DNA from: Dehalococcoidia bacterium
Lineage (GTDB): Bacteria > Chloroflexota > Dehalococcoidia > Plut-88900
Length of the DNA: 64,000 nucleotides
Assembly: GCA_965197585.1 (NCBI GenBank)
Contig: OZ240215.1
Coordinates: 1,248,001-1,312,000, forward strand
Reading direction: 5' to 3'
Shown here: positions 1 to 64,000 of the stretch, piece by piece
Layout of the letters: each line of letters starts with the position of its first letter
Numbering within the stretch: the first letter of the stretch is position 1
The notes under the pieces: model-generated
Database searches by the model: none
The model's input: the letters and a program-made list of their open reading frames with translations, nothing else
Told to the model about the DNA's origin: nothing
Made by a program: the position numbers and the translations under genes

Positions 1-49
1 AACCCACCCCCGAACCCTCCTAACCCACCGCGCCTCCCTCTCCAACCTC

Positions 50-153
50 GTCATTCCGGCCGCCGAGGCGTGAATCCATCCTTGGGGAGGGGCCGCTCAT
101 CCTGAGCTTGCTGTAAGTCCGCTGAGGCGGATCGAAGGGTCGAGCGGGGGTGG
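50..153. repeat. Composite REP-like intergenic repeat (copy A)
   Basis: CGCCGAGGCGTGAATCCATCC (61-81) is identical at 47906-47926. GAAGGGTCGAGCGGGGGTGG (134-153) is identical at 47958-47977. Confidence 0.75.
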
Positions 154-219
154 TCCACACATTGCCGATCCGTCGCGTCCGCCCCTCCCCCACTCCAACC
201 CCCTTAACCCTGTCATTCC

Positions 220-1275
220 TGTAAGTGTTAGGTAATTCGTTGACAGATTGGTATAAGAGGCCAACACCAATCTGGAGGCGAGAATGCGAGACAATAGCAA
301 GGACCTCACCCTTGAGCGGAACTACATTCAGAAGTGGCGGTTCCTCATCCATGAGTATCAACTGGTCAAGGCAGGGAAGCATCCCCGTTTCCGCTTCGCC
401 CAGGACTTCTACTCCTTCCACGGCACTAGCCGTCAGACCTTCGCCAAGTACTACAACCGGTTCCTCCTCTCCCCCTCCGACAACGCCTTCCTCCCCCGTA
501 AGCGGGGCCCCGGGTGGAAGTCCCGCCGCACCCTGCCCTACATCGAGCAGAAGGTCATCAACGAGCGCCTTAACGGTACCAACCGTTACGAGATCTATGC
601 CATACTCAAACCCATCCTTAAACACAACACCCCTAAGCCCTCCACCATCTACGCCATCACCAGACGCCACGGTTTCAATAGGCTCACAAAGCCGATGCAG
701 CAGTCGAAGCGCAAGATCATCAAGACCCGGGCAGGAGAGCTGGGCCACCTGGACAGCCACTACCTCAGCCGGGATACCATCGTGGGCACCAAGCACCGCT
801 ACTACCTGGTGGGCCTCATCGACGCCTACACCCGTCTGGCCTGGGCCGAAGTGGTCGGAGACATCAAGAGTCTCTCCGTTATGTTTGCTACTCTGAAGTC
901 CATCAATTTCCTTAACGTGGAGTACGGCATCCAATTCGAGGCCATCCTCACCGACAACGGCCCCGAGATGGCCTCCCCAAGGAACACCGAGGGCCACCCC
1001 ATGGAACGGATGCTCAATGAGCTGGGCATAAAGCACCGCTACACCCGACCCTATAGGCCCCAGACCAACGGGAAGATAGAGCGGTTCTGGAGAACCTTGA
1101 ACGAGGACCTGCTGGAGGGGACAACCTTCGAATCGGTCTCGGAACTGAAGGACGAGCTTCAGCAGTACCTGATCTACTACAATACTCAACGACCCCACCA
1201 GGCAATGGACGGAAAGACCCCTTTGGAGACCCTTAAATCCACCTAATTCTGTCAACGAATTACCTGACATCCACA
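220..1275 (+). mobile_element. IS481-family insertion sequence
   Basis: Ends TGT...ACA. 28-bp imperfect terminal IRs: TGTAAGTGTTAGGTAATTCGTTGACAGA (220-247) vs revcomp of 1248-1275, TGTGGATGTCAGGTAATTCGTTGACAGA. ATTCC is duplicated at 215-219 and 1276-1280. Single rve-type transposase. Confidence 0.9.
284..1246 (+). CDS. IS481-family DDE transposase (integrase core domain)
   Basis: GELGHLD, ILTDNGPE and RPYRPQTNGKIERFWRTL motifs; C-terminal YNTQRPHQA. Confidence 0.92.
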   Translation: MRDNSKDLTLERNYIQKWRFLIHEYQLVKAGKHPRFRFAQDFYSFHGTSRQTFAKYYNRFLLSPSDNAFLPRKRGPGWKSRRTLPYIEQKVINERLNGTNRYEIYAILKPILKHNTPKPSTIYAITRRHGFNRLTKPMQQSKRKIIKTRAGELGHLDSHYLSRDTIVGTKHRYYLVGLIDAYTRLAWAEVVGDIKSLSVMFATLKSINFLNVEYGIQFEAILTDNGPEMASPRNTEGHPMERMLNELGIKHRYTRPYRPQTNGKIERFWRTLNEDLLEGTTFESVSELKDELQQYLIYYNTQRPHQAMDGKTPLETLKST

Positions 1276-1353
1276 ATTCCGATGCCCCGCGAGGAATCTA
1301 GGACTTGTCCTCTCACGCCCTTCCTAGTCTTCCTTCCCCTCCCCCCTGGTAAC

Positions 1354-1394
1354 GACATATCAGCAATGTTGCAAGGCAACATTGCTGATATGTC
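1354..1394. repeat. Perfect 19-bp inverted repeat with 3-nt loop
   Basis: GACATATCAGCAATGTTGC-AAG-GCAACATTGCTGATATGTC. Confidence 0.9.
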
Positions 1395-1473
1395 AATAAA
1401 ACAGGGCGGGTGGGCGGGACTCAATATATCCCTGAGGGTGGGAGGGGCCTCTCCCAAATGTGACACGAACCCA

Positions 1474-1503
1474 TTGACCAAAGCAAAACACTTGTACTAT
1501 ATT
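1474..1503 (+). promoter_or_regulatory. Sigma70-like promoter with overlapping LexA-like box
   Basis: TTGACC-N18-TATATT with AAAC-ACTT-GTAC (1486-1497). The same layout occurs at 38499-38527. Confidence 0.5.
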
Positions 1504-1509
1504 CACCCT

Positions 1510-2170
1510 CGACTGGCCCGTCACTCACCTAAACCCAAGGAGGAACCACAACACAGGGGGAATCCCAGCCCCGGCCCCCGAGGACTCAACGTCCCAGCCC
1601 ATCCCAAAGGGCGACCCACACGCTGCCCCACGGCTCAAGCGAAAGCCGCCATCTCCTCATCCAAAGGCCCCGGCTCACCCTTCCCCCACCAACCAGGCGA
1701 TGGAAGGTCCGTAGACTATACGCGGCAAGCCCTGTCCAGGGGCCCCTGCCGATACAACGCTCCCCTCATCAGGAGCGTATACCTCGCCCTCACAGGCGAA
1801 TACGCTGACCCCGCCAATGGCCGGGCTCAGATACAGGGCCATTGAGCCCATAACCGACTCCCCCGCCGACGCCTTCGGAGAGGCACGCGCACCCCTCGGC
1901 GGCTCCGAGTCCCGCTCCCATCCCTCTGCATGATCGAGCACTTCTGGTGGTCGGGATGCCCCACACCGAGAATCCCTCGGGTCCCCTCCACATCCTCTCA
2001 GAAGCTACGGGCTGTCCTGTGCGGGCAGTCGACGCCCACAGGCACTGGCACAGGCCTAACCGCCTCCCTGCCCAACACTCTCGGACCTTCCATCGCCTTC
2101 CCTCCCCACATCAAACAAAAATCCAGAGTCCCAACTCCCAATCGAAGATCCGCCGCAGGAGGACTGAATA
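1510..2170 (+). ncRNA. Candidate large structured RNA / repeated non-coding cassette, copy 1
   Basis: Conserved blocks shared with 38535-39190; perfect 17-bp stem 1695-1711/2082-2098; no convincing CDS. Confidence 0.55.
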
Positions 2171-2188
2171 ACCGACGGCCTTCCGCTC

Positions 2189-2227
2189 CCCTGTCATTCC
2201 GAGGCTCCGCGAGGAATCAAGGACTTG
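2189..2227. repeat. REP-like palindrome (GTCATTCC...GGAATC type)
   Basis: CCCTGTCATTCCGAGGCTCCGCGAGGAATC; related copies at 48030-48060 and, split by the IS, at 208-219 + 1281-1307. Confidence 0.75.
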
Positions 2228-2261
2228 CCCACCCACATCCTTCATAGCCTTCCCCCACCCC

Positions 2262-3329
2262 CTATCCCGGGAAATGCGGCATCACCTCCCTCGCGAACAA
2301 CCGCATCGAGCTCCGAGTCTTCCGTGCGTCCATCCCCCCAATCTGCATCCACGCCAATATGTGCGTGGCCCCGCGCGCCTGGTCCTCTTCCACCGCACGG
2401 CACACGTCATCGGGCGTCCCGACCATGAACGGTTTGCCCAGGAAATGCACCTTCCCCGACTCTGCAAGGTCGGGTAGGTCCTCCGCACTCGGCAGCGGCA
2501 GCATCCCGAACATCTCCCCCGACATAGAATCAAATATGCCCGCCTCCGTATACTTGGGCAGATAGCCGCGCATCTGCGCCAGGGCATGAGGGGCGTAGTC
2601 CCTCCACGCCTGCTCCTTCGTCTCCCCGACATAGCAGTTCCGTATAACATTCCTGAAATACTGTCCCGGGTCCCTGCCGTACTTTCTCAACGCCCGCTCG
2701 TACGGCCCGAGCATATTCGCATCCCGGGGCCCGGTCAGGTGGCAGCCGTACCTCGCCGCCCGATCTATTGCCGGCGGTATCTCATCCCCCACCGGCCTCT
2801 TCTCCGCCGCAACCCATATAGGCGGGTGAGGCTTCTGCACGGGGCGGGGCAGCATCGTCACGCCATCGAAGTGAAAGTGGCGGCCCTTGAAAGTGAAGTT
2901 CTCTTCCGTGAACAACCCAATAATCGACTGCAAGCCCTCCTCCATCCTCCGTCCCCGCTCACTCCTCGGCACGTCCAGCGTATCGAATTCCGTCTTCTCG
3001 TACCCGACCCCCAGGCCCAGGTCGAACCGCCCATTGGACAGCACGTCCACCATCGCCGCGTTCTCCGCAATGATCAGCGGATGGTGCAAAGGCAAGATGC
3101 TGATGTTCGTCCCGATCCTTATCCGACTGGTCCTTGCGGCCATCGCTGCGCAGAGGATGAAGGGGTTGGGTGGGTACTGGGCGTCGAAGTGGTGCTCGGC
3201 GGTCCACACCTGGTCGAAACCCAGGTCCTCTGCCAGCTCGGTGAGCTCCAATACTTGCTGGTAGTTCTCAGTGTCGGGAGTGCGGAACTCGGCCGGGTTC
3301 TCTGCGAAAAAGAACAGTCCAAACTTCAT
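2262..3329 (-). CDS. LLM-class flavin-dependent oxidoreductase (luciferase-like)
   Basis: MKFGLF start, AEDLGFDQVWTAEHHF, GRFDLGLGVGY, PRPVQKPHPPIW. Confidence 0.92.
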   Translation of the reverse strand: MKFGLFFFAENPAEFRTPDTENYQQVLELTELAEDLGFDQVWTAEHHFDAQYPPNPFILCAAMAARTSRIRIGTNISILPLHHPLIIAENAAMVDVLSNGRFDLGLGVGYEKTEFDTLDVPRSERGRRMEEGLQSIIGLFTEENFTFKGRHFHFDGVTMLPRPVQKPHPPIWVAAEKRPVGDEIPPAIDRAARYGCHLTGPRDANMLGPYERALRKYGRDPGQYFRNVIRNCYVGETKEQAWRDYAPHALAQMRGYLPKYTEAGIFDSMSGEMFGMLPLPSAEDLPDLAESGKVHFLGKPFMVGTPDDVCRAVEEDQARGATHILAWMQIGGMDARKTRSSMRLFAREVMPHFPG

Positions 3330-3398
3330 ACTAGGTCCTCCGTCCCGAGATCGATTCAGGCCTGCTTAAGCCTGCTCTCCGAAGAATAGCAGACAACC

Positions 3399-4637
3399 TC
3401 ATCTCACCCTCCGGATCCCGGACTGTGTCACCACCGTAAGGAGCACCACCCCCAAGAAAGCTATGCTGCTATATGTCACCGCCCTCTGCACTCCAATCCA
3501 CTCCGCTAAGCCACCCATGTACAGCATGCCCAACGGCAATGATCCAATCGCCATTGCCACCGCCCCCATCGACCGACCCCTCATCTCCGGCGACGAAACT
3601 GTCGTCGCTATGGTGGTCTGCATCGTCGTGAACCCCGACTGCCCTAGCCCGGCAAATAGCAAAGGCAGAAGAGCCAGCCAGTAGATCGGGGCAAAGCTGA
3701 ACAACAGTACCCCCACACCTAATATCAACGATCCTATTATGAAAATCTCTCCCCTGTATCTCATACTCCCCAACGCCGCAATGACCACCGCCCCAATCAT
3801 AGAGCCCATGCCATCCATCCCGCTCATGAATCCCAACCCCGTCCCCCCGACCCCGTAGACGTCCCGCGCGAAAACGGGATGCAGTTGTATGTGAGGAAAC
3901 ACCAGCGTGTTGGCCGCCAGGGTGATTATCAATAACCCCCTCATGGCCCCATTGCGCCACACATACTTCAACCCAAGGACAATGCCTTTCACCATGGGCT
4001 CTCGATTGGTGTCCTCTTGCCTCGGCGAGGGCACCGGGACCCTGATTACGAACAGCAGTCCCAGCAGCACCGATACCGCGATGAAGAAGTAGGCCTCCCC
4101 CGGTCCCGCTACGTCCAGCATCCACCCCGCCACCCACCTCCCCACCATCGCCGAACCCATCCACGAGGCCACATTTATCGCCATGGCATTCACCACGACT
4201 TTTTCGGGGACAACATCTCGGATTATCGAATGCCTGACCGGGTAATCGATAGCCCAGGCAATGCCGATCAAAAACGCACCCAGGTACATCTGCCACAGGT
4301 TCAGCAAGTCCAGGAACAGCGTGACTCCCATCCCCGCCGATAGCACGAAGTTCAGGAACTGCGCCCCCATCAGCATCCGCTTGCGTGGCCACCTGTCTGC
4401 TTGGGCCCCAGCTACGAAGCCCAGCGTCCCCATCGGCAGCAACCGAAACGCCCCGACCAGCGCCACCAGGAACGGCGAGTCCGTACGTTCCAGCACCACC
4501 CACCCAAGAATGATGTAGTCCATCCAGAACGGCAGATGCCAGAGCTGGCTGACAAACCACAGCTTCCTCCAATCCCGGTGCTCCAGCGATCTGAGAGCTC
4601 GGGAGCGGGTTAACCAGCCGGACCGGTTCTGCTGCAC
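3399..4637 (-). CDS. MFS transporter (EntS/DHA3-like)
   Basis: About 12 hydrophobic segments; GAQADRWPRK motif A; EMRGRSMG. Confidence 0.88.
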   Translation of the reverse strand: MQQNRSGWLTRSRALRSLEHRDWRKLWFVSQLWHLPFWMDYIILGWVVLERTDSPFLVALVGAFRLLPMGTLGFVAGAQADRWPRKRMLMGAQFLNFVLSAGMGVTLFLDLLNLWQMYLGAFLIGIAWAIDYPVRHSIIRDVVPEKVVVNAMAINVASWMGSAMVGRWVAGWMLDVAGPGEAYFFIAVSVLLGLLFVIRVPVPSPRQEDTNREPMVKGIVLGLKYVWRNGAMRGLLIITLAANTLVFPHIQLHPVFARDVYGVGGTGLGFMSGMDGMGSMIGAVVIAALGSMRYRGEIFIIGSLILGVGVLLFSFAPIYWLALLPLLFAGLGQSGFTTMQTTIATTVSSPEMRGRSMGAVAMAIGSLPLGMLYMGGLAEWIGVQRAVTYSSIAFLGVVLLTVVTQSGIRRVR

Positions 4638-4807
4638 GCTGCTTCTGCCTCGGCGCGAGAGTATCTGTGGCTAAGATTGCGCATGAGACGGGTAGGTCTC
4701 ATAAGAAAGGGCGGTTGCCGTATTCTATAGGAAGCCCCTGCCCTATCCAAATCACGCAGGGTTTGACCCTTCACCCGACTACACCTATCATCTGAGAGCC
4801 CCGCCCC

Positions 4808-6301
4808 TTGCCCTCCTACCCGCTTATGGACTGGCGACAACACTACCGAGAAAACCTGGTCACCTCTGACGAAGCTGTCTCTACCATCGCCTCCGGCGAC
4901 GGAGTGACGGTTTCCGTCAACCCCCATCCTAACCTTCTCTTGGACGCCCTCGCCGCCCGTCGAGATGAGTTGCGAGGCGTGAAGCTCCACCTTCTGGGGC
5001 CTCACTACGACCCTGGCTGGCTCCAACCCGGCTGGGAGGACTCCTTCCCAATCACCATCATGTTCTATCTCGGTGACGTCGCCCGACCCGCCCACGACCA
5101 GCGTTACGTCGACTTCCAGCCCATGCTCCTCTCCACCGCCATGAAACCCTTCGACGAGGATGCCCGCCAGCCCCATGCCGTCGACTACCTGCTCATCGTC
5201 GTCTCCCCACCCGACGATAACGGCTTCTGCAGCTTCGGCGCCGAGCTTTGGGACAAACGCAGCGTCGCCAAGTACGCAACCCACGTCTTCGCCGAGGTCG
5301 ACGAAAACCAGGTCAGGACCTACGGCTCCAACTACATCCACGTTTCGGAAATCGACCGATTCGTTGAGCATACGCCTCCTGCCCTATCCATCGAAGCAGG
5401 ACAGAAGCTCCTGGATATCCTCCCCGAGGGCGAGCTCAGATCAGAGCTCGAGAGAATCTCACCGCTTATGTCTGAAGTACAGAGACAGGAGGCCATCCCC
5501 ACTCTGATGCGCGCCAACATCTCCCAGGTTCGCGGCTGGGCCCGCTGGGCAGGTTGGGTCCCTCCTCCTGAGCCAATACTCAAGATTGCCGAATACGTCC
5601 ACGGCCTCGTCCACGACGGAGATTCCGTTCAGATCGGCGTCGGCACTCCAGGCGTCTACCTTCCGGGCCTGGGCGTATTCGACGACAAGAAAGACCTCGG
5701 CTGGCACGCCGAGATGTCGGCGCCCGGCATCCTCTCTCTCGTCGAAAGGGGCATCGTCAACGGCAGCCGAAAGACCATTCACCAGGGCAAAACCGTCTTT
5801 TCCGGCCTGATGGGCAGCACCCCCGCCGAGGTAGAGTTCGCCAACCAGAACCCCCTCGTGGAGCTCTGGGACGCCGACCACATCCTCGACATGCGAAACA
5901 TCGCTTCCAACCCCAACCACGTCGCCATCAACAACGCCATTTCCATTGACCTGACCGGCCAGATCAACTCCGAGACCCTGTTCGGTGGCAGGCTCTACAA
6001 CGGCACCGGCGGCCAGCCCGAGCTCCACATCGGGGCTGTCCTTTCCGAAGGGGGCCGAGCCATCACCCTCCTAACCTCCACGGCTCTAGGAGGCGCAGTG
6101 TCCAAGATCGTCGCCCAGCACGAAGAAGGCGCCGCTATTACCATTCCTCGCACCTTTGCCGACTACGTGGTCACCGAGTACGGGGTCGCCCGGCTCCTCG
6201 GCAAGTCGCAACGAGAGCGTGCCCGGGAACTCATCAGCATAGCCCACCCCGACTTTCGCCCCGAGTTGGAGAGGGCCGCCCATCAGTTGTATTATCCCTA
6301 A
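4808..6301 (+). CDS. Acetyl-CoA hydrolase / 4-hydroxybutyrate CoA-transferase family protein
   Basis: VQIGVG, GWHAEM (catalytic Glu), NNAISIDLTGQ, GTGGQ, YVVTEYGVARLLGK, IAHPDFR. Confidence 0.9.
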   Translation: MPSYPLMDWRQHYRENLVTSDEAVSTIASGDGVTVSVNPHPNLLLDALAARRDELRGVKLHLLGPHYDPGWLQPGWEDSFPITIMFYLGDVARPAHDQRYVDFQPMLLSTAMKPFDEDARQPHAVDYLLIVVSPPDDNGFCSFGAELWDKRSVAKYATHVFAEVDENQVRTYGSNYIHVSEIDRFVEHTPPALSIEAGQKLLDILPEGELRSELERISPLMSEVQRQEAIPTLMRANISQVRGWARWAGWVPPPEPILKIAEYVHGLVHDGDSVQIGVGTPGVYLPGLGVFDDKKDLGWHAEMSAPGILSLVERGIVNGSRKTIHQGKTVFSGLMGSTPAEVEFANQNPLVELWDADHILDMRNIASNPNHVAINNAISIDLTGQINSETLFGGRLYNGTGGQPELHIGAVLSEGGRAITLLTSTALGGAVSKIVAQHEEGAAITIPRTFADYVVTEYGVARLLGKSQRERARELISIAHPDFRPELERAAHQLYYP

Positions 6302-6316
6302 CGAGGTGAACCATCC

Positions 6317-7372
6317 ATGAAATTCGGCATCTTCTACCAGATCCCCTGTCTAGCCGGCCAGAACGCTCCCGACAGATACCGCGAAGTCCTCTATCAGATC
6401 GAACTCGCCGAAGACCTCGGCTTCGACTCCGTCTGGCTGGGAGAACTCCACTTCGATGCCGCCCTCGGCATCATGCCCAACATTAACATCATGGCCGCCT
6501 CAATAGCCCAGCGTACATCCCGGATGCGCATCGGCCTCGGCGTCAGCATCATCCCCATGCACGACCCCCTTCTCAACGCCGAGGAAGCGGCTATGGTCGA
6601 TAACCTGAGCGATGGCCGGCTGGAATTCGGCGTGGGCCGCGGCGTTCTCACCTTCTACGACCCATTCCACATCAACCCCCAGGCAAGCCGCGAGCGTTAC
6701 GCCGAGGCCCTGGACATCATCGTCGGGGCCTGGACACAGGACGGGTTCTCCTACGAAGGTAAGCATTTCCAGGTGCGCGAAGCTTCCCTGGTCCCCAAGC
6801 CCGTACAGCAGCCCCACCCACCCCTCACCGTCGCCGCCAGCGGCAGCCAGGGCGTTTTCGATATCGCGGCCAAGCGAGGCATGGGTGTGATGGCTGGACT
6901 CTTTCTCACTCCCATGGAAACCCTCAAGGATCGTGCCGCAACCTATCGCCAGGTCGAGTCCGACGCCGGCCTCCCTCCCAAGCCCGATTTCATGAAAATC
7001 CTTCAACCCACCTTCGTCTCGGAGACGACCGCAGACGCTCAGGAAGCCACCAGGGCCAGTGTCGACCAATACTTCGACGCCTTGAAAATCAACCTGGACT
7101 CCCCTGCAGGTGACAGGATCATAGAAGCCGTCCCCGAGTACAGCCACTTCAAAGAGGCCCGTGACGAGCATTCTCATGAGCAAATCGTCAAAAAGGGCAC
7201 GGACCTCTACCTCACCCCCGACAAGACCACCGAAAGGCTCAACTGGTTCAAGTCCGAGCTACCCGTCGGCGAGATGCTTCACTGGTTCGAAATGGGCGGC
7301 CTCGTCCCCCACGAAAAGATCGTCGACTCCATGAAGCTATTCGCCAAGGAAGTCATCCCCAACTTCCGTTAA
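6317..7372 (+). CDS. LLM-class flavin-dependent oxidoreductase
   Basis: MKFGIF, AEDLGFDSVWLGELHF, GRLEFGVGRG, PKPVQQPHPP; RBS GAGGTG. Confidence 0.92.
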   Translation: MKFGIFYQIPCLAGQNAPDRYREVLYQIELAEDLGFDSVWLGELHFDAALGIMPNINIMAASIAQRTSRMRIGLGVSIIPMHDPLLNAEEAAMVDNLSDGRLEFGVGRGVLTFYDPFHINPQASRERYAEALDIIVGAWTQDGFSYEGKHFQVREASLVPKPVQQPHPPLTVAASGSQGVFDIAAKRGMGVMAGLFLTPMETLKDRAATYRQVESDAGLPPKPDFMKILQPTFVSETTADAQEATRASVDQYFDALKINLDSPAGDRIIEAVPEYSHFKEARDEHSHEQIVKKGTDLYLTPDKTTERLNWFKSELPVGEMLHWFEMGGLVPHEKIVDSMKLFAKEVIPNFR

Positions 7373-7384
7373 ATGGAAAGCACC

Positions 7385-7457
7385 TACCCGCTCGCCTTGT
7401 CGCAGATCCGCCGAGCGGAAGCCTGCTGAAAGTGCGCCTCTGGGGAATCGAAGGGTT
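7385..7457. repeat. Degenerate REP-like repeat
   Basis: GATCCGCCGAGCGGA and GCTGAAAGTGCGCCTCTGGGGAATCGAAGGGT resemble modules at 110-140 and 47883-47904. Confidence 0.45.
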
Positions 7458-7497
7458 TATCGAACGAGTGTCAGCACCTAACGTCCAAAGGCGGTGA

Positions 7498-8724
7498 TTG
7501 ACCATCCTTCAAGACGCCGATAACTTCAAGGGCCGGTGGATCGTAGTCGGCACCCTCACCTCGGGTGTGGCTATGGCCCTGACCTCCATATTCGTCATCG
7601 GCCTGCTCCTCCCGGACATGAGCGAGGACCTGGGCCTTTCACCAATCCAGAAGGGTTGGCTTGGCGCCTCCGTGGTCTTCGGCAACCTCTTCCTCGCCAT
7701 TCCCCTAAACCTCTGGCTCTCCCGTTACAGGCCCTGGCGCGTAGCGTTCATAACATTCCTGGGAATCGGCGGCTTCACACTCCTCCAGGCCTTCTCCCCG
7801 AATTTCGGCATACTGATTATTGGGCGCGTTGGGCTGGGGCTCAGCTTCATCGCCAATCAGTCCCCAAGGGCGCTGATAATCCAGCAGTGGTCCCCTCCCG
7901 GCAAAGTGCACGTCACCACGGGCGTCGTCTTCGCCGCCATCGACATCATCATGGGCGTCATTTTCTTCCTGACTCCCGTGCTCAACAGCGCCCTCGGCGG
8001 CTGGCGACCGGTTCTCATGGTCATGGGTGGGATAGGGTTAACGACCGCCGTGGCCTGGACCATGCTCGGAAGAGAAAGAGAGATTGGCGAATACCGAACG
8101 CGGCTGGAGTCTCAGCAGGAAAACCCCTTGCTCTCGGTCCTTAGATACAAGCAATTGTGGTTGATGGGTTTGGGCATGTGCGCTGTCTCCGTCGGCGGCT
8201 CCGCTTTCGAACACTTCTGGCCCACCCATGCAGAGGAAGGCCTGTTGGTCTCCAATAATGTCCCCGGAGCGGTTTTTGGCCTCAGCCTGTTCGGCGCTGG
8301 CGCCGCGGTCTACCTCTTCATCGTCATACCCTTCTTCTCCAGGTTCCGCACCACTGCCCTTGCCCTCTCCGGGTTCTCCACCGCCGCCGTCAACGCCGGA
8401 CTCCTGTTCTTCACCTCTCCAATCTTCCTCATCCTCCTATCCATCCCCAGGGGCGTGGCCAACCTCTACTTCCCTCTGCTGATGATCATGGTCTACCAGC
8501 TTCCCGGCATCCGCCCGCGAGAAGTCGCCGTGGGCATCGCGTTCATGCAGACCTCAATCTGGTTGGGTAATGCAATTGGGCCGCTTATCGTGGGTTACGT
8601 ACAGGACGCCACAGACGACCTCCGCCTCGCCCTCCTCTGCATCGCCTTTACGGGCACCCTTCTAATGCCCGTCGCGCTCGCCCTACACGGCCTCCGAAAC
8701 CCCACTCAAGAAGCTACGGCCTGA
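7498..8724 (+). CDS. MFS transporter
   Basis: About 12 TM segments; IIGRVGLG, GGWRPV, IGPLIVGYVQD. Confidence 0.82.
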   Translation: MTILQDADNFKGRWIVVGTLTSGVAMALTSIFVIGLLLPDMSEDLGLSPIQKGWLGASVVFGNLFLAIPLNLWLSRYRPWRVAFITFLGIGGFTLLQAFSPNFGILIIGRVGLGLSFIANQSPRALIIQQWSPPGKVHVTTGVVFAAIDIIMGVIFFLTPVLNSALGGWRPVLMVMGGIGLTTAVAWTMLGREREIGEYRTRLESQQENPLLSVLRYKQLWLMGLGMCAVSVGGSAFEHFWPTHAEEGLLVSNNVPGAVFGLSLFGAGAAVYLFIVIPFFSRFRTTALALSGFSTAAVNAGLLFFTSPIFLILLSIPRGVANLYFPLLMIMVYQLPGIRPREVAVGIAFMQTSIWLGNAIGPLIVGYVQDATDDLRLALLCIAFTGTLLMPVALALHGLRNPTQEATA

Positions 8725-8742
8725 CTAGTTCGAGCCTTTATG

Positions 8743-10350
8743 TCAAACCGCCAAGGCCATTCCATCGGAGCCCGGGTCCGCCCCACCCGTCCACACTCCA
8801 TCGTCTATACGAATCCCGTGCACCCACGCAAAGGCGTAAGACACAGGCCAACGCACCACTTCGTACCCCTGCGCCTCCAGCTCGTTGGTAACGAACCTCG
8901 GTATCCGATTGCTCACGTCAATGGGATTGCTCGTCGCAGAGAACCGTGCCGCCGACACCGCGTCCGACATCGACATCTCGAAGTCCAGCACGTTCATCAA
9001 GACCTGCAATACCCCCATCGTGATCTGCGTGCCGCCCGGCGCTCCTATCACCACGTATGGCTCGCCGCCGCGGAAGACTATTGACGGGCACATCGACGAA
9101 AAGCGGCTCTTGCCCGGCGCTAGACTCCCCGCCCGACCGGGCCGAGGGTCGAACACCGCCATGCACCCGTTGTACATGAACCCCAACCCCTCCGTAATCG
9201 CCCCTGACGGCATCCCCAGTGAGTGCGTCATGGTGAACAGGTTCCCTTCCTCGTCGGCCACGCACACCTGGGTCGTACTCTTGGATTCCACCGCCTCTTT
9301 CATCCTCTCCACCACCCCCCTCTCGCCCCTCTCTATCGCCGCCGCCAATTCCCGAGCATAGTCCTTGGACGTGAGCCGGGACACGGGAACTTCTACAAAG
9401 GCAGGGTCCCCGACATGGGCGTCCTTGTCCGCCGTGGCCCGTTTCATTGCCTCGGTTACCACCCTAACGTACTCCGCCGAGTTGTGCCCCATTCCCATAA
9501 CGTCGAAGTTCTCCAGGATGTTCAGCATCTCCAGCAGCACGACGCCCCCGCCCGGCGGCTGGTTTGTCACCACGTCAAATCCCCGATACGTCCCTCGAAG
9601 AGGCTCGCAATACGTGGTCCGGTATTCGGCCAGGTCCTGCGCCGAAATCAGCCCACCATTAGCATCCATGTCCTCGACTATCCGAGAAGCGATGTCCCCC
9701 AAGTAGAAGTCGTCAGGCCCTACCTTGGCCAACTGCTCCAACGTTGCCGTCATGTCCGGGTTGTCCAGCCGCTCCCCGACCTTTTTCAAAGACCCATCGC
9801 CATTAAAGTAAACCCGCCTCCCAGTCTCCGTGAGCTTCAGCCGCTCCACGGGGCTAGTCCTGCCAAACCGCTCGTCATTGGTCCACCAGTTGTACATGTG
9901 AGGCCGGACCACAACCCCTTCCCTGGCGTGGGCGATGGCTGGAGCCAGAATCTCCGCCCACGGCATGCGCCCCCAGGCTTCATGTGCCTCAGCATATGCC
10001 TTAAGGCTTCCCGGCACTGTGACCGACTGGTATCCGAGGTCATTCACATTACCTTTAAGGATGAACCCAAAACCGTCCCGCGCCTCACCCTCGATCAGGT
10101 CCTCCCACATGTCGGGCCTCGTGGCCCGTGGCGACTTGCCGTGAAAGTCGATGCACTTGTGCACCCCCAGGCCCGGCAGATACGCCTGTAGACTCCCGAA
10201 CCCGGCGATCCCCGTCATCTGAGGATCGACCACCCCCTGCACGAATGCACACGCTATTCCGGCGTCAATGGCGTTGCCGCCCTCTTTCAATACCATGGCC
10301 CCGGCCTCCACGGCCTCGGGCTGGGGAGCTACTATCATCCCTCGGGTCAT
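8743..10350 (-). CDS. ggt: Gamma-glutamyltransferase family protein
   Basis: GGNAIDA, VPGS, NQPPGGG, STTQVCVAD (Thr nucleophile), GAPGG, GGADP; ATG at 10350 after GGAGG. Confidence 0.92.
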   Translation of the reverse strand: MTRGMIVAPQPEAVEAGAMVLKEGGNAIDAGIACAFVQGVVDPQMTGIAGFGSLQAYLPGLGVHKCIDFHGKSPRATRPDMWEDLIEGEARDGFGFILKGNVNDLGYQSVTVPGSLKAYAEAHEAWGRMPWAEILAPAIAHAREGVVVRPHMYNWWTNDERFGRTSPVERLKLTETGRRVYFNGDGSLKKVGERLDNPDMTATLEQLAKVGPDDFYLGDIASRIVEDMDANGGLISAQDLAEYRTTYCEPLRGTYRGFDVVTNQPPGGGVVLLEMLNILENFDVMGMGHNSAEYVRVVTEAMKRATADKDAHVGDPAFVEVPVSRLTSKDYARELAAAIERGERGVVERMKEAVESKSTTQVCVADEEGNLFTMTHSLGMPSGAITEGLGFMYNGCMAVFDPRPGRAGSLAPGKSRFSSMCPSIVFRGGEPYVVIGAPGGTQITMGVLQVLMNVLDFEMSMSDAVSAARFSATSNPIDVSNRIPRFVTNELEAQGYEVVRWPVSYAFAWVHGIRIDDGVWTGGADPGSDGMALAV

Positions 10351-10366
10351 TCGAATGCCTCCATTT

Positions 10367-10825
10367 TCAACTTCGCGCCCACCGAGCAAGGGCCTTCCCC
10401 GGCGACGCGACCTCTTCTATCGACGTGTAGTAGTAGTCCTGCCACTCCTCCTGCGGCATCCCGGTGAACAACATCAAATTTAGGGGATATTCGCCACTGT
10501 CGCTCGCGCTCCGGAAGTCGTCCCGGAACAGAAATGTAGGCTTCTTCAAAGCAATCGCCATGCCCAGTTCTACCATGACTCCCTCGTCCGGTGGAACTCC
10601 GTTGACCACCGCAAATATCCCATCCGACTCCACAACGTCCCGATAGTCCGCCTGCCCTATCTTGTACGCCCATCCCGCCACCGCAAAGTCCACCTGGTTG
10701 TTCCGGGCGAAAGGCTCCCAGACTTCCAGTCCCAAGTCCTCCAGCGCAGCCACCAGCTCAGGCAATAGCAGCGTCTTCTGCTGTGCTGAAAACCCGTAAG
10801 GGTTGGCTAGGTATATCTTCTTCAT
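10367..10825 (-). CDS. Nucleoside 2-deoxyribosyltransferase family protein
   Basis: KIYLANPYGFS, DEGVMVELGMAIALKKP, LNLML; ATG overlaps the upstream stop codon. Confidence 0.85.
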   Translation of the reverse strand: MKKIYLANPYGFSAQQKTLLLPELVAALEDLGLEVWEPFARNNQVDFAVAGWAYKIGQADYRDVVESDGIFAVVNGVPPDEGVMVELGMAIALKKPTFLFRDDFRSASDSGEYPLNLMLFTGMPQEEWQDYYYTSIEEVASPGKALARWARS

Positions 10826-11235
10826 CTCCGCGCTTCCCGGTCGGCGGCCCTCCACAACGAAATCGCCTCAAATATCAGCACTACCAGGGCAATGGATATC
10901 AGGTAGTCCCACAATGCGAAGACAGGGTCCCTGTCTGGGTCCATCTTGACCATGTACTGCAGCAGATATCGGATATTCACCATCGCCACCAGGGCAGTGA
11001 TTACGTCCCTCGGCAATTTTGCCAGATTAGATCCACCATTTCTGTGAATCCGCAGAGAATCGAGCACGTTGGCCAAGACAACCAGCCCGAGCACCACCAT
11101 CACCCCCGGGTCGGCGGCATAGTCGAAGATAACGTGCGCCGCATCCTCATCGAAGACGAACACAATCGTGGCTGCCAAAAGCAACGCCGCCGCGATAACG
11201 CACAGGATCGCCAGTCCCTTACGCCAATAGGTCAT
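10822..11235 (-). CDS. Hypothetical membrane protein (about 4 TM)
   Basis: Hydrophobic helices; RBS GGAGG; translationally coupled to the next gene. Confidence 0.7.
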   Translation of the reverse strand: MTYWRKGLAILCVIAAALLLAATIVFVFDEDAAHVIFDYAADPGVMVVLGLVVLANVLDSLRIHRNGGSNLAKLPRDVITALVAMVNIRYLLQYMVKMDPDRDPVFALWDYLISIALVVLIFEAISLWRAADREARR

Positions 11236-11359
11236 TTCAACGCCTCCTCCAGGGCCCCCGACACGGAGCCCGTTCTTGAGAATTGAGGCCAGTATAGGGT
11301 CTTTACCTACTCGGCGAAAGTGGAATACCCTTCCCCCGAACTAACCGCTAGGAGGCCCG

Positions 11360-14329
11360 ATGCAAGGCCGTATCGAATTACCCCGATCTACAAACCACCC
11401 CTTCGACTTGGCCAGGACCCTAGACGGGTCGCAGGACTTTCGCTGGCAATCCCTTGGCGGCGGCTGGTATTCCGGGGTGCTCAGCGGCAACCTCGTACAC
11501 CTCCGTCAGAACGGCGACACCCTCGAATACCGTGCCCATACCAACCTCGACACCCTCCTCACCTCCTACTTTCGCCTCGACGAGGACATGGACACCGTCT
11601 ACTCCACCCTCTCTTCCCTCGACCCATATATCGCCACCCTCGCCAACGCATACCCTCACCTCCGCCTCCTCCGCCAACCCGACCCCTGGGAATGCACCGT
11701 CTCCTACATCTGCTCCGCCAACAATAACGTGCCGCGTATTAAGCATATGGTGGAAGGCATTGCACAGAAGCTCGGGAGACGTTTGGACCTGCATGGCGAC
11801 ATTCGCTACACCTTCCCCACCCCCGAGGCAGTGCTCGAAGCCGGCCCCGACCCCCTGCGAGAAATGCGCCTGGGCCTCGACCGACACAACAAGATATTCG
11901 AGGCCGCTCAGCGTGTCTGCATGGGCGAGCTTGACCTTCAGCGACTCGCACAACTCGACACGTCCTACATTGCAGCGAAACGCCAGCTTATGCAGTGCCG
12001 AGGCATAGGCCCCAAAATCGCCGACTGCATAGCTCTTTTCTACCTCAACAAGCTCGAAGCTTTTCCTGTCGACACGCACGTTAAAAAGGCCGCTGCTCGG
12101 CACTTCTTCGCATCCCGAGCTCCTCCCACTGACCGACACTTGGTCACGTGGGCCCAGGACTACTTCGGCGTTAACGCTGGTTACGCTAATCAGCTCCTGT
12201 TCCAGTCCCAGTGGGGAGCAGTGGCCCCTATCAACAGTGGACAGCAAATATCAGGTGCTAAACTGTCCCCTGTATCCCCCCGCCCCACTCCCCAGGAGGT
12301 CAAAACTTTGCCTGCCCAAGATTCTCTTCAACTCCGCCTTCAGATAAAAACCCGAGAGCCCTTCGCCGAAGGTCTCGCGTTCGGAGATACCGGCGCCTAT
12401 GAAAAGATTGTCGGCCGAGCCTCCTTCGCCGTAGACCCCGACTCCCCCGCCTACTCCCCCGTTGTCGATATCCAGTACACACCCCGCAACCCCGAGGGCC
12501 TCGTCGAGTTCTCCACCGACTTCTTCATCCTCAAACCTGCAGACATGTCCCGTGGTAACCGCCGCCTCGTCTACGATGTCAACAACCGCGGCACCAAGCT
12601 CCTCGTCCATTTCCTGAATGATGCTCCGCTTACTGACAACCCGTCCACGCCGGAGCACGCGGGAAACGGCTTTCTAATGAGGCGCGGCTATACAGTCCTC
12701 TGGTCGGGCTGGCAGGGAGACATCCTCCCTCGCGATGACCTCATGTCTATGGATCTGCCGGTCGCATCCATGAACGGGGCTCCAATCACTGGTCCAGTCC
12801 GTGTCGAGCTCTCACCCGGCGACGAAATCACCAAGCTGGGCCCCGAGGCAGCCCGCTGTATGCCCCTCAGTGGAAACGCTTATACGAATAGCTACCCCCC
12901 TGCCTCCCTGGACACCTCCAATGCCGTCTTCACTTTTCGAGAGTACGAGACCGACCCCCGAATCCCCTTCCACCCCGACGCCTGGCAATTCGCCAAACTC
13001 GACTCCTCCGGCAAAGTCGTACCATCCCCTACTGACGTCTATCTCCCACAAGGTTTCAAGCCAGGCTGGATATATGAGATTGTCTACACAGCCAAAGACC
13101 CACGAGTCATGGGCCTGGGCTTCACCGGCGTCCGAGACCTGATCTCCTTCTTGACAAACGCCGACACCGATTCGGAAGGCGCTCCGAACCCTGTCCGGGA
13201 TAACGACGCCGGTATCGAGAAGGCCTACGGCTGGGGCTGCTCGCAGAGTGCGCGCTTTCTGCGGGAGTTCGTATACCGGGGCTTCAATGAAGACACTCAG
13301 GGCAGGCAGGTCTTCGCCGGTATTTCTCCCTTCGTATCGGGCGGAGGGCGGGTATTTGTTAACTATCGATTCTCGCAGCCGGGCCGGTACCCGAGACAGC
13401 ACTACGACCACCTTTACCCCTCCGACCAGTTCCCCCACGCCTATCCCACCACCACCGACTCCCTGACAGGCAGAACGGATGGCATCCTCAAACGCCCGGA
13501 GACCGACCCCCTGGTCATCCACACCCAGTCCGCCTCCGAGTATTGGCAGCGTCGCGGCTCCCTCGTCCACACCGACTCCCTCGGCAACGACTTACCCGAC
13601 CACCAACACTCCCGCGTCTACCTCTTCGCCTCCGCAGAACACAGCCCCGACCATATCAACGGCCCCATCTACGACCAGTTCAAGCACCCGTCTAACCCTC
13701 TCAACGTCACGGCTCTCCTCCGAGCCATGATAGACAACCTTGATAACTGGGCTACGGCTGGCACTCCCCCACCCGACAGCCGTGTCCCAACCCGCGAAGC
13801 TGAGACCGGCGTTCCCGCAGAAGTCTCCAATGCTCGATTCCCCGCCATCCCCAACGTCCAGGCGCCGTCCAACCCAAACCGGCTCTTCGTCCAGGACCAC
13901 GGCCCCGATTTCGATCAGGGAGTGCTGTCTGTGGAACCCCCAGTCGAAGACAAGGGCAAGGAATATACGGTGTTGGTACCACATGTGGATGCCGACGGAA
14001 ACGACGTTCCCGGTATCAGAGGCCCGGAGCTCGAGGTCCCGCTTGCAACTTATACCGGCTGGAACTTCAGACCGGCGGGCGCTGCTGAGAAGGCGATGGC
14101 CGCAGTAAACGGCAGCTATCTGCCCTTCACCAAGACCCGTACGGAGCGACTGGAAAAAGGTGACCCACGTCCATCCATCGAAGAGCGCTACGGCTCCCGA
14201 GCCCGCTACGTAAAGTTGGTTGCCCTGGCCTCACAGAGGCTGGTGGAGCAGCGGCTTATCCTCGAGGAGGACGCCGACCGGTTCGTTGAACAGGCGATGG
14301 TGGAGCCCGCCTTCGACGAAATAGGCTAG
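11360..14329 (+). CDS. Apparent fusion of 8-oxoguanine DNA glycosylase (OGG1/HhH-GPD) and an alpha/beta-hydrolase-domain protein
   Basis: N-terminal QDFRW, SANNNVPRI, GIGPKIADCIALF, FPVDTH. C-terminal NRRLVYDVNNRG, WGCSQSARFLR, VDADGND, PSIEERY. Internal GGAGGT plus in-frame TTG at 12308. Confidence 0.8.
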   Translation: MQGRIELPRSTNHPFDLARTLDGSQDFRWQSLGGGWYSGVLSGNLVHLRQNGDTLEYRAHTNLDTLLTSYFRLDEDMDTVYSTLSSLDPYIATLANAYPHLRLLRQPDPWECTVSYICSANNNVPRIKHMVEGIAQKLGRRLDLHGDIRYTFPTPEAVLEAGPDPLREMRLGLDRHNKIFEAAQRVCMGELDLQRLAQLDTSYIAAKRQLMQCRGIGPKIADCIALFYLNKLEAFPVDTHVKKAAARHFFASRAPPTDRHLVTWAQDYFGVNAGYANQLLFQSQWGAVAPINSGQQISGAKLSPVSPRPTPQEVKTLPAQDSLQLRLQIKTREPFAEGLAFGDTGAYEKIVGRASFAVDPDSPAYSPVVDIQYTPRNPEGLVEFSTDFFILKPADMSRGNRRLVYDVNNRGTKLLVHFLNDAPLTDNPSTPEHAGNGFLMRRGYTVLWSGWQGDILPRDDLMSMDLPVASMNGAPITGPVRVELSPGDEITKLGPEAARCMPLSGNAYTNSYPPASLDTSNAVFTFREYETDPRIPFHPDAWQFAKLDSSGKVVPSPTDVYLPQGFKPGWIYEIVYTAKDPRVMGLGFTGVRDLISFLTNADTDSEGAPNPVRDNDAGIEKAYGWGCSQSARFLREFVYRGFNEDTQGRQVFAGISPFVSGGGRVFVNYRFSQPGRYPRQHYDHLYPSDQFPHAYPTTTDSLTGRTDGILKRPETDPLVIHTQSASEYWQRRGSLVHTDSLGNDLPDHQHSRVYLFASAEHSPDHINGPIYDQFKHPSNPLNVTALLRAMIDNLDNWATAGTPPPDSRVPTREAETGVPAEVSNARFPAIPNVQAPSNPNRLFVQDHGPDFDQGVLSVEPPVEDKGKEYTVLVPHVDADGNDVPGIRGPELEVPLATYTGWNFRPAGAAEKAMAAVNGSYLPFTKTRTERLEKGDPRPSIEERYGSRARYVKLVALASQRLVEQRLILEEDADRFVEQAMVEPAFDEIG

Positions 14330-15300
14330 CCTACGCTTAATCTGTCCAGTGCCTTGAGCACCGGGGCTAGCTCTTCGGTTGTCTTCGGAGTGGTCGGGTC
14401 CAGACAAATCTGTATGTGAGATATGCCCTCGCGCTCGTAATTGAGTAATTCCTCGGCAATCGCTTCAGGAGAGCCCGAAAGGGGCTTCAAAGGAGCTTGC
14501 CCCACCAGCTGGTCGCTCGGAAGGCGGTCCCACCACGGGTCGGCATTGGCGTCGGCCATCAGTACGGCGTGGCTGCGCTCCAAAGTCGCCGGGTCCCGAC
14601 CCTGCTCCCGGCAAGCTTCATCGACAATCGGGCGCATTCTTTTCGCCCCTTCGACGCTGTTGAGCGTATCGTCGTAGTAGGCGTTCCACATATCGGCGTA
14701 TTTGGCCGTCAAGGCCATCATCCGTGGCCTGCTCGCCCCCATCAATATCGGAGGCCCCCCGGCCCGAGGCCCCAGCGGACGAAGCTCGCACTCCCTTGCG
14801 CTGTGAAACTTGCCTTCAAAGTCTATCTGGCCGTTCTTGAGCAGGCCGTGGACTATCTGGATCGCCTCTTCGAAACGGCCCACCTTGTAGTCAAATGGAA
14901 ACCCGTAGGAGTCATACTCGAACTTGTGGTACCCGGACCCCACACCCAGGATCAGCCTCCCACCGCTGATCTCCTCGACAGTGGAAGCCATCTTGGCAAG
15001 AAGGGCCGGATTTCGCCAACCCATAGCCAGCACCAATGTCCCTAGCTCCACGCGATTGGTGGTCGCCGCCAACGCCGAGAGGAGTGACCAGACTTCCCAC
15101 ACGCCTCGGGCCTGGTCTTCGCCGTCCAGCAGGTAAATGAGGTGGTCTACAAGCCAAATCGAGTCAAAGCCAACATCTTCAGCCAGAGCAGCGATTTCCC
15201 TGAGCTCTTTCCAATTGCTCATCCCCGGCCCTCGGAGGCCCTCCGTCTGGGGCAGCATCAACCCGACCTTCAATGTCCTCGAACCGCTTGCAACCGTCAT
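14326..15300 (-). CDS. LLM-class (possibly F420-dependent) oxidoreductase
   Basis: AEDVGFDSIWLVDH, RNPALLAKMASTVEEISGGRLILGVGSG, AKYADMWN. Confidence 0.9.
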   Translation of the reverse strand: MTVASGSRTLKVGLMLPQTEGLRGPGMSNWKELREIAALAEDVGFDSIWLVDHLIYLLDGEDQARGVWEVWSLLSALAATTNRVELGTLVLAMGWRNPALLAKMASTVEEISGGRLILGVGSGYHKFEYDSYGFPFDYKVGRFEEAIQIVHGLLKNGQIDFEGKFHSARECELRPLGPRAGGPPILMGASRPRMMALTAKYADMWNAYYDDTLNSVEGAKRMRPIVDEACREQGRDPATLERSHAVLMADANADPWWDRLPSDQLVGQAPLKPLSGSPEAIAEELLNYEREGISHIQICLDPTTPKTTEELAPVLKALDRLSVG

Positions 15301-15452
15301 GTTTCACTCCTTGGACTATTTTGGGGATCCATTCCCCGAATGGTCGTTCACAACCCCTGGCGTACGAGGAAATTATATACTTGTGCGGGCTCCCGGCCAC
15401 CCGGGGGTGCCATTTTTCGGCGTCCCGGCGTGGCCTTACGTTCACCGTAACA

Positions 15453-15869
15453 ATGTCCTACAACTTCCTCATACTGACTGTCTGCACTTCTTTGTTCGCT
15501 TTGCGCGTGCTTGGGCAAGCATTGGTAGTGACCCGAGCCCCCCGTTGGCTTCCTTCCAACGAGCACTGGTACTCGGGGCTTCTGCCCTACAGATTTCTGC
15601 TGCCGGCCCAATTGCTCTTTCTGGCGATCATGATAGCGATAGCTCTGGCAGTCTATCGGGACGACGCATTTTTTGCGACTGACGGCTGGGGCCGAGCTGC
15701 GCCAATTCTCGTTGTCATTTCCGGGGTCTACTTCGTGTCGATGGCCCTCCGCTACGTCCTGACTATGGCGCTGCGCCCCGAGCGCAGGTGGTTCAAACGC
15801 ACCATCCCGATCTGGTTCCACATGGTACTGGCAATTGCTCTTTGGGCATTCGCCGACTACTTGCGGTAG
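15453..15869 (+). CDS. Hypothetical membrane protein
   Basis: Four hydrophobic helices with WLPS..HWYSGLLPY and IPIWFH; ATG at 15453. Confidence 0.7.
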   Translation: MSYNFLILTVCTSLFALRVLGQALVVTRAPRWLPSNEHWYSGLLPYRFLLPAQLLFLAIMIAIALAVYRDDAFFATDGWGRAAPILVVISGVYFVSMALRYVLTMALRPERRWFKRTIPIWFHMVLAIALWAFADYLR

Positions 15870-16990
15870 TTGCTCGATGCAATAAATCGTGCCACCCGTT
15901 TCGCGTCAATGCGAATATTGTAGAGACCGCCTCGTCCATCGTAGTTATGGCCGATGAAATATAGCCCTGAATAGTTTGCGCTGCACACCCTGTCTCTCCG
16001 GTCGCCGAATCCACACTCATCTCTGGCCCCGTAAACACCCATCCATTCAATTGCCGCACGATAACCGGTCGCAAGTATCACCTGGTTCCCTGCCCACTCG
16101 GAAGCATCCGAAAAACGGACGCCGCTCTCGGTCATTTTAGCCACCCCGGGCTTCAACTTTATCCGACCTGCTTCAATATGGTCCAGAATCCCGCGGCCGA
16201 TCACCGGGACGTCCGGACAGTCATCCTTCATCTGTTTTCTCGGTAGCCCGGCCGACCCTGGCCTAAGTAAGCCGCCTATCAGTCCCATCCCGCCCACAAT
16301 TCCCCTTTGTGCGGGCTTGGGGACACATGACATCATCCAGCCGAAATACTGGGTCGGGATGCCCGCGATGCTCTTCGGGATAACATTGGCCCCCGACCGG
16401 ACGGAGACTGTTACTTCTATCCCAGCTTCAGCCATCTCCGATGCTATCTCCGACCCCGAGTTCCCAATCCCCACCACCAACGCTCGCCGCCCTTGCCGAT
16501 CATCAGGTCGCCGATATTCCGTGCTGTGAAATAGCTGTCCTCCATAGGACGACATCCCATCGAAGTCCGGGACCACGGGCGAAGTCATTATGCCGGTGGC
16601 AACGACCACGGATCTCGCTGCATACTCGCCCCGCGTCGTTTCGACGACCCACGCACCGTTGTCCTGCCTCAGTCCGGTCACTTCCGTGCAGGCCCGTATG
16701 GGCAATGTAAACCTGTCGGCGTATCTTGCGATGTAGGAGGTGAATTCTGAAAGGGCCGGGAACAGGGACGTTTGAGCCGGGAACGACATTCCTGGTAGTG
16801 CGCTAAGGTGCTTGCCTGTGTGCAACCTCAGGCCGTCGTAGACGTGCCCCCACATCCAGCCTGCCTGTCCTCCTCGTTCGAGCACTACGTTGGAAATGCC
16901 TCGCATTCCCAGCTGTTGAGACGTCGCAAGTCCGGCTGGCCCTCCTCCCACTACGACAACGTCGAAGCTCTCAGCAGGCATGGTCTTCAC
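15857..16990 (-). CDS. Class B flavin-containing monooxygenase (YUCCA/CzcO-like)
   Basis: GGGPAG (FAD), YDGLRLHT, YGGQLFHSTEY (FMO fingerprint), GIGNSG (NADPH), ATGY. Confidence 0.88.
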   Translation of the reverse strand: MKTMPAESFDVVVVGGGPAGLATSQQLGMRGISNVVLERGGQAGWMWGHVYDGLRLHTGKHLSALPGMSFPAQTSLFPALSEFTSYIARYADRFTLPIRACTEVTGLRQDNGAWVVETTRGEYAARSVVVATGIMTSPVVPDFDGMSSYGGQLFHSTEYRRPDDRQGRRALVVGIGNSGSEIASEMAEAGIEVTVSVRSGANVIPKSIAGIPTQYFGWMMSCVPKPAQRGIVGGMGLIGGLLRPGSAGLPRKQMKDDCPDVPVIGRGILDHIEAGRIKLKPGVAKMTESGVRFSDASEWAGNQVILATGYRAAIEWMGVYGARDECGFGDRRDRVCSANYSGLYFIGHNYDGRGGLYNIRIDAKRVARFIASSNYRK

Positions 16991-17035
16991 TTTACCTCGA
17001 CGCTTATTTTCACCCGGCGGGAAGTGTCCATAGGC

Positions 17036-18694
17036 TTAGATGTTCAACTCCTTCACCACTTCCCCGTTGTCTTCCCCATCCGGCAGCCCCAGTAGCTCAT
17101 CTTTGAACTGGATGTCCCTCACGGCCCGAGCCAGCTTGGCCTCGACTCGCCGAGTTGACCAACCCTCCGACATTACTTGAATGATTGGAGCATGCAGCCG
17201 CCCCGACTTCCTCTTCTGCTCATACTCGATGTTCAGCCCCGACAACCCATCATCGATGGCTCTACCAAGTCTAAGCGCCGCCTCATCGGCAACCGGGTGC
17301 TCCTTGAATTCCAACTGCAACGCATACCGGGACTCCTCCGCCCGGGCCACTGCACGGTAATATTCGACCTTAACACCCACAGATGTCTGTGCTTCCCCCA
17401 CAGCCTGGATCAACTGCGACACGTGCAGCTTTTCACCCTCCAGGTTCACCATGTCCCGGCCCTTTCGCAGGAACTCCAACATCGGCGTCCCGTTGTGGAA
17501 TCCCGATACCCGCACAACGTCGTTGATGTCATACCGGTATAGGCCGTTTGGCGAGGTGATCAGGACGTAGTAGCTCTCGCCGCTCTCCAGTTGCCCAACC
17601 GTCAGGACGCTTGGAGCGTTGCTTTCAATCTCACCCTCTGGGATGAACTCGTAGAAATTGGCGCCAAGGGTCGGGATGCCCCTACATCCATCATCCTCGA
17701 TAGGCAGGGTCACGTACGCCTCACTTGAAAGATACCCGATGTCCCGGAATGGCGTTCCCTGCTGGAACCATGGCCGCAGCCTGTCCACAGTCGATCCCAC
17801 GCTCCCTCCCTTCCAGCACCCGACCAACGCAAGCTCGGGCCAATAGCCTTCCGGCCTCAGCGAACCCGAATCAGCCACCATTATCTCCAACGCCCGAGCC
17901 CGCTTCGGGTTCGGCTTAAGATGGGCCTTAACTTCCTCCCGTACTTCCACCGAGATATCAAATTCTCTGGAAAGAGAGCCGTCGTGGATGTCCTTTATCA
18001 GCCGGTCATGGTACCTGTCCGCGGTCGTGATAAGACGCAGGATTGTGCTGGGGTTGGGCGTAGCCACCAAGGACACCCGCTGCTCGATTGCGAACCGCAT
18101 GATCGCGTAGTATTTCGCCTCAAAGTCCTTGATGGTGAACAAGGGGTATGGCACGGCGTAACGCCGGCGTATGACCCAGGACGCTTTCTTGTATATATTC
18201 CCGGAAGCCGACCCGAATGGAATGCCGCTCTCCGTATGGCCCTCTATGGCCGGACTCACAATCACCAGTGTCTTGTGATCGAGCACCTTGGGATGGTCCA
18301 CGAGACACCGGTATAGCCACAGCCGAGACAGCCGTTTGGACATGCGCCCCGTGGCCCGTGTCACGGGGATGGACTTAGGCTGTCCGGACGTACCGCTCGT
18401 CAGCGCGAACATATACGGATCTTCGGCGGTCAGGACGCCGCGTTCCCCTCTCTTCACCTTGTCGACCCACGGGCGGAATGACTCATAGTCAGCGATGGGC
18501 ACGCAGCCCTGGTAATCTTCCACCGACTGCATCCCCGAAAAACCGTGTTCCCTCCCGTACGCCGTGTCCCGGTTAGTTCTCAGGATACGTCGAAGGAGCT
18601 TCCACTGGGCTTCCTCCGGGTGCTTGGTGATACTCTCGAACCTGCTCCACGACCACCGCCCCTTCAGCCCAGACAATTGAGAGACGAAGGACAT
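17036..18694 (-). CDS. GH3-family acyl-adenylate/amido ligase
   Basis: NRDTAYGR, TSGTSGQPKSIP, YLSSE, FYEFIP, GLYRYDINDVV, GEKL. Confidence 0.92.
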   Translation of the reverse strand: MSFVSQLSGLKGRWSWSRFESITKHPEEAQWKLLRRILRTNRDTAYGREHGFSGMQSVEDYQGCVPIADYESFRPWVDKVKRGERGVLTAEDPYMFALTSGTSGQPKSIPVTRATGRMSKRLSRLWLYRCLVDHPKVLDHKTLVIVSPAIEGHTESGIPFGSASGNIYKKASWVIRRRYAVPYPLFTIKDFEAKYYAIMRFAIEQRVSLVATPNPSTILRLITTADRYHDRLIKDIHDGSLSREFDISVEVREEVKAHLKPNPKRARALEIMVADSGSLRPEGYWPELALVGCWKGGSVGSTVDRLRPWFQQGTPFRDIGYLSSEAYVTLPIEDDGCRGIPTLGANFYEFIPEGEIESNAPSVLTVGQLESGESYYVLITSPNGLYRYDINDVVRVSGFHNGTPMLEFLRKGRDMVNLEGEKLHVSQLIQAVGEAQTSVGVKVEYYRAVARAEESRYALQLEFKEHPVADEAALRLGRAIDDGLSGLNIEYEQKRKSGRLHAPIIQVMSEGWSTRRVEAKLARAVRDIQFKDELLGLPDGEDNGEVVKELNI

Positions 18695-18696
18695 AT

Positions 18697-20577
18697 CTAG
18701 CCTCCGCCTTTCACCTTCACAATGTCGTCTGCGAGTCTTTCAAGGGTTTCGTCGTCAACCTCAACCCCCAGCCCGGCGCCCATCACCAGAGACCCTCGGC
18801 CCTCGTACCCAAACATCACCGGGTCCCGGGTGATATCTTCACTCAGCAGGTGTGTCCCGAACGAGCCTTCCACGTACTCTACTTCCTGTAAATGCGCCGC
18901 GAGATGCCGTCCCGCCGCCGACAACAGCGACGTCTCCCCAACTTGCGCCCCCACCTGCACCTTTACCCCTGACTCCAATCCAAGTTCCGCTATCCGCAAC
19001 GAAGAGATTAACCCTCCGCACTTCGAGACCCGGACGTTGAACACATCACATGCCTTTTCTCGGATAAGGTTGACGGCATCATCAAAGGTGACCAGCGATT
19101 CGTCGGCAATAACGTTAAGCCCGGTCTCTTGCCGGACGCGCCGCATGCCTTCCAGATCAGATGCTGCAACCGGTTGCTCAACTACAGTTATGTCAAACGT
19201 CCGTAGCTGATTCAAAGCCGAGACAGCTTCGCGCCCGGACCAGGCGCCATTGGCATCCACCCTGATTTTTACATCCTTCCCGACAACATCCCTGACCCCT
19301 CCCACCCTTTCCACGTCCTTCTCCACCCCGACTTTTACTTTAAGATTCGTAAACCCGGCTTGGATATACCGTTCCGCCGTGGCACGCGCTATGTGCGGGT
19401 CGGTCGCATCTATCAAACCGGTGTACATCACATGCCCTCTGACCGGCCCCAGCCATGAGGCAATAGACTCCCCGGAACGCTTGAAAGCCCAGTCCAGTAA
19501 GGCTAGCTCCAAAGCGCACATTGTTGTGTTCCAGGCCACAACATCAGAGCCCTTCGAAAGGCGTTCAGCCCACTCTTCCACGAAAGATCCAATCTGTTCC
19601 ACAGCCCCCACCCCCGAACCGAACTCCAGCTTCATCACCTCCGCCCCAATCCTGTCCTTCAGTGCTTCGACCACCCCGGCCACGTCCTCCCCGGTAACAT
19701 AGGCCCTCGGCAACCCCTCCCCGTACCCCCTCAACCCGTCCCTCCCCGTTAGCCGTACAACTACTGAATCGCTGGTCGAGCGGCTCGTCTTGGAGTGTAC
19801 GAAGGCTCGATTAAACGGGATATGCAGGGGAAATACTTCCAGGCTCACGATCCTGCTCGGCCCCTGCCTCCGACCCAGCTTGGTGCCTCTAGGAAAATAC
19901 CGTTTCAGCACAACGTTACGCACAAACGTCCTGCTCAGTATCTGTTCCACTTCATCGGGGCGGAAACCGTAGTAAGAAATGTAACCCTGAAGTGTTCGCT
20001 TCCCTTCCTCCGCATGACGAACGTCAACTTCCCCATGCAGTGTGAACCACTGCACCGCCTCCTCGGAAAGCCCGTAGTGCCCGGTCATCGACTCCGCTAT
20101 TCCGTCGCTCGCCCGAGACAGGAACAGCTCGAATGCAACGGTTTCCAGCAGCATCGAGAGTCCCAAGTCTCTGAGGCTCTCATACGGCACCCTCTCCGAC
20201 CCAAACTCCCGTCGAGCCTCGTCCGCCTCGGCATTGAGCCGTATTACGTCGGCTTCCGTAAACCCGACACCCCTGGCCAGGTCTATCAGCATCTCCGGGT
20301 GCGCCTTTTCTCCCTCGTCCAGCCCCATCTCCTCCATCAGGTTCCCCTTAACCATGTCCGCAGCGTCCCGTGGAGCCACGGCAAACAGAAACGACAATAT
20401 CTGCACAGAGTTGAGATGCGTGACGATGAAGTTACGGAAGAATTCGCGCAGGTCTCCTCGGGCCATATCGCCCGACAGTATGGCCTTAACGCGAGGGTCG
20501 GCTAGAGCCCCAGTCGCAGTTCCTTCCAGGGTTTTCTTTATTGTGGTCTCAATCGAACTATGTAATGTGTCTGGCAA
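18697..20577 (-). CDS. Fusion of a heme-oxygenase-like diiron (CADD/PqqC/TenA-like) domain and an enolase-superfamily (MLE/dipeptide-epimerase-like) domain
   Basis: N-terminal NLMEEMG..KAHP, LET..FE, LHGEVDVRH. C-terminal GYGEGLPR, LKVKVG, VDANG, EQP, ADES, GAQVGET. Confidence 0.82.
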   Translation of the reverse strand: MPDTLHSSIETTIKKTLEGTATGALADPRVKAILSGDMARGDLREFFRNFIVTHLNSVQILSFLFAVAPRDAADMVKGNLMEEMGLDEGEKAHPEMLIDLARGVGFTEADVIRLNAEADEARREFGSERVPYESLRDLGLSMLLETVAFELFLSRASDGIAESMTGHYGLSEEAVQWFTLHGEVDVRHAEEGKRTLQGYISYYGFRPDEVEQILSRTFVRNVVLKRYFPRGTKLGRRQGPSRIVSLEVFPLHIPFNRAFVHSKTSRSTSDSVVVRLTGRDGLRGYGEGLPRAYVTGEDVAGVVEALKDRIGAEVMKLEFGSGVGAVEQIGSFVEEWAERLSKGSDVVAWNTTMCALELALLDWAFKRSGESIASWLGPVRGHVMYTGLIDATDPHIARATAERYIQAGFTNLKVKVGVEKDVERVGGVRDVVGKDVKIRVDANGAWSGREAVSALNQLRTFDITVVEQPVAASDLEGMRRVRQETGLNVIADESLVTFDDAVNLIREKACDVFNVRVSKCGGLISSLRIAELGLESGVKVQVGAQVGETSLLSAAGRHLAAHLQEVEYVEGSFGTHLLSEDITRDPVMFGYEGRGSLVMGAGLGVEVDDETLERLADDIVKVKGGG

Positions 20578-20600
20578 AGATGCTCACTTTCCTAATCGAC

Positions 20601-22811
20601 TCATGCGTCCGAAAGCTTCCCTTCCTGACGCAGGTGTAACCGGGCTAACTTCAATTCCTCGTAGTCAAACTCGTCCCCAAGCCGCTCTTTCACAGGCCCG
20701 AGCAAGGCGCTCCCGGACTCCCGGAACGCTTCTTCGATAACGCCCAGTCTTTCGGGCTCAGGGGTAACACGAGTGAGGTCCAACTGAATTCCCTGGTAGG
20801 CAATTCGTTCCATATGCCCAATAACGGTATTCTTGGCCAGACCCCGCTCGTTGGCTATCTGGTCGATTGACAGTCCTTGCGCCAGCATCTCTCTTGTAGT
20901 TTCGTGAGTGCCGCTCAAGGCTCCGTCGCGAGAATCTCCGTTTCGGTTTGCGCCTCCACTCCGAGGCGCCAGTGCCGGCAGTTCAACGCCCGTCGGCACT
21001 TCCACATTGTTCGCCTCAACATACTCCTTGATAACGCTGACGAATTCAGGGCCGTATTCCTGCAGCTTCACCTCCCCAACCCCGTGCATCCGAGAAAACT
21101 CCTCTTTGCTGCATGGGTAAGCTGCGGACATGTGGCGCAGGGATACATCGCCGAATACAACGTAAGGTGGGACGCCGCGTTCATCGGCCAGCCGCTTCCG
21201 CAATGCACGCAGCTCTTGAAAAAGGGCTTCATCGTATTTGAACGCATCGCCACCGGGCCTCGACCTAGTGGACCGTCTGTCCATTGACGGCTTGACCAGT
21301 GTTAGCGACTCCCGTTGCTTGAGGAATGCCCAGCCCTCGGGGGAGAGGGAAAGGGTAGGATAGTCCCCTTCGTTTCGAACCAGCAGTCCTTTCGCCTGAA
21401 TCTGGCCGAAGACCTCTTTGAGTTGACGCTTGCTGAAGTCTTTGACAATGCCGTAAACGCTCAATTGGTCGTGCCCCAATGCCAACACCCGCTTGTCCCG
21501 GCTCCCGACCAGCACGTCGATCACGTGGTTCGCCCCGAACCTCTCATCGGTCCGCACCACTGCCGAGAGTACTTTCTGAGCCACTTCCGTGGCGTCGAAT
21601 CTGTTGTCGGTATCGAGGCAGATATCACATGCCCCGCAGTCTTCCTCCTTCCATTCCTCTCCGAAATACCTGAGCAGGAATCGCCGTCGGCAGGTTGGAA
21701 GCTGGGCGTATTCCACCATCTTGTCCAGCTTCTGCTGGGCGTTGCGCCGCTCCCTCTCATCCTCCATCTGCCCGATGAAATACTCCTGTTTCACCCTGTC
21801 GCCAAGAGTGAAGAAAAGGACACAGTCGCTTGGCAGCCCGTCCCTCCCGGCCCGGCCCGTTTCCTGATAGTAACCCTCCACCGACTTCGGCAGATTGTGA
21901 TGGACGACCAGCCTCACATCCGGTTTGTCGATGCCCATGCCAAAAGCAATGGTGGCAACTATTATGGGAACCCTGTCACGGATGAAATCGTCCTGGGTCC
22001 GCCTCCGGAGCTCAGGCGTCAGTCCCGCATGGTATGGAAGGGCGGAAAAACCCTGGCCGTTCAACTGGCGCGCTAGGTCCTCGGTCTCCTGGCGCGAGAA
22101 GCAGTAAATGATGACCGACTCGTCCCGGTGCTTTTCAAGGAGTGAGATCAGCTCCCCCCAGGAGTCCGTCTTGGGCCGCACCGAGTAGCTGAGGTTCGCC
22201 CTGTTGAAGCTCGACAGGAACACCCGACCCCGCTCCAGCCCCAGCTGCTGGACGATGTCCTCCCGCACCTTCTCGGTGGCGGTGGCAGTCAGCGCAATCA
22301 CCGGCACCGACGGAAAGTCCCGCCTCAGGTCCAGCAGGTTGCGGTAATCCGGCCGGAACTCGTGGCCCCACTCGGAGATGCAGTGAGCCTCATCAATGGC
22401 GATTAAACTCAGGTCCACCTCTTGAAGAAACCGTCGAAACAGAGGCGCAGGAAGACGTTCGGGCGCCACGTACAGGAGCTTGACAAGACCGGCCCTCACA
22501 TCGCTCTGCACCCGGTCTATCTCTTTCCAGGACAGGGAGCTGTTGATAAACCGGGCGGCTATCCCATTGGCATTCAGCGCATCCACTTGGTCCTTCATCA
22601 GTGCGATGAGTGGAGAGACGACCAACGTGACCCCTTCGAATATCAATGCAGGCAGTTGATAACAGAGCGACTTCCCACCCCCTGTGGGCATCAGCGCAAG
22701 GCTGTCCCGACCGGCCAGCACATTGCCGATTATCTCGCCCTGCGGCGCCCAGAAGCTGTCATAGCCGAAGCGCGACCTCAGGACGGCAAGTGTATCGACA
22801 GTATCGTTCAT
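20601..22811 (-). CDS. recQ: ATP-dependent DNA helicase RecQ
   Basis: PTGGGKSLCYQ, DEAHCISEWGHEFRP, YYQETGRAGRDG, Zn/RQC, HRDC and C-terminal HTH; start at 22811 is inferred. Confidence 0.95.
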   Translation of the reverse strand: MNDTVDTLAVLRSRFGYDSFWAPQGEIIGNVLAGRDSLALMPTGGGKSLCYQLPALIFEGVTLVVSPLIALMKDQVDALNANGIAARFINSSLSWKEIDRVQSDVRAGLVKLLYVAPERLPAPLFRRFLQEVDLSLIAIDEAHCISEWGHEFRPDYRNLLDLRRDFPSVPVIALTATATEKVREDIVQQLGLERGRVFLSSFNRANLSYSVRPKTDSWGELISLLEKHRDESVIIYCFSRQETEDLARQLNGQGFSALPYHAGLTPELRRRTQDDFIRDRVPIIVATIAFGMGIDKPDVRLVVHHNLPKSVEGYYQETGRAGRDGLPSDCVLFFTLGDRVKQEYFIGQMEDERERRNAQQKLDKMVEYAQLPTCRRRFLLRYFGEEWKEEDCGACDICLDTDNRFDATEVAQKVLSAVVRTDERFGANHVIDVLVGSRDKRVLALGHDQLSVYGIVKDFSKRQLKEVFGQIQAKGLLVRNEGDYPTLSLSPEGWAFLKQRESLTLVKPSMDRRSTRSRPGGDAFKYDEALFQELRALRKRLADERGVPPYVVFGDVSLRHMSAAYPCSKEEFSRMHGVGEVKLQEYGPEFVSVIKEYVEANNVEVPTGVELPALAPRSGGANRNGDSRDGALSGTHETTREMLAQGLSIDQIANERGLAKNTVIGHMERIAYQGIQLDLTRVTPEPERLGVIEEAFRESGSALLGPVKERLGDEFDYEELKLARLHLRQEGKLSDA

Positions 22812-23055
22812 GGTGTGAGAAGCCCAACTCCCGAGGGCGACCAACGGGCCCGAGGTCATATTACCCTTAATGCAGAGCGGAAAGAAGCTTGGATGCCGGA
22901 ATGCACCACGTAGGTTCCGGTTGTGTGACAGCGTGATCGAGTAGTGGAAACCATCTCTTGAGTCCTGCCAGTCAACCCGACCTCCACACACTCACCCCTA
23001 TATAATACCGACAAGCAAGCATTGACCCCGCAAAAGTTAGTTAAGGCATTCAACA

Positions 23056-24318
23056 ATGCTCCAAGGCTCCTTGGATAAAGGCCCTGGCCCCCTCACCGGA
23101 GTAAGAGTCCTCGATTTCACCAGGGCTCTTGCAGGCCCCTTCTGTACCCGTCTCCTCTGCGACCTGGGAGCCGAGGTCATCAAGATCGAGCCCCCTCCCG
23201 GCGACCAGTCCCGAGACTTCATGTACGTAACCGAGGAGGGCATTAGCGGTTACTTCATGCAGCATAATGTCGGGAAAAAGGGCCTTTGCATCGACCTGCG
23301 CTTGCCATCCGGAATCGCGCTTGCGAAGGCACTGGCAGATCTCTCCGACGTAGTCGTCGAAAATTACAGACCTGGTGTCATGGGCCGCCTCGGGCTCGAC
23401 TACCCTACCCTTACCAAGACTAATCCCGGACTCGTGATGTGCTCCATATCGGGATACGGGCAGGAAGGCAGCTACGTCCATAGGCCCGCTGCCGATCACA
23501 CTGCCCAGGCCATGAGCGGCGTAGCACATCTCAACGGAGACCCCGATGGCCGCCCTCGACTCGTTGGGACCGCTGTAGGCGACACCGTAGGAGGTGCCCA
23601 TGCCTTCGGGGCAATCTGTGCCGCTCTATACAGGAGGGCTGTAACCCAAAAGGGCGAATACATAGACCTCTCCCTGGTCGACAGCCTGATTTGGCAAAAC
23701 GAGTGGGCCTTCGAGTATCGCCTCCTGAGCGGTGGCCGGGACCTCCCCAAGAAGAACAGACCCGTGGTCAACGTGCATGGCATCTACAAGGCACGGGACG
23801 GCTACATCACACTCGCCGCTGTCACTCAGGAAGGCTGGGAAAACCTGACGAGAGTCATGGAAAGGCCTGAATTGGCCTCCGACCCTCGATTCCTCACTCC
23901 ACGGGATAGAGAGCTACGCTGGAAAGACGTAGATCAAATCATCGAAGACTGGGTGATGACCTTCCCCTCGGCCCGAGCCGCCGTCCACGCTTTTACCGAC
24001 ATCGGAGGCCTCGTAGGCAGCGAAGTGCTCTCCGTCCCCGATGTGCTGGAAGACCCTCGCATGGAGGAAAGAGGCCTGTTAGCTGATGTGGTAGATCCAG
24101 TGCTGGGGCCTGTAAAGGTGCTCAACTCACCTTTCAAGTTCACCGACTCCATGTCCGGGCCTCGAGCCCACGCGCCCTTACGCGGTGAGCACACCGTCCC
24201 CGTCCTCCGAGGCTTGTTGGGACTGTCAAGGGAGCGAGTCCTGGAGCTGATGGGGGAAGGCGCTGTCATCATCGAAGATCGTGCCGTCGAAGGAGCCTTG
24301 CGAGACCTGGGCGTTTAA
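23056..24318 (+). CDS. CaiB/BaiF family III CoA-transferase
   Basis: GPLTGVRVLDFTRALAGP, DLGAEVIKIEP, ENYRPG, catalytic Asp in AVGDTVGG. Confidence 0.92.
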   Translation: MLQGSLDKGPGPLTGVRVLDFTRALAGPFCTRLLCDLGAEVIKIEPPPGDQSRDFMYVTEEGISGYFMQHNVGKKGLCIDLRLPSGIALAKALADLSDVVVENYRPGVMGRLGLDYPTLTKTNPGLVMCSISGYGQEGSYVHRPAADHTAQAMSGVAHLNGDPDGRPRLVGTAVGDTVGGAHAFGAICAALYRRAVTQKGEYIDLSLVDSLIWQNEWAFEYRLLSGGRDLPKKNRPVVNVHGIYKARDGYITLAAVTQEGWENLTRVMERPELASDPRFLTPRDRELRWKDVDQIIEDWVMTFPSARAAVHAFTDIGGLVGSEVLSVPDVLEDPRMEERGLLADVVDPVLGPVKVLNSPFKFTDSMSGPRAHAPLRGEHTVPVLRGLLGLSRERVLELMGEGAVIIEDRAVEGALRDLGV

Positions 24319-24338
24319 TACCTTGAGCCGGAGGAGCC

Positions 24339-25556
24339 ATGAAACAAGAGAGCCCCGTCCAGGACGAAGAACGGGTTATCACCGACGAAATGCTGGCTTT
24401 GGCCCGCAGCCGCATCGGCGTCCCTATGAAGGTGCACGTTCCCTTCAATGAGTTCGTTACGGTGGACGCCATAAGGCACTTCGCCCACGGCACCGGCGAC
24501 GATAACCCCCTTTACTGCGACGGGAACTACGGTGCCAAGACCCGGTGGGGCAGCACGATTGCCCCTCCCCTCTTCTACAGAAGCACAGGCAACCCCGAGC
24601 CCCGAGAGTGGAGCAAGGAAGACAGTGTCAGGGCCCGTGACCCCCTCAGCGGCATACATTCCTGGTACGTGGGCGAGACCATCCACTGGCTCCGCCCCAT
24701 CTATCCCAGCGAACAGCTGTTCGCCCGCCGTTTTCGCCAGGACTTCCTCGAAAAACGAAGCTCCTTCACCGGCGGCCGAGCAGTTATCGAGGTGGTCCGA
24801 CAGGAGTTCAGAAACCAGCGCGGAGAATTGGTAGTAGTGGCAGACGAGAAAGAGTTCCGCGGAGGCCGGCAAAAGAAGTGGGGTGAGCGCACGAAATACG
24901 CCCACTATGAGCGCCAAAGCTACACGCCCGATGCCCTCGAAACCCTTGACAGCGCATACGACTCGGAAGCGAGAAGAGGTGGGTCTCCAAGATACTGGGA
25001 GGACGTCGTACAAGGTGAGGCATTGCCACCTTTGGTGAAGGGCCCCCTCATCGTCACCGATATGGTCAACTGGAAAATGGGTAGTGGCTTGGCCATGCTA
25101 TTCCACGGTGCCCACCGACTCGCCTATCAGTGGCGCAAAGCCCACCCCCGAGCCTATGTAACTAACGCCGACGGTATTCCCGACATAGCCGAATCGGTGC
25201 ACTGGGACGAGCATATTGCCCGGCTCACCGGAAACCCTTACCCCTACGACTTCGGCGAGCAAAGGGTGGCTTGGCTCACCCACCTCATCACGGAATGGAT
25301 GGGGGACGACGCTTGGCTCCTCTCTCTTGAAAGCCAAGTCCGCCGCTTTGTCTACATAGGCGACACGGTCTGGATAAGAGGTGAGGTGGCAGATAAGGAG
25401 GCCAGTGACGGCGAGCACCGGGTGACGATCAACGTAAAGGCAGAAGACCACCGGAATGAAGTAACCGCCATCGGCACTGCGACAGTCCTGCTCCCCTCCC
25501 GAGCCGAAGGCCCCGTGACCCTACCACCGAAACTAAATCTGGCCTCGGCAGGTTAG
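24339..25556 (+). CDS. Double hot-dog (MaoC-like) dehydratase
   Basis: IRHFAHGTGDDNPLY, IAPP, YWEDV..GEALP, VHWDE, FVYIGDT. Confidence 0.85.
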   Translation: MKQESPVQDEERVITDEMLALARSRIGVPMKVHVPFNEFVTVDAIRHFAHGTGDDNPLYCDGNYGAKTRWGSTIAPPLFYRSTGNPEPREWSKEDSVRARDPLSGIHSWYVGETIHWLRPIYPSEQLFARRFRQDFLEKRSSFTGGRAVIEVVRQEFRNQRGELVVVADEKEFRGGRQKKWGERTKYAHYERQSYTPDALETLDSAYDSEARRGGSPRYWEDVVQGEALPPLVKGPLIVTDMVNWKMGSGLAMLFHGAHRLAYQWRKAHPRAYVTNADGIPDIAESVHWDEHIARLTGNPYPYDFGEQRVAWLTHLITEWMGDDAWLLSLESQVRRFVYIGDTVWIRGEVADKEASDGEHRVTINVKAEDHRNEVTAIGTATVLLPSRAEGPVTLPPKLNLASAG

Positions 25557-25596
25557 TCTGTAACCTGTCGGCGGCAGAAGGTTCTGCTGTGCGCCA

Positions 25597-27999
25597 TCAC
25601 GCCAGGACCCCTTCCGCCTGTAATCTTCTGACTTCTTCCTCAGACATTTTGAGCAGTCCACTGAAGACGTAGTCGTTGTCTTCACCAAAGCGGTGGCAGC
25701 GTTCTATCTGTGCGGGCGTTTCAGATAAATGGATGAAGGGCCCGGGGTACTCTACAGAGCCTATCTCCGGGTCATCGACGCTGGTGAAAAAACCCCGTGA
25801 GCGGAGATTGGGATCTTCGAAAACGCGTTTCCCATCCTGTACCATCCCCGCCGACACACCGGCCTTTTGTAGAATGTTCATTACTGTCTCGTGTGTCCGC
25901 TCCCGGGTCCACTCTTCTATCCATCGGTCCAACTCATCCTGGTTGGCATGCCGATCGGCCATATCCGCAAACCTCGCATCCCTACACCATGCGGGACTCC
26001 CCAACGCCCGACAAAGGCCTTCCCACTCCTCCTCACTGCCTACAGCAATGGCACACCAGGCATCACTGCCTTTGCACCGATATACACCGTGAGGAGCCAT
26101 CCACGCATGTCGATTGCCCAAAGGCTGGGATACTGTCCCGTTGATGAAATAGTCCAGGTACTCCGTTCCGAGCACAGCCGCCATTGCCTCAGTCTGGGCC
26201 AGTTCGATAAGTTGACCCTCGCCGGTGTGGTCCCTGTAGCGCAATGCAGCCATAATCGCGACGCTGCCCATCGCCGCGCTCAAATAATCGGGAGTCCAGA
26301 CCGGTGGGCCTGCGGGTTCAGGGTCGTCCGGGTAAGACCACAGGTGATATAGACCGGTGATGCTCATGGCAACCGACGCCATTCCCAGGTAATCTCGCTG
26401 GAATCCCGAGAGCCCGAATGCCGGGAGCCGAGCCATGATGATGTCTTTCCTCAGCGCTTTCAGCTCTTCGTAGCCTAAACCCCACCTCTCCATCACCCGG
26501 GGACTGAAGTTCTCCACCACGACATCGCAGAATGGCACAAGTCGTCGAATGACTTCCCGACCTTCCTCCGTCCCCATGTTGACCGTAACGCTTCTCTTGT
26601 TCCGGTTAACGTCGGCGAAGGTGACTTTCTGTTGAAGCACGACCTTCGGGTCCAAGTCCGCTCTGGCCCGACCCCTCTGCTGCCGTGCCTCCGACTCAAC
26701 CTTTATCACCTCCGCCCCATTCTCTCCCAAGACTTGCGTCAGCACCGGCCCTGCTATGGCAAAAGTGAAGTCCAGCACACGAATGCCTTGAAGTGGCGAA
26801 CTCTTTCCGGGCTTACCTGTCCGTCCCGCTTCAACCGAAGGGGACAGCATCGCCGTCTTGGTTGCCGAGAAATCAGTGAGCACATCTACGTTATGTTCAC
26901 CTAAGCCGGGTGCGGGAGCGAAGATCGCACCGGGAGTCTCACTCATCCTGAAGGGGCTGCACACCAACCTGCTTCTGCCCGACACCCGGTGCGCCACGTC
27001 AACGAAAAGGCTCCGTTCCAAAGCATATGGGTCCCGGGTGAACTCGTCAGGCCGGTTGATCGGGCCAATTGGGATCCGGTAGTCCTGTCCTTTTCGGAAC
27101 AGCTCGTCCTTGGTTAACCCCCTCATGAACTCCAGCACTTGGGGTTCTATGAATTCGAGGTTTGCATTGCGTACGTGTCGGTTCTCCCAAATCGGGTCCA
27201 TCAGGGCTTCCGGCCTGCCCATCCATTCGAGCAAGTTGTGCCAGTGCCCACGAGGAATGATTACAATGTGGCAGAAACCGTCGCTGCCAGGGTAAACCCC
27301 CTCCGGCATGCCTCCGCCCAAAGGGCCGCGGTTCCCCTCGCGTGCCAGAACGGCCCTATTGGCGCTGTAGTTCACCACTACGTGCTGCTGTGATGCACTC
27401 ACTTCTTGGCACGACAAATCCACCCGCTGCCCTAGGCCCGTGCTTTCCCGGTATCTCAAAGCCATCAGCATACCAAATGCAGCGTAGGTGGACGCCAATT
27501 GGTATGGCTGGTATTCCGGCTCCGTCAATGGCGCCCGTTCGGGCGAACCGCACAGGTACATTACGCCACCCATGGCCGATACCACGATGCTCGGCGCCTT
27601 GAAGCGGCTGTAGGGCCCATCCAGTCCGAATCCCGTGATCGACGCCACCACCAGGGCCGGGTTTTCTTTCCTCAGGCTCTCGTATTCGAAAGCCCCCTCC
27701 ACCGGGGTCTCGATTATGGCATCGGCGGTGCGGGCCAGTCCTCGGAATGTCTCCCTCCCTTGGCCCGTGGTCAGGTCCAGGGTGACACTCTTCTTGTTGG
27801 TGTTCAGGTGGAGGAAGCGCAGGCTTGCTTCATCTTCCGGAGCTCCGCGCCTGAACGGACCTATGCGCCTTGCCGGATCACCCCCAGGAGGCTCGACCCT
27901 TATAACTTCCGCACCTAGGTCGGCCAGCAGTCGTCCGCATAGCTGCCCCTGCACCCCTGCCAGATCCAGAATGCGTATTCCGCCTAGAGCCGTCTTCAT
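25597..27999 (-). CDS. Tandem two-domain CaiB/BaiF CoA-transferase
   Basis: Two CaiB repeats (ALGGIRILDL..LADLGAEV; PLQGIRVLDF..ENGAEVIKVE); start at 27999 is inferred. Confidence 0.92.
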   Translation of the reverse strand: MKTALGGIRILDLAGVQGQLCGRLLADLGAEVIRVEPPGGDPARRIGPFRRGAPEDEASLRFLHLNTNKKSVTLDLTTGQGRETFRGLARTADAIIETPVEGAFEYESLRKENPALVVASITGFGLDGPYSRFKAPSIVVSAMGGVMYLCGSPERAPLTEPEYQPYQLASTYAAFGMLMALRYRESTGLGQRVDLSCQEVSASQQHVVVNYSANRAVLAREGNRGPLGGGMPEGVYPGSDGFCHIVIIPRGHWHNLLEWMGRPEALMDPIWENRHVRNANLEFIEPQVLEFMRGLTKDELFRKGQDYRIPIGPINRPDEFTRDPYALERSLFVDVAHRVSGRSRLVCSPFRMSETPGAIFAPAPGLGEHNVDVLTDFSATKTAMLSPSVEAGRTGKPGKSSPLQGIRVLDFTFAIAGPVLTQVLGENGAEVIKVESEARQQRGRARADLDPKVVLQQKVTFADVNRNKRSVTVNMGTEEGREVIRRLVPFCDVVVENFSPRVMERWGLGYEELKALRKDIIMARLPAFGLSGFQRDYLGMASVAMSITGLYHLWSYPDDPEPAGPPVWTPDYLSAAMGSVAIMAALRYRDHTGEGQLIELAQTEAMAAVLGTEYLDYFINGTVSQPLGNRHAWMAPHGVYRCKGSDAWCAIAVGSEEEWEGLCRALGSPAWCRDARFADMADRHANQDELDRWIEEWTRERTHETVMNILQKAGVSAGMVQDGKRVFEDPNLRSRGFFTSVDDPEIGSVEYPGPFIHLSETPAQIERCHRFGEDNDYVFSGLLKMSEEEVRRLQAEGVLA

Positions 28000-28021
28000 T
28001 CGCGCTTGTGAGTTGCTGTCC

Positions 28022-28462
28022 TCAGGCCTTCGTCCGATATCCGCCCGTGTAGTAATTCCACGAAAACAGTTTGGACACTTCGACTCGAACAAGGACAGGG
28101 TTAATGGACTGCTTTAGCGATTCCGAGTACCTGAGCCCTGCGTCAGGCCCAAGATACCTCACGCAAATGCGTTCAATGTACTCTCCAGCCTTGGACTCGG
28201 ATTCCTCCACCTCCCCCGAACCGTATATCGTGACCTGTCTGTAGGGATAGTGATCGTCGTCGATGAGAAACGACATCCTCACATCATTTTGGAGTGCCTT
28301 GCCCCTCGGAGCAGCCCTTCCGCAGAAAAAGAACAATTTGTCGTCTTCATACAGATACCAGGTGGCGACAAGATAAGGAAAACCGTCGGGGCTGTTCGAA
28401 GCTGCCCTGGCTACTCGTGGTTCATCCAAAAACCGCCATACTTCTTCGTCGGACATTTTCAT
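28022..28462 (-). CDS. Pyridoxamine 5'-phosphate oxidase-like (PPOX/split-barrel) protein
   Basis: MSDEEVWRFL, DGFPYLVATWY, KALQNDVRMSFLID, VTIYG. Confidence 0.82.
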   Translation of the reverse strand: MKMSDEEVWRFLDEPRVARAASNSPDGFPYLVATWYLYEDDKLFFFCGRAAPRGKALQNDVRMSFLIDDDHYPYRQVTIYGSGEVEESESKAGEYIERICVRYLGPDAGLRYSESLKQSINPVLVRVEVSKLFSWNYYTGGYRTKA

Positions 28463-28584
28463 AGCACTAGCCCTTTTACCCACGTTGTCTTAAATACGCA
28501 CGTCATTCCCGACGCCGTGAACATTCTACAGAGGCCCGAGATTCGAGACTACGCAAAGCTCGCCCAGCCACTACCCGCGACTTA

Positions 28585-29523
28585 CTAGAAAATCGCCAGC
28601 GGATTAGCCGGAGACCCGGTGGCATTGTGGAATCTCAGGGGTGCCACAACCATCATGAACTCCCATCGATTCCGCCGCGCACACTCCGCAGCAAGGTCCT
28701 CTAAATTGGCGTTGTCAATGAGCCAAAGCCCCATGTGAGGTATAGCTATCGCATGATTCGGCGACCGGATGCCTTCGTAGCCTGAGGGCCAGACCTCGTT
28801 GGACTGGTCGCCGGCCAGCATGGCTATGTCCCGAGCCCGCCACCACGGTATGCACGACGCATGTGGCCCGGGCCTCGGATCATCCGACGCCGAAAGTTCC
28901 CCGGAATAGCACCGCGCCAAATGCCCCGTTCGAATCAGCAGCACATCCCCGGATTCCACCCTCACACCCTGGGCCTTCTCTGCCTCTTCCAGTTCCTCGG
29001 GGAAGATTGGTTCGGGGTCCATCAGCCACTTCATCCCCCGCAGCCTGGGTATGTCCAGAAGCACCCCTCTCGTAACGACCCCCTGGGCCAGAAGCTCTAT
29101 CGATTCCACCTCGGCCCCCGTGCCGCTCTTGACCAGGTTGGCCGGGAATCCGTTGTACATACGGCCTTCGGCAAAAATGTGGCAGAGAGCATCGACGTGC
29201 GTGATGGAGTTGCCGTGGTAGGCCACACCTATAAAGTCCCCCGATTCCTCAGCATTCGGGCCTGCCTCCCCGGTCTCCGTCATGTAATGGAGCACCTGGG
29301 ACATCGTTTCACCAGGCAGGTCCTTGGATATAGTCCAGGAGCAAGAAACGGACGTGCCGTCCTCCACAAGCCCCGCCGCCTGCCGACGCTTCTCATCGGT
29401 TACCAGGTTCAGCGTTCCCAGCTGGTCGTCGGCGCCCCATCTGCCCCAGTTGGAGCAGCTATCGGCATATCCCAGGACCTCTTCTTCTGTCGGCAATATT
29501 CGGCTGTTCATACTTATTTCCAA
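28585..29523 (-). CDS. Cyclase / kynurenine-formamidase family metallohydrolase
   Basis: NWGRWGADDQLGTLN, HGNSITHVDALCH, RGVLLDIP, TGSPANPLAIF. Confidence 0.9.
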   Translation of the reverse strand: MEISMNSRILPTEEEVLGYADSCSNWGRWGADDQLGTLNLVTDEKRRQAAGLVEDGTSVSCSWTISKDLPGETMSQVLHYMTETGEAGPNAEESGDFIGVAYHGNSITHVDALCHIFAEGRMYNGFPANLVKSGTGAEVESIELLAQGVVTRGVLLDIPRLRGMKWLMDPEPIFPEELEEAEKAQGVRVESGDVLLIRTGHLARCYSGELSASDDPRPGPHASCIPWWRARDIAMLAGDQSNEVWPSGYEGIRSPNHAIAIPHMGLWLIDNANLEDLAAECARRNRWEFMMVVAPLRFHNATGSPANPLAIF

Positions 29524-29660
29524 GCTCCTGATAACCTATAGCTAACTTACGAGTCCCCGCAAGTCTTAACCTTTACGATACGGCACGTCAATCATTGTCC
29601 ATTAAGGACACTTGAACGGGCCCGGGACAGTGAGTGTTCGGACTTGCTTCCCACCGACCC

Positions 29661-30164
29661 CTAACCGAGCCTCATCATCTGGTCGGGGGTCATTAGCCAT
29701 TCGAGCCACCCGCACCGGGTACCGCCCAACGATTCCAGCCTGAGCTTACACAACGCGCCCTTCTTTAGACGGATTAACACAGTCGGCTCTCCACTCACGA
29801 CCATCGAGACAAAGCTGCTCAGGTGTGGCTCATGCCCGACAACCATCACGTTGTCCATCGACGCGTGTTTTGAAGCCAGTTCTCCCAAGAGCAGATACGG
29901 ATGCGCCTCCGGCACTAGGGCGTTGGATGTCACTAGCTCGCCGGGTCTTGGAAGGCCGTCTCTGACTATCTGCGCAGTCTGGGTGGCGCGTAGCAGTGGA
30001 CTGCTAATCATCAGGTCAAGAGACAGATCGAGGGCATTCAACCCCTTAACCTGTTGGGTCAGTTTAGTATTCCCGTGTTGCGTCAGCGGCCGTTCGTCGT
30101 CGTTCGGGTACTCGTGCCAATCTCGTTCGGCTGCGACGCCGTGTCTTAGTACGTACAAATCCAT
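29661..30164 (-). CDS. sixA: Phosphohistidine phosphatase SixA
   Basis: LYVLRHG, DDERPLT, SSPLLRATQTA, VVGHEP. Confidence 0.9.
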   Translation of the reverse strand: MDLYVLRHGVAAERDWHEYPNDDERPLTQHGNTKLTQQVKGLNALDLSLDLMISSPLLRATQTAQIVRDGLPRPGELVTSNALVPEAHPYLLLGELASKHASMDNVMVVGHEPHLSSFVSMVVSGEPTVLIRLKKGALCKLRLESLGGTRCGWLEWLMTPDQMMRLG

Positions 30165-30336
30165 GCTAGCTGGAAACCCTCCTAGCCTGGCGGACCAATG
30201 GTGCCCGAGTCCGGCGCAAAACGGTGCGGTTAAATCGTACAGCCTACAGATTATGTCGCCTATCAGCTACATCGAGCAGCATTATGTAACCAAGCCATAG
30301 CCAAAAGCAACAGCATCTCTGGACTAACGCCAACCC

Positions 30337-30365
30337 TTGACACTTCGCTCCCGTGCCAATATCCT
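30337..30365 (+). promoter_or_regulatory. Sigma70 promoter of the riboswitch/btu operon
   Basis: TTGACA-N17-TATCCT. Confidence 0.65.
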
Positions 30366-30394
30366 CATTTCCAAATCATAAGCACAAACCACTC

Positions 30395-30555
30395 CCCGTT
30401 CAGGTGCCCATCCAGGGAGAATAGGGAAGGCGGTGAAAAACCGCCGCGGTAGCGCCACTGTAAGCGGGATTCGGAGTCGGAGTCCACTGTCGGTTAACCG
30501 ATGGGAAGGGCCCGGCACCCGAGATCCACCCCGCAAGCCAGGAGACCTGCCCGAA
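30395..30555 (+). ncRNA. Cobalamin (AdoCbl) riboswitch
   Basis: AGGTGC...AATAGGGAA.GCGGTGAAAAACCGC..GCCACTGTAA...CCACTG...TGGGAAGG...AAGCCAGGAGACCTGCC (B12 box), upstream of btuCFD. Confidence 0.95.
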
Positions 30556-30629
30556 CGGGAGGTGACCACTCTCCGCATAAGAGAGGGTCCCTAGCGCGTT
30601 GGGCAAGAGTCCCGGACAGAGCGCAACAA

Positions 30630-30665
30630 GACCTCCTGCGGAGACCCGCAGGAGGTCGTTTTTTT
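30630..30665 (+). terminator. Riboswitch expression platform (terminator / RBS-sequestering hairpin)
   Basis: 12-bp stem GACCTCCTGCGG/CCGCAGGAGGTC followed by a T run. Confidence 0.8.
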
Positions 30666-31740
30666 GAGAGCTCTCAGTCTAAGTACTCTGCGAATCTACC
30701 GCCAAACGGGCGTCGCCACCCGACTCGCGGTCGGCTCGTCAGTCCTCCTTCTCCTCGTCTTGGCAACCGCCCTTGCTTCACTGAGTCTCGGGCCCGTCAA
30801 CATACCCGTAGACCACGTCGCTTCAATTGTCCTGTCATATCTCGGACTCGATTTCGCGACGTTTGGACGCACGGAACAGCTTGTTATCGAGCAGATCAGG
30901 ATTCCAAGGATTCTGGTCGGGGCCCTTGTCGGCATGGCCTTGGGCGTCGCCGGTGCAACCATGCAAGGCCTATTCCGTAACCCAATGGCCGACCCCGGTA
31001 TCATCGGCGTCTCCGCAGGCGGCGCGGTGGGAGCAGTTGTAGCCATCGCCTCTGGGCTGGCCAGCCTCTTCTTCCTGGCCCTGCCCGCATTTGCATTCGT
31101 AGGCGCGGTCGCTGCCTCATTCCTGGTCTACGGCATCGCCGCCGTTGGTGGCCGCTTCTCTATGGCCACGCTGCTTCTTGCAGGAGTGGCCGTTAACGCA
31201 TTCCTGGGGGCCATTGTCTCCGCAATCATCATCCTCTTGCCAGATAACGCATCCCTCCGTGAGATATTGTTCTGGCTTGCAGGCGGCCTCGACTCCCGCT
31301 CCTGGGAGCACGTCCGTATCGCCGCTCCACTGATCCTCGGCGGGACGGCGGTAATAGTAATCATGGCACGAGACCTGAATCTGCTAACTCTCGGCGACGA
31401 TGAGGCTCGCTCCATGGGCGTCCGAGTCGGCCTCACCCGAGTCTCTCTTCTAACGGCTGCGGCCCTGGCAACGGGCGCGGCCGTAGCCGTGAGCGGGACG
31501 ATTGCCTTTGTTGGTCTCGTCACGCCCCACATTCTTCGCCTGGTCCTCGGCCCCGACCACCGGGTCCTGATTCCCATGAGCGCCCTTGGAGGTGCCGTGT
31601 TCGTCGTGCTGGCCGACACGGTTGCCAGGACCATCATCCAACCCGCCGAGTTTCGTGTTGGTGTCCTAACGGCATTTGTCGGGGCGCCCTTTTTCATTTT
31701 TCTGCTAATCAGGAACAAACGGCAGGTCTATTCATTGTGA
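30664..31740 (+). CDS. btuC: Cobalamin ABC transporter permease (FecCD/BtuC)
   Basis: IRIPRIL, QGLFRNPMADPGIIG, GDDEARSMG, IAFVGLVTPH; under the B12 riboswitch. Confidence 0.9.
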   Translation: MRALSLSTLRIYRQTGVATRLAVGSSVLLLLVLATALASLSLGPVNIPVDHVASIVLSYLGLDFATFGRTEQLVIEQIRIPRILVGALVGMALGVAGATMQGLFRNPMADPGIIGVSAGGAVGAVVAIASGLASLFFLALPAFAFVGAVAASFLVYGIAAVGGRFSMATLLLAGVAVNAFLGAIVSAIIILLPDNASLREILFWLAGGLDSRSWEHVRIAAPLILGGTAVIVIMARDLNLLTLGDDEARSMGVRVGLTRVSLLTAAALATGAAVAVSGTIAFVGLVTPHILRLVLGPDHRVLIPMSALGGAVFVVLADTVARTIIQPAEFRVGVLTAFVGAPFFIFLLIRNKRQVYSL

Positions 31741-31771
31741 GATACGGCAATTAAAAGGAGCCCTTGTGTCC

Positions 31772-32956
31772 ATGAGAAAGCCTTGTGCCCTATTCATCCC
31801 CCTTGCGGTCATGCTGGTACTGGTCTTGGCGGCTTGTTCATCCGCAACGCCAACCCCTGCACCAACAACCGCGCCGACCACAATCCCAGTGTCGACACCC
31901 ATTCCCCCCACCACCCAGGCCCCAGCCCCGACAGAGGTTCCAACCGTGCCCTCGGCTCCGACCCCGCCAACGGCCCCTGCTCCTGTTCCTACCGCGCAGC
32001 CCGACCCCACACCGACTCCCATTCCGGCAGTCAACTACTTCGAAGGCGTCCCCGGTATCGTCGACCCCGCCAACTTCGGCTGGCCTCGTGAAGTCGAGGG
32101 ACTGAACGGCATCGTCAGCATCCCGAGCAAACCTCTCCGTGTCATCACGGCCTCCGTCGGCCACGACGAAATAACTCTGGCATTGGTGCCTAAAGAAAGG
32201 CTCGTCGGAGTAGGAAGTTCTACCAAGAGTGTTGCCTATTCCAACGTGGCCTCTTTGGTTCAGGACACATCCGAGATCACCCGTGACCCCGAGACCATAA
32301 TCACCCTATCCCCGGACGTCGTTGTCACCAGCCCCTTCTTTTCGGCAGAAGGCATTGACGCCCTTTCAAGGCTCGGCATTCCGGTAGTCCAGACCGACTT
32401 GCAACAGGGCCCCGAGGCACGAATAGACAACATTCTGCTCATGGGTTACATCTACGGCGAGGAAAACCGTGCCGTAGAGTTCGCCGCAGAGGTGAAGGAT
32501 AGATATGAATCTCTGGTGTCAGTCACCGAAGCAGCAGGGCCGAAGCCTCGGGTGCTGGCGTTGACCCAGTATTCCGACACCATCTGGACCGCCGGCAGAA
32601 ACTCTACAGAGGGCAGTGTCATTACTGCCGCAGGTGGAATCAATGCAGCCGAAGAAGCAGGAATAGAAAGTAACCAGACTACGAGTCTGGAGGGAGTCAT
32701 CGCCATGTCTCCCGATATCATCGTCATTGCCCAACCCGTGGAATTCGGCGCCGCCGAGTTCCGCCAAAGCCTCCTCGACAACGAAGCCCTCGCCGAGGTC
32801 CCTGCAATCAAGAACGGCCAGGTTCACTTAGTTGAAGGCAAGCACTTCACCACGCTCTCCTACTGGAACATCCGTGGCGCTGAAGATTTGGCCCATTTAC
32901 TTTGGCCGAACCTATTCCCAGAACCCATAACCACCCCATTCACCCTCGCCGAATAG
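31772..32956 (+). CDS. btuF: Cobalamin ABC transporter substrate-binding lipoprotein
   Basis: Lipobox LAAC, Pro/Thr linker, PSKPLRVI, SLEGVIAMSPDII, VPAIKNGQV. Confidence 0.85.
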   Translation: MRKPCALFIPLAVMLVLVLAACSSATPTPAPTTAPTTIPVSTPIPPTTQAPAPTEVPTVPSAPTPPTAPAPVPTAQPDPTPTPIPAVNYFEGVPGIVDPANFGWPREVEGLNGIVSIPSKPLRVITASVGHDEITLALVPKERLVGVGSSTKSVAYSNVASLVQDTSEITRDPETIITLSPDVVVTSPFFSAEGIDALSRLGIPVVQTDLQQGPEARIDNILLMGYIYGEENRAVEFAAEVKDRYESLVSVTEAAGPKPRVLALTQYSDTIWTAGRNSTEGSVITAAGGINAAEEAGIESNQTTSLEGVIAMSPDIIVIAQPVEFGAAEFRQSLLDNEALAEVPAIKNGQVHLVEGKHFTTLSYWNIRGAEDLAHLLWPNLFPEPITTPFTLAE

Positions 32957-32961
32957 AGTAC

Positions 32962-33771
32962 ATGATGAAAAACGGCACATCTCTTGCAATCAACGCGCAT
33001 GCCCTCTCCTACGAGGTCGACGCAAAAGCCCTGCTGTCCAACGTGGACTTACACGCCAAGCGTGGTCAGTTCGTTGGGCTGATAGGCCCAAACGGGGCGG
33101 GTAAGACCACCCTTCTCAGGGCCTTGGCAGGAATTCTCCGCTATCGGGAAGGCGCCGTACTGTTGGAGGGCGCCGACTTGAAGGATGCCACTCCTAAGAA
33201 AATTGCAAAGACCCTCGGGCTCGTCCCCCAGATTGCTCCCTACACCCACGGTTTCACCGCTCTCGAGCTGGTGGTAATGGGCCGGTACCCCCACATAGGT
33301 CGGTTCCAGATCGAGGGTAAGGAAGACGGTCAAATCGCCAGGAACGCGATGAAGTTGACCGAGACAGAGCAGTTCGCCGACCGGACCCTCGATACCCTTT
33401 CCGGCGGAGAGCGCCAACGGGTCTTCGTCGCTCGGGCCCTGGCTCAGCAGCCCCGCATCCTCTTGCTGGACGAACCGACGTCCAACCTTGATGTCCTTCA
33501 TCAACTCAAGGTGCTCGGCCTCGTGAGGCGGCTCGTTGACGACGGCCTGACGGCAGTTGCCGCCATCCACGACCTCCATATGGCTGCACGTTATTGCGAT
33601 CAGCTTGTACTTATGAAAGATGGCCGGGTCCTTGCCCAGGGCTCCCCCGAGGAAGTCCTGACTCCCGAGATAATCGAATCCGCCTTCGGCGTCAAAGCAT
33701 CCGTCTACCGAGACCCGATAACGGACTCTCTTACCATGACCTTGATCGGCCCTGCGGATGAGCGTCCATAA
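32962..33771 (+). CDS. btuD: Cobalamin ABC transporter ATPase
   Basis: GPNGAGKTT, LSGGERQR, LLLDEPT, IHDL. Confidence 0.9.
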   Translation: MMKNGTSLAINAHALSYEVDAKALLSNVDLHAKRGQFVGLIGPNGAGKTTLLRALAGILRYREGAVLLEGADLKDATPKKIAKTLGLVPQIAPYTHGFTALELVVMGRYPHIGRFQIEGKEDGQIARNAMKLTETEQFADRTLDTLSGGERQRVFVARALAQQPRILLLDEPTSNLDVLHQLKVLGLVRRLVDDGLTAVAAIHDLHMAARYCDQLVLMKDGRVLAQGSPEEVLTPEIIESAFGVKASVYRDPITDSLTMTLIGPADERP

Positions 33772-33789
33772 GTTGGGATAGCGGTTCAG

Positions 33790-33921
33790 GTCGGCGTAGT
33801 ACCCGCCACCGAGTTAGGCCGCATCTACGCCGACGAGCTTGGCCGTGCCAACCAACTCATCGCTGCTGAGGCTGACGAAGTCTATTTCATGGCCGCCGGG
33901 CTGCCGCTTACCCTAAAAAGC
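33790..33921 (+). pseudogene. cobU: 3' remnant of adenosylcobinamide kinase/guanylyltransferase
   Basis: Translates as [43 protein letters not shown], matching the CobU C-terminus; no N-terminal P-loop or start codon. Confidence 0.8.
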
Positions 33922-34025
33922 CCAAATCGCCAGGACACTACAGCCGTCCGTCATGCCATCAATCTTAGCAATCTCCGACGACGCCTAAGACAAGTTAATC
34001 AGTCACCACGCATTGGTCAGTGAAA

Positions 34026-34100
34026 TGGTGGGCCCGCCTGGATTCGAACCAGGGACCAATCGGTTATGAGCCGACCGCTCTGCCGCTGAGCTACGAGCCC
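34026..34100 (-). tRNA. tRNA with CAT anticodon, most likely tRNA-Ile2 (lysidine)
   Basis: GGGCTCGTAGCTCAGCGGCAGAGCGGTCGGCTCATAACCGATTGGTCCCTGGTTCGAATCCAGGCGGGCCCACCA; cloverleaf with encoded CCA; lacks fMet identity features. Confidence 0.92.
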
Positions 34101-34204
34101 CAGGAACTCAATTCTATCCCACCCCTCCCCACCCCGCAACACGGCTCTGCCGTGATATCCTAACCCCCCAAGCCCCATCTACCCCCCTGAGAAACTATAC
34201 CCTT

Positions 34205-34948
34205 ATGCACACGAAAACTGTCAAATTCACCTCCGAAGACCAGACCGTACGCGGAGACCTCATCCTCTCCGCTCCCGGGTCCCCCTGCATCCTTATGTCC
34301 CACGGCTTCGAGGCCAGCAAGGACGGTACCAAGTGGTCGTTCCTTACGCCAAAACTAGTTGATCGCGATTATACCGTACTCAAGTTCAACTACCGGGGCT
34401 GCGGCTACGGCTCGGATGCCAGCAACGGCCTTTTCGAGAACACTACCCTATCAGCCCGCATCGCCGACTACCGCGCCGCCCTCGACTTCCTCCAAGCCGC
34501 TGATGTCGACCCGAGCCGTATCGCCGTCATTGGCTCAAGCTTCGGTGGTGAAATTCCCGTCGCCGCCCAAGACCCTCGGGTCAAAGCCTATGTCCTTCTC
34601 GCCACCCCATCCCGACCCCAAACGCCCACCGAGGAACAGCTTGCCGAATGCCGAGCCACCGGTTATTTCTCTCTCCCCTCGGGCAAGAGGCTCACACAGG
34701 CGTATTTCGAGGATGGGGAACGTTACGACCTGTGCAATGCCGCCTCTAAGCTGGCTCGACCCACCTTGATCATCCACGGCAGTCTCGACGACGACGTCCC
34801 GGTTGAGCAGGCTAGGGAACTCTACGCCCACGCCCAAGAACCCAAGAGACTCGAAATATTCGAAGGCGCCGAACACGCCCTGCGCAGGACGGAGGACATG
34901 CAACGCATCCTCAAACTGAGCCTCGGCTGGCTGGAATTTTACCTGTAG
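34205..34948 (+). CDS. Alpha/beta hydrolase
   Basis: SHGF, FNYRGCG, GSSFGG nucleophile elbow, IIHGSLDDDV, GAEH. Confidence 0.9.
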   Translation: MHTKTVKFTSEDQTVRGDLILSAPGSPCILMSHGFEASKDGTKWSFLTPKLVDRDYTVLKFNYRGCGYGSDASNGLFENTTLSARIADYRAALDFLQAADVDPSRIAVIGSSFGGEIPVAAQDPRVKAYVLLATPSRPQTPTEEQLAECRATGYFSLPSGKRLTQAYFEDGERYDLCNAASKLARPTLIIHGSLDDDVPVEQARELYAHAQEPKRLEIFEGAEHALRRTEDMQRILKLSLGWLEFYL

Positions 34949-34962
34949 TAGACCGTCCGGCC

Positions 34963-36105
34963 CTAGTTCAGCTTGTACAGGTCCAGCGCATTGTCGCCCA
35001 TGACCTTGCGCTGGTCGTCCTCCGGGAGCTTGGAAAGCGTTTCCCTGAGCGTCTTCACCGGCCCGGTCCACGAGTCCGAGTGCGGATAGTCGTAAGCCCA
35101 CAGCACCCTGTCAGCCCCCAGGAGTTCTGCCGTAAGCGCTCCATATTCGTCTTCCGGCTCCATGGAGATCCAACCTCGGGTCTTGAAATAGGTGCTCGGC
35201 TCCTCTTTCGACTCCATCGAGAATCCGACGACCTCAAACTTCTCATCCATCCTGTCCAGGATGTAGGGCATCCACAAAGTCCCCGACTCCAGAACTACCA
35301 GCCGGAACGTCGGGAATCGGTCGAAAACTCCCCCTTGGAAGAAGGTCATGAAACTGAGCTGAATATCCTGTGAGGTGCTGAAGATCCACCAGGAAGGCTT
35401 GTCAATCTCGGGGTGCAGGAGGCTTCCCGCCGGAGTTCCTCCAGCGCTCACGTGCAACGCGGGCGGAAGGTCCTGCTCCTGGAATTCCTCCCACAACGGG
35501 TCCCAATACCGTGTCCCGTAGGACCTGTCGTGGGGAGGCGTAGCCGGGCACATTACCGCCCTTGGCCCGACCCCTGCAGTCCTCTTCAATTCCTTGACCG
35601 CCTCGTTCACGTCCGTCCAGGGAAGCGCGATGGCCGGATAAAGCCGGTCGGGGTGTGCACTGCAAAAGTCGACAAGCCAGTCGTTATATACGCGGCAATA
35701 GGCCGCAGCAAGCATCGGGTCTTTGGTTCCCCCTATCCAGCTCAGTCCCAGCGACGGGTATAGAATACTCTTGTCGATCCCTTCCATATCCATCAATTCG
35801 ACCCGGGCGTCGGGATCACAGGCCCCGGGATTCATCTCGCGGCCCTGCTCCCAGGTAACCGACGGGTTTTCGAAAATATTCTTCTGCCGCCACTCGCGGG
35901 TCCTGCTTACGGTTGCCATGTTGGCGCTCGTGCCCTTGCTTAGGAATACATCGCCTTTGCCTTCGGCGAACCACTGCTCCAGCCCATCCTCCCCGACTCC
36001 CATGTGCATCGCCATATCCCGATATTCAGGCTCGATGTTCTTGACCCAAAGGTCTGACGGCTCCAGGATGTGACCATCGACATCTATAACGAGTGACTTA
36101 TTCAC
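34963..36105 (-). CDS. Amidohydrolase family protein (Amidohydro_2)
   Basis: DVDGHILEP, YNDWL, GVFDRFP, LESG, YDYPHSD. Confidence 0.9.
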   Translation of the reverse strand: MNKSLVIDVDGHILEPSDLWVKNIEPEYRDMAMHMGVGEDGLEQWFAEGKGDVFLSKGTSANMATVSRTREWRQKNIFENPSVTWEQGREMNPGACDPDARVELMDMEGIDKSILYPSLGLSWIGGTKDPMLAAAYCRVYNDWLVDFCSAHPDRLYPAIALPWTDVNEAVKELKRTAGVGPRAVMCPATPPHDRSYGTRYWDPLWEEFQEQDLPPALHVSAGGTPAGSLLHPEIDKPSWWIFSTSQDIQLSFMTFFQGGVFDRFPTFRLVVLESGTLWMPYILDRMDEKFEVVGFSMESKEEPSTYFKTRGWISMEPEDEYGALTAELLGADRVLWAYDYPHSDSWTGPVKTLRETLSKLPEDDQRKVMGDNALDLYKLN

Positions 36106-36188
36106 GCCTTTTTACCTCCTGGCTCAAAACCGGCTATTGGTGCCCCTATTATATAGTCCCCGCTCGTCTCTTTCCCAAGATTGCCTCT

Positions 36189-37331
36189 CTATTGCAACCG
36201 ATATAGCTCAACCGCATTGTCCCCCGCCACGAGACAGCGTTCTTCCGGCGATAGACCTTCCAGCAGCTTCGTAAGGTGCTTTATGGGTTCAGTTTCCGAA
36301 TCGGAATGCGGGTAGTCGTACGCCCATAATACTCTATCCGCTCCCAGATTCTTGATTGCGAACGGCCCGAATTCGTCGTTCGGCTCCAGCGATATCCAGC
36401 ACTGCGTCTTGAAGTACTCGCTCGGCCGCATCATCGACTCCGCCGTAAAACCAATCACCGACTGCATCTCATCCATCCGCTCTAGAATCCACGGCATCCA
36501 CGCACACCCCGCCTCCAGCACTACTAACCTGAGTTCCGGGAAACGGTCAAACACCCCACCTTGAAAGAAGCTCACGAAACCCAGAATCGTGTCGAGGGGC
36601 CCGGTCACGAAGTCCCACCAGTTCGGCTGGGTAAACTCCGGGTACAGGATGCTGCCCACAGTCGTCCCCGCATTGCCCACGTGAAGCGACACCGGAATCC
36701 CCTGGTAAACAAACTCCGCCCATACCGGGTCCCATCGAGCGCGCCCGTAGGACGTGTCACCCGGCGGTGTATTGGGCGCCATCACCGCCCTAGCCCCGAA
36801 CCCCGAGGTCCTCTTCATCTCCTGTACGGTCAATTGCACGTCCCCCCAGGGCAGGGTGGTGGCAGGAAACAGTCGGCCCGGGACCTGGGAACAAAAATCC
36901 CGGATCCAGTTGTTGTAGGCACGGCAGTGCGTCGCACTCAACTCCCCATCCTCAATCCGGGGCAAGGTGAGACCTATGGACGGATAGAGGATACTTATGT
37001 CGATTCCCTCCTCGTTCATCATCCCCTCACGGCGGTCCGGTTGCCATGCCGGTGGATTCATCGCCAGACCTTCAGCCCAACCAACGCGATGGTTGTCGAA
37101 GATGTTTTCCTTCCGCCATTCCAAGCTTTTGCCAATGGAGGCTGCATCAGCCGCCGTCCCACCCGAGAAGAATGCAATGGGCCGCCGGTCGACGCTCCAG
37201 CACTCCAACCCAGCCCGATCTTCCTCCACCCGCATGGCCCTGTCACGGAACGCGGGTTCGATGTATTCCAGCCAAAGGTCGACGGGCTCAAGAATGTGCC
37301 CGTCCACGTCTACGTATCGGATATTGGTCAT
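36189..37331 (-). CDS. Amidohydrolase family protein (paralogue of 34963-36105)
   Basis: DVDGHILEP, GVFDRFP, YDYPHSD. Confidence 0.9.
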   Translation of the reverse strand: MTNIRYVDVDGHILEPVDLWLEYIEPAFRDRAMRVEEDRAGLECWSVDRRPIAFFSGGTAADAASIGKSLEWRKENIFDNHRVGWAEGLAMNPPAWQPDRREGMMNEEGIDISILYPSIGLTLPRIEDGELSATHCRAYNNWIRDFCSQVPGRLFPATTLPWGDVQLTVQEMKRTSGFGARAVMAPNTPPGDTSYGRARWDPVWAEFVYQGIPVSLHVGNAGTTVGSILYPEFTQPNWWDFVTGPLDTILGFVSFFQGGVFDRFPELRLVVLEAGCAWMPWILERMDEMQSVIGFTAESMMRPSEYFKTQCWISLEPNDEFGPFAIKNLGADRVLWAYDYPHSDSETEPIKHLTKLLEGLSPEERCLVAGDNAVELYRLQ

Positions 37332-37338
37332 CGCGCCC

Positions 37339-38391
37339 CTAGTAGGAAAACCCCCCACCCCCCGTCGGCTGCCCGGTCTTCATGTCTATGGTCTCGAACA
37401 ACCGGGGCCCGAGAGCCGCCAGCAGCCCGAGCGCCGCCAGGTGCATCGTCCTGTCCGTCGGGTCCAGGGGTGGGGCCACCTCACACAGGTCTATACCCTT
37501 CACAATGTCGTACTGGCCGAGAGCCGTCATCAGCGATAGGAATTCCCGGGCCCGGATACCCTGGTAAACGCACGCGGTCGTCCCCGGCGACTCCGATCCG
37601 TCTACAACGTCAATGTCCACACTCACGTACACAGCGTCCACACTCGCCGCCGCAACTTCCAACACTTCCTTGAGAGCTTCCTCGATTCCCTTGTCCAGCA
37701 TCTGCCGCGCCGTCACCATCTTCAGACTGTGGTCGGTGTACATCCGATACTGCTCGGCATCTAGGACTGCGCCATTCAGCCCCAGCCACGCCATATTCTT
37801 GTAGGAGATGGTAGCGTTCTCGCTGATGCGCCTGGCAGACGTGCCGTGATTAAATCGGCTGCCTGCCTGCAGTTCGTCCCAGAAATCGGGATGGCTGTCG
37901 ATGTGCAGGTACCCAATCCGTGGACTCGAATACCTCTCCATCATCCCCCTCGCAAACCCGAGAAAGCCCGGGTAGCAAACGTAGTGGTCGCCCCCAAGGA
38001 TTACCGGCGAGCCCCCCCGACGCACGATATCGCTCACCCCCGAGGCCACACCCTCCGTGGTCACCATGATGTCCTGGGGAGAAATATCCAGGTCGCCGAT
38101 GTCGGCCAGGAGCCCGTCACCCTTGAACCGAAACCCCATGTGCGAGTCCAGGTCGACCGTCGTGCGGTCTTCGGCCATCTCCTGCACCATCCGATACTTG
38201 TACGTCCCCTCCCGTATGCCCCGAGGCCCGAACCGCGCACCCTTCCTCCCGATGTTGATTCCCTCGTCAATCGGCACCCCCGCCACCACCGTCATCCCTT
38301 CCTTCACTTCCTCCCTCCCGATGATCGGCGCCCCGAAGAAGGACGGAAATCCTACGTATGAGTTGATGTAGCCCGGCTTGGTTACTGCCAT
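37339..38391 (-). CDS. Ureohydrolase (agmatinase/arginase family)
   Basis: GARFGPRGIR, GGDH, DSHPD, SVDIDVVD, EVAP. Confidence 0.9.
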   Translation of the reverse strand: MAVTKPGYINSYVGFPSFFGAPIIGREEVKEGMTVVAGVPIDEGINIGRKGARFGPRGIREGTYKYRMVQEMAEDRTTVDLDSHMGFRFKGDGLLADIGDLDISPQDIMVTTEGVASGVSDIVRRGGSPVILGGDHYVCYPGFLGFARGMMERYSSPRIGYLHIDSHPDFWDELQAGSRFNHGTSARRISENATISYKNMAWLGLNGAVLDAEQYRMYTDHSLKMVTARQMLDKGIEEALKEVLEVAAASVDAVYVSVDIDVVDGSESPGTTACVYQGIRAREFLSLMTALGQYDIVKGIDLCEVAPPLDPTDRTMHLAALGLLAALGPRLFETIDMKTGQPTGGGGFSY

Positions 38392-38498
38392 ATTGCACCT
38401 CCGGTTGGTGGAAACCGCGCTAATTTAACCCCCACCCCTGAGATAGGTCAACAAACCACTTGCTGATCCCGTTCACATAGAGGGGTGACATATCCCCC

Positions 38499-38527
38499 TT
38501 GACTTCATAAGACACATGTTCTATTAT
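38499..38527 (+). promoter_or_regulatory. Sigma70-like promoter with overlapping LexA-like box
   Basis: TTGACT-N17-TATTAT with AGAC-ACAT-GTTCT (38510-38522). Confidence 0.6.
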
Positions 38528-38534
38528 TGGGCCA

Positions 38535-39190
38535 GTCTAGACCCGACACCCACCTTAAGGAGGTACCAAAAACTAGGGAAGCCCACTCGACCCACCCGAG
38601 GACTCAACGCCCAAGCCCATCCCAACGGGCGGCCCACCCGCCGCCCCGCGGCTCAAGCGAAAGCCGCCATCTCCTCTACCAAGGGCCCCAGCTATCCCTT
38701 CCCTGACCATCAGGCGATGGAAGACGCCCTGGACCGTACTTGAAAGTCTCCTCACGGAGCAACCTTGTCCCATGGAGCGGAACGGGGCAGCCCGTAGCCG
38801 AGGACTTCTCGGCTCTCCGTCCGCTTCCTCAAATAAACTGGGCTGCCGCCGTCTCCCGGCTCCGGGACATCGTCGGCTAACTGGATATCCCGTACTCCTG
38901 CGAGGGGAACTGACCCTGGACTTTCCCCTTCCTGCACTCGCCTACGGCGGACAGCGCAGCCAACCCTGCATCGGAGCCTATGACGGATGACGGACCCGTA
39001 CGTCCGACCATACTTCCAGGTCTAGGCGGCGGCGGAGCCCCGTCCCCACGTTCCCGGGACGCCTCCATGCCCGCATTATCTAAATATAGGGAGCCTAATC
39101 CAGCAAGCGTCTTTCATCGCCTTCCCAAAACCCAACAGACAGAACGGAAACCGAAACTCCACAATCGAAGATCCGCCTCTGGAGGACTAA
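38535..39190 (+). ncRNA. Candidate large structured RNA / repeated non-coding cassette, copy 2
   Basis: Conserved blocks shared with 1510-2170; 16-bp stem 38712-38727/39107-39122 with one G-U pair. Confidence 0.55.
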
Positions 39191-39271
39191 AGAAAAACCC
39201 GGTGTGTCACTAACGTGTCAAACGAATGCAATCGCTTGTACGAACGGCATGGGCAGACTAGAATTGCCTCC

Positions 39272-40267
39272 ATGACTACCCAACCCACTCCCGACCCCGA
39301 ACCCTCCTTCATCGGCCTGCCCTCTTTCCTCAAGCTGCCCTACGTCACCGACCCCGCTGAACTCAAACGCCTCGCCCCCGACGTGGCGATCATGGGCGCA
39401 CCCTTCGATATGGGGACCACCATAAGGCCGGGAACGAGGTTCGGGCCCCGGGCCATTCGCCAGGCCGCAGGATACGTCGGCGGCAGTCCCGTCGAGCCCA
39501 TGTACCACGTCTCCCTCAAGGTCGCCCCCTTCGCCGTCCTCAAGGTCGTGGATTTCGGCGATGCCAACTGCTCTCCCCACTCCCTGGAACTCGCCCACGC
39601 CGCCATCAATCGCAAAGTCTCCGACGCCCTGGCCGCCAACACCCTTCCTATAGTCCTCGGCGGCGACCACTCGATAACCCTTCCAGCCGCTACCGCCGTC
39701 GCCGACGCCTGGGGACGAGGCAAGGTCGGCATCATCCACTTTGACTCCCACGCCGACACCGCCCCAGACAGCTTCGGAGGCAGCCTGATCGCCCACGGCA
39801 GCCCCATGCGCAGGCTCATCGAAAGCGGCTCCGTCCTCCCCAGGAACTTCGTCCAGATCGGCCTCCGGGGCTACTGGCCCCCCGCCGAGGTCTGGCAATG
39901 GATGGAAGAGCAAGGCATGCGCTGGCACCTCATGACCGAGCTCGAAGAGCGTGGTTTCGACGTTGTCATGGACGAGGCCATCAATGAAGCCCTGGACGGC
40001 CCCGAGTTTATCTACCTCTCCGTGGATATCGATGTCCTTGACCCGGGCTTCGCGCCTGGCACCGGCACCCCGGAACCCGGAGGCATGAACCCCAGCCAGC
40101 TTCTCCGCGCCGTCCGGAACATCGTTTCTCGGGTCAACCTAGTCGCCATGGACGTCGTGGAAGTCTCTCCACCCTACGACGGTCCGGGCGCGGTCACCGC
40201 CGAGCACGCCCACCGGGTCGTCGTTGAAGCCATAGCCGCACTAGCCCACAAACGCACATTCTCCTAA
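39272..40267 (+). CDS. speB: Agmatinase / guanidino-amidinohydrolase
   Basis: RPGTRFGPRAIR, GGDHSI, DSHAD, HGSPM, GLRGYWP, DIDVLDPGFAPGTGTPE; exact substrate is uncertain. Confidence 0.85.
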   Translation: MTTQPTPDPEPSFIGLPSFLKLPYVTDPAELKRLAPDVAIMGAPFDMGTTIRPGTRFGPRAIRQAAGYVGGSPVEPMYHVSLKVAPFAVLKVVDFGDANCSPHSLELAHAAINRKVSDALAANTLPIVLGGDHSITLPAATAVADAWGRGKVGIIHFDSHADTAPDSFGGSLIAHGSPMRRLIESGSVLPRNFVQIGLRGYWPPAEVWQWMEEQGMRWHLMTELEERGFDVVMDEAINEALDGPEFIYLSVDIDVLDPGFAPGTGTPEPGGMNPSQLLRAVRNIVSRVNLVAMDVVEVSPPYDGPGAVTAEHAHRVVVEAIAALAHKRTFS

Positions 40268-40390
40268 GGGTTTGCTTGCGCTTGGCGTGGCTAAGGCCCC
40301 TTATGGTAATATCTGCCCACCGGATTCCCACGTCGAACCCCCAAATAAGCCCCTCAGCGGGCCTGTTTAATGAGAGAGGTAGGCTAAGCA

Positions 40391-41524
40391 GTGGTCCTTG
40401 AGCAGCTAATCTCCGCCGACTCCCACGTAGTAGAACCCCCCGACCTCTGGCAGACCCGCACCGACGCCCGTTTCCGGGACAAGGCCCCCAGGGTTGTCAG
40501 GAACGGCAATGTCGACAACTGGGTTGTCGGCGACGACATACTCATTGGCTCCATCGGAGGCCCAACCCAGGCCGGACGCCGGTACACGGACCTCGATTCG
40601 CTCTCCATAGAGGGTAACTACGAGGAGTCCCCGCTGGCAGCCTACGACCCCGATGAGCGCCTCAAGGCTATGGAGGTCGACGGTGTGGTGGGCGAAGTGG
40701 TCTACTCGACCATCGGCACCCGCCTCTACACCGTAGACGTTCGCGGCGACCTCCTTGCCGCCTGCTTCCGTGCCCTCAACGACTGGTCCGCCGACTTCGG
40801 AGCCGCTCACCCCGACAAGCTAAAGGGCACCGCCGCCATCAGCTTCGACAACGTCCCCGAGGCCGTGGTCGAAATCCAGAGAAGCGCTAGGCTCGGCCTC
40901 TCCGGCTTCGTAATCCCCGCCTACCAGTCCGAGGACGAGCATTATGACAATCCCGAGTTCGCCCCAATATGGAGCGCCTTCGAGGACACCGGTATTCCCG
41001 TCGGCATCCACTCCGGCTCCGTACGGCCGGGGCCGGCACGTATCGGCGCATTCGCCAACAACGCTTCCGTGGCGGGCACCGCAGCCTTCAGGGCCACCCA
41101 GGACTACTGGGTCCGCAGGTCCGTAGCGCAGATGATGTTTGGGGGCATATTCGAACGGCACCCGAAACTAAAGGTCGGCGTCGTAGAATACGAACTCTCT
41201 TGGGCCCCATACTTCATCAAGATGATGGACATGGCCTACGAAAAACACCGCTATGTCACCGAGATCAAGTTTAAGGACGACCGGCTCCCCAGCGACGTCT
41301 TCCACCAGAACATGTTCGTCTCCTTCCAGGAGGATGAACTGGGCATCGCTCTGCGCCACGTGATTGGCGTAGAGAACATTATGTTCGGTTCCGACTACCC
41401 CCACCGGGAGTCGACCTGGCCCCGCTCCCGGCAGGTCCTCACCGACGTCCTCTCAGATTGCACCGACGAAGAGAAGCACAAGATCGGCTACCTGAACGCC
41501 GCCAAGCTCTACGGCTTCAACTAG
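40391..41524 (+). CDS. Amidohydrolase family protein
   Basis: SADSHVVEPPDLW, GIFERHP, GSDYPH. Confidence 0.9.
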   Translation: MVLEQLISADSHVVEPPDLWQTRTDARFRDKAPRVVRNGNVDNWVVGDDILIGSIGGPTQAGRRYTDLDSLSIEGNYEESPLAAYDPDERLKAMEVDGVVGEVVYSTIGTRLYTVDVRGDLLAACFRALNDWSADFGAAHPDKLKGTAAISFDNVPEAVVEIQRSARLGLSGFVIPAYQSEDEHYDNPEFAPIWSAFEDTGIPVGIHSGSVRPGPARIGAFANNASVAGTAAFRATQDYWVRRSVAQMMFGGIFERHPKLKVGVVEYELSWAPYFIKMMDMAYEKHRYVTEIKFKDDRLPSDVFHQNMFVSFQEDELGIALRHVIGVENIMFGSDYPHRESTWPRSRQVLTDVLSDCTDEEKHKIGYLNAAKLYGFN

Positions 41525-41542
41525 CTTACCTGCTTTGAAACC

Positions 41543-43957
41543 ATGATTCCTGAAATCTGCTCCGGTCTCAGGGTTCTTGACCTCAGCCGCACTTGGACGG
41601 GTGCCCTCGCTACCGTGCTTCTCGCCGACGCAGGCGCTGAGGTCATCAAGATCGAGGGCCCCGGTGGCGATCCCACCTGGTCCCACTACGCCTCCCCCAT
41701 GTGGCATCGAGGCAAGAAGAGCGCCTTTCTGGACCTCAAGTCCCCCGACGGACAGGACACCCTCAAACGTCTCGCCGCGAACAGTGACGTCCTCCTCCAC
41801 ACCCTCATGCCCGGCGCCGCCGAACGCCTGGGGGCAGACTACGAGACCCTAAGGGCAGTCAACCCGGCCCTCGTCTATTGCTCCGTCTCAGGCTTCGGCC
41901 CGCTCAAAGGTTTGGATCACGTCAAGGGTTACGACGCCATAGTCGCTGCTCACACCGGTCGTTTCCATGTTTTCGACAAGCAGATAGACCGCGATGGGCC
42001 AAAGTTCGCTGCCCTGCCCGTCGCCAGTTTCGGTGCCGGAATGCTGGCTCTGCAGGGCATATTCTCCGCCCTGCTGGTCCGTGAGCAGACCGGCCGAGGC
42101 CAGAAAGTCGAGACCAGTCTCCTCCAGTCCCTTATCGCCTACGATTGGTTATGGCTTCTCTGGCAGCTTAAAAACCGCGGAGACAACCCCACCCTCGGAT
42201 GGTCTGAGACCGAGCCCACACCTCAATATTTCGTAAGCCCCACCAAGGACGGGCAGTGGCTCCAGATGGCCAACGCTATGGAGCACCTATTCTTCAACTG
42301 GATTATTGGCATCGGCTTGGGCGATTACCTTGCCGACTCCCGATTCAGCCACTTCCCCAACACCGAGTCCAAAGAGGCCGAAGAAGAGCTCTACCAGCGC
42401 ATGTTCGCACGGATGAAGGAGCGCCCCTTAGACGATTGGACCCGCACCTTTATGACGGAGGTCGACGCCGCATCAGAGCCATTCAGGCAAACGGCCAGCG
42501 CCTTCACCCATCCCCAGGTCGTCGCCAACGCCCACACCATGACCGTTGAAACCACGGACGGTCGTCTAATCAAGCAAGCAAGCCGGATAGCCACGTTTAC
42601 CGAGACCCCCGTCGGCGTCACCCGACCCGCCCCCACCCCCGGCCAGCACACCACCGATGTCATCGCCCTATCCCGAAACGGTCGTAGACCTTCTGCCATT
42701 ACCGGAAACGGGTCAAGGCCTCAAAAGCCCCTTGAAGGCATAACCATCGTTGACTTTGCCTCCTGGATCGCCACACCCCTCGGCCCGTCCATCCTCGCCG
42801 ACCTCGGCTTGCGTGTCATCAAGGTCGAGCCCCTGGGTGGAGAACCGTGGCGCGGCTTCGGCCTCATGGGCCTCAGGACCCACCAGAGCAAGGAGTCCGT
42901 AGCTGTAGACCTTAAAACGGACGAGGGCCGCGAAATCATCCACCGCCTCATCCAAAAATCCGACGCCCTGGTCCACAACCTCAGACCCGGCGTCCCGGAC
43001 CGTCTTGGTATCGACTACAAAACCCTGAGCAAGATAAACCCCGGACTCGTCTATCTGTATGGCGCGGGCTACGGGTCAACCGGCCCCTACTCACCCCGCT
43101 CAGTCATGCACCCCATACCCGGGGCCGTGGCGGGGGGTGCCCTGTACCAGGCGGGGCTTGGCACCCCTCCCCCTCCCGACGCTGATCTCTCATATGAAGA
43201 CACCCGCCGCATCGCCAAAGCCCTCTCCGTCTCCAACGAAGCCAACCCCGACGTCAGCGCCTCCATGGTAGTTGCCGTCTCACTGCTGATGGCGCTCTAC
43301 GTCAAGAAAAAGACTGGAAAGGGCCAATACGTAGAACCCACCATGGTGGGCACTGGTTTGTTCGTCAACTCGGACGACTACGTACAGTTCCCAGGCAAGC
43401 CCTCCCGCCGCCTCCCCGACCCCGACCTCTTCGGCCTTCACGCCCTCTACCGCATGTATGAATCAAGTGAAGGCTGGCTCTTCCTCGCCTGCGACACCGA
43501 TGACGAGTGGAAAACCTTGTGCCGCTCCATCGCCCGAGAGGATCTTATCGCCGACCCACGCTTCTCCACCCCCGACTCCCGCCTCGAAAACGATGATGCC
43601 CTCGCAGCCATCCTGGACTCGATTTTCAAGACCCGGCCCGCCTCCGAGTGGCAGGACTTCCTGACCCCCAAGGCCGTCGCCTGCGTGACCGTTTACCCCG
43701 AGGATTTCAGCGACTTCGTCAACACTGACTCGCGCATGAAGGATAGCGGCCTGATGGTCGACCAGAAGCACCCGGCAATCGGGAAATACCTTCGCTACGG
43801 CCCGATGATCAACTTCTCCGAGACCTCAGGCACCAACCTCGGCCCCATCACCGTCGTCGGAGAGCACACCGCCAGCATTCTCACCGAGCTAGGCTACACC
43901 CCCGACCAGATCGAGGACTTCGCCTCCCGCAAGATAGTCGTCTGCGGAGAAACCTAG
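41543..43957 (+). CDS. Tandem two-domain CaiB/BaiF CoA-transferase
   Basis: GLRVLDL..LADAGAEVIKIE; PLEGITIVDF..LADLGLRVIKVEP; HNLRPG. Confidence 0.92.
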   Translation: MIPEICSGLRVLDLSRTWTGALATVLLADAGAEVIKIEGPGGDPTWSHYASPMWHRGKKSAFLDLKSPDGQDTLKRLAANSDVLLHTLMPGAAERLGADYETLRAVNPALVYCSVSGFGPLKGLDHVKGYDAIVAAHTGRFHVFDKQIDRDGPKFAALPVASFGAGMLALQGIFSALLVREQTGRGQKVETSLLQSLIAYDWLWLLWQLKNRGDNPTLGWSETEPTPQYFVSPTKDGQWLQMANAMEHLFFNWIIGIGLGDYLADSRFSHFPNTESKEAEEELYQRMFARMKERPLDDWTRTFMTEVDAASEPFRQTASAFTHPQVVANAHTMTVETTDGRLIKQASRIATFTETPVGVTRPAPTPGQHTTDVIALSRNGRRPSAITGNGSRPQKPLEGITIVDFASWIATPLGPSILADLGLRVIKVEPLGGEPWRGFGLMGLRTHQSKESVAVDLKTDEGREIIHRLIQKSDALVHNLRPGVPDRLGIDYKTLSKINPGLVYLYGAGYGSTGPYSPRSVMHPIPGAVAGGALYQAGLGTPPPPDADLSYEDTRRIAKALSVSNEANPDVSASMVVAVSLLMALYVKKKTGKGQYVEPTMVGTGLFVNSDDYVQFPGKPSRRLPDPDLFGLHALYRMYESSEGWLFLACDTDDEWKTLCRSIAREDLIADPRFSTPDSRLENDDALAAILDSIFKTRPASEWQDFLTPKAVACVTVYPEDFSDFVNTDSRMKDSGLMVDQKHPAIGKYLRYGPMINFSETSGTNLGPITVVGEHTASILTELGYTPDQIEDFASRKIVVCGET

Positions 43958-43962
43958 GGCGC

Positions 43963-45018
43963 CTACACAAACGGCAGCACCCGCTTCGGGTTCTCCACGA
44001 ATATCGCGTCTATCTGCTCCCTGGTCATCCCCTTGCCCCGCATTATCGGCATCACGGTTTCCAGCAGGTGAGCGTATCCGTGCCCCCCATAACTATGCAG
44101 CCTCGTCTTCCACGCCGTGTCGTGCGCAACTACTATTTGGTTCAGGTGTCCGTCCTCGATTAACCGCATGATGAAGTCGACTCTCGTCCCGTCATTGGGC
44201 ATGGTGAACGATGGCGCCAGGGGATAGAAAGCCTGCTCAGCCCCGAACAGGTCGTACTCGATGTAGCAGCCCGTATCCGCCAGCTCCTTCAACGTTCCGT
44301 AGTCCGATATCGTCCGGCAAACGTGGCTCATTATCGTCCGGGAAACGTCCCCTCCCGCCGCATCGATAGCCCGGACGATCTCCAGCGGGGCAGAGGGATG
44401 GCGCCCGGGGTGGATCGATAGCGGCGCCCCCGTCTTTACCTGCGCCCGAGCCCCCGCCCTCACGGACCTCCGTTCCGCCTCCGTCCACGGCCACGAACAC
44501 CCCAGCTCCCCGATTATCCCCGCCCTGATTCCCGTGTCCCCAACCCCCTCCATCACATCCTCCACTATCTCCTCCATCATCTGGTCCTCGTCGGTATCGG
44601 TCCAGCCCGCCGGCTGGAAAGGCTCTATGTAGTACCCGGACCCCATGACAATATTCAGGCCCGTTGCCCGTGACACCCGCGCCAGTGCCAACGGGTCCCT
44701 CCCGATCCCCCGGTTCGTTGCATCCACCAGGCTCTGCCCCCCGGCTCTATAGAACCGGCTCACCTCCTTGATCATCAATTCCTCATCGTAAAGGCCCAGG
44801 TTTTCGTAGTTACTGGCCCAGTTTCCCCTTATCCACCCAACGTCGTCGATTGTCACGGGCTTCATCGCAAGTCCCTTGCGGCTCCCTTCCTGCGGCTCCA
44901 GGTACAGGGGCTTGAAGTGGATGAACACGTGCTCGTGGGTAAGGGTTACCCCCAAGTCCTCGGGAGATATGGGCCCGAGCACCGTCTGGATCATTCCTGT
45001 CGCGTCTGAAGCTGCCAT
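43963..45018 (-). CDS. Phosphotriesterase-related (PHP/PTER) protein
   Basis: QTVLGPI, LGVTLTHEH, GIIGELG (Glu bridge), IHPGR, AHD, NPKRVL. Confidence 0.92.
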   Translation of the reverse strand: MAASDATGMIQTVLGPISPEDLGVTLTHEHVFIHFKPLYLEPQEGSRKGLAMKPVTIDDVGWIRGNWASNYENLGLYDEELMIKEVSRFYRAGGQSLVDATNRGIGRDPLALARVSRATGLNIVMGSGYYIEPFQPAGWTDTDEDQMMEEIVEDVMEGVGDTGIRAGIIGELGCSWPWTEAERRSVRAGARAQVKTGAPLSIHPGRHPSAPLEIVRAIDAAGGDVSRTIMSHVCRTISDYGTLKELADTGCYIEYDLFGAEQAFYPLAPSFTMPNDGTRVDFIMRLIEDGHLNQIVVAHDTAWKTRLHSYGGHGYAHLLETVMPIMRGKGMTREQIDAIFVENPKRVLPFV

Positions 45019-45112
45019 AAGTTGTCTCCGATTCGGCTTTGTTACGAATTGGGCCGGTGGTACCCCGAATCATAGATTCGCCCAAAACGGCATGTCAACG
45101 ACTCCCGTACCG

Positions 45113-45141
45113 TTGACATGCCCCATTCCCTCTCCTAACAT
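45113..45141 (+). promoter_or_regulatory. Sigma70-like promoter
   Basis: TTGACA-N17-TAACAT upstream of the ATG at 45173. Confidence 0.55.
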
Positions 45142-45172
45142 TCCACCACTTACTCTACGGAAGGCGGATGCT

Positions 45173-46306
45173 ATGCCAAACTTGGAAGTTCTTTCCTCCG
45201 ATTCTCACATAGTCGAACCCCCCGATCTCTGGACCTCGCGTATAGATCCCGCCTTCCGAGACCGCGCCCCCCACATGGTCATCGGCGATGATGGAATGGC
45301 CAATTGGCTGGTGGAAGGCGACCAGCCCCTCGGCTCCATTGGCGCTCCCTCTCAAGCGGGTCTCCGCTACGAAGACCCCGAGTCCATCACCTTCGAGGGT
45401 ACCCTCGATGATGTCCGACCCGGTGCCTTCGATCCCGCCCCCCGCACAGAGGACATGAAAATCGACGGCGTAGACGGAGAGGTCATCTACCCCACCATCG
45501 GCGCCCGACTCTACACCATCCTGAAGCCCGACCTCCTCGCCGCCTGCTTCCGCGCCAGCAACGACTGGCTCGCCGACTTCTGCTCCGCCAACCCCGGCCT
45601 ATTCAAGGGCAACGCCCTTATCTCCCTGGATGACGTGGCCGAAGGTACAAGAGAGCTGGAAAGGTGCTCCGCACTAGGCTTCCGCGGCGCCATGATTACC
45701 ACCTATCCCGGTGATGACAAGCAATACGAACACCCCGACTACGAACCCTTCTGGTCCGCCGCCGAGTCCCTCGGGATCGTCCTCAGCATGCACATCGCCT
45801 CAAACAGGCCAGGCCCCGGGCAGGTCAGCGTCTTCACCGTCAACGGCGACGAAGAAGGAGCGGCCGCTTTCAGCGTCAACCAGGACCACTGGGTCAGGAA
45901 ATCCGTAGCTTCTATGATCTTTTCGGGGGTCTTCGAAAGGCACCCTGCACTTAACGTGGCAATTGTGGAGCACGAGCTTGCCTGGGCCCCCTACTTCCTC
46001 AGGACCATGGACTGGCTCTACTCCGAGTTAAGCCAAACGGCGCCTCACCGCTTCAAGGAGGGAGTCCTACCCAGCGACTACTTCCGAAGCAACGTCACCA
46101 TGAGCTTTCAGCAGGACGACATCGGAATTCAACTGCGAGACCTCATCGGCGTCCAGTGCCTCACCTGGGGCTCCGACTACCCCCACGCCGAGTCCACGTG
46201 GCCCAAGTCCCGTGAGATCCTCGCCAAAGTCCTTGCAGACGTCCCCGCCGACGAACGACGCAAGATAGTCTGCGACACCGTTGCGGGCCTCTTCGGCTTC
46301 GCCTAG
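45173..46306 (+). CDS. Amidohydrolase family protein (paralogue of 40391-41524)
   Basis: SSDSHIVEPPDLW, GVFERHP, GSDYPHAESTWP. Confidence 0.9.
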   Translation: MPNLEVLSSDSHIVEPPDLWTSRIDPAFRDRAPHMVIGDDGMANWLVEGDQPLGSIGAPSQAGLRYEDPESITFEGTLDDVRPGAFDPAPRTEDMKIDGVDGEVIYPTIGARLYTILKPDLLAACFRASNDWLADFCSANPGLFKGNALISLDDVAEGTRELERCSALGFRGAMITTYPGDDKQYEHPDYEPFWSAAESLGIVLSMHIASNRPGPGQVSVFTVNGDEEGAAAFSVNQDHWVRKSVASMIFSGVFERHPALNVAIVEHELAWAPYFLRTMDWLYSELSQTAPHRFKEGVLPSDYFRSNVTMSFQQDDIGIQLRDLIGVQCLTWGSDYPHAESTWPKSREILAKVLADVPADERRKIVCDTVAGLFGFA

Positions 46307-47028
46307 GCCTCTATCCGTCCGCCCATCAGAATCGACCTGGGCACATACGCAGCCATAGCCCGCGCCCTTTCTGCCCCCACAATCTTCCCCGCTTCCACCA
46401 CCGACTCCGCCATCACCGGGGCCCGGGGTCCGGCTGGACGATGGCAGTCCGTGGAAATAACGTGGACCCAGCCCTTCTTCAACAGAATCTCCGCCGTATC
46501 CCGCGCCTCAGTCCCAAACCTCCCCAATATGCACGTCGAAGTCACCTGCCCGAGCATCCCCCGCCCCACCAGGTTTCCCATAATCGAGGGGTCCTTCATG
46601 ATGTCCACTTGCCGTTCCGGGTGAGCAATCAAGGGTGTCAGCCCTTGCTCCTGAAGACGACTCAACACGTTGTCTGTGTAGTCGGGAAGGGAGTCGAAAG
46701 GAAGCTCGACGAGAATGTAGCGGCCCTCGTTGATGGGGAATGCCCGACCTGATACTACCAACTCAGGAAGGTCAGGGGTTAGATGGTTTTCCATCCCGAC
46801 ATAGATCTTTATGTCGAGCGTTTCTTCCTGAGACAGCCGGTTTAACGTTTCGACGTGCTCGGGCACCAGGCCTAGCACCCCGGCCTCACGCACGTCCTTG
46901 CCGTGCGGAGTTGCCGCCATTCCTTTAATCCCGTCCCCCGACGCAGCCCTCAGCATCTTCATCGATTCTTCAATGGTCTTTGCACCATCGTCGAGGCCCG
47001 GCAGGATGTGGCTGTGAAGGTCGAACAA
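46303..47028 (-). CDS. CpsB/CapC/YwqE PHP-family protein tyrosine phosphatase
   Basis: DLHSHILPGLDDGA, ATPH, IAHPER, STDCH; TTG start is inferred. Confidence 0.88.
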   Translation of the reverse strand: MFDLHSHILPGLDDGAKTIEESMKMLRAASGDGIKGMAATPHGKDVREAGVLGLVPEHVETLNRLSQEETLDIKIYVGMENHLTPDLPELVVSGRAFPINEGRYILVELPFDSLPDYTDNVLSRLQEQGLTPLIAHPERQVDIMKDPSIMGNLVGRGMLGQVTSTCILGRFGTEARDTAEILLKKGWVHVISTDCHRPAGPRAPVMAESVVEAGKIVGAERARAMAAYVPRSILMGGRIEA

Positions 47029-47036
47029 CCGGCGCC

Positions 47037-47738
47037 CTATCCCCGAAGGTTCATCACCTTGAACGCCTCGGCGTAGGGAATGCCTTTGTCCCTGCCCAGG
47101 TTCTCTGCGTGATTCCGCAAGCTGTCTGCCACGTTCCAGTCTTCCGTATCGGCCACCTGGCTCTTGTGGCATTTCAGGGCCGCAATCTTCAAGTCGATAG
47201 TCTCTGAGATGTCGAAGTGGGTGTCGGGGTCTTCGCTTCCCCAGAACAATATGTGCTTCACCTTATGGGGTTCCAGCCCCTCGGCGGCGTGTTCGGGGAA
47301 GTGGAGCCTGTCCCGGGCGTATGGAAAAGATGCGTCCAGGGTTACCTGTCCCGCCATGCGGTGGTCCCGGTGCAGGTAGAAGCTCCGGCGGAGGGGATAG
47401 GTCGTGAATACCGCTTCAGGCTTGTGAATCCGAAGGTTCCTGACCAGCTTGCCCCGGAACTCCGTCGTATCTTCCAGGCCGCCGTCCGGGTAATCGAGAA
47501 ACACCACTTCGCTCAACCCCAGCACCCGACCGGCCTCCAGCTGCTCCTCACGCCTGATAGCCGCGAGTTTCTCGGCAGTCATTTCAGGGTCGTCGGTCCC
47601 CTTGTCCCCGTTGGTCGCAACCACCAGGACGGCCTTGGCCCCTTCTTTGATCCACTTGGCTACTATGCCCGCACACCCGAACTCAAAATCGTCTGGGTGG
47701 GGCGTCACTACAAGGACGGAACTGGGGGTGGGAATCAT
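47037..47738 (-). CDS. PIG-L/LmbE family N-acetyl-sugar deacetylase (MshB/BshB-like)
   Basis: PHPDD, TNGDKG, RREEQ, HRDH, HKSQ. Confidence 0.9.
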   Translation of the reverse strand: MIPTPSSVLVVTPHPDDFEFGCAGIVAKWIKEGAKAVLVVATNGDKGTDDPEMTAEKLAAIRREEQLEAGRVLGLSEVVFLDYPDGGLEDTTEFRGKLVRNLRIHKPEAVFTTYPLRRSFYLHRDHRMAGQVTLDASFPYARDRLHFPEHAAEGLEPHKVKHILFWGSEDPDTHFDISETIDLKIAALKCHKSQVADTEDWNVADSLRNHAENLGRDKGIPYAEAFKVMNLRG

Positions 47739-47849
47739 CAGATGCGTTGCTCCTGGAGTAAATTATTAACCCGACCCCAATAACCGGAGTCGGCAAGCTA
47801 CTTTCCTACACTCGAGACACCTCTGTCAATCCCGACATATCCCCCTTTT

Positions 47850-48060
47850 TCCGTCATCCCGGCCCCCAAGCCCGTCGAAGATGCTGTAAGTGCGCCTTTG
47901 GCGTGCGCCGAGGCGTGAATCCATCCCAGGGTGGGGTCGCTCACCCTGAGCAGAGTTGAAGGGTCGAGCGGGGGTGGCCCCGTAATGACAACCACTCATG
48001 GGTAACTAACGCCATCCCACCTCCCAACCCCCTGTCATTCCGAGGCCCCGCGAGGAATCT
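47850..48060. repeat. Composite REP-like intergenic repeat (copy B)
   Basis: Shares 20-21-nt identical blocks with 50-153 and ends in the GTCATTCC...GGAATC palindrome. Confidence 0.75.
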
Positions 48061-48165
48061 AACGCGTATGCCCACGACTCAGACCAAGAATAGGGACGCA
48101 ACACCCTCTTCCTGTACTAGGCCCATCCCGTCGTTTATTATTGCCATGTGAATCCTGTGCTGCCA

Positions 48166-48474
48166 ATGAATAACCCTCCACACCCGGGAACCGGCATAAA
48201 GGAAAACTGTCTCGTTCCCCTCGGTCTCAGCGTCAGCGAGACTGCTAGGCGGCTGGGAGTAGCACGGCACACCCTTTCACGAGTGTTGAACGGCCATGCG
48301 GCGGTATCACCGCTCATGGCGATTCGGCTGGAGAAAGCGGGTTGGGCCAGTGCCGACTTTTGGGTGCGCCGCCAAGCTTCTTATGACTTGGCGCAGGCTC
48401 GCAAGATGGAGGAGAATGCAGCCTCCACACGCTCGTATATTCCCACCCCCACCCCCAGGAGGCCGATACCATAA
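48166..48474 (+). CDS. higA: HigA-family antitoxin (HTH), orphan
   Basis: [49 protein letters not shown]. Confidence 0.8.
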
Positions 48475-49376
48475 TTACCGTAAAAAGCTACAAGAATTCA
48501 GACCTGGACCGGCTCTGGTCTCTCACCAACTCCATCCACGGCGACAAAGGCTGGTGGGCCGCCCGATCCATCGACAACATGTACGTATGGCTTGGTCAAC
48601 CCACAATAGACCCCGAGCGGGACGTCTTCCTAGCCCTGGACCGCGACCAACCCATCGCCTATCTAATAGCCAATATGGAGCCTCCCCTCAAGCGCGTGGT
48701 CCTTGAAGGCGCCGTCCACCCCGACCACCTTCATCGGGGCGCCGGCACCCGACTCGTCGAAGCCTCGGTTAACAGGGCGTCCGGCCTCGGATACGAGATA
48801 ATCCAGATGGCTTTCCCCTTCGGCGCACTCAACACCCGCAGGCTCGCCAAGCGCTGCGGCTTTCGCTTCATCCGTAAGTTCTGGGAGATGAAGCTCGATG
48901 ACCCCTCCACCGTCCCCGACCCCGGCCTGTCATCAGAATTCCAGATCCGCCCCTTCAGAGACGGCGACGAAGACCGGCTCCGCTTCGTCCAGAACCTGTC
49001 CTTTGCCAAGCACTGGGGATACAGCCCCAATAGACCCGAAGACGTCCACTACAAGGTTCGCATGGGCCTCTTCAGCTTCGACGACATTCTCCTGGTCCTG
49101 GACGGCGACACACCAGTCGGCTTCAACTGGACTCGGCTGGAGCGCGGAGATAAAAGTACCCAAGGCTGGATCGGGATGATGGGCGCCCACCCCGAATACC
49201 GGGGCAAGGGCCTGGGCACGTCCATAATGAGGGCCGGAGTTCAATATCTGAGAGATTCAGGCGCGTCCCGCATCGACCTCACAGTCGACAGCCAGAACCC
49301 GAGCGCCCACAGGATATATCGAGCCGGGGGGTTCAGAAGACAGGCCGTGACGGTTTGGTACGAACGGGCCTTGTAA
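48471..49376 (+). CDS. Tandem GNAT acetyltransferase (MshD-like)
   Basis: [36 protein letters not shown]. The frame is open from 48471 after AGGAGG; the first ATG is at 48579. Confidence 0.8.
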
Positions 49377-49382
49377 CCGGTC

Positions 49383-50606
49383 TTAGTTAACCGCCCGGTA
49401 CACCGACTCGTACAGACCAGCGACCCGACCGGCCACCGTAGGCCAGTCCAGCGCAGCCACCGACTCCCGCGCCTGCGACGCCAGCAGTCCACGCAGCCGC
49501 ACGTCATTTAGCAGCAGGCTTATCTTCTCGGCCAAAGTCTCGGGGTTACGGTCCCGGATCAGGCTGCCGTTCAGCCCGTCCTTCACAGTCTCAGGCAGCC
49601 CCCCGACCGCCGTGGCCACCACGGGAGTGCCGCAGGCAATCGCCTCCGCCGCTACCAGCCCGAAGCTTTCGTAGAAGGATGGGACCACACAGAGATCGGC
49701 CGCGTTGTAGTAGTGGACCAGCCGTTTGTGGGGTACCGTCCCTTCGAATGAAACCAGGTGATCTATCCCCAGTTCCCCTGCCAGCCGACGCACCTTCGTA
49801 ACCTCTTCATCCCCCGTCACGTCCCCGCCCACGATTAGTACCTTCAATCTTTCATTTAGGTCCATCCTCGCCACCGACTCCAGCAAGAGCTCAGGCCCCT
49901 TGAGTGGCTGAACTCGGCCCACGTAGAGTAGGACATTCTCGTCGCCAAGCCCAAGTTCCCGTCGTGCCTCATCTTTGGGCATCGGCTTGAAGACATCCAT
50001 GTCAACGCCGCAGGGGATGACCTGAATCCGGTCTCCCGGCGCCTCGTAGAAGTCGATCATATTGCCCCGCTCGTGCTCGCTAACGGCGACAATACGGTCC
50101 GCCCGATGCAGGGTGTCCCTCTCCGACCGGATCCGCACTATGCTCTCGTTCTCCTCGGACCGTGCGCGTATCTTCGCCTCTCCCAACGTGTGGAAGCTGG
50201 CGACGTGGGGAAGCCTTACGTGTTGATTAAGCCTCGACACCACCTCCCCCGACAACCAGTAGTGGCTGTGATACAGATCGTAAGCCAGACCGCGCTCCCT
50301 TTGGAAGCTGATCATGTTTTCCACGAATTCCGGGAGTAGGGAATAGATGCCCTCTTTGGATTCGTACCAGGGCCCCGCCTTGATATGTATCACCCGAGAC
50401 CCGGGTCCCAGGTCGACTATCTCGGGATCGTTCGGGTCGTGGAAGCGGGTGAAAACGTCGGCGGTGATCCCAAGGCTGCCCAGTTCCTTGGCCAATTGAA
50501 GCAGATATACGTTCATGCCCCCGGTGTCTTTCTCACCCAAACGGGCGAGGGGGCAACCGTGGACGCTGACTAGCGCTATCCGCAAATTATCCTTGGACAT
50601 GGACAC
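49383..50606 (-). CDS. GT4 glycosyltransferase (MshA-like)
   Basis: SVHGCPL, DTGGMNVY, HSHYWLSG, FHTLG, GRVQPLKG, PSFYESFGLVAAEA. Confidence 0.9.
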   Translation of the reverse strand: MSMSKDNLRIALVSVHGCPLARLGEKDTGGMNVYLLQLAKELGSLGITADVFTRFHDPNDPEIVDLGPGSRVIHIKAGPWYESKEGIYSLLPEFVENMISFQRERGLAYDLYHSHYWLSGEVVSRLNQHVRLPHVASFHTLGEAKIRARSEENESIVRIRSERDTLHRADRIVAVSEHERGNMIDFYEAPGDRIQVIPCGVDMDVFKPMPKDEARRELGLGDENVLLYVGRVQPLKGPELLLESVARMDLNERLKVLIVGGDVTGDEEVTKVRRLAGELGIDHLVSFEGTVPHKRLVHYYNAADLCVVPSFYESFGLVAAEAIACGTPVVATAVGGLPETVKDGLNGSLIRDRNPETLAEKISLLLNDVRLRGLLASQARESVAALDWPTVAGRVAGLYESVYRAVN

Positions 50607-50642
50607 GGTGAACTGGTGTGTATGTGCACTGAAAAAGACGCC

Positions 50643-51626
50643 CTAGCGGTTGGCCGATATGGTGTAAACAACTTCGTCGACGGCCCCTAGGTGATATTTG
50701 TACGGCTCGGCGCCCCTCAGGAAATTGAATTCCGTTTTGCCATTCTCAATGGCTTGCTTAAGGCACAATGCCTTTAGTAGCAGCCCGACGCTAAGGTGTG
50801 AATACTCTGTATCGTACCCGCTGTTATAGAGGAAATATCGGTTGTCGTAGTCGAAGCAGATGGTCGAAGAAACCCGCTTGCCGTCCACTTCCAGAAAGCT
50901 GAGCCGCACGGCCCCGATCTTCGCAAGCCCCGAAAGTGTGTTCCTGAAGAACCCTCTCATCTTCGGGGTCATGAACGCCGCTTTGTCGACTCGGCTGCCC
51001 TCCAGCAACCCTAGAAACTCCTCCAAATCTTTGGGAAATCCGTCACATTGGGCAGCGACATGATATCTCACGTCTCCAGCACTGTAAAGGCGGCGCAGCT
51101 TCCTGCGAAGCTCGTGGCGGTCTTTCTTGCTCAGCCCAGCTAGATACTCGTCCCAGCTTCCCGGCAGCTTGACGGTTGGGCACACTTCCTCTGGCCGGAT
51201 TGTCACCCCGACCCCACGCTCCCGAAGGGAGTCCACGAGCCGCGTCATGGTCGGAGACTGACCGTCGACCCCGTTCAGCGCCAATTCCTTCCACTCCATC
51301 TCCAGCACGTGCTCCGTGATCGCCGCGTAAACCTCTTCCTCCCGACCTTCTGCCACCACGAAGTCCATGTAGTCGCAAACGTTGGCGCTCCCGATAAACG
51401 ATAGTTCGTTTGCTGCCCTCTTCAAGGGAAGCACCCCAACCAGTTCTTCACCATCCATGCAGGCGTAGAGAAGCAATTCGTGGCCGTCGGAAAGAGACTC
51501 CCACCAGAGCTCGTACCATTGGGGACTCAGGAAGATGTTGTTCTCCCCCGCCCTACCCAACAGCCCCTCCCATCGCGGCTCAAGCCCCGAGAAAGTCTCC
51601 CGCACCATTTGCAGACCCGTCATCAA
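50643..51626 (-). CDS. GNAT family protein (CelD/BcsL-like)
   Basis: CDYMD, LPGSWDEYL, RHELRRKLRR, YNSGYD, FLRGAEPYKY. Confidence 0.85.
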   Translation of the reverse strand: MMTGLQMVRETFSGLEPRWEGLLGRAGENNIFLSPQWYELWWESLSDGHELLLYACMDGEELVGVLPLKRAANELSFIGSANVCDYMDFVVAEGREEEVYAAITEHVLEMEWKELALNGVDGQSPTMTRLVDSLRERGVGVTIRPEEVCPTVKLPGSWDEYLAGLSKKDRHELRRKLRRLYSAGDVRYHVAAQCDGFPKDLEEFLGLLEGSRVDKAAFMTPKMRGFFRNTLSGLAKIGAVRLSFLEVDGKRVSSTICFDYDNRYFLYNSGYDTEYSHLSVGLLLKALCLKQAIENGKTEFNFLRGAEPYKYHLGAVDEVVYTISANR

Positions 51627-52183
51627 CTCCCCTGTAGAATCGAAATGAGCTGTTCCTTGGTGTACCGACCCCGCTCGAAGTCACCTCTTGTCGCCAGGGT
51701 GACGATGCGAGTCCCGGGCTTCTGAATCCCCCGCATGGTCATGCACAGGTGCTCGGCGTTTAACATCACCACCAACCCGTCCGGCGATACTGCTTCGAAT
51801 ATCGTATCAGCCGCCTGCTGCGTCAATCGCTCCTGCATCTGCGGCCTCCGAGACAGGATCTCCACGACTCGGGCCAGCTTGCTCACCCCCGCCACCTTCC
51901 CGCTCGGAATGTAGCCTATGTCCGCCGACCCAAAGAAGGGCAGCAGGTGGTGCTCACACATCGAATAGAAGGGCATGTGCCGCACCATGACCAGGTCGTC
52001 ATGGTCTGCCTCGAAACTCGCGGCCAACTCCTTGGACGGGTCCTGGTCGATTCCCGAAAACAGCTCTTCATACGCCACCGCCACCCGAGTCGGCGTGTCC
52101 AGCAACCCGTTGCTCGGGCTCAGCGCCCCGAGCCCGGCTATTATCTCCCCGACCGCCTTTTCTATGGCCTCTTTGTCTACCAA
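51623..52183 (-). CDS. folE: GTP cyclohydrolase I
   Basis: DTPTRV, SMCEHHLLPF, GVSKLAR, QERLT, HLCMTMRG. Confidence 0.95.
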   Translation of the reverse strand: MVDKEAIEKAVGEIIAGLGALSPSNGLLDTPTRVAVAYEELFSGIDQDPSKELAASFEADHDDLVMVRHMPFYSMCEHHLLPFFGSADIGYIPSGKVAGVSKLARVVEILSRRPQMQERLTQQAADTIFEAVSPDGLVVMLNAEHLCMTMRGIQKPGTRIVTLATRGDFERGRYTKEQLISILQGS

Positions 52184-52192
52184 CTGTCCATC

Positions 52193-53263
52193 CTAAGTCG
52201 CAGACCGGACCCGGCTTAGTCCAAGAACGGACTCAACCCCCTCCACTGTTGGAGGAGCCTCCAGGAACGTCCCTCTACTCTGCAGGGCAATCTCCTGGTC
52301 CTTGAGTCCCGTACCCGTGATCACGCACACCGCCGAGGCCTCGCGAAAATCTTTCCCGTCCCGCACCATTTTATACAGCCCCGCCACCGAGGCGGCAGAG
52401 GCCGGTTCTCCAAATATCCCCTCTTTTTCCGCAATCGTTCGGTAGGCAGCCAGAATCTCATCGTCAGTGACCTTGTCTATTACCCCACCCGACTCCCTCT
52501 CCGCCGCCAGTGCCCCGCTCCAGCTCGCCGGGTTCCCTATTCTGATCGCCGAGGCCACAGTTTCGGGGTTCTCTATTGGCTTCCCTTCGACTATTGGAGC
52601 AGCCCCGGCAGCCTGAAAACCCATCATCCGCGGCCTGTTCCCCGCCTTCCCCAAATCTGCATATTCTTTGAAACCCTTCCAGTACGCCGTGATGTTCCCT
52701 GCGTTGCCCACGGGCACGAAAAGGTAGTTCGGGGCCTCTCCCAGATCGTCCACTATCTCGAAGGCTGCCGTCTTCTGTCCTTCTATTCTGTTGGGGTTCA
52801 GAGAATTCACGAAGGCCACTTCATAAGTGTCGGTGAGAGTCTGGGCAATGCGTAATATCTCGTCGAAGCTGCCGTCTACACTGACCAGCTTGGCCCCGTG
52901 GACCAGTGCCTGGGAAAGTTTACCTCTGGCTATCCGACCCTTGGGCGCCAGCACGTACGTCGCCAGCCCGAACCGTGCCCCGAATGCCGATGCCGAGGCG
53001 CTCGTGTTCCCCGTCGAGGCGCACATGATAGCCTCCGCATTCGCTTCCAGGGCCTTCGCCACCGCAACCACCATTCCCCGGTCCTTGAAAGACCCTGTCG
53101 GGTTGCATCCCTCCAGTTTGAAATAGAGCCTCCCGACACCCAGTTCCTTTTCAATCGTTCTCGAACGCACCAGGGGAGTGCTGCCTTCGCCAATGGTGAT
53201 CATCGGCGTTGAACGTGTAAGCGGGAGATATTCGCCGTACCTGTTGAGAACTCCCTGTCCCAT
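52193..53263 (-). CDS. thrC: Threonine synthase
   Basis: EGCNPTGSFKDRG, CASTGNTSASA, PVGNAGN, TGTGLKD. Confidence 0.95.
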   Translation of the reverse strand: MGQGVLNRYGEYLPLTRSTPMITIGEGSTPLVRSRTIEKELGVGRLYFKLEGCNPTGSFKDRGMVVAVAKALEANAEAIMCASTGNTSASASAFGARFGLATYVLAPKGRIARGKLSQALVHGAKLVSVDGSFDEILRIAQTLTDTYEVAFVNSLNPNRIEGQKTAAFEIVDDLGEAPNYLFVPVGNAGNITAYWKGFKEYADLGKAGNRPRMMGFQAAGAAPIVEGKPIENPETVASAIRIGNPASWSGALAAERESGGVIDKVTDDEILAAYRTIAEKEGIFGEPASAASVAGLYKMVRDGKDFREASAVCVITGTGLKDQEIALQSRGTFLEAPPTVEGVESVLGLSRVRSAT

Positions 53264-53276
53264 CAGTCCCTCTCCC

Positions 53277-54590
53277 TCAACCTTCAACCCGAATCACGTT
53301 CCCGATCTCCCTCACGGCCTCGAGCCCCTCCATCCTCCCAACCGAACCCCGCATCGACTTCTCCGATGCGGGGTGTGTCATCAATACAATCTCGGCAGTA
53401 TTGTTCTCGGGGTCTGACCTCTTCTGGATCACCGAGGCCAGACTGATCTGCATCTCGTTAAATATCTGCGTTATCTGCGCCAGGACGCCATAGGTGTCTT
53501 CCACCGTCATCCGCACGTAGAACTGGCTCTCGCTCTCTACCATCGGCCTTATCGCCTTCGGCACGGCCGACGATACCGGCCACCCGTTGGCCTGGCCCAT
53601 CGACATCGCCTTGGCGATTCTCAAGACGTCGGAGATAACGGCGCTGGCGGTGGGCTCGGGGCCCGCGCCCCGGCCATATAGCAGTATCCTGCCCGCCACG
53701 TCAGTGTCTATCTGGATGGCATTGAAAACACCGTCCACCTTGGCTAACAGCAGGTCTTCGGGCAGAAGCGTAGGATGCACCCCTACTTGAATCGACTTCC
53801 CATCATTCTTGCCTATGGCCAGCAGCTTGATTGCATACCCCAGCTCTCGGGCGTACTGAAAGTCCCGCGCCGCCAGCCGAGATATGCCTTCACAATATAC
53901 GTCCGAGGTTCGTACCTCCGAATGAAATGCCAGGCTAGCGATTAGAGCCAGCTTGTGGGCCGCATCCGTCCCCTCGATGTCGGCAGAGGGGTCGGGCTCT
54001 GCATAACCCAGTTCCGAAGCCTCCTTCAAGGCCTCCCCGAACTCGATACCCTCTTGCGACATCCTAGTCAGGATGTAGTTTGTGGTCCCGTTAATGATGG
54101 CTGTGATGCCGGTGACTTCATTGGCGGATAGATCGTGGTGGAGGGTGCTTATGAGGGGAATCCCGCCGCCTGCGCTGGCCTCATACAGAAGCGCAACTCC
54201 TTGACGCTGTGCCAGCCCCGAAAGATCAGGCCCGTGCTTGCCCATCACCTCTTTGTTGGCCGTCACCACGTGCTTGCCTCTGGACAAGGCCTCACGGATA
54301 TACTCTCGGGCAGGCTCTTCTCCACCCATCAATTCGACTATTATGTCGACTTCCGGGTCTTGAAGCAGGTCAGCCGCGTCGGTAGTGAACAGTTCAGGTG
54401 GTAGGGAGGCAGGTCTGGGCTTGGATGTGTCTCTTACCAGCGCTCGCCGGATTTCGATACAGGCCCCGGGGCCCGCATCCAAGGCCCCCGCTTTCTCTTC
54501 CAGTACCGCCGCCACCCCACTCCCGACCACCCCAACTCCCATAAGTCCAATCCCGATCTTCTTCGATGGGGAAGCTGGTTGGGTGTTCAT
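53277..54590 (-). CDS. hom: Homoserine dehydrogenase with C-terminal ACT domain
   Basis: GVGVVGSG, VVTANK, YEASAGGGIP, NGTTNYIL, GRGAG. Confidence 0.95.
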   Translation of the reverse strand: MNTQPASPSKKIGIGLMGVGVVGSGVAAVLEEKAGALDAGPGACIEIRRALVRDTSKPRPASLPPELFTTDAADLLQDPEVDIIVELMGGEEPAREYIREALSRGKHVVTANKEVMGKHGPDLSGLAQRQGVALLYEASAGGGIPLISTLHHDLSANEVTGITAIINGTTNYILTRMSQEGIEFGEALKEASELGYAEPDPSADIEGTDAAHKLALIASLAFHSEVRTSDVYCEGISRLAARDFQYARELGYAIKLLAIGKNDGKSIQVGVHPTLLPEDLLLAKVDGVFNAIQIDTDVAGRILLYGRGAGPEPTASAVISDVLRIAKAMSMGQANGWPVSSAVPKAIRPMVESESQFYVRMTVEDTYGVLAQITQIFNEMQISLASVIQKRSDPENNTAEIVLMTHPASEKSMRGSVGRMEGLEAVREIGNVIRVEG

Positions 54591-54679
54591 GCTTGGGGAT
54601 ATGCTAAAACGTTTTGGGAATATCCGGCCCTGCTCTCCAGGGGCCGAGGCACGGACTGTTGTCAAAGTCCTTCGACGCC

Positions 54680-54988
54680 TTACGCAGAGACGACTATTGG
54701 GCCGGTGTCCATCGTGTGGGTCGGGGCAATGGGCAGTAAAGCTATGGTCCGGGCCCTCTTTATGGCCGTGGTCAGCCTGCGCTGGTGCTTTGCGCAGGTG
54801 CCGGTCTTCCGCCGGGGCTCGATCTTCGCCCTGTCGGAAATGAAACGTTTCAGCTTCGTCGGGTCTTTGTATTCTATGGTCTTTACCTTGTCTACGCAGA
54901 ACGAGCAGACCTTACGCCTGCGTGCGAACCACGTTTTGCCTCCCCGCCGCTCCCTTGGTGGACCCGATCTCGACCTTGACTGGACCAA
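54680..54988 (-). CDS. rpsR: 30S ribosomal protein S18
   Basis: [27 protein letters not shown]. Confidence 0.96.
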
Positions 54989-55064
54989 TTTAGACCATCC
55001 CTTTCTCGAACTCGCTCAGAGGCGTGACGTTAGAACTCAGTATGTCTTGACTTGCTTGGGCGCG

Positions 55065-55469
55065 CTAGAAGGGCAGGTCCTCATCCCCGACTCCGGTATT
55101 CTCCCCGTACGCCTCGTCCCCAGGGACGGTTACCACGGGTTGCCGGTCCAGGAACAGGACACGATCGGCTATGATCTCGTTCGTGAATCTGGTCTGGCCG
55201 TCGCGGCCCTCCCAGGTATCGCTCTTCAGCCTGCCTTCTACGTAGACCCGCTTGCCCTTTTGTAAGAATTGATTGCAGGACTCGGCCTGCTGGTTCCAGG
55301 CGACTACCCTGAACCACTCGGTCTCCTGCCGCCGCTCACCACCTTTTGGTGTGTAGGACCTGCTCACCGCAATTCGAAATGAAGTTACGGCGTTGCCGTT
55401 GGGGGTGTACCGCATCTCGGGGTCCGTCCCCAGGTTGCCGATCACCATCATCTTGTTCAAGCCAACCAT
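55065..55469 (-). CDS. ssb: Single-stranded DNA-binding protein
   Basis: LNKMMVIGNLGTDPEMRYT, VYVEGRL, C-terminal EDLPF. Confidence 0.97.
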   Translation of the reverse strand: MVGLNKMMVIGNLGTDPEMRYTPNGNAVTSFRIAVSRSYTPKGGERRQETEWFRVVAWNQQAESCNQFLQKGKRVYVEGRLKSDTWEGRDGQTRFTNEIIADRVLFLDRQPVVTVPGDEAYGENTGVGDEDLPF

Positions 55470-55471
55470 GA

Positions 55472-55990
55472 TTACGGCTCTCCTTTAACCTCCGCCTCCG
55501 GCTGCTCTGCAGCCTCGGCAGTCGGCTTCTCAGCGCCTCCCGACTCTTCCGCCGTTGCCGGCCCTGACGCCTCTTCTGCAGGCGGCTCAGCCGCGGGCGC
55601 CTCAGCTACGGGGGCTTCTGCAGGTGCCGCGGACTCAGCGGGTTTCGCTGGGGTCACCACCGCAACCGGCTTGGGTGGCTCTTGGGCAGCCTTCTGAAAC
55701 TCCGCCTCATCCACCTTGATTACCATGTGTTTAAGCACTTCCTGGGCAAGAACGAGGTCCGCCTCCAATTCGGAAGCGTGCTGCGGTTCCAGGGCAAAAG
55801 TGGTGAGCAGGTAGTGGGCCTCAGTGTGTCTCTGGAGAGGGTAGGCCAGTCGGCGTCTTCCCCATCTCTGGACCCGAGCTATCGAGCCGCCCCTGGAGGT
55901 GATGAACTCATTGATCTTTTCCGACGTTTTCGGCACATCCTCGTCTGCAATCTGCGGATCGACGATGGTTACTATCTCATAGCCTTGCAA
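55472..55990 (-). CDS. rpsF: 30S ribosomal protein S6 with Ala/Glu/Pro-rich C-terminal tail
   Basis: YEIVTIVDP, WGRRRLAYP; rpsF-ssb-rpsR synteny. Confidence 0.94.
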   Translation of the reverse strand: MQGYEIVTIVDPQIADEDVPKTSEKINEFITSRGGSIARVQRWGRRRLAYPLQRHTEAHYLLTTFALEPQHASELEADLVLAQEVLKHMVIKVDEAEFQKAAQEPPKPVAVVTPAKPAESAAPAEAPVAEAPAAEPPAEEASGPATAEESGGAEKPTAEAAEQPEAEVKGEP

Positions 55991-56071
55991 GGGCGAACTC
56001 CCACTATTATAAAATCCGGTTTTTGGCCGAAAGGCATTATAGCATAGGCCCCACAGCCCCTAGTCCCGCGC

Positions 56072-57316
56072 CTAGTAGTCAATCCCCGGCACCGGGAACC
56101 GAGACGTCAACTCTCCAACGGCGTCCATGACCTCTGCCTTGACCATCTCGTCGTCGATGTTCGTAACCACCCGATACATCAGCCGAGCGATTTCGGCCAT
56201 TTCATTGGGTCCGAAACCTCTGCTGGTCACCGCCGGAGTCCCGACCCGCAACCCGCTCGTGATCCGGGGCGGACGTGGATCGTTGGGTATCGCGTTCTTG
56301 TTGGCCGTGATGTTCACGGCGTCCAACGCTTCTTCGGCCTCTTTCCCAGTGAGCCCCAACGCCGACACGTCCACCAGCATCAAGTGCGTGTCCGTTCCCC
56401 CCGACACAATTCTGAACCCCAACTCTTGAAGCTGGTTCGCCAGAATTCGGGCATTGTCCACGACGGACTGCTGATACTGCTTGAACTCGGGCCTCAGGGC
56501 CTCCCCGAAGGCCACCGCCTTGGCCGCAATTGCGTGCATGAAAGGGCCGCCCTGCATGCGGGGGAAGACCCCCTTGTCTATGGAGCTTGCGAGGTCCTTG
56601 TTGCACATGATCATCGCTCCACGCGGGCCCCGCAGGGTCTTGTGGGTGGTCGTCGTGACTACCTGGGCGTGAGGCACGCACGAGGGGTGCACGCCCGCAG
56701 CCACCAGCCCTGCAATGTGGGCCATGTCAACCATCAGCAAAGCCCCGACTTCATCGGCTATCTGGCGAAAACGTGCAAAATCTATTATCCGCGGGTATGC
56801 CGTGGCCCCCGTCACTATGATCTTGGGCCGGTGCTCCCGCGCCAGTCTGTCCACTTCGTCGTAGTCAATTAGCTCGGTATCGGGATCGAGCCCATAGGAG
56901 ACGAAGTTGTAATAGCGCCCGGAGAAATTTACGGGGCTTCCGTGCGTTAGGTGTCCCCCCTGGTCCAGACGCAGTCCCATAACCGTGTCCCCCGGATCGA
57001 GAAGGGAGAAATATACGCCCATGTTGGCCTGGGCGCCTGCATGAGGCTGGACGTTAACGTGCTCGGCCCCGAACAGCTCCTTAGCCCTTTCGATGGCGAG
57101 TGTCTCGGCCTGGTCCACGAACTCACAGCCACCGTAGTACCTTTTACCTGGATATCCCTCGGCATACTTGTTGGTCAGGATGGATCCCTGGGCTTCCATT
57201 ACCGCCCGGCTCGCATAGTTCTCCGAGGCGATGAGCACTATCTTCCGCTTCTGCCTCTCCGCCTCCGCATCTATTATTCGCTTTATCTCAGAGTCCTGTT
57301 CCAATAGAGTGGTCAT
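56072..57316 (-). CDS. glyA: Serine hydroxymethyltransferase
   Basis: [40 protein letters not shown]. Confidence 0.97.
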
Positions 57317-57454
57317 TTCGCCTCTGTTTCTAGGGCTGTCGGCGAGTGGCCGCTCCCATGAAATAAGGCACTTCCTGAAGAGAGTGCCTACCTGAATCGG
57401 GAGCTATGGCCGGCCCACGCCGCAGGGCCCGTTGTCTCTTTTCCTTGACTGAAA

Positions 57455-57484
57455 ATTCTATCTCACGCTAGTCAGGAGAGTCAA
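57455..57484 (-). promoter_or_regulatory. Sigma70-like promoter for glyA
   Basis: TTGACT-N18-TAGAAT on the minus strand. Confidence 0.6.
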
Positions 57485-57504
57485 TGAAAATGACTGTCCT
57501 ACCC

Positions 57505-58653
57505 TCACTCCGTAGGGGCTATCGGCCGACCGTCCCGCTCTCTCTTTGTAGGGGCTACCGGCCGGTAGCCCTCCCAGGCCGCATCTATCAGCGCCAGCAT
57601 CCCCCCCGACACCAGCGAATGCCCCCCCAAGATCACCGGAATCGCCGCCTCCCTTGCCCCGAGCGTGAACTCCCGCAGCCACGGGTCGGCCACCGACTCC
57701 GCTTCCAGCATGTCCGAATAAAATCTGTCGGGCGCCGAGAAGCTCTTTCCTGCGTGATTGAATATCACTCTCGTATCGAGAAACGCCGCGTCCCCCATCT
57801 CCGATAGCTTGTCGAAAAAACCGCTCACCCCCGAAGATTCCAGCAAATAACCCAGTATCGACTTTCCACCCCCACCCCACCCATCCGCCCGCATCCCCCG
57901 CCCCTCCGACACCACCCGGCACCGGCACGCCGTATCAGTCTCCAACCTCGACCACACAAAACTCCCAACCCGGCCAGCCACCGTGACCCGAGCCTCCTTG
58001 TCCGTAAAGCAGGCTATCGCCCTCTTCAGTTGGCTTGCCTGCAATTCAGTGGTGACCAAGGCCCGTCTCAGACCTTCAGGCAATCGTGGATACAGCGACA
58101 GAACCGCCAGGTCAGTGGGCGTGTCCACGTCCATCAGTGTCTCGATGCTCTTGTCCAGGGCGACAGCATCGAGGCCCGCGTGGTCCCTCAGCAAACGCGG
58201 CAGAGGATTGTCGATTTCCGGCAAGGGTATCCTGTCCAATGCCCCCACAGGTGTAAACGCCGTCATGTCCCCCGAATACAGGTTGTTGGATATCACGGTA
58301 TCCGAGCCTTCGCCGAGCCTCTTCGCCACCTCCCCGAACAACGACTCTGAAGCAAGAGGCATCGACCCACCCCCGAGGCAGCAGGCCCGGTCCGCGCCCT
58401 GCTTCCGCAGCACGTCTCTCAAACACCGCCCGAAATGGAACGGCTCCGGCGACCTCTCAACTTCCACATTTGGGAGCTTTATGTCGAGCAGCTCGGGCTC
58501 ATTCGTGACTAGAACGTGCCTGTCGAATCCCCCACACCCCACCGCCTTCCTCAGGTTCTCAACCGCTATCGCCCTCTGCGCCGAGGCCAGCGCCCGCTCC
58601 GGAGCGCTCTCTCCCCACCCCCCAACAAACGTCACGAAAACCGAGTTTCCCAT
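57505..58653 (-). CDS. Hypothetical protein with CofC/nucleotidyltransferase-like N-terminal domain
   Basis: HVLVT, FHFG, GGSMPL, NNLYSGD, MDVDTPTDL (CofC-like DxDTxxDL), GGHSLVSGG. Confidence 0.65.
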   Translation of the reverse strand: MGNSVFVTFVGGWGESAPERALASAQRAIAVENLRKAVGCGGFDRHVLVTNEPELLDIKLPNVEVERSPEPFHFGRCLRDVLRKQGADRACCLGGGSMPLASESLFGEVAKRLGEGSDTVISNNLYSGDMTAFTPVGALDRIPLPEIDNPLPRLLRDHAGLDAVALDKSIETLMDVDTPTDLAVLSLYPRLPEGLRRALVTTELQASQLKRAIACFTDKEARVTVAGRVGSFVWSRLETDTACRCRVVSEGRGMRADGWGGGGKSILGYLLESSGVSGFFDKLSEMGDAAFLDTRVIFNHAGKSFSAPDRFYSDMLEAESVADPWLREFTLGAREAAIPVILGGHSLVSGGMLALIDAAWEGYRPVAPTKRERDGRPIAPTE

Positions 58654-58664
58654 CTCCGCCTTTC

Positions 58665-59390
58665 TTACAGCTCCCTCGCCACCGTAACACCCCACACCTC
58701 CGTTGCACCGGCCCTTTTCAGCGCGGCCGCACAGGCCCGAAGCGTTGCCCCCGTGGTGGTGACGTCATCGATCACTGCGATCTTCCGGCCCTCGAGACCG
58801 CCCGGCTCGCACCGGAACGCCCGAGCCACGTTCGCCCGCCTTTCGTCGGCTGTCGAGGCCCGTGCCTGGGGCCCGGCATATGTGACTCGCCTCAGCCGTC
58901 GCTCATCCACATCTACTCCCAACGCCTCTCCCAAATGCTTAGCTATTATCTGGGCTTGATTGTAGCCCCGCTTCCGCAGCCTCCGCTTGTGGAGTGGGAC
59001 CGGAGCCAACAAATCAAACTCCAACCCATCCTGGCTCACCATGTCCGCAACGTATCCAGACAGCGTGCCAGCAACCGAGCGTAGATTGGCATATTTGAGC
59101 GCCAGGACCGCCTCTCTAACCGGGCTTTCGAACTCAAACGCCGACCTCATCCCGTCCAGGGGCCACACGCGCGTCGCCTCCGCAATACAGAGACACGGGT
59201 TCGGACCAGGATTCCCGCACCTGTGACACCGCGGCGTCCCAATAGTCGGCAACTTCGATTCGCATTCCGCACATATGAACGCCCCAGACCTGTCGCACGC
59301 CACACAGCGCCGCGGGAATACCAAGTCCAGAAACGAGTCCTTAGCGTCTGAGATTACGTTCGAAAGGCTGATGTCTACCTCGACTGACAA
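58665..59390 (-). CDS. comF: ComF family protein (Zn ribbon + PRTase)
   Basis: CVAC..ICAEC, PVPLH, RGYNQA, IDDVTTTGATL. Confidence 0.9.
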   Translation of the reverse strand: MSVEVDISLSNVISDAKDSFLDLVFPRRCVACDRSGAFICAECESKLPTIGTPRCHRCGNPGPNPCLCIAEATRVWPLDGMRSAFEFESPVREAVLALKYANLRSVAGTLSGYVADMVSQDGLEFDLLAPVPLHKRRLRKRGYNQAQIIAKHLGEALGVDVDERRLRRVTYAGPQARASTADERRANVARAFRCEPGGLEGRKIAVIDDVTTTGATLRACAAALKRAGATEVWGVTVAREL

Positions 59391-59491
59391 GTGTTGGACC
59401 CGTGGGCTTGAAGCTCAATTATAGCCACCGTTGTATACTCCCCATTACATTTTCTGCCATCGTCCCCTCACAGGAGGCACGCGAGTCCCCA

Positions 59492-60202
59492 ATGTTCAAG
59501 GCCGTCTTCTTCGACCTCTACAACACCCTCGCCAAGTTCGACCCCGCCCGAGAAGAGCTTCAGCAGCAGGTCTGCACAGAATACGGTATCCAGGTCACCC
59601 AGGACGGCATCATCAAGGGCTACGCTACCGCCGACGACTTCATGGCGCGAGAGAACGGGAAGCATCACCTCGCCAAGCGCACCGAGGAAGAGCGCAAGGA
59701 ATTCTTCGCCGAATACGAACGCCTAATCCTCCTCGGCGCGGGGGTCGACGTTCCTGCCCCCCTTGCCGGCGACATCTTTCAGAAAATCCAGACCATCCAC
59801 TATCACCTCGCCCTTTACGACGACGCCCTCCCCTGCATTCAAGCCCTAAAGTCGCGGGGAGCGATAGTTGGCATGATCACCAACATTTACGCTGACCTCC
59901 ACCGTACCTGCGCCCGACTCGGCCTGACGGACTGCCTCGATTTCTGGGTCACTTCCAAAGAGGCCGGCTCCGAAAAGCCCCACCCGGCAATCTTCGAAAT
60001 GGCCCTCTCCAAGGCCGGAGTCCCCGCCGCCGACACCGTCCACGTCGGTGACCAGTACTACTCGGATGTCACCGGGGCCCGGGGCGTGGGCATCACCCCG
60101 GTACTAATTGATAGGGCTGGACTGTCCAACAACATGGACTGCACCGTGGTCCAAGGGCTGTGCGAGGTTCCCGACCTGCTTCTGTCCTCTCCCGCTTCCT
60201 AG
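59492..60202 (+). CDS. HAD-superfamily hydrolase
   Basis: FFDLYNTL, ITN, EKPHPAIF, HVGDQYYSDVTGA. Confidence 0.9.
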   Translation: MFKAVFFDLYNTLAKFDPAREELQQQVCTEYGIQVTQDGIIKGYATADDFMARENGKHHLAKRTEEERKEFFAEYERLILLGAGVDVPAPLAGDIFQKIQTIHYHLALYDDALPCIQALKSRGAIVGMITNIYADLHRTCARLGLTDCLDFWVTSKEAGSEKPHPAIFEMALSKAGVPAADTVHVGDQYYSDVTGARGVGITPVLIDRAGLSNNMDCTVVQGLCEVPDLLLSSPAS

Positions 60203-60317
60203 AGCCTTGCGCCTCGTCCTCTCCTGACCTACAGTATGTTCAGGAGTAAGGCCCGGGCATCGGCTTCCCTCCGGTCTCTATCTAAGATTGCTGACGAGCC
60301 GGGCCGGATGGGCAGTT

Positions 60318-61715
60318 ATGGGCGGCCAAGGCCGGTTAGTAGTAGTCTCCAACAGGGCCCCTTCCGTATCGACGCCCTCCACCACGGAAGAGCGGCGAAA
60401 CCTCCCCGTCGGTGGGCTGGTCAGCGCCCTCCGTCCTGCCCTCGAGAGCCGAGACGGCCTCTGGATGGGCTGGAGCGGGGAGACCGAGGTCGCAAATAGC
60501 GATGCCCGACTCTCAATCTCGGAAGTAGAGGGCATCAGCCTCGCCTCCTTATCCCTTTCCCGGGATGAAGTCGAGCACTTCTACGACATCTTCTCGAACC
60601 AAACCCTCTGGCCTCTCCTCCACTCCTTCCCCGGCAAGGCAACCATCCGCCACGAAAGCTACCAAGTCTACCGCAGCGTTAACCGCAAATACGCCGCCGC
60701 CCTCATCGATCTCCTGAAGCCCGGCGACCTGGTCTGGGTCCACGACTACCACCTCTTCCCCCTGGGCCGAGAACTTAGGAAGCTCGGATGGACGGGTAAA
60801 ATCGGCTTCTTCCTCCACAGCCCCTTTCCACCGTCCGAAATCTTCGGCATCCTCCCATGGGCCCGAAAGCTCCTCACCCGCCTCTTCGACTACGACATTG
60901 TCGGCCTGCAGACCCGTAAGTATGCCCACAACCTTCAGGAGTCGATGGGCGACGAGATCAGAGCAGTGCTAATCGGAGATACCCTCCACTATCGGGACCG
61001 TACCCTCAAAGTCCGTTCCTACCCCGTCAGTACCGACGTCGAAGCCTTCCGCTCAATGGCCCTGAACAAAGATCCAAGCCCTGTCGTTGATTTCCTCGAA
61101 GAATACTCAAAGGACAGAAAAATCCTTCTTGGAGTCGACCGTCTTGACTACACCAAGGGAATCGCCCTGCGGATGCAGGCCATGGAACGTCTGCTGGACA
61201 CCCACCCCAAACTTCGCGGGAATGTCACTCTAATCCAGATTTCGGCCCCCAGCCGAGTCAACGTCCCGGAATACGCCCAGGAGCGCGCCCAGCTCGACTC
61301 CCTTGTCGGCCAAATCAACGGCAAGTTCGGAGAGGCCCATTGGATGCCCATTCACCCCCTCCACCGTTCCTATTCCCAACAGGACTTGGCCCACTTCTAC
61401 CGGGAAGCCGACGCCTGTCTCGTCACCCCTCTTCGGGATGGTATGAACCTCGTTGCCAAGGAGTTCGTCGCCTCCCAGACCTCCGACCCCGGAGTCCTCG
61501 TCCTCTCCCGCTTCTGCGGCGCCGCAGAGACGATGCAGGACGCTCTAATGGTCAATCCCTACGACGTTCAGCGCACCGCAGCCATGCTTCACCGCGCCCT
61601 GACTATGGACAAGGAAGAACGTCAGCGCCGCTGGGAAGCTCTTTTCCAGGGCATAAGCAGGCACACCGCCGAAGACTGGTGCTACGGTTTCCTCTCCGAC
61701 CTCGGAGACGAATAG
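60318..61715 (+). CDS. otsA: Trehalose-6-phosphate synthase
   Basis: [34 protein letters not shown]. Confidence 0.95.
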
Positions 61716-62503
61716 GCCATCCAACGCAGGAACTCCTCCACTTCCCCCCGCCCCTCCAGCCGGTAGTCGGCCTTTTGCAACACTGCTTTCGGCGTCTCAT
61801 CGTCCACCACGGCCACCGCCGCCCCCCTGAAACCCCTCCCCAAAACTGCATCGTGCACCGCATCAAAAGCATCACAATCCGTAACGTCGTCCCCTAGGAC
61901 TATCGCACCCGTTAATCCAAACTCTCGCACCAACCGACTCACTGCCGTGCCTTTGTTCACCTCGGCTTTTGGCCTCGCCTCCACCACCATCTTCCCTTCC
62001 TTGATCGCCAGACCACGGGTCTCGACGAAGGAGCGCATCATTTTAAGCACCGCGCCCCGGGCCTCTGCCGGGTCAGGAGCGTTACGGTAATGCACAGCCA
62101 CGTTCATCCCCTTGTCCTCTACGTACAACCCCCTGATCCCGAGCCCCTCAACCCCCGTCCGCACCTCACCCAACAGCTCCCTATCCACTTCGGCATTCGC
62201 CTCCGGTTCCAGTCTCCCCACCCCCCACACCTCCATCCCGTGATTCCCCACGTAGGTCACCCCTCCCAGCCCCACCACCCCCCGCAGGAACCCCACCCCC
62301 CTCCCCGACACCACCGCCACCATATCCAACTTCTCCGCCAATACCACTAACAGGTCCCTGATGCTCGATTCAAGCACCGTATCCCGAGGATCATCGAAAA
62401 TTGGCGTAAGCGTCCCATCAAAATCACTGAACACCCCGACTCTCTCAGCACTCAGGATGTGAGACAGCTCGCCCAGATGGTCGAGAGCACGCGGGGGATG
62501 CAA
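61682..62503 (-). CDS. otsB: Trehalose-6-phosphate phosphatase
   Basis: SDFDGTL, VSGR, GNHGME, VHYR, NKG, LGDDVTD; TTG start is inferred. Confidence 0.92.
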   Translation of the reverse strand: MHPPRALDHLGELSHILSAERVGVFSDFDGTLTPIFDDPRDTVLESSIRDLLVVLAEKLDMVAVVSGRGVGFLRGVVGLGGVTYVGNHGMEVWGVGRLEPEANAEVDRELLGEVRTGVEGLGIRGLYVEDKGMNVAVHYRNAPDPAEARGAVLKMMRSFVETRGLAIKEGKMVVEARPKAEVNKGTAVSRLVREFGLTGAIVLGDDVTDCDAFDAVHDAVLGRGFRGAAVAVVDDETPKAVLQKADYRLEGRGEVEEFLRWMAYSSPRSERKP

Positions 62504-62794
62504 AACGTCTCCGGTACACCCTTCTCTATTCAATAGGCTTTTGCCCAGCCCTTCTCAAAGGGTTGGGCGGAGCATGCGGTTCCCTCTCGCTTGATGAGAC
62601 CTTTGCAAAAGCCGCATTGGAGGGGCCTGGGCCGCTCGTGCTGAGGCTCTCGAAGTATAAGCGAGGGGTGGGATCTGGACAGTACCACAGAAGCAATCTG
62701 TAGTTGTGTACAGGCCTCTCAATGGGTCCCCGAGGCGTGAGAGGGCTAGGGCTGTAGACTCGCCAAGAAGACTGAGGGTGATCCCAAGACATAT

Positions 62795-64000
62795 TCAACG
62801 CCGAGCCACTACAACCTCGCGCCTTCCCCCCACTGCTTGCACCTCACCCTCCGGCACATCTATCTGCCCTATAACCCTCTCCAGCATCCGCTGCCACCCC
62901 TTCATTGTCATGTCCATGTCGATTCTCACCTGCCTGCTCCCGACCCTCACCCGTCTCCCCACCCCCTGCATCCCCCGTCCGTCGACACGCGACTCCGGCC
63001 CCAGAAACACGACTACCTGTTTCCCTTCCCGCGCTATCCTCATTATCCCCCGCTGCGACGCCATAAGCTTAAGCTTAAGCAAATACAGAAGGTTCTCTAC
63101 CTCCGTGGGCCGGGCCCCGAACCGGTCCTGCATCTCCCTCGCCAGGTCGTCTACACCCGTAGTCTCCCTCATTCTGGCCAATCTCTGGTACAGGGCGAGC
63201 CTCACCTCCAGACCCGGCACATAGTCCTCAGGCAGATAGGCGGGGACCGGAATGTCCACGGATGTCGCGTTGTCCAGGGGTAGCACAAGGTTCGTAGAAC
63301 CGTTCGCCTCCATGCCCGTAAACCCGAGCTCCTTCAGTTCTTCTATTGCCCTGGCCAACATCGCACAGTACAGGTCGAACCCCACCGCTGCGATATGGCC
63401 GCTCTGCTCGACTCCCAGCAGGTTCCCCGCCCCCCTGATCTCCAGGTCCTTCATAGCAATCCTGAATCCTGCCCCAAGCTCCGTGGCCGCCTGGATCGCT
63501 TTCAACCGCTTCTCCGCCACCTCGCTCATCGCCCTGTACCGGTCGAAGAAGAAATAGGCGTAGGCCCGGTCCGCCCCCCTTCCCACCCGTCCCCGCAGCT
63601 GGTATAGCTGAGACAACCCCATCCTCTCCGCCTGGTGCACGATAATCGTGTTCACGTTGGGCATGTCCAGCCCCGACTCGATGATCGTCGTACAAACTAG
63701 GACGTCGTAGTCCTTGGCCGCGAAGTCCAGCATCACCTTTTCCAGCTGTCTTTCGTGCATCTGCCCGTGTCCCACGGCCACCCGCGCCTCCGGCACGAGC
63801 TTGCGCAGCCTCTGCGCCAACGCCTCGATGCTCTGCACCCGGTTGTGCACGAAGAATATCTGCCCGCCCCTATCGATCTCCCTGATCACCGCTTCCCGCA
63901 CTACCTCGTCGTCGTATTCCTGCACGTAGGTCCTGATTGGCAGCCGCTCCTCGGGGGGAGTCTCCATCGTGCTCATGTCCCGCACACCCACCAACGACAT
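62795..64000 (-). CDS. mfd: Transcription-repair coupling factor (5' truncated by the window edge)
   Basis: TTIIESGLD, LYQLRGRVGR, DLEIRGAGNLLG, TRCF C-terminal domain. Confidence 0.96.
   Translation of the reverse strand: MSLVGVRDMSTMETPPEERLPIRTYVQEYDDEVVREAVIREIDRGGQIFFVHNRVQSIEALAQRLRKLVPEARVAVGHGQMHERQLEKVMLDFAAKDYDVLVCTTIIESGLDMPNVNTIIVHQAERMGLSQLYQLRGRVGRGADRAYAYFFFDRYRAMSEVAEKRLKAIQAATELGAGFRIAMKDLEIRGAGNLLGVEQSGHIAAVGFDLYCAMLARAIEELKELGFTGMEANGSTNLVLPLDNATSVDIPVPAYLPEDYVPGLEVRLALYQRLARMRETTGVDDLAREMQDRFGARPTEVENLLYLLKLKLMASQRGIMRIAREGKQVVVFLGPESRVDGRGMQGVGRRVRVGSRQVRIDMDMTMKGWQRMLERVIGQIDVPEGEVQAVGGRREVVVARR

What the first reader, a model, noticed from the sequence alone, without database searches (positions are those of the whole stretch)
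1462..2170. Protein-free cassette of about 700 bp present twice, with conserved frame and swapped structured interior (copy 1)
Seen: this region and 38487-39190 share the same ordered blocks. (i) A TTGAC..TAT promoter. (ii) AAGGAGG (1537 / 38557) not followed by any start codon. (iii) A conserved block of about 130 nt that begins CCGAGGACTCAACG and includes 28 identical nt, CGGCTCAAGCGAAAGCCGCCATCTCCTC (1631-1658 / 38649-38676). (iv) A long-range stem. (v) A 3' block CAATCGAAGATCCGCC..GGAGGACT (2139 / 39162). The interiors enclosed by the stem show no alignable sequence by eye, yet have nearly equal length (370 vs 379 nt). No transposase, reverse transcriptase or nuclease is attached, and the flanking genes are unrelated. 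Inference: an undescribed family of large structured RNA, or a non-autonomous mobile RNA/ssDNA element, in which a constant scaffold carries a variable payload acted on in trans.
Basis: partly seen in the sequence, partly recalled or inferred. Interest (0 to 1): 0.9.

Follow-up and report, generated by a model that had tools for sequence, protein, structure and literature searches.

The report
Promoter-seeking mobile noncoding RNA cassette
The two look-alike stretches are members of a 57-copy, transposon-like family found in one genus of soil Dehalococcoidia; each copy has its own strong promoter and a ribosome-binding site but no gene behind it, specifies a folded RNA of about 650 bases, and tends to sit just upstream of other genes' promoters.

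Summary
The genome holds 57 copies, and all 8 other species of the genus hold dozens each. None was found elsewhere in the class searched, and Rfam has no match.

Every copy has a sigma-70-type promoter, a perfect AAGGAGG with no start codon, a ~170-nt constant block, a long-range stem and a variable interior of 157-507 nt. No ORF is conserved.

It is a DNA insertion. Clean empty sites exist in sister species. One subtype has imperfect terminal inverted repeats with TG..CA tips and a 5-bp target duplication. Its right end sits 5 nt upstream of a TTGAC (-35-like) hexamer.

The genome has no reverse transcriptase and no Y1 transposase, but 29 rve-type transposase genes. No autonomous partner was identified.

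Between orthologous copies the interior is more conserved than the neighbouring genes, while the promoter and constant block are swapped. The parts are combined as a mosaic. The interiors fold far better than column-shuffled controls.

Contigs from four metatranscriptome libraries cover the element.

Best reading: a non-autonomous DDE-type element that carries a self-promoted structured RNA, with the orphan SD acting as a 5' stabiliser. What the RNA does is not known.

The parts
1460..1466 (+). GTGACAC motif 7 nt upstream of the -35 hexamer of copy 1 (left end of type C)
   Evidence: Read. The same motif stands upstream of the -35 in types B and C in the listing.
1474..1503 (+). Promoter P1 of copy 1 (TTGACC-18-TATATT)
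   Evidence: 10 of 12 to consensus. TTGAC is kept in 56 of 57 copies.
1537..1543 (+). Orphan Shine-Dalgarno AAGGAGG of copy 1, with no start codon behind it
   Evidence: AAGGAGG is present in 57 of 57 copies, 29-40 nt after the -10 hexamer.
1537..1697 (+). Constant 5' block of copy 1
   Evidence: 57 genome copies. Alignment A2.
1698..1713 (+). 5' arm of the long-range stem, copy 1
1714..2083 (+). Variable structured interior of copy 1 (class B's labels; one of 12 members)
   Evidence: It is 97.3% and 94.9% identical to its orthologues in G002 and G005.
2084..2099 (+). 3' arm of the long-range stem, copy 1
2100..2172 (+). 3' tail of copy 1: a C/A-rich linker and the hairpin TCCGCC-GCA-GGAGGA (2149-2163), ending CTGAATAA
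38464..38493 (+). Left terminal inverted repeat (alpha, TGATCCCGTTCACATAGAGGGGTGACAT..) of copy 2
38499..38527 (+). Promoter P1 of copy 2 (TTGACT-17-TATTAT)
38557..38563 (+). Orphan Shine-Dalgarno AAGGAGG of copy 2
38557..38712 (+). Constant 5' block of copy 2
38713..38728 (+). 5' arm of the long-range stem, copy 2
38729..39106 (+). Variable structured interior of copy 2 (class C; one of 10 members)
   Evidence: cluster 0. It is 96.0% identical to its G002 orthologue.
39107..39121 (+). 3' arm of the long-range stem, copy 2
39122..39200 (+). 3' tail of copy 2, with the hairpin TCCGCC-TCT-GGAGGA (39172-39186)
39201..39230 (+). Right terminal inverted repeat (beta; a variant of ..GTGTCACTAAyCTACCGAACGAGTACA) of copy 2
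   Evidence: The G001 empty site shows that everything from about 38458 to 39258 is an insertion.
39236..39274 (+). Host promoter just behind the insertion (TTGTAC-17-TAGAAT), then ATG of an arginase-family gene 7 nt after the -10. It is already present in the empty site of G001.

Best explanation
The two cassettes belong to a genus-specific family of non-autonomous, DDE-type (TG..CA, IS3/IS481-like) transposable elements of about 650-800 bp. Each carries a complete transcription unit for a non-coding RNA.

Shown:
- There are 57 copies per genome.
- The promoter and the orphan SD are kept in essentially every copy.
- No ORF is conserved.
- A long-range stem closes a structured interior that varies by class.
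- Sister species have empty sites.
- One subtype has inverted-repeat ends and a 5-bp target duplication.
- The right end lies 5 nt upstream of a TTGAC-like hexamer, often a full host promoter.
- The family is a mosaic: three promoter types are combined with at least six interior classes.
- Between orthologues the 5' part is swapped and the interior is conserved.
- Contigs of RNA libraries cover the element.

Inferred:
- An rve-type transposase encoded elsewhere moves the element in trans and picks the sequence NNNNN|TTGAC, which places insertions at the upstream edge of -35 boxes.
- P1 makes an RNA of about 650 nt. Its perfect 5' SD binds 30S subunits without translation and protects the RNA from RNase J, as STAB-SD does in Bacillus.
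- No intrinsic terminator follows, so P1 may read into the co-oriented gene downstream. The cassette would then act as a mobile promoter plus stabilising leader.
- The conserved interior also has a sequence- or structure-dependent role of its own. That role is unknown.
For: Copy number and range:
- 57 copies in the genome.
- 8 of 8 other species of the genus have it. It was found in 0 of 29 other families by BLAST. The single weak hit in one of 3 other genera of the same family was not confirmed by the HMM.
- A profile search found it in 5 of 5 sampled genus members. In the 145 other class genomes it gave only one marginal hit, E = 0.004.

Non-coding:
- No frame is open through the element.
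- The conserved ATG in the stem is followed by early stops in classes B, C and E.
- Frames shift between copies.

Promoter and SD:
- TTGAC in 56 of 57 copies; TATATT, TATTAT or TACTAT in 52 of 57; AAGGAGG in 57 of 57.
- The consensus scan finds P1 in both window copies.

Insertion:
- Copy 2 is replaced by about 29 nt in G001 and the flanks line up exactly.
- The copy 1 locus lacks the element in G001 and G008.

Ends and duplication:
- The two ends align at 19 of 26 columns and carry TG..CA tips.
- The 5-bp duplication is perfect in 7 of 14 own copies and 7 of 12 copies from other genomes. A further 4 in each set match at 4 of 5.

Target site:
- Over 54 distinct right flanks, positions +6 to +10 read T42, T41, G45, A30, C35.
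- 28 of 54 have both a -35 and a -10 at 4 of 6 or better, against 5 of 5000 random genome sites.
- The -35 and -10 are already present in the G001 empty site.

Transposase families:
- RVT_1: 0 matches. Y1_Tnp: 0 matches. rve: 29 matches.
- The right end matches the TIR of the 21-copy IS481-like IS at 18 of 28 positions, ungapped from the tip (counted by eye).
- Its local alignment score of 11 was reached by 0 of 500 shuffles.
- TG..CA termini and 5-6-bp duplications are IS3/IS481 hallmarks (PMC10045372, passages read).

Structure:
- The stem is found in 140 of 141 elements, median 14 bp.
- Its inner arms come in compensatory types, GGUCC/GGACC against GACGC/GCGUC.
- Cognate inner arms fold at -12.1 kcal/mol, non-cognate at -8.6.
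- Whole-RNA fold z-scores are -5.08 and -3.39.
- In 7 of 7 interior clusters the consensus energy lies 6.8 to 15.3 sd below column-shuffled alignments.

Constraint:
- Orthologous interiors are 97.3, 94.9 and 96.0% identical. The adjacent genes are 95.2, 92.2 and 91.6%.

RNA:
- Contigs from 4 metatranscriptome runs of 2 studies lie on 1528-2097 of copy 1.
- Examples are a 391-nt contig on 1663-2052 with 12 differences and a 229-nt contig on 1632-1860.

Stabiliser idea:
- An RNase J gene is present, 565 bits against a cut-off of 400.
- The STAB-SD mechanism is described in PMC4113751 (passages read).

Read-through:
- 0 terminator-like sites in either copy.
- The longest downstream ORF is co-oriented in 43 of 57 copies, by a crude ORF call.
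Against: - No autonomous element with the same ends was found in this genome.
- The IS with the most similar TIR uses a different target. By eye, 18-19 of its 20 paired copies sit in a REP-like GTCATTCC|GAGG site.
- Canonical left ends and duplications are seen only in promoter type A (15 of 57). The right repeat is present in 13 of 15 type A, 7 of 16 type B and 7 of 26 type C copies. Copy 1 itself has neither end.
- Covariation is modest. The 5' block has 0 compensatory pairs of 18. The interiors have 2-13 compensatory pairs against 1.1-8.6 in shuffles, and one cluster is below its control.
- The compensatory stem types represent few independent events.
- The RNA evidence comes from assembled contigs only. 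They show no strand, ends or level, and DNA can be present in RNA libraries.
- 30S binding, stabilisation and read-through are inferred, not observed.
- Pairing of the SD with the tail is not better than control: -6.2 against -5.35 kcal/mol.
- The 20 downstream genes examined are functionally mixed, so no common regulon appears.
Confidence: 0.55

Rival explanations
1. It is a host-owned family of functional non-coding RNA genes. They act in trans, for example as ribosome- or protein-binding RNAs whose variable domains give specificity. They spread mainly by duplication and recombination. The transposon ends of one subtype would be secondary: an RNA gene caught between two ends.
For: - Promoter and SD are kept in 56-57 of 57 copies despite 75-93% identity in the block.
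- Interiors are more conserved between species than the neighbouring genes and are strongly structured.
- Only 15 of 57 copies carry the canonical left end.
- The parts are freely recombined.
- Contigs of RNA libraries cover the element.
Against: - Empty sites and 5-bp duplications show real insertion events.
- The fixed 5-nt distance to TTGAC at the right end is a property of insertion, not of an RNA gene.
- The family is confined to one genus among those searched and has dozens of copies, as selfish repeats do.
- No target or partner of the RNA is known.
Confidence: 0.22
2. It is chiefly a cis-acting device: a mobile promoter plus long leader for the gene downstream. The RNA has no function apart from the mRNA it heads.
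For: - The right end abuts host promoters: 28 of 54 flanks against 5 of 5000 random sites.
- The downstream ORF is co-oriented in 43 of 57 copies.
- There is no terminator-like site in either window copy.
- MITEs that supply promoters are known, such as Correia (PMC10969869, passages read).
Against: - Copy 1 and at least 13 other copies face a convergent ORF (the luciferase-like gene at 2262-3329 is on the minus strand).
- Host promoters stay intact behind the element.
- A bare promoter would not need a 400-nt interior that is conserved and structured.
Confidence: 0.15
3. It is a decayed or unusually decoded family of protein genes. The conserved promoter, SD and 'ATGGAAG' would be relics of a coding unit.
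For: - A perfect SD is present.
- A conserved ATG lies in the stem arm.
- ORFs of 130-200 aa start there in some copies of classes D, E and F.
- These are long-read assemblies, in which homopolymer errors could break frames.
Against: - The SD is about 160 nt from that ATG.
- Stops follow the ATG after 4-10 codons in all members of classes C and E and most of B.
- Copies differ by 1-2-nt indels throughout.
- The reading frame differs between copies of one class.
- The 'proteins' are Pro/Arg-rich strings, as expected from C-rich DNA.
- No frame is open from the SD onward.
Confidence: 0.03
4. It is a retroelement or a single-strand (Y1/HUH) element, moved through RNA or ssDNA hairpins.
For: An internal promoter is what an RNA-mediated element would need. 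There are long hairpins and an A-rich 3' end.
Against: - No RVT_1 and no Y1_Tnp match in the genome, which is 91.9% complete.
- The promoter lies inside the left end, so a transcript could not carry the whole element.
- TG..CA tips with a 5-bp duplication point to DDE chemistry.
Confidence: 0.03

Closest known systems
Prokaryotic MITEs that carry promoters or give rise to small RNAs (Correia elements of Neisseria; QMITE1 of Coxiella). Source: PMC10969869, passages read.
   Same: Non-autonomous and multi-copy. Intergenic, with terminal inverted repeats and a target duplication. Carries a sigma-70-type promoter, often lies upstream of genes, and is transcribed into non-coding RNA.
   Different: - About 650-800 bp, against 204 bp quoted for Correia.
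- Contains a complete transcription unit with an orphan perfect SD, a 170-nt constant block and a 157-507-nt structured interior. The interior comes in at least six classes and is conserved between species.
- The right end sits at a fixed 5 nt from a -35-like hexamer.
- No parent IS was identified.
IS3/IS481 (rve, DDE) insertion sequences. Source: PMC10045372, passages read. A 21-copy IS481-like IS lies at window 220-1275.
   Same: TG..CA (TGT..ACA) tips and a 5-bp duplication. The right end is identical to the resident IS's TIR at 18 of 28 positions. The genome has 29 rve matches.
   Different: - No transposase lies inside the element.
- The left end is only weakly similar to the IS TIR.
- The resident IS targets a REP-like site, not TTGAC.
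- Mobilisation by this IS is not shown.
STAB-SD 5' mRNA stabiliser of Bacillus thuringiensis cry3A. Source: PMC4113751, passages read.
   Same: An SD-like sequence near the 5' end that starts no translation. An RNase J gene is present in the genome.
   Different: It heads a non-coding RNA on a mobile element in a Chloroflexota genus. Neither 30S binding nor stabilisation has been tested.
Large structured bacterial RNAs in Rfam (OLE, GOLLD, ROOL, HEARO, group II introns). The names are recalled; the test was the whole Rfam library.
   Same: Similar size range (about 600 nt), strongly folded, no ORF.
   Different: - No Rfam match at gathering score in the window or in 8 other loci covering all classes.
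- 57 copies per genome.
- Carries its own transposon ends.
- The constant part is nearly unstructured.

Membership tests
MITE / non-autonomous DDE transposon | Terminal inverted repeats | tested here: met
   The alpha and beta ends align at 19 of 26 columns and have TG..CA tips. This holds only for the subtype with left end A (15 of 57). The right repeat is present in 27 of 57 copies.
MITE / non-autonomous DDE transposon | Target-site duplication and empty sites | tested here: met
   The 5-bp duplication is perfect in 14 of 26 elements and matches at 4 of 5 in 8 more. G001 has an empty site for copy 2.
MITE / non-autonomous DDE transposon | No transposase gene inside; many copies | tested here: met
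   No conserved ORF. 57 copies.
MITE / non-autonomous DDE transposon | A cognate autonomous IS with matching ends | tested here: inconclusive
   The best match is the IS481-like TIR: 18 of 28 positions, with 0 of 500 shuffles reaching its local score. A 2-copy 1262-bp rve IS has a similar subterminal motif. No element with the same ends and a transposase was found.
MITE / non-autonomous DDE transposon | Small size (usually well under 500 bp; recalled) | tested here: not met
   The repeated unit of copy 2 is about 770 nt (38464-39230). 'Non-autonomous element' therefore fits better than 'miniature'.
Any described RNA family (Rfam 15) | Match at the family's gathering score | tested here: not met
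   None in the element in the window, nor in 8 loci with the other classes. At E up to 10 only chance-level matches appear.
Structured non-coding RNA (generic) | Conserved secondary structure with covariation | tested here: inconclusive
   The long stem has compensatory arm types. The interiors have z of -6.8 to -15.3 against shuffled columns, but only 2-13 compensatory pairs against 1.1-8.6 in controls. The 5' block has 0 of 18.
Structured non-coding RNA (generic) | Transcription with defined ends | tested here: inconclusive
   Contigs of 4 RNA libraries lie on the element. Contigs show no strand, ends or level.
STAB-SD-type 5' stabiliser | An SD complementary to the 16S 3' end, near the 5' end, with no start codon at initiation distance | tested here: met
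   AAGGAGG is present in 57 of 57 copies, 29-40 nt after the -10. No ATG, GTG or TTG occurs in the next ~20 nt (listing). The 16S tail itself was not read.
STAB-SD-type 5' stabiliser | The host has a 5'-3' exonuclease (RNase J), and the SD lengthens RNA half-life | not testable with these tools
   An RNase J gene is present. The effect on half-life needs an experiment.
Protein-coding gene family | A conserved open frame | tested here: not met
Retroelement or IS200/IS605-type ssDNA element | An RT or Y1 transposase in the genome | tested here: not met
   0 matches to PF00078 and 0 to PF01797. Genome completeness is 91.9%.

The most novel reading that the evidence does not exclude
This would be a new kind of mobile genetic unit: a transposable RNA gene that homes to the upstream edge of promoter -35 boxes, perhaps by reading TTGAC or sigma-bound DNA. 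It would express a stable, ribosome-docking RNA of about 650 nt. The exchangeable, selectively conserved structured domains would do work in trans, for example as specificity modules of a riboregulator or RNA scaffold. The genus would then maintain a library of more than 50 such RNAs rather than mere junk repeats.
Probability: 0.25. Interest if true: 0.9.

Novelty: new variant of a known kind. Interest (0 to 1): 0.72.

Why it matters
If the reading holds, three things follow.

1. Target choice. A bacterial transposon-like element would select the 5 bp just upstream of -35 hexamers. I found no description of such a target choice, and my searches on this point were few. It would make promoter rewiring by mobile DNA directly testable.

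2. Cargo. The cargo is neither a gene nor a bare promoter. It is a large folded RNA headed by a start-less perfect SD, present in dozens of variants. Its variable domain evolves more slowly than the neighbouring genes. That is the signature of a function nobody has named.

3. Genome evolution. The family shows how gene conversion can homogenise one part of a repeat while selection keeps another part locus-specific.

It also gives a concrete and abundant candidate RNA for uncultured soil Dehalococcoidia, where almost nothing is known about RNA biology.

Tried and rejected
- Coding readings: three-frame translations, the longest ORFs on both strands and ORFs from the conserved ATG gave no conserved frame.
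- Invertible-segment idea (inverted stem arms as recombination sites): no interior is the reverse complement of another. Only 12 short minus-strand hits of 23-30 nt appeared.
- Structure of the 5' block:
  - RNAalifold on a MAFFT alignment and on an HMM alignment found almost nothing.
  - On 54 diverse sequences it gave 18 pairs and none compensatory.
  - Mutual information was dominated by subfamily linkage. Only one small hairpin (alignment positions 133-143) showed several pair types.
- SD pairing with the sequence just after the 3' arm, as suggested by the single-sequence folds, is not supported. It gave -6.2 against -5.35 kcal/mol for random interior pieces, and a CCUCC-like word occurs in 47 of 112.
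- A BLAST hit in another genus of the family (G010, E = 1.5e-4) was not found by the HMM.
- A profile hit in G147 (E = 0.004) was not followed up.
- Partner search:
  - The exact left and right ends occur only at elements, at one IS-disrupted copy, at groESL and at a few weak matches.
  - An inverted pair at 2.539-2.542 Mb encloses an amine-oxidase-like gene, not a transposase.
  - The ends of five other repeat families do not match.
- Duplications for left-end types B and C could not be located.
- No motif is shared by all interior classes.
- RNA libraries, parts without cover: no contig lay on 1376-1507 (upstream region and promoter) or 2124-2167. Depth on the flanking gene (2256-2500) was 0-5, against hundreds on the 5' block. 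These are contigs, the block is multi-copy, and divergent paralogues fall below the likeness cut-off. I therefore do not use the gaps as evidence for a start, an end or a level of expression.
- Element orientation (39 plus, 18 minus) against GC skew gave no clean replication-linked pattern.
- Supplementary files of papers were not opened. None was needed for the claims made.
Full report
WHAT IS THERE

Both stretches were read and aligned.
- A sigma-70-type promoter: 1474-1503 and 38499-38527, each 10 of 12 to consensus.
- AAGGAGG at 1537 and 38557 with no start codon behind it.
- A conserved block of about 170 nt that includes the 28 identical bases.
- A long-range stem: 1698-1713 with 2084-2099, and 38713-38728 with 39107-39121.
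- A 3' block with a small hairpin, TCCGCC-nnn-GGAGGA.

The interiors (370 and about 378 nt) do not align with each other. Rfam 15 has no match in either copy at gathering score. A permissive scan gives only chance-level matches.

HOW MANY, AND WHERE

The window lies in a single-contig genome of 3.43 Mb.
- Iterated nhmmer finds 57 full 5' blocks, 39 on the plus and 18 on the minus strand.
- The 3' block is recognised downstream in 51 of 57. Both stem anchors are found in 57 of 57.
- All 8 other species of the same genus have dozens of copies each. BLAST gave no confirmed match in the 3 other genera of the family or in 29 other families of the class.
- A sequence profile built from 54 diverse copies found the block in 5 of 5 sampled genus members. 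In 145 other genomes of the class it gave only one marginal hit, E = 0.004.
All 80 loci listed were in records titled 'MAG: Dehalococcoidia bacterium'.

IT DOES NOT CODE FOR PROTEIN

- No frame is open from the SD through the element.
- The longest ORFs differ in strand and frame from copy to copy.
- The ATG conserved inside the stem arm is followed by a stop after 4-10 codons in classes B, C and E. Where longer ORFs exist, paralogues switch frame.
- Copies differ by many 1-2-nt indels.

ANATOMY ACROSS COPIES

- TTGAC is kept in 56 of 57 copies. A TATATT, TATTAT or TACTAT -10 is kept in 52 of 57. AAGGAGG is kept in 57 of 57, lying 29-40 nt after the -10.
- Upstream sequences fall into three promoter types: A 15, B 16, C 26.
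- Interiors fall into six classes (12, 12, 10, 7, 6 and 6 members) plus four singletons. Their lengths are 157-507 nt.
- Promoter types and interior classes are combined almost freely, so the family is a mosaic.
- The tail holds 0-3 copies of the small hairpin. The same hairpin is also found inserted into a loop of the 5' block in several copies.

IT IS AN INSERTION WITH TRANSPOSON HALLMARKS

At the copy 2 locus, G001 has the two flanking genes with only about 29 nt between the matching flanks, where this genome has about 800 nt. Read side by side, the element sits between a short conserved spacer and the TTGTAC-17-TAGAAT promoter of the arginase-family gene. That promoter is already present in the empty site. 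G003 carries a different ~200-nt insert at the same spot, and G002 has the element. At the copy 1 locus the element is present in G002, G005 and G003 (with another interior) and absent in G001 and G008.

Type A copies begin TGATCCCGTTCACATAGAGGGGTGACAT. Many copies end GTGTCACTAAyCTACCGAACGAGTACA. The two ends are imperfect inverted repeats (19 of 26 aligned columns) with TG..CA tips. The 5 nt before the left tip equal the 5 nt after the right tip in 7 of 14 own copies and in 7 of 12 copies from other genomes. A further 4 in each set match at 4 of 5.

WHERE IT LANDS

Over 54 distinct right flanks, positions +6 to +10 read T (42), T (41), G (45), A (30), C (35). That spells TTGAC. In 28 of 54 flanks a -35 and a correctly spaced -10 are both present at 4 of 6 or better, against 5 of 5000 random genome positions.

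The element therefore sits with its right tip 5 nt upstream of a -35-like hexamer, often a real promoter. The fixed spacing argues for target choice at insertion rather than later selection.

The longest downstream ORF is co-oriented in 43 of 57 copies, by a crude ORF call. Twenty such genes were checked by Pfam, and 19 had matches. They are mixed: MFS and sulfate transporters, several amidohydrolases, an amidase, amine oxidases, an aminotransferase, Lgt, LeuRS and others.

WHO MOVES IT

The genome has no RVT_1 match and no Y1_Tnp match. It has 29 rve matches. Of these, 21 belong to a 1.06-kb IS481-like IS, one copy of which lies at window 220-1275.

That IS has 28-bp inverted repeats with TG..CA tips and a 5-bp duplication. 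The element's right end is identical to that TIR at 18 of 28 positions, ungapped from the tip. Its local score was reached by 0 of 500 shuffles. However, 18-19 of the IS's 20 paired copies sit in a REP-like site, GTCATTCC|GAGG, not next to TTGAC (read by eye).

A 2-copy 1262-bp rve IS has a subterminal motif that resembles both element ends. No element with the same ends and a transposase inside was found. TG..CA termini and 5-6-bp duplications are the signature of IS3/IS481 elements (PMC10045372, passages read). The chemistry is therefore probably DDE, but the partner is open.

IS THE RNA REAL AND STRUCTURED?

- Single-sequence folds of both window copies close the interior with the long stem. 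They are more stable than dinucleotide shuffles: z = -5.08 and -3.39, 20 shuffles each.
- The stem is found in 140 of 141 elements from nine genomes, 8-18 bp long with a median of 14.
- Its outer 11 bp are constant. The inner part comes in complementary types, chiefly GGUCC/GGACC and GACGC/GCGUC.
- Cognate inner arms pair better than non-cognate ones, -12.1 against -8.6 kcal/mol. 18% of non-cognate pairs reach the cognate median.
- For seven interior clusters (9-22 distinct sequences, 77-91% identity) the RNAalifold consensus energy lies 6.8 to 15.3 sd below column-shuffled alignments. Compensatory pairs are only modestly above control: 2-13 against 1.1-8.6, and one cluster is below.
- The 5' block shows no covariation: 18 predicted pairs, 0 compensatory. 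It is conserved as primary sequence.
- Contigs from four metatranscriptome libraries of two studies lie on 1528-2097 of copy 1. The longest are a 391-nt and a 229-nt contig. Contigs show presence in RNA libraries only, not strand, ends or level.

WHAT IS CONSTRAINED

Between orthologous copies in G000, G002 and G005 the interior is 97.3, 94.9 and 96.0% identical. The adjacent protein genes are 95.2, 92.2 and 91.6%. The promoter plus 5' block is only 69-88%.

The 'constant' part is therefore exchanged among paralogues, presumably by gene conversion through the shared block. The 'variable' part is locus-specific and at least as constrained as coding sequence.

HOW IT MOST LIKELY WORKS

Shown: a promoter-bearing, ORF-less, multi-copy insertion with DDE-like ends. 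It sits at the upstream edge of -35-like hexamers and has a conserved, folded interior.

Inferred:
- An rve-type transposase supplied in trans inserts it at NNNNN|TTGAC.
- P1 produces an RNA of about 650 nt.
- Its 5' AAGGAGG, a perfect SD with nothing to translate, docks a 30S subunit and shields the RNA from RNase J. The gene for RNase J is present. This is how STAB-SD works in B. thuringiensis cry3A (PMC4113751, passages read).
- No terminator-like site follows, so transcription may run into the next gene. The cassette would then be a mobile promoter plus stabilising leader.

The conserved interior suggests a further role that I cannot name. MITEs that supply promoters or small RNAs are known (PMC10969869, passages read). 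This family differs in its size, its complete RNA unit, its class-variable conserved domain and its -35-proximal position.

VERDICT

It is wrong on the mode of mobility and on which part is conserved.

I file it as a new variant of a known kind, a promoter-bearing non-autonomous transposon. There is a real chance that the RNA is a new functional class. Searches of the paper library for this lineage together with repeats or MITEs found nothing relevant.

Noticed in passing
G000:C1:3404961-3405100 (outside the window; loci L179, L180): A solo 30-nt left end (TGAT..ATCA) flanked by CCCC(C) stands directly upstream of the groES-groEL promoter (CTTGCG-17-TAAAAT, followed by an inverted repeat I recall as the CIRCE operator). 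It is present in G000, G002 and G005, and probably G003 (full-length BLAST match only). It is absent in G001, G004, G006, G007 and G008. A piece of the element has therefore become part of a core heat-shock promoter region in one clade.
   Followed up: yes
window 220-1275: An IS481/IS3-like IS: a 320-aa rve transposase, 28-bp inverted repeats starting TGTAAG, and a 5-bp duplication ATTCC. It has about 21 copies in the genome. By eye, 18-19 of 20 paired copies are inserted in the same REP-like word, GTCATTCC|GAGG. This is a site-specific, repeat-hunting IS.
   Followed up: partly
window 1283-1310 and 2195-2225: A small REP-like module (..GTCATTCCGAGGCnCCGCGAGGAATC..) flanks copy 1 on both sides and occurs about 30 times in the genome. 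It is the target of the IS above. It was also covered by RNA-library contigs.
   Followed up: partly
window 1276-1455: Another repeated module (about 8-13 copies) contains a perfect 42-nt palindrome at about 1345-1388. In sister genomes it is often contiguous with type C elements but also stands alone.
   Followed up: no
G008 locus L164, and about 100-270 nt upstream of type B elements in G000 (e.g. 936982, 851893, 2482855): A module of about 170 nt with two strong hairpins precedes type B copies and also occurs alone. The intergenic regions of this genus are built from several interchangeable repeat modules.
   Followed up: no
G003 locus L169 (orthologue of window ~38457-39259): An unrelated insert of about 200 nt, flanked by ACAAG repeats, occupies almost the same promoter-proximal spot where G000 has copy 2. 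The spot seems to be an insertion hotspot.
   Followed up: no
G000:C1:659345-660648: A further rve-type IS (438-aa ORF) is inserted inside element e05, between its left end and the -35 hexamer, with CCC on both sides.
   Followed up: no
whole genome G000: The plus strand has a strong excess of C over G (1,056,597 against 975,422). Cumulative GC skew peaks near 1.06 Mb and bottoms near 2.65 Mb. Skew reaches -0.15 between 1.5 and 2.0 Mb. This is unusually asymmetric for a closed-looking contig.
   Followed up: no
window 30385-30568 (+) and 34029-34100 (-): A cobalamin riboswitch (105.8 bits) and a tRNA gene (69 bits) from the Rfam scan. Both are ordinary.
   Followed up: no
window 38422-38451 (-): A promoter-like site (TTGACC-18-TAAATT) for the divergent upstream gene lies right at the left edge of copy 2. 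The element is therefore wedged between two divergent -35 boxes, which in G001 are only 12 nt apart.
   Followed up: partly

Follow-up and report, generated by a model that had tools for sequence, protein, structure and literature searches.

MITEs are usually a few hundred bp long, and the term mobile insertion cassette is used for nonautonomous derivatives of insertion sequences (IS). Bacterial MITEs, for example, the Correia elements of Neisseria and QMITE1 and QMITE2 of Coxiella, are described as having internal sigma-70-type promoters and as giving rise to element transcripts and small RNAs, and the same account describes MITE RNA hairpins that can be RNase III substrates (PMC10969869). 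The cry3A mRNA of Bacillus thuringiensis is described as having a noninitiating Shine-Dalgarno-like sequence near its 5' end (STAB-SD), and binding of the 30S subunit to it is proposed to block the 5'-3' exonuclease RNase J (PMC4113751).

Here, we compare with these systems two similar stretches of DNA, copy 1 and copy 2, from a 64-kb window (the whole stretch of 64,000 nucleotides that was analyzed and to which all positions refer, unless another genome is named). They are 2 of 57 copies of one element that nhmmer finds in the 3.43-Mb genome. We consider it likely that this element is a nonautonomous derivative of an IS481-like insertion sequence, in which a self-transcribed, structured noncoding RNA gene of ~0.6 kb has taken the place of the transposase gene.

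RESULTS

Distribution and layout of the element

The element is restricted to one genus, being present in all nine genomes of that genus (9 of the 12 genomes of the order) and in none of the 32 other genomes searched; the phages and plasmids searched gave no match to it either. Copies measure 739 to 885 bp where both ends were found (0.74 to 0.89 kb overall) and up to ~1,100 bp with nested inserts. No conserved reading frame was found inside them, so that no protein-coding gene or transposase lies within. Rfam at gathering thresholds, run on the window, gave no match over the element, and with E values of up to 10 (38440-39260) there were only four chance-level matches, all far under the thresholds. 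We found no paper on this element or on landing adjacent to −35 boxes.

The element is bounded by imperfect terminal inverted repeats of ~27 bp with TG..CA tips, left and right matching by eye at ~18 of 27 positions. A recognizable left repeat is present in 15 and a right repeat in 24 of the 57 copies of this genome; copy 2 has both, and in copy 1 neither was recognized. The parts of both copies are listed in Table 1. With respect to base composition, the 5' domain of copy 2 contains 44% C and 20% G. The genes adjoining the two copies are arginase-family, luciferase-like, and IS transposase genes. Small palindromic repeats are abundant in the genome and insert into these elements; of the REP-like 22-nt hairpin, other copies carry zero to three units at the identical point, ACAA^CTGAA.

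Table 1. Features of the two element copies in the window
Feature	Position	Strand	Basis or remark
Copy 2, target flank (5 nt)	38459-38463		3/5 match with the 5 nt after the right end
Copy 2, left terminal inverted repeat (TGATCC...GTGACAT)	38464..38491	+	Similarity among copies starts here; aligns with left ends of the parent IS in G005 and G007
Copy 2, own promoter: −35 TTGACT 38499-38504, 17-nt spacer, −10 TATTAT 38522-38527	38499..38527	+	Read from sequence
Copy 2, AAGGAGG (38557-38563), then conserved C-rich 5' domain	38557..38711	+	nhmmer, 57 genome copies
Copy 2, closing helix 5' arm (AGGCGATGGAAGACGC at 38712-38727)	38712..38734	+	Sequence, folding
Copy 2, variable domain (middle cluster 1, 21 members)	38735..39097	+	Members 89-97% identical, unrelated to the other 15 clusters
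Copy 2, closing helix 3' arm (GCGTCTTTCATCGCCT at 39107-39122)	39098..39122	+	Sequence, folding
Copy 2, A/C-rich, G-poor tail	39123..39201	+	42% A, 32% C, 18% G
Copy 2, 22-nt REP-like hairpin inserted in tail	39165-39186		
Copy 2, right terminal inverted repeat (GTGTGTCAC...GAATGCA)	39202..39230	+	Aligns with right ends of the parent IS
Host DNA beside copy 2: flank ATCGC, −35 TTGTAC 39236-39241, 17-nt spacer, −10 TAGAAT 39259-39264	39231..39264	+	
Arginase-family gene downstream of copy 2	Starts ATG 39272		Pfam
Copy 1, GTGACAC motif	1460-1466	+	
Copy 1, own promoter: −35 TTGACC 1474-1479, 18-nt spacer, −10 TATATT 1498-1503	1460..1503 (including GTGACAC)	+	
Copy 1, AAGGAGG (1537-1543), then conserved 5' domain	1537..1694	+	
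Copy 1, closing helix 5' arm (AGGCGATGGAAGGTCCG)	1695..1711	+	
Copy 1, variable domain (middle cluster 8, 3 members)	1712..2081	+	
Copy 1, closing helix 3' arm (CGGACCTTCCATCGCCT)	2082..2098	+	
Copy 1, A/C-rich tail with REP-like hairpin at 2142-2163	2099..2173	+	Right terminal repeat not recognized

Mobility, landing site, and parent insertion sequence

Among the 22 elements with both ends, some of which are orthologous to each other, 18 are flanked by a 5-bp target duplication that matches at 4 or more of its 5 positions, and 11 of those duplications are perfect. The site of copy 2 is filled in three of the nine genus genomes and that of copy 1 in four of the nine. A clean empty site is found in G001, where both flanking genes are kept together with the host promoter, with the same host −35 and −10 as beside copy 2, and the element is absent. 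We observe that the element lands upstream of a host sigma-70-type −35 box at a distance of 5 bp, in a single orientation, co-oriented with the host promoter. Of 42 right ends, 27 are followed by TTG at +6, and 22 also have TAnnnT 16 to 19 nt further, with a genome background of TTG at 1.3% of positions.

A parent IS was found in two of the nine genus genomes, G005 and G007, and not in the genome analyzed here, so that the 57 copies of this genome are probably immobile now. It is intact in G007 (L232:1382-2449), where it encodes a 328-aa transposase, and broken in G005. Its ends are identical to the element ends at 20/27 and 23/27 positions, and in both genomes it obeys the same landing rule as the element, with a perfect GTGGA duplication and then TTGCGC-17-TAATAT in G005, and with TTGTTG-17-TAGAAT following it in G007. 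The G007 transposase is of the DDE (rve) type, and its best NCBIfam match is IS481 (NF033577, E = 2.5e-48), at 165 bits versus a curated cutoff of 224. An IS with 23 copies in this genome (220-1275 in the window) was also considered as the mobilizer. One of its ends agrees with the right end of the element at 18 of 28 positions (shuffle P of about 8e-4); the insertion sites of this IS are REP hairpins, its transposase has only a distant relationship with that of the true parent (32% identity over 62 aa), and as a candidate it was superseded by the G007/G005 IS.

With 739 to 885 bp, the element is larger than is usual for a MITE, and a cassette-type label therefore fits it better than "miniature."

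Promoter, leader, and probable transcripts of the proposed passenger RNA gene

A sigma-70-type promoter that reads into the element is intact in 114 of 115 copies, its hexamers being kept while the spacer and leader occur in three unrelated versions. The position of the motif AAGGAGG is kept in 115 of 121 copies; it lies ~25 nt from the predicted transcript start and is not followed by any of the start codons ATG, GTG, and TTG. On the basis of this near-universal preservation of promoter and motif, we argue that RNA production is under selection.

A perfect AAGGAGG in nearly all copies could also be read as the Shine-Dalgarno sequence of a small protein gene with a short or unusual frame, and a 3'-end frame that terminates in "...IEDPPLED*," with either TGA or TAA as the stop codon, appeared to be conserved. 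This has next to no probability and is already contradicted by the data: no start codon of the three lies within reach of the motif, no frame is open across the element, and close copies differ by indels of 4 nt and other non-multiples of three. The "IEDPPLED*" stretch itself is the 22-nt REP-like hairpin, which is absent, single, or repeated by copy (zero to three times).

With respect to transcription, the preliminary description had proposed an RNA of the + strand, and this is supported by the intact promoter together with folding and with cover by contigs of RNA libraries. The + strand folds with z scores of −4.71 and −5.83, versus −0.34 for the minus strand of copy 2 (20 shuffles each). 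Positions 38591 to 39118 are covered by contigs of four RNA-library runs from three studies, one reaching ~39182; such contigs give neither strand nor transcript ends, DNA carry-over into the libraries is possible, and their depth cannot rank expression. The left repeat and promoter (38412-38539) are without a contig in the four runs, and 39180-39300 is almost without one, absent cover not being evidence. The contigs of all four runs stop at 39109-39118, within the 3' arm, which we do not take as the 3' end of the transcript, since assembly graphs break at junctions between subfamily-specific and shared sequence. The internal promoter is present, and its rightward transcription is supported, not proven. 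Antisense matches between the element RNA and the IS of the window are only at chance level (10 to 14 nt, the longest imperfect).

Most likely, judging from sequence, AAGGAGG would act as a 30S-binding 5' stabilizer against RNase J, in the manner of STAB-SD. It is followed by the conserved C-rich 5' domain and then by a long-range helix closing a GC-rich domain. No intrinsic terminator is present at the 3' end of the element, only the A/C-rich, G-poor tail. This tail most likely loads Rho, in which case the transcript would end before the host promoter. Genes for RNase J and Rho are present in the genome.

The same tail and Rho gene would also suit a mobile regulatory leader, by which the element adds an upstream promoter and a structured RNA with conditional Rho termination in the tail, and regulated read-through into the host promoter or gene wires many host genes into one response. 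The fixed orientation 5 bp upstream of host promoters agrees with this as well, since the transcript always runs toward the host gene where the right end is intact. We regard such a role as distinctly unlikely, because copy 1 and other copies without a right end face a convergent gene or none, and no ligand-binding or known leader family was matched. In addition, the parent IS lands likewise, indicating that the orientation is a property of the transposase and that selection for regulation is not needed to account for it.

The closing helix

Both copies had been reported to contain a long-range stem, perfect in copy 1 and with a single G-U pair in copy 2, and both stems are indeed found at the arms listed in Table 1. 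In copy 1, all 17 of 17 positions form Watson-Crick pairs with 370 nt between the arms, and in the 64-kb window this is the sole perfect inverted repeat of at least 15 nt with arms more than 100 nt apart (11 inverted-repeat pairs listed in all). In copy 2, one G-T position can pair as G-U on the + strand only, in agreement with the earlier observation, and duplex folding extends the helix inward to ~38734/39098, beyond a 3-nt internal loop. The stem is formed in both minimum-energy folds. A core helix, GGCGATGGAA/TTCCATCGCC, is present in 113 of the 121 copies examined (57/57 of this genome and 56/64 from related genomes). The arm-to-arm distance in these 113 copies ranges from 299 to 550 nt, and the closing helix is long-range and nearly perfect over 15 to 27 bp.

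As to whether the stem is made of ordinary MITE terminal repeats, the element does have terminal repeats, target duplications, and empty sites in relatives, but the stem is internal and distinct from those repeats. Similarly, the inner pairs had been described as compensatory between copies. Compensated differences are real, but they consist mainly of two block versions, ACGCC/GGCGT and GTCC/GGAC, next to a few single-pair series, e.g., one GC to GU to AU series (ACGC/GCGT, ACGC/GTGT, ACAC/GTGT). Core helix positions 3 to 12 contain 31 G-U cells versus ~5 A-C cells, counts that are inflated by related copies, and the block versions represent few independent events. Most of the "compensatory" stem differences derive from whole-domain swaps between copies, to which a few true compensatory substitutions are added. 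The helix is best seen as the base of a swappable domain, with copies exchanging modules (leader, middle, and ends) by recombination and each middle bringing its own inner stem halves.

A stem of this kind could in addition be an RNase III site, or correspond to retron-like a1/a2 arms, with the enclosed domain being excised, circularized, or reverse transcribed, as the preliminary description suggested. At 15 to 27 nearly perfect bp, the helix is in principle long enough for RNase III, the gene for which is present in the genome, and the Correia elements are described as a precedent in which RNase III cuts hairpins of transposon repeats (PMC10969869). We nevertheless consider excision very improbable. 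RNA contigs run unbroken over the 5' arm, e.g., at 38597-38741, and no back-joint or circular junction was found among the RNA-library contigs examined, although contigs are a poor test of this, so circularization was not borne out. Nor were the retron arms: the reverse transcriptase domain RVT_1 has 0 matches in this single-contig genome (completeness estimate, 91.9%), with controls matched in 3 of 14 genomes.

Variable middle domains

The middle domain, 300 to 550 nt long, occurs in at least 16 mutually unrelated versions, and the middles group into subfamilies of 87 to 97% identity. Middles and leaders are combined in several ways, with middle cluster 1 accompanied by leader types ii, i, and iii in 12, 5, and 2 copies and cluster 2 in 9, 4, and 5 copies, respectively. 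Inversion of the segment between the arms was rejected (0 opposite-strand matches among 113 middles), as was a nested MITE as the origin of the middle, since neither an empty frame nor a free middle with arms was found and direct repeats are missing from the flanks. Two stray 3' arms in G000, at 683.9 kb and 1,591.5 kb, look like fragments.

Within the middles we observe 51 Watson-Crick double changes versus 11 to 19 in slid controls, together with 237 predicted pairs that have incompatible variants. There is no signal of G-U versus A-C asymmetry inside them (167 versus 144 pairs), so that DNA-level as well as RNA-level processes could maintain the pairing. In the 5' domain, 1 of ~35 pairs clearly covaries, with too little variation to judge. 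Comparison of the orthologous copy 2 between G000 and G002 showed no excess conservation, identity being 87% for the 5' domain, 96% for the middle, and 93% for the flanking genes. The middle of copy 1 is partly a repeat that is found at 12 or more other loci of the genome.

These results bear on the question of whether the element is simply an ordinary, decaying nonautonomous transposon without a functional RNA, the promoter being leftover or accidental, the transcripts being by-products, and the stem and hairpins being inverted repeats that arose from DNA processes such as recombination joints, nested palindromic repeats, or template switching. The near equality of G-U and A-C in the middle helices, the scant covariation of the 5' domain, the orthologous copy without excess conservation, the many small palindromic repeats that insert into the elements, and the repeated part of the copy 1 middle are all in line with such a relic. 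Even so, we find it unlikely, given that the promoter hexamers are intact in all but one of 115 copies though spacer and leader exist in three unrelated versions, and that AAGGAGG is kept in place in 115/121 copies. Furthermore, no copy is without a middle (minimum arm distance of 299 nt among 113 copies), a free middle with arms was not found outside the element, and the arms are without flanking direct repeats. The strand-specific stability of the fold and the excess of G-U over A-C cells in the closing helix core (31 versus ~5) likewise argue against it.

DISCUSSION

It is possible, and we suggest it tentatively, that the passenger is a large functional RNA of a new class, spreading in the form of a mobile gene. 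A conserved scaffold (5' stabilizer, C-rich domain, and closing helix) would display an exchangeable domain of 300 to 550 nt, a promoter-homing transposase would plant the unit by host promoters, and the RNA or its regulated termination might then have the neighboring promoter, Rho, the ribosome, or the spread of the element itself as a target. The element would clearly exemplify a bacterial transposon derivative with a whole large structured RNA gene, not a protein, as its cargo, and one that has reached dozens of promoter-bearing copies per genome. Its parent transposase appears to insert it upstream of −35 boxes at a spacing of exactly 5 bp and in one orientation, a promoter-homing rule that is directly testable and possibly useful as a tool. 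The modular middle domain, in turn, offers a natural experiment as to the parts that a large RNA has to retain. It also illustrates that "compensatory" stem differences between two copies can come from whole-module swaps, and that many copies are needed before such differences are read as RNA covariation.

Comparison with known systems

The passenger resembles the orphan large RNAs (OLE, GOLLD, ROOL, raiA, and HEARO/omega RNA) in its length of several hundred nucleotides and its strong predicted structure, with no function assigned to either, and HEARO is also associated with mobile elements. Unlike those RNAs, it has no Rfam match even at E values of up to 10, is present dozens of times per genome, with every copy bearing a promoter of its own, and has a middle domain without sequence conservation and no associated protein gene in the element. 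The inverted repeats that flank a structured noncoding RNA with its own promoter are reminiscent of retron msr-msd RNA with its a1/a2 arms; in contrast to a retron, no reverse transcriptase was found in the genome, the enclosed part measures 300 to 550 nt, there are 57 copies, and the element was moved as DNA by a DDE transposase. The likeness to STAB-SD lies in a strong, noninitiating Shine-Dalgarno-like sequence near the 5' end in a genome with an RNase J gene, although this is a likeness by sequence logic only, and the host belongs to the Dehalococcoidia rather than to the Firmicutes.

As for the transposition machinery, the G007 parent shares with the IS481 family a DDE (rve-type) transposase, TG..CA tips, and a short target duplication, whereas its transposase, at 165 bits, scores below the curated cutoff of 224 for that family. 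To our knowledge, landing beside −35 boxes is not a property of the IS481 family.

The closest counterparts are MITEs and mobile insertion cassettes as they are described in PMC10969869, with which the element shares terminal inverted repeats, target duplications, the lack of a transposase, a large number of intergenic copies, and an autonomous IS relative; like Correia and QMITE1/2 in that description, it has sigma-70-type promoters inside the element and transcripts that probably arise from it. In contrast to MITEs, it is larger (0.74 to 0.89 kb), and the helix in question is internal rather than formed by the terminal repeats. It further differs from them in that its insertions keep a constant spacing to host −35 boxes and a single orientation, and in its passenger, a complete RNA transcription unit of ~0.6 kb that combines a conserved 5' domain with a closed domain that is swappable and occurs in at least 16 versions.

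A promoter-adjacent insertion derived from an IS481-like element

The element represented by copy 1 and copy 2 is a non-autonomous IS481-like derivative that inserts next to promoters in one orientation. Iterated nhmmer searches with its 5' part recovered 57 copies in the 3.43-Mb genome holding the window (59% G+C), 46 of them with an nhmmer-recognisable 3' part 300 to 530 nt downstream of the 5' part. The 5' part occurs in 9/9 genomes of the genus, with dozens of matches in each (9 of the 12 genomes of the order), and in 0/32 other genomes searched in the class. Similarity within the copy 2 subfamily starts at TGATCCCGTTCACATAGAGGGGTGACA and stops at GTGTCACTAAYCTAYCGAACGAGTACA, which are imperfect inverted repeats with TG..CA tips, and 18 of the 22 elements with both ends found, some of which are mutual orthologues, have a 5-nt target duplication matching at no fewer than four of five positions (11 of the 18 perfect). 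The copy 2 site is filled in the window's genome (G000), in its relative G002 and, with another middle, in G007, with the element absent from the remaining six genus genomes, while the copy 1 site is filled in G000, G002, G005 and, with another middle, G003. In G001, where the copy 2 site is empty, the genes on either side are retained together with the promoter of the downstream one, and nothing lies between them. Terminal repeats, target duplications and empty sites, by which the preliminary description proposed to recognize an ordinary MITE, are thus found for the whole element; the stem itself lies internally and is not formed by the terminal repeats.

Features of the window discussed in the text
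Feature	Position	Strand	Remarks
IS481-like IS, 1,056 bp	220-1275		transposase ORF 284-1246; 165 nt upstream of copy 1 promoter
Perfect 19-bp hairpin, 3-nt loop	1354-1394		between IS and copy 1; conserved in G002
Upstream block of copy 1	~1430-1460
Copy 1	~1460-2173	+
Closing helix, copy 1	1695-1711 with 2082-2098	+	perfect 17 bp, 370 nt between arms
Repeated part of copy 1 middle	~1897-2076
REP-like hairpin, copy 1 tail	2142-2163		22 nt
Cobalamin riboswitch	30385-30568	+	Rfam, 105.8 bits
tRNA gene	34029-34100	-	Rfam
Arginase-family gene	37339-38391	-	beside copy 2
Copy 2	38464-39230	+
Closing helix, copy 2	38712-38727 with 39107-39122	+	single G-T position
REP-like hairpin, copy 2 tail	39165-39186		22 nt
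Arginase-family gene	39272-40267	+	beside copy 2

Scanning 59 loci around IS481-like transposases for the element's ends, in the window's genome (29 rve-type transposase matches) and five sister genomes, we found one intact parent IS, in G007 (L232:1382-2449, with a 328-aa transposase), and a broken copy in G005. The ends of the G007 IS are identical to those of the element at 20/27 and 23/27 positions, and in alignments the homology spans ~27 nt on the left and ~45 nt on the right. With the G007 protein as query, the parent IS was detected in 2/9 genus genomes, neither of them the window's, so that the 57 copies in the latter are probably unable to move at present. The IS upstream of copy 1 was considered as a parent and rejected as a distinct element, since its transposase is a distant relative of that of the parent (32% identity over 62 aa) and its target is a REP hairpin. 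It has the ends TGTAAGTG...ATCCACA, is bordered by ATTCC on either side within such a hairpin (GTCATTCC...GGAATGAC), has 23 matches in the window's genome, most of them 100% identical, and is present in 5/9 genus genomes and 0/32 others. Antisense control of this neighboring IS was not seen.

To the right of the element, past the 5-nt duplication, lies a -35-like hexamer, with TTG at +6 in 27/42 right ends (16/25 in the window's genome and 11/17 at related loci) against 1.3% of genome positions; in 22/42, TAnnnT also follows 16 to 19 nt further on. The empty site of G001 has this promoter, indicating that it belongs to the host. Both parent ISs are placed in the same way (GTGGA, then TTGCGC-17-TAATAT in G005; TCCAC, then TTGTTG-17-TAGAAT in G007), and the element is always co-directional with the host promoter. 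Copy 2 sits between two divergent arginase-family genes.

Copy 1 and other copies with the type i leader that lack the usual left repeat have a common upstream block, TATCCCTGAGGGTGG...CCCAAATGTGACAC, also starting T(G)ATCCC, which may be a variant left end. A left end without the rest of the element, TGATCCCGTTCACATAGAGGGGTGACATCACCCCCTTG (G000:C1:3404961-3405000, not in the window), abuts the -35 of the groES-groEL promoter, with a CIRCE operator behind it, and may be a remnant of a deletion between the element's -35 and the host's. At G000:C1:659.3-660.7 kb, also not in the window, one element is interrupted between left repeat and promoter by the insertion of another IS, which has ~60-nt ends with GGTTACC repeats and encodes a 438-aa rve transposase.

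A non-coding passenger with its own promoter

The internal promoter is nearly always intact, its layout (GTGACA-N7/8-TTGACN, a 16-18 nt spacer and TAnnnT) being kept in 114/115 anchorable copies. Spacer and ~40-nt leader each exist in three versions unrelated to one another. AAGGAGG lies ~25 nt past the predicted transcript start and is not followed by a start codon. No reading frame spans the element, close copies differ by indels whose lengths are not divisible by three, and what looked like a conserved C-terminal frame is a 22-nt REP-like hairpin found 0 to 3 times per copy; the element is therefore non-coding. This hairpin, TCGAAGATCCGCC(N3)GGAGGA, stands at a fixed point of the tail (ACAA^CTGAA), and similar hairpins, TCGAAGATGCGCC..GGCGTGA, occur elsewhere in intergenic DNA. 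C predominates on the + strand, at 44-46% against 20% G in the 5' part, and the tail is A/C-rich and G-poor. No Rfam family matches the element, the riboswitch and the tRNA gene being the sole Rfam matches in the window, and searches of phage and plasmid collections found nothing similar.

With respect to RNA, folding of the + strand against dinucleotide shuffles gave z = -4.71 and -5.83 for the two copies (0/20 shuffles as good), and the minus strand of copy 2 gave z = -0.34 (7/20 as good). RNA-library contigs from four runs of three studies, two of these runs labeled sponge metagenome, cover 38591-39118; one extends to ~39182, and several are continuous from the 5' domain through the 5' arm into the middle. 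The + strand RNA of the preliminary description is thus supported, not proven, since the contigs carry no information on strand or transcript ends and may stem from carried-over DNA.

A closing helix around exchangeable middles

The long-range stem noted in the preliminary description is present in both copies and in their minimum-energy folds. Apart from the copy 1 stem, the whole window has no perfect inverted repeat of at least 15 nt with arms more than 100 nt apart; the stem of copy 2, whose G-T position can pair as G-U on the + strand only, reaches inward to ~38734/39098 in duplex folding. Complementarity holds across further copies, with the 10-bp core GGCGATGGAA/TTCCATCGCC found in 113/121, and non-Watson-Crick cells at core positions 3-12 are G-U in 31 cases versus A-C in ~5, cells that do not each count as a separate event. 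Inward of the core, the helix occurs mainly in two versions, ACGCC/GGCGT and GTCC/GGAC, and shows a few stepwise series (e.g., GC to GU to AU across three related copies).

Copy 1 and copy 2 align in four parts: a common promoter, a common ~170-nt 5' part, unrelated middles and a common 3' part. Middles form subfamilies, 87-97% identical within and unrelated between, with 16 clusters among the 113 copies that have both arms; the copy 2 middle is one of 21 in the largest cluster, and that of copy 1 is one of 3 in another. Cluster 1 is found with all three leader types (12, 5 and 2 copies), as is cluster 2 (9, 4 and 5 copies), and both window sites hold a different middle in a sister species (L177 of G003 for copy 1, L173 of G007 for copy 2), indicating that copies swap whole modules. 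A different middle at an orthologous site means that elements landed at that promoter more than once or that recombination replaced the module; no inverted middle was seen. Because whole modules are swapped and each middle carries its own halves of the inner stem, the compensation between the two copies is for the most part one block difference: the paired inner differences reported earlier are real, and mostly do not represent many independent paired substitutions.

Inside the middles, Watson-Crick double changes number 51 versus 11-19 in slid controls, G-U and A-C variants are balanced (167 vs 144 pairs), many of the predicted pairs conflict with the variants, and supported pairs are concentrated in a few local hairpins. 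Pairing is thus kept in places, and these sequence comparisons are compatible with an RNA-level or a DNA-level cause alike. Variation in the 5' domain is too scarce to judge covariation, and the orthologous copy 2 in G002 shows no more conservation than its flanks. Part of the copy 1 middle, 107-187 nt long, matches at least 12 genome places outside the 57 elements, in both orientations; this looks like a smaller repeat that the middle shares or that is nested within it.

Proposed mechanism and comparison with known systems

The interpretation first put forward, an enclosed RNA excised by RNase III or reverse transcribed as in retrons, is partly supported as a whole. RNase III may cut at the closing helix, and an RNase III gene is present; with no RVT_1 gene detected in the genome, reverse transcription of the retron kind is unlikely. 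We propose that AAGGAGG would bind 30S subunits and shield the 5' end from RNase J, by analogy with STAB-SD, a precedent for such shielding described in PMC4113751; that the long helix would close and protect a swappable domain; and that the unstructured A/C-rich tail would load Rho, so that the transcript would end ahead of the host promoter. RNase J and Rho genes are both present. Promoter and AAGGAGG are intact in copies without terminal repeats, such as copy 1, which suggests selection for making RNA and not for moving alone.

No paper on this element was among those that the literature searches listed. Prokaryotic MITEs carrying sigma-70 promoters, MITE-derived small RNAs in Coxiella and Correia hairpins cleaved by RNase III are described in PMC10969869. 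The element differs from prokaryotic MITEs in its size, in its landing rule and in its cargo, a full unit specifying a modular RNA of ~0.6 kb.
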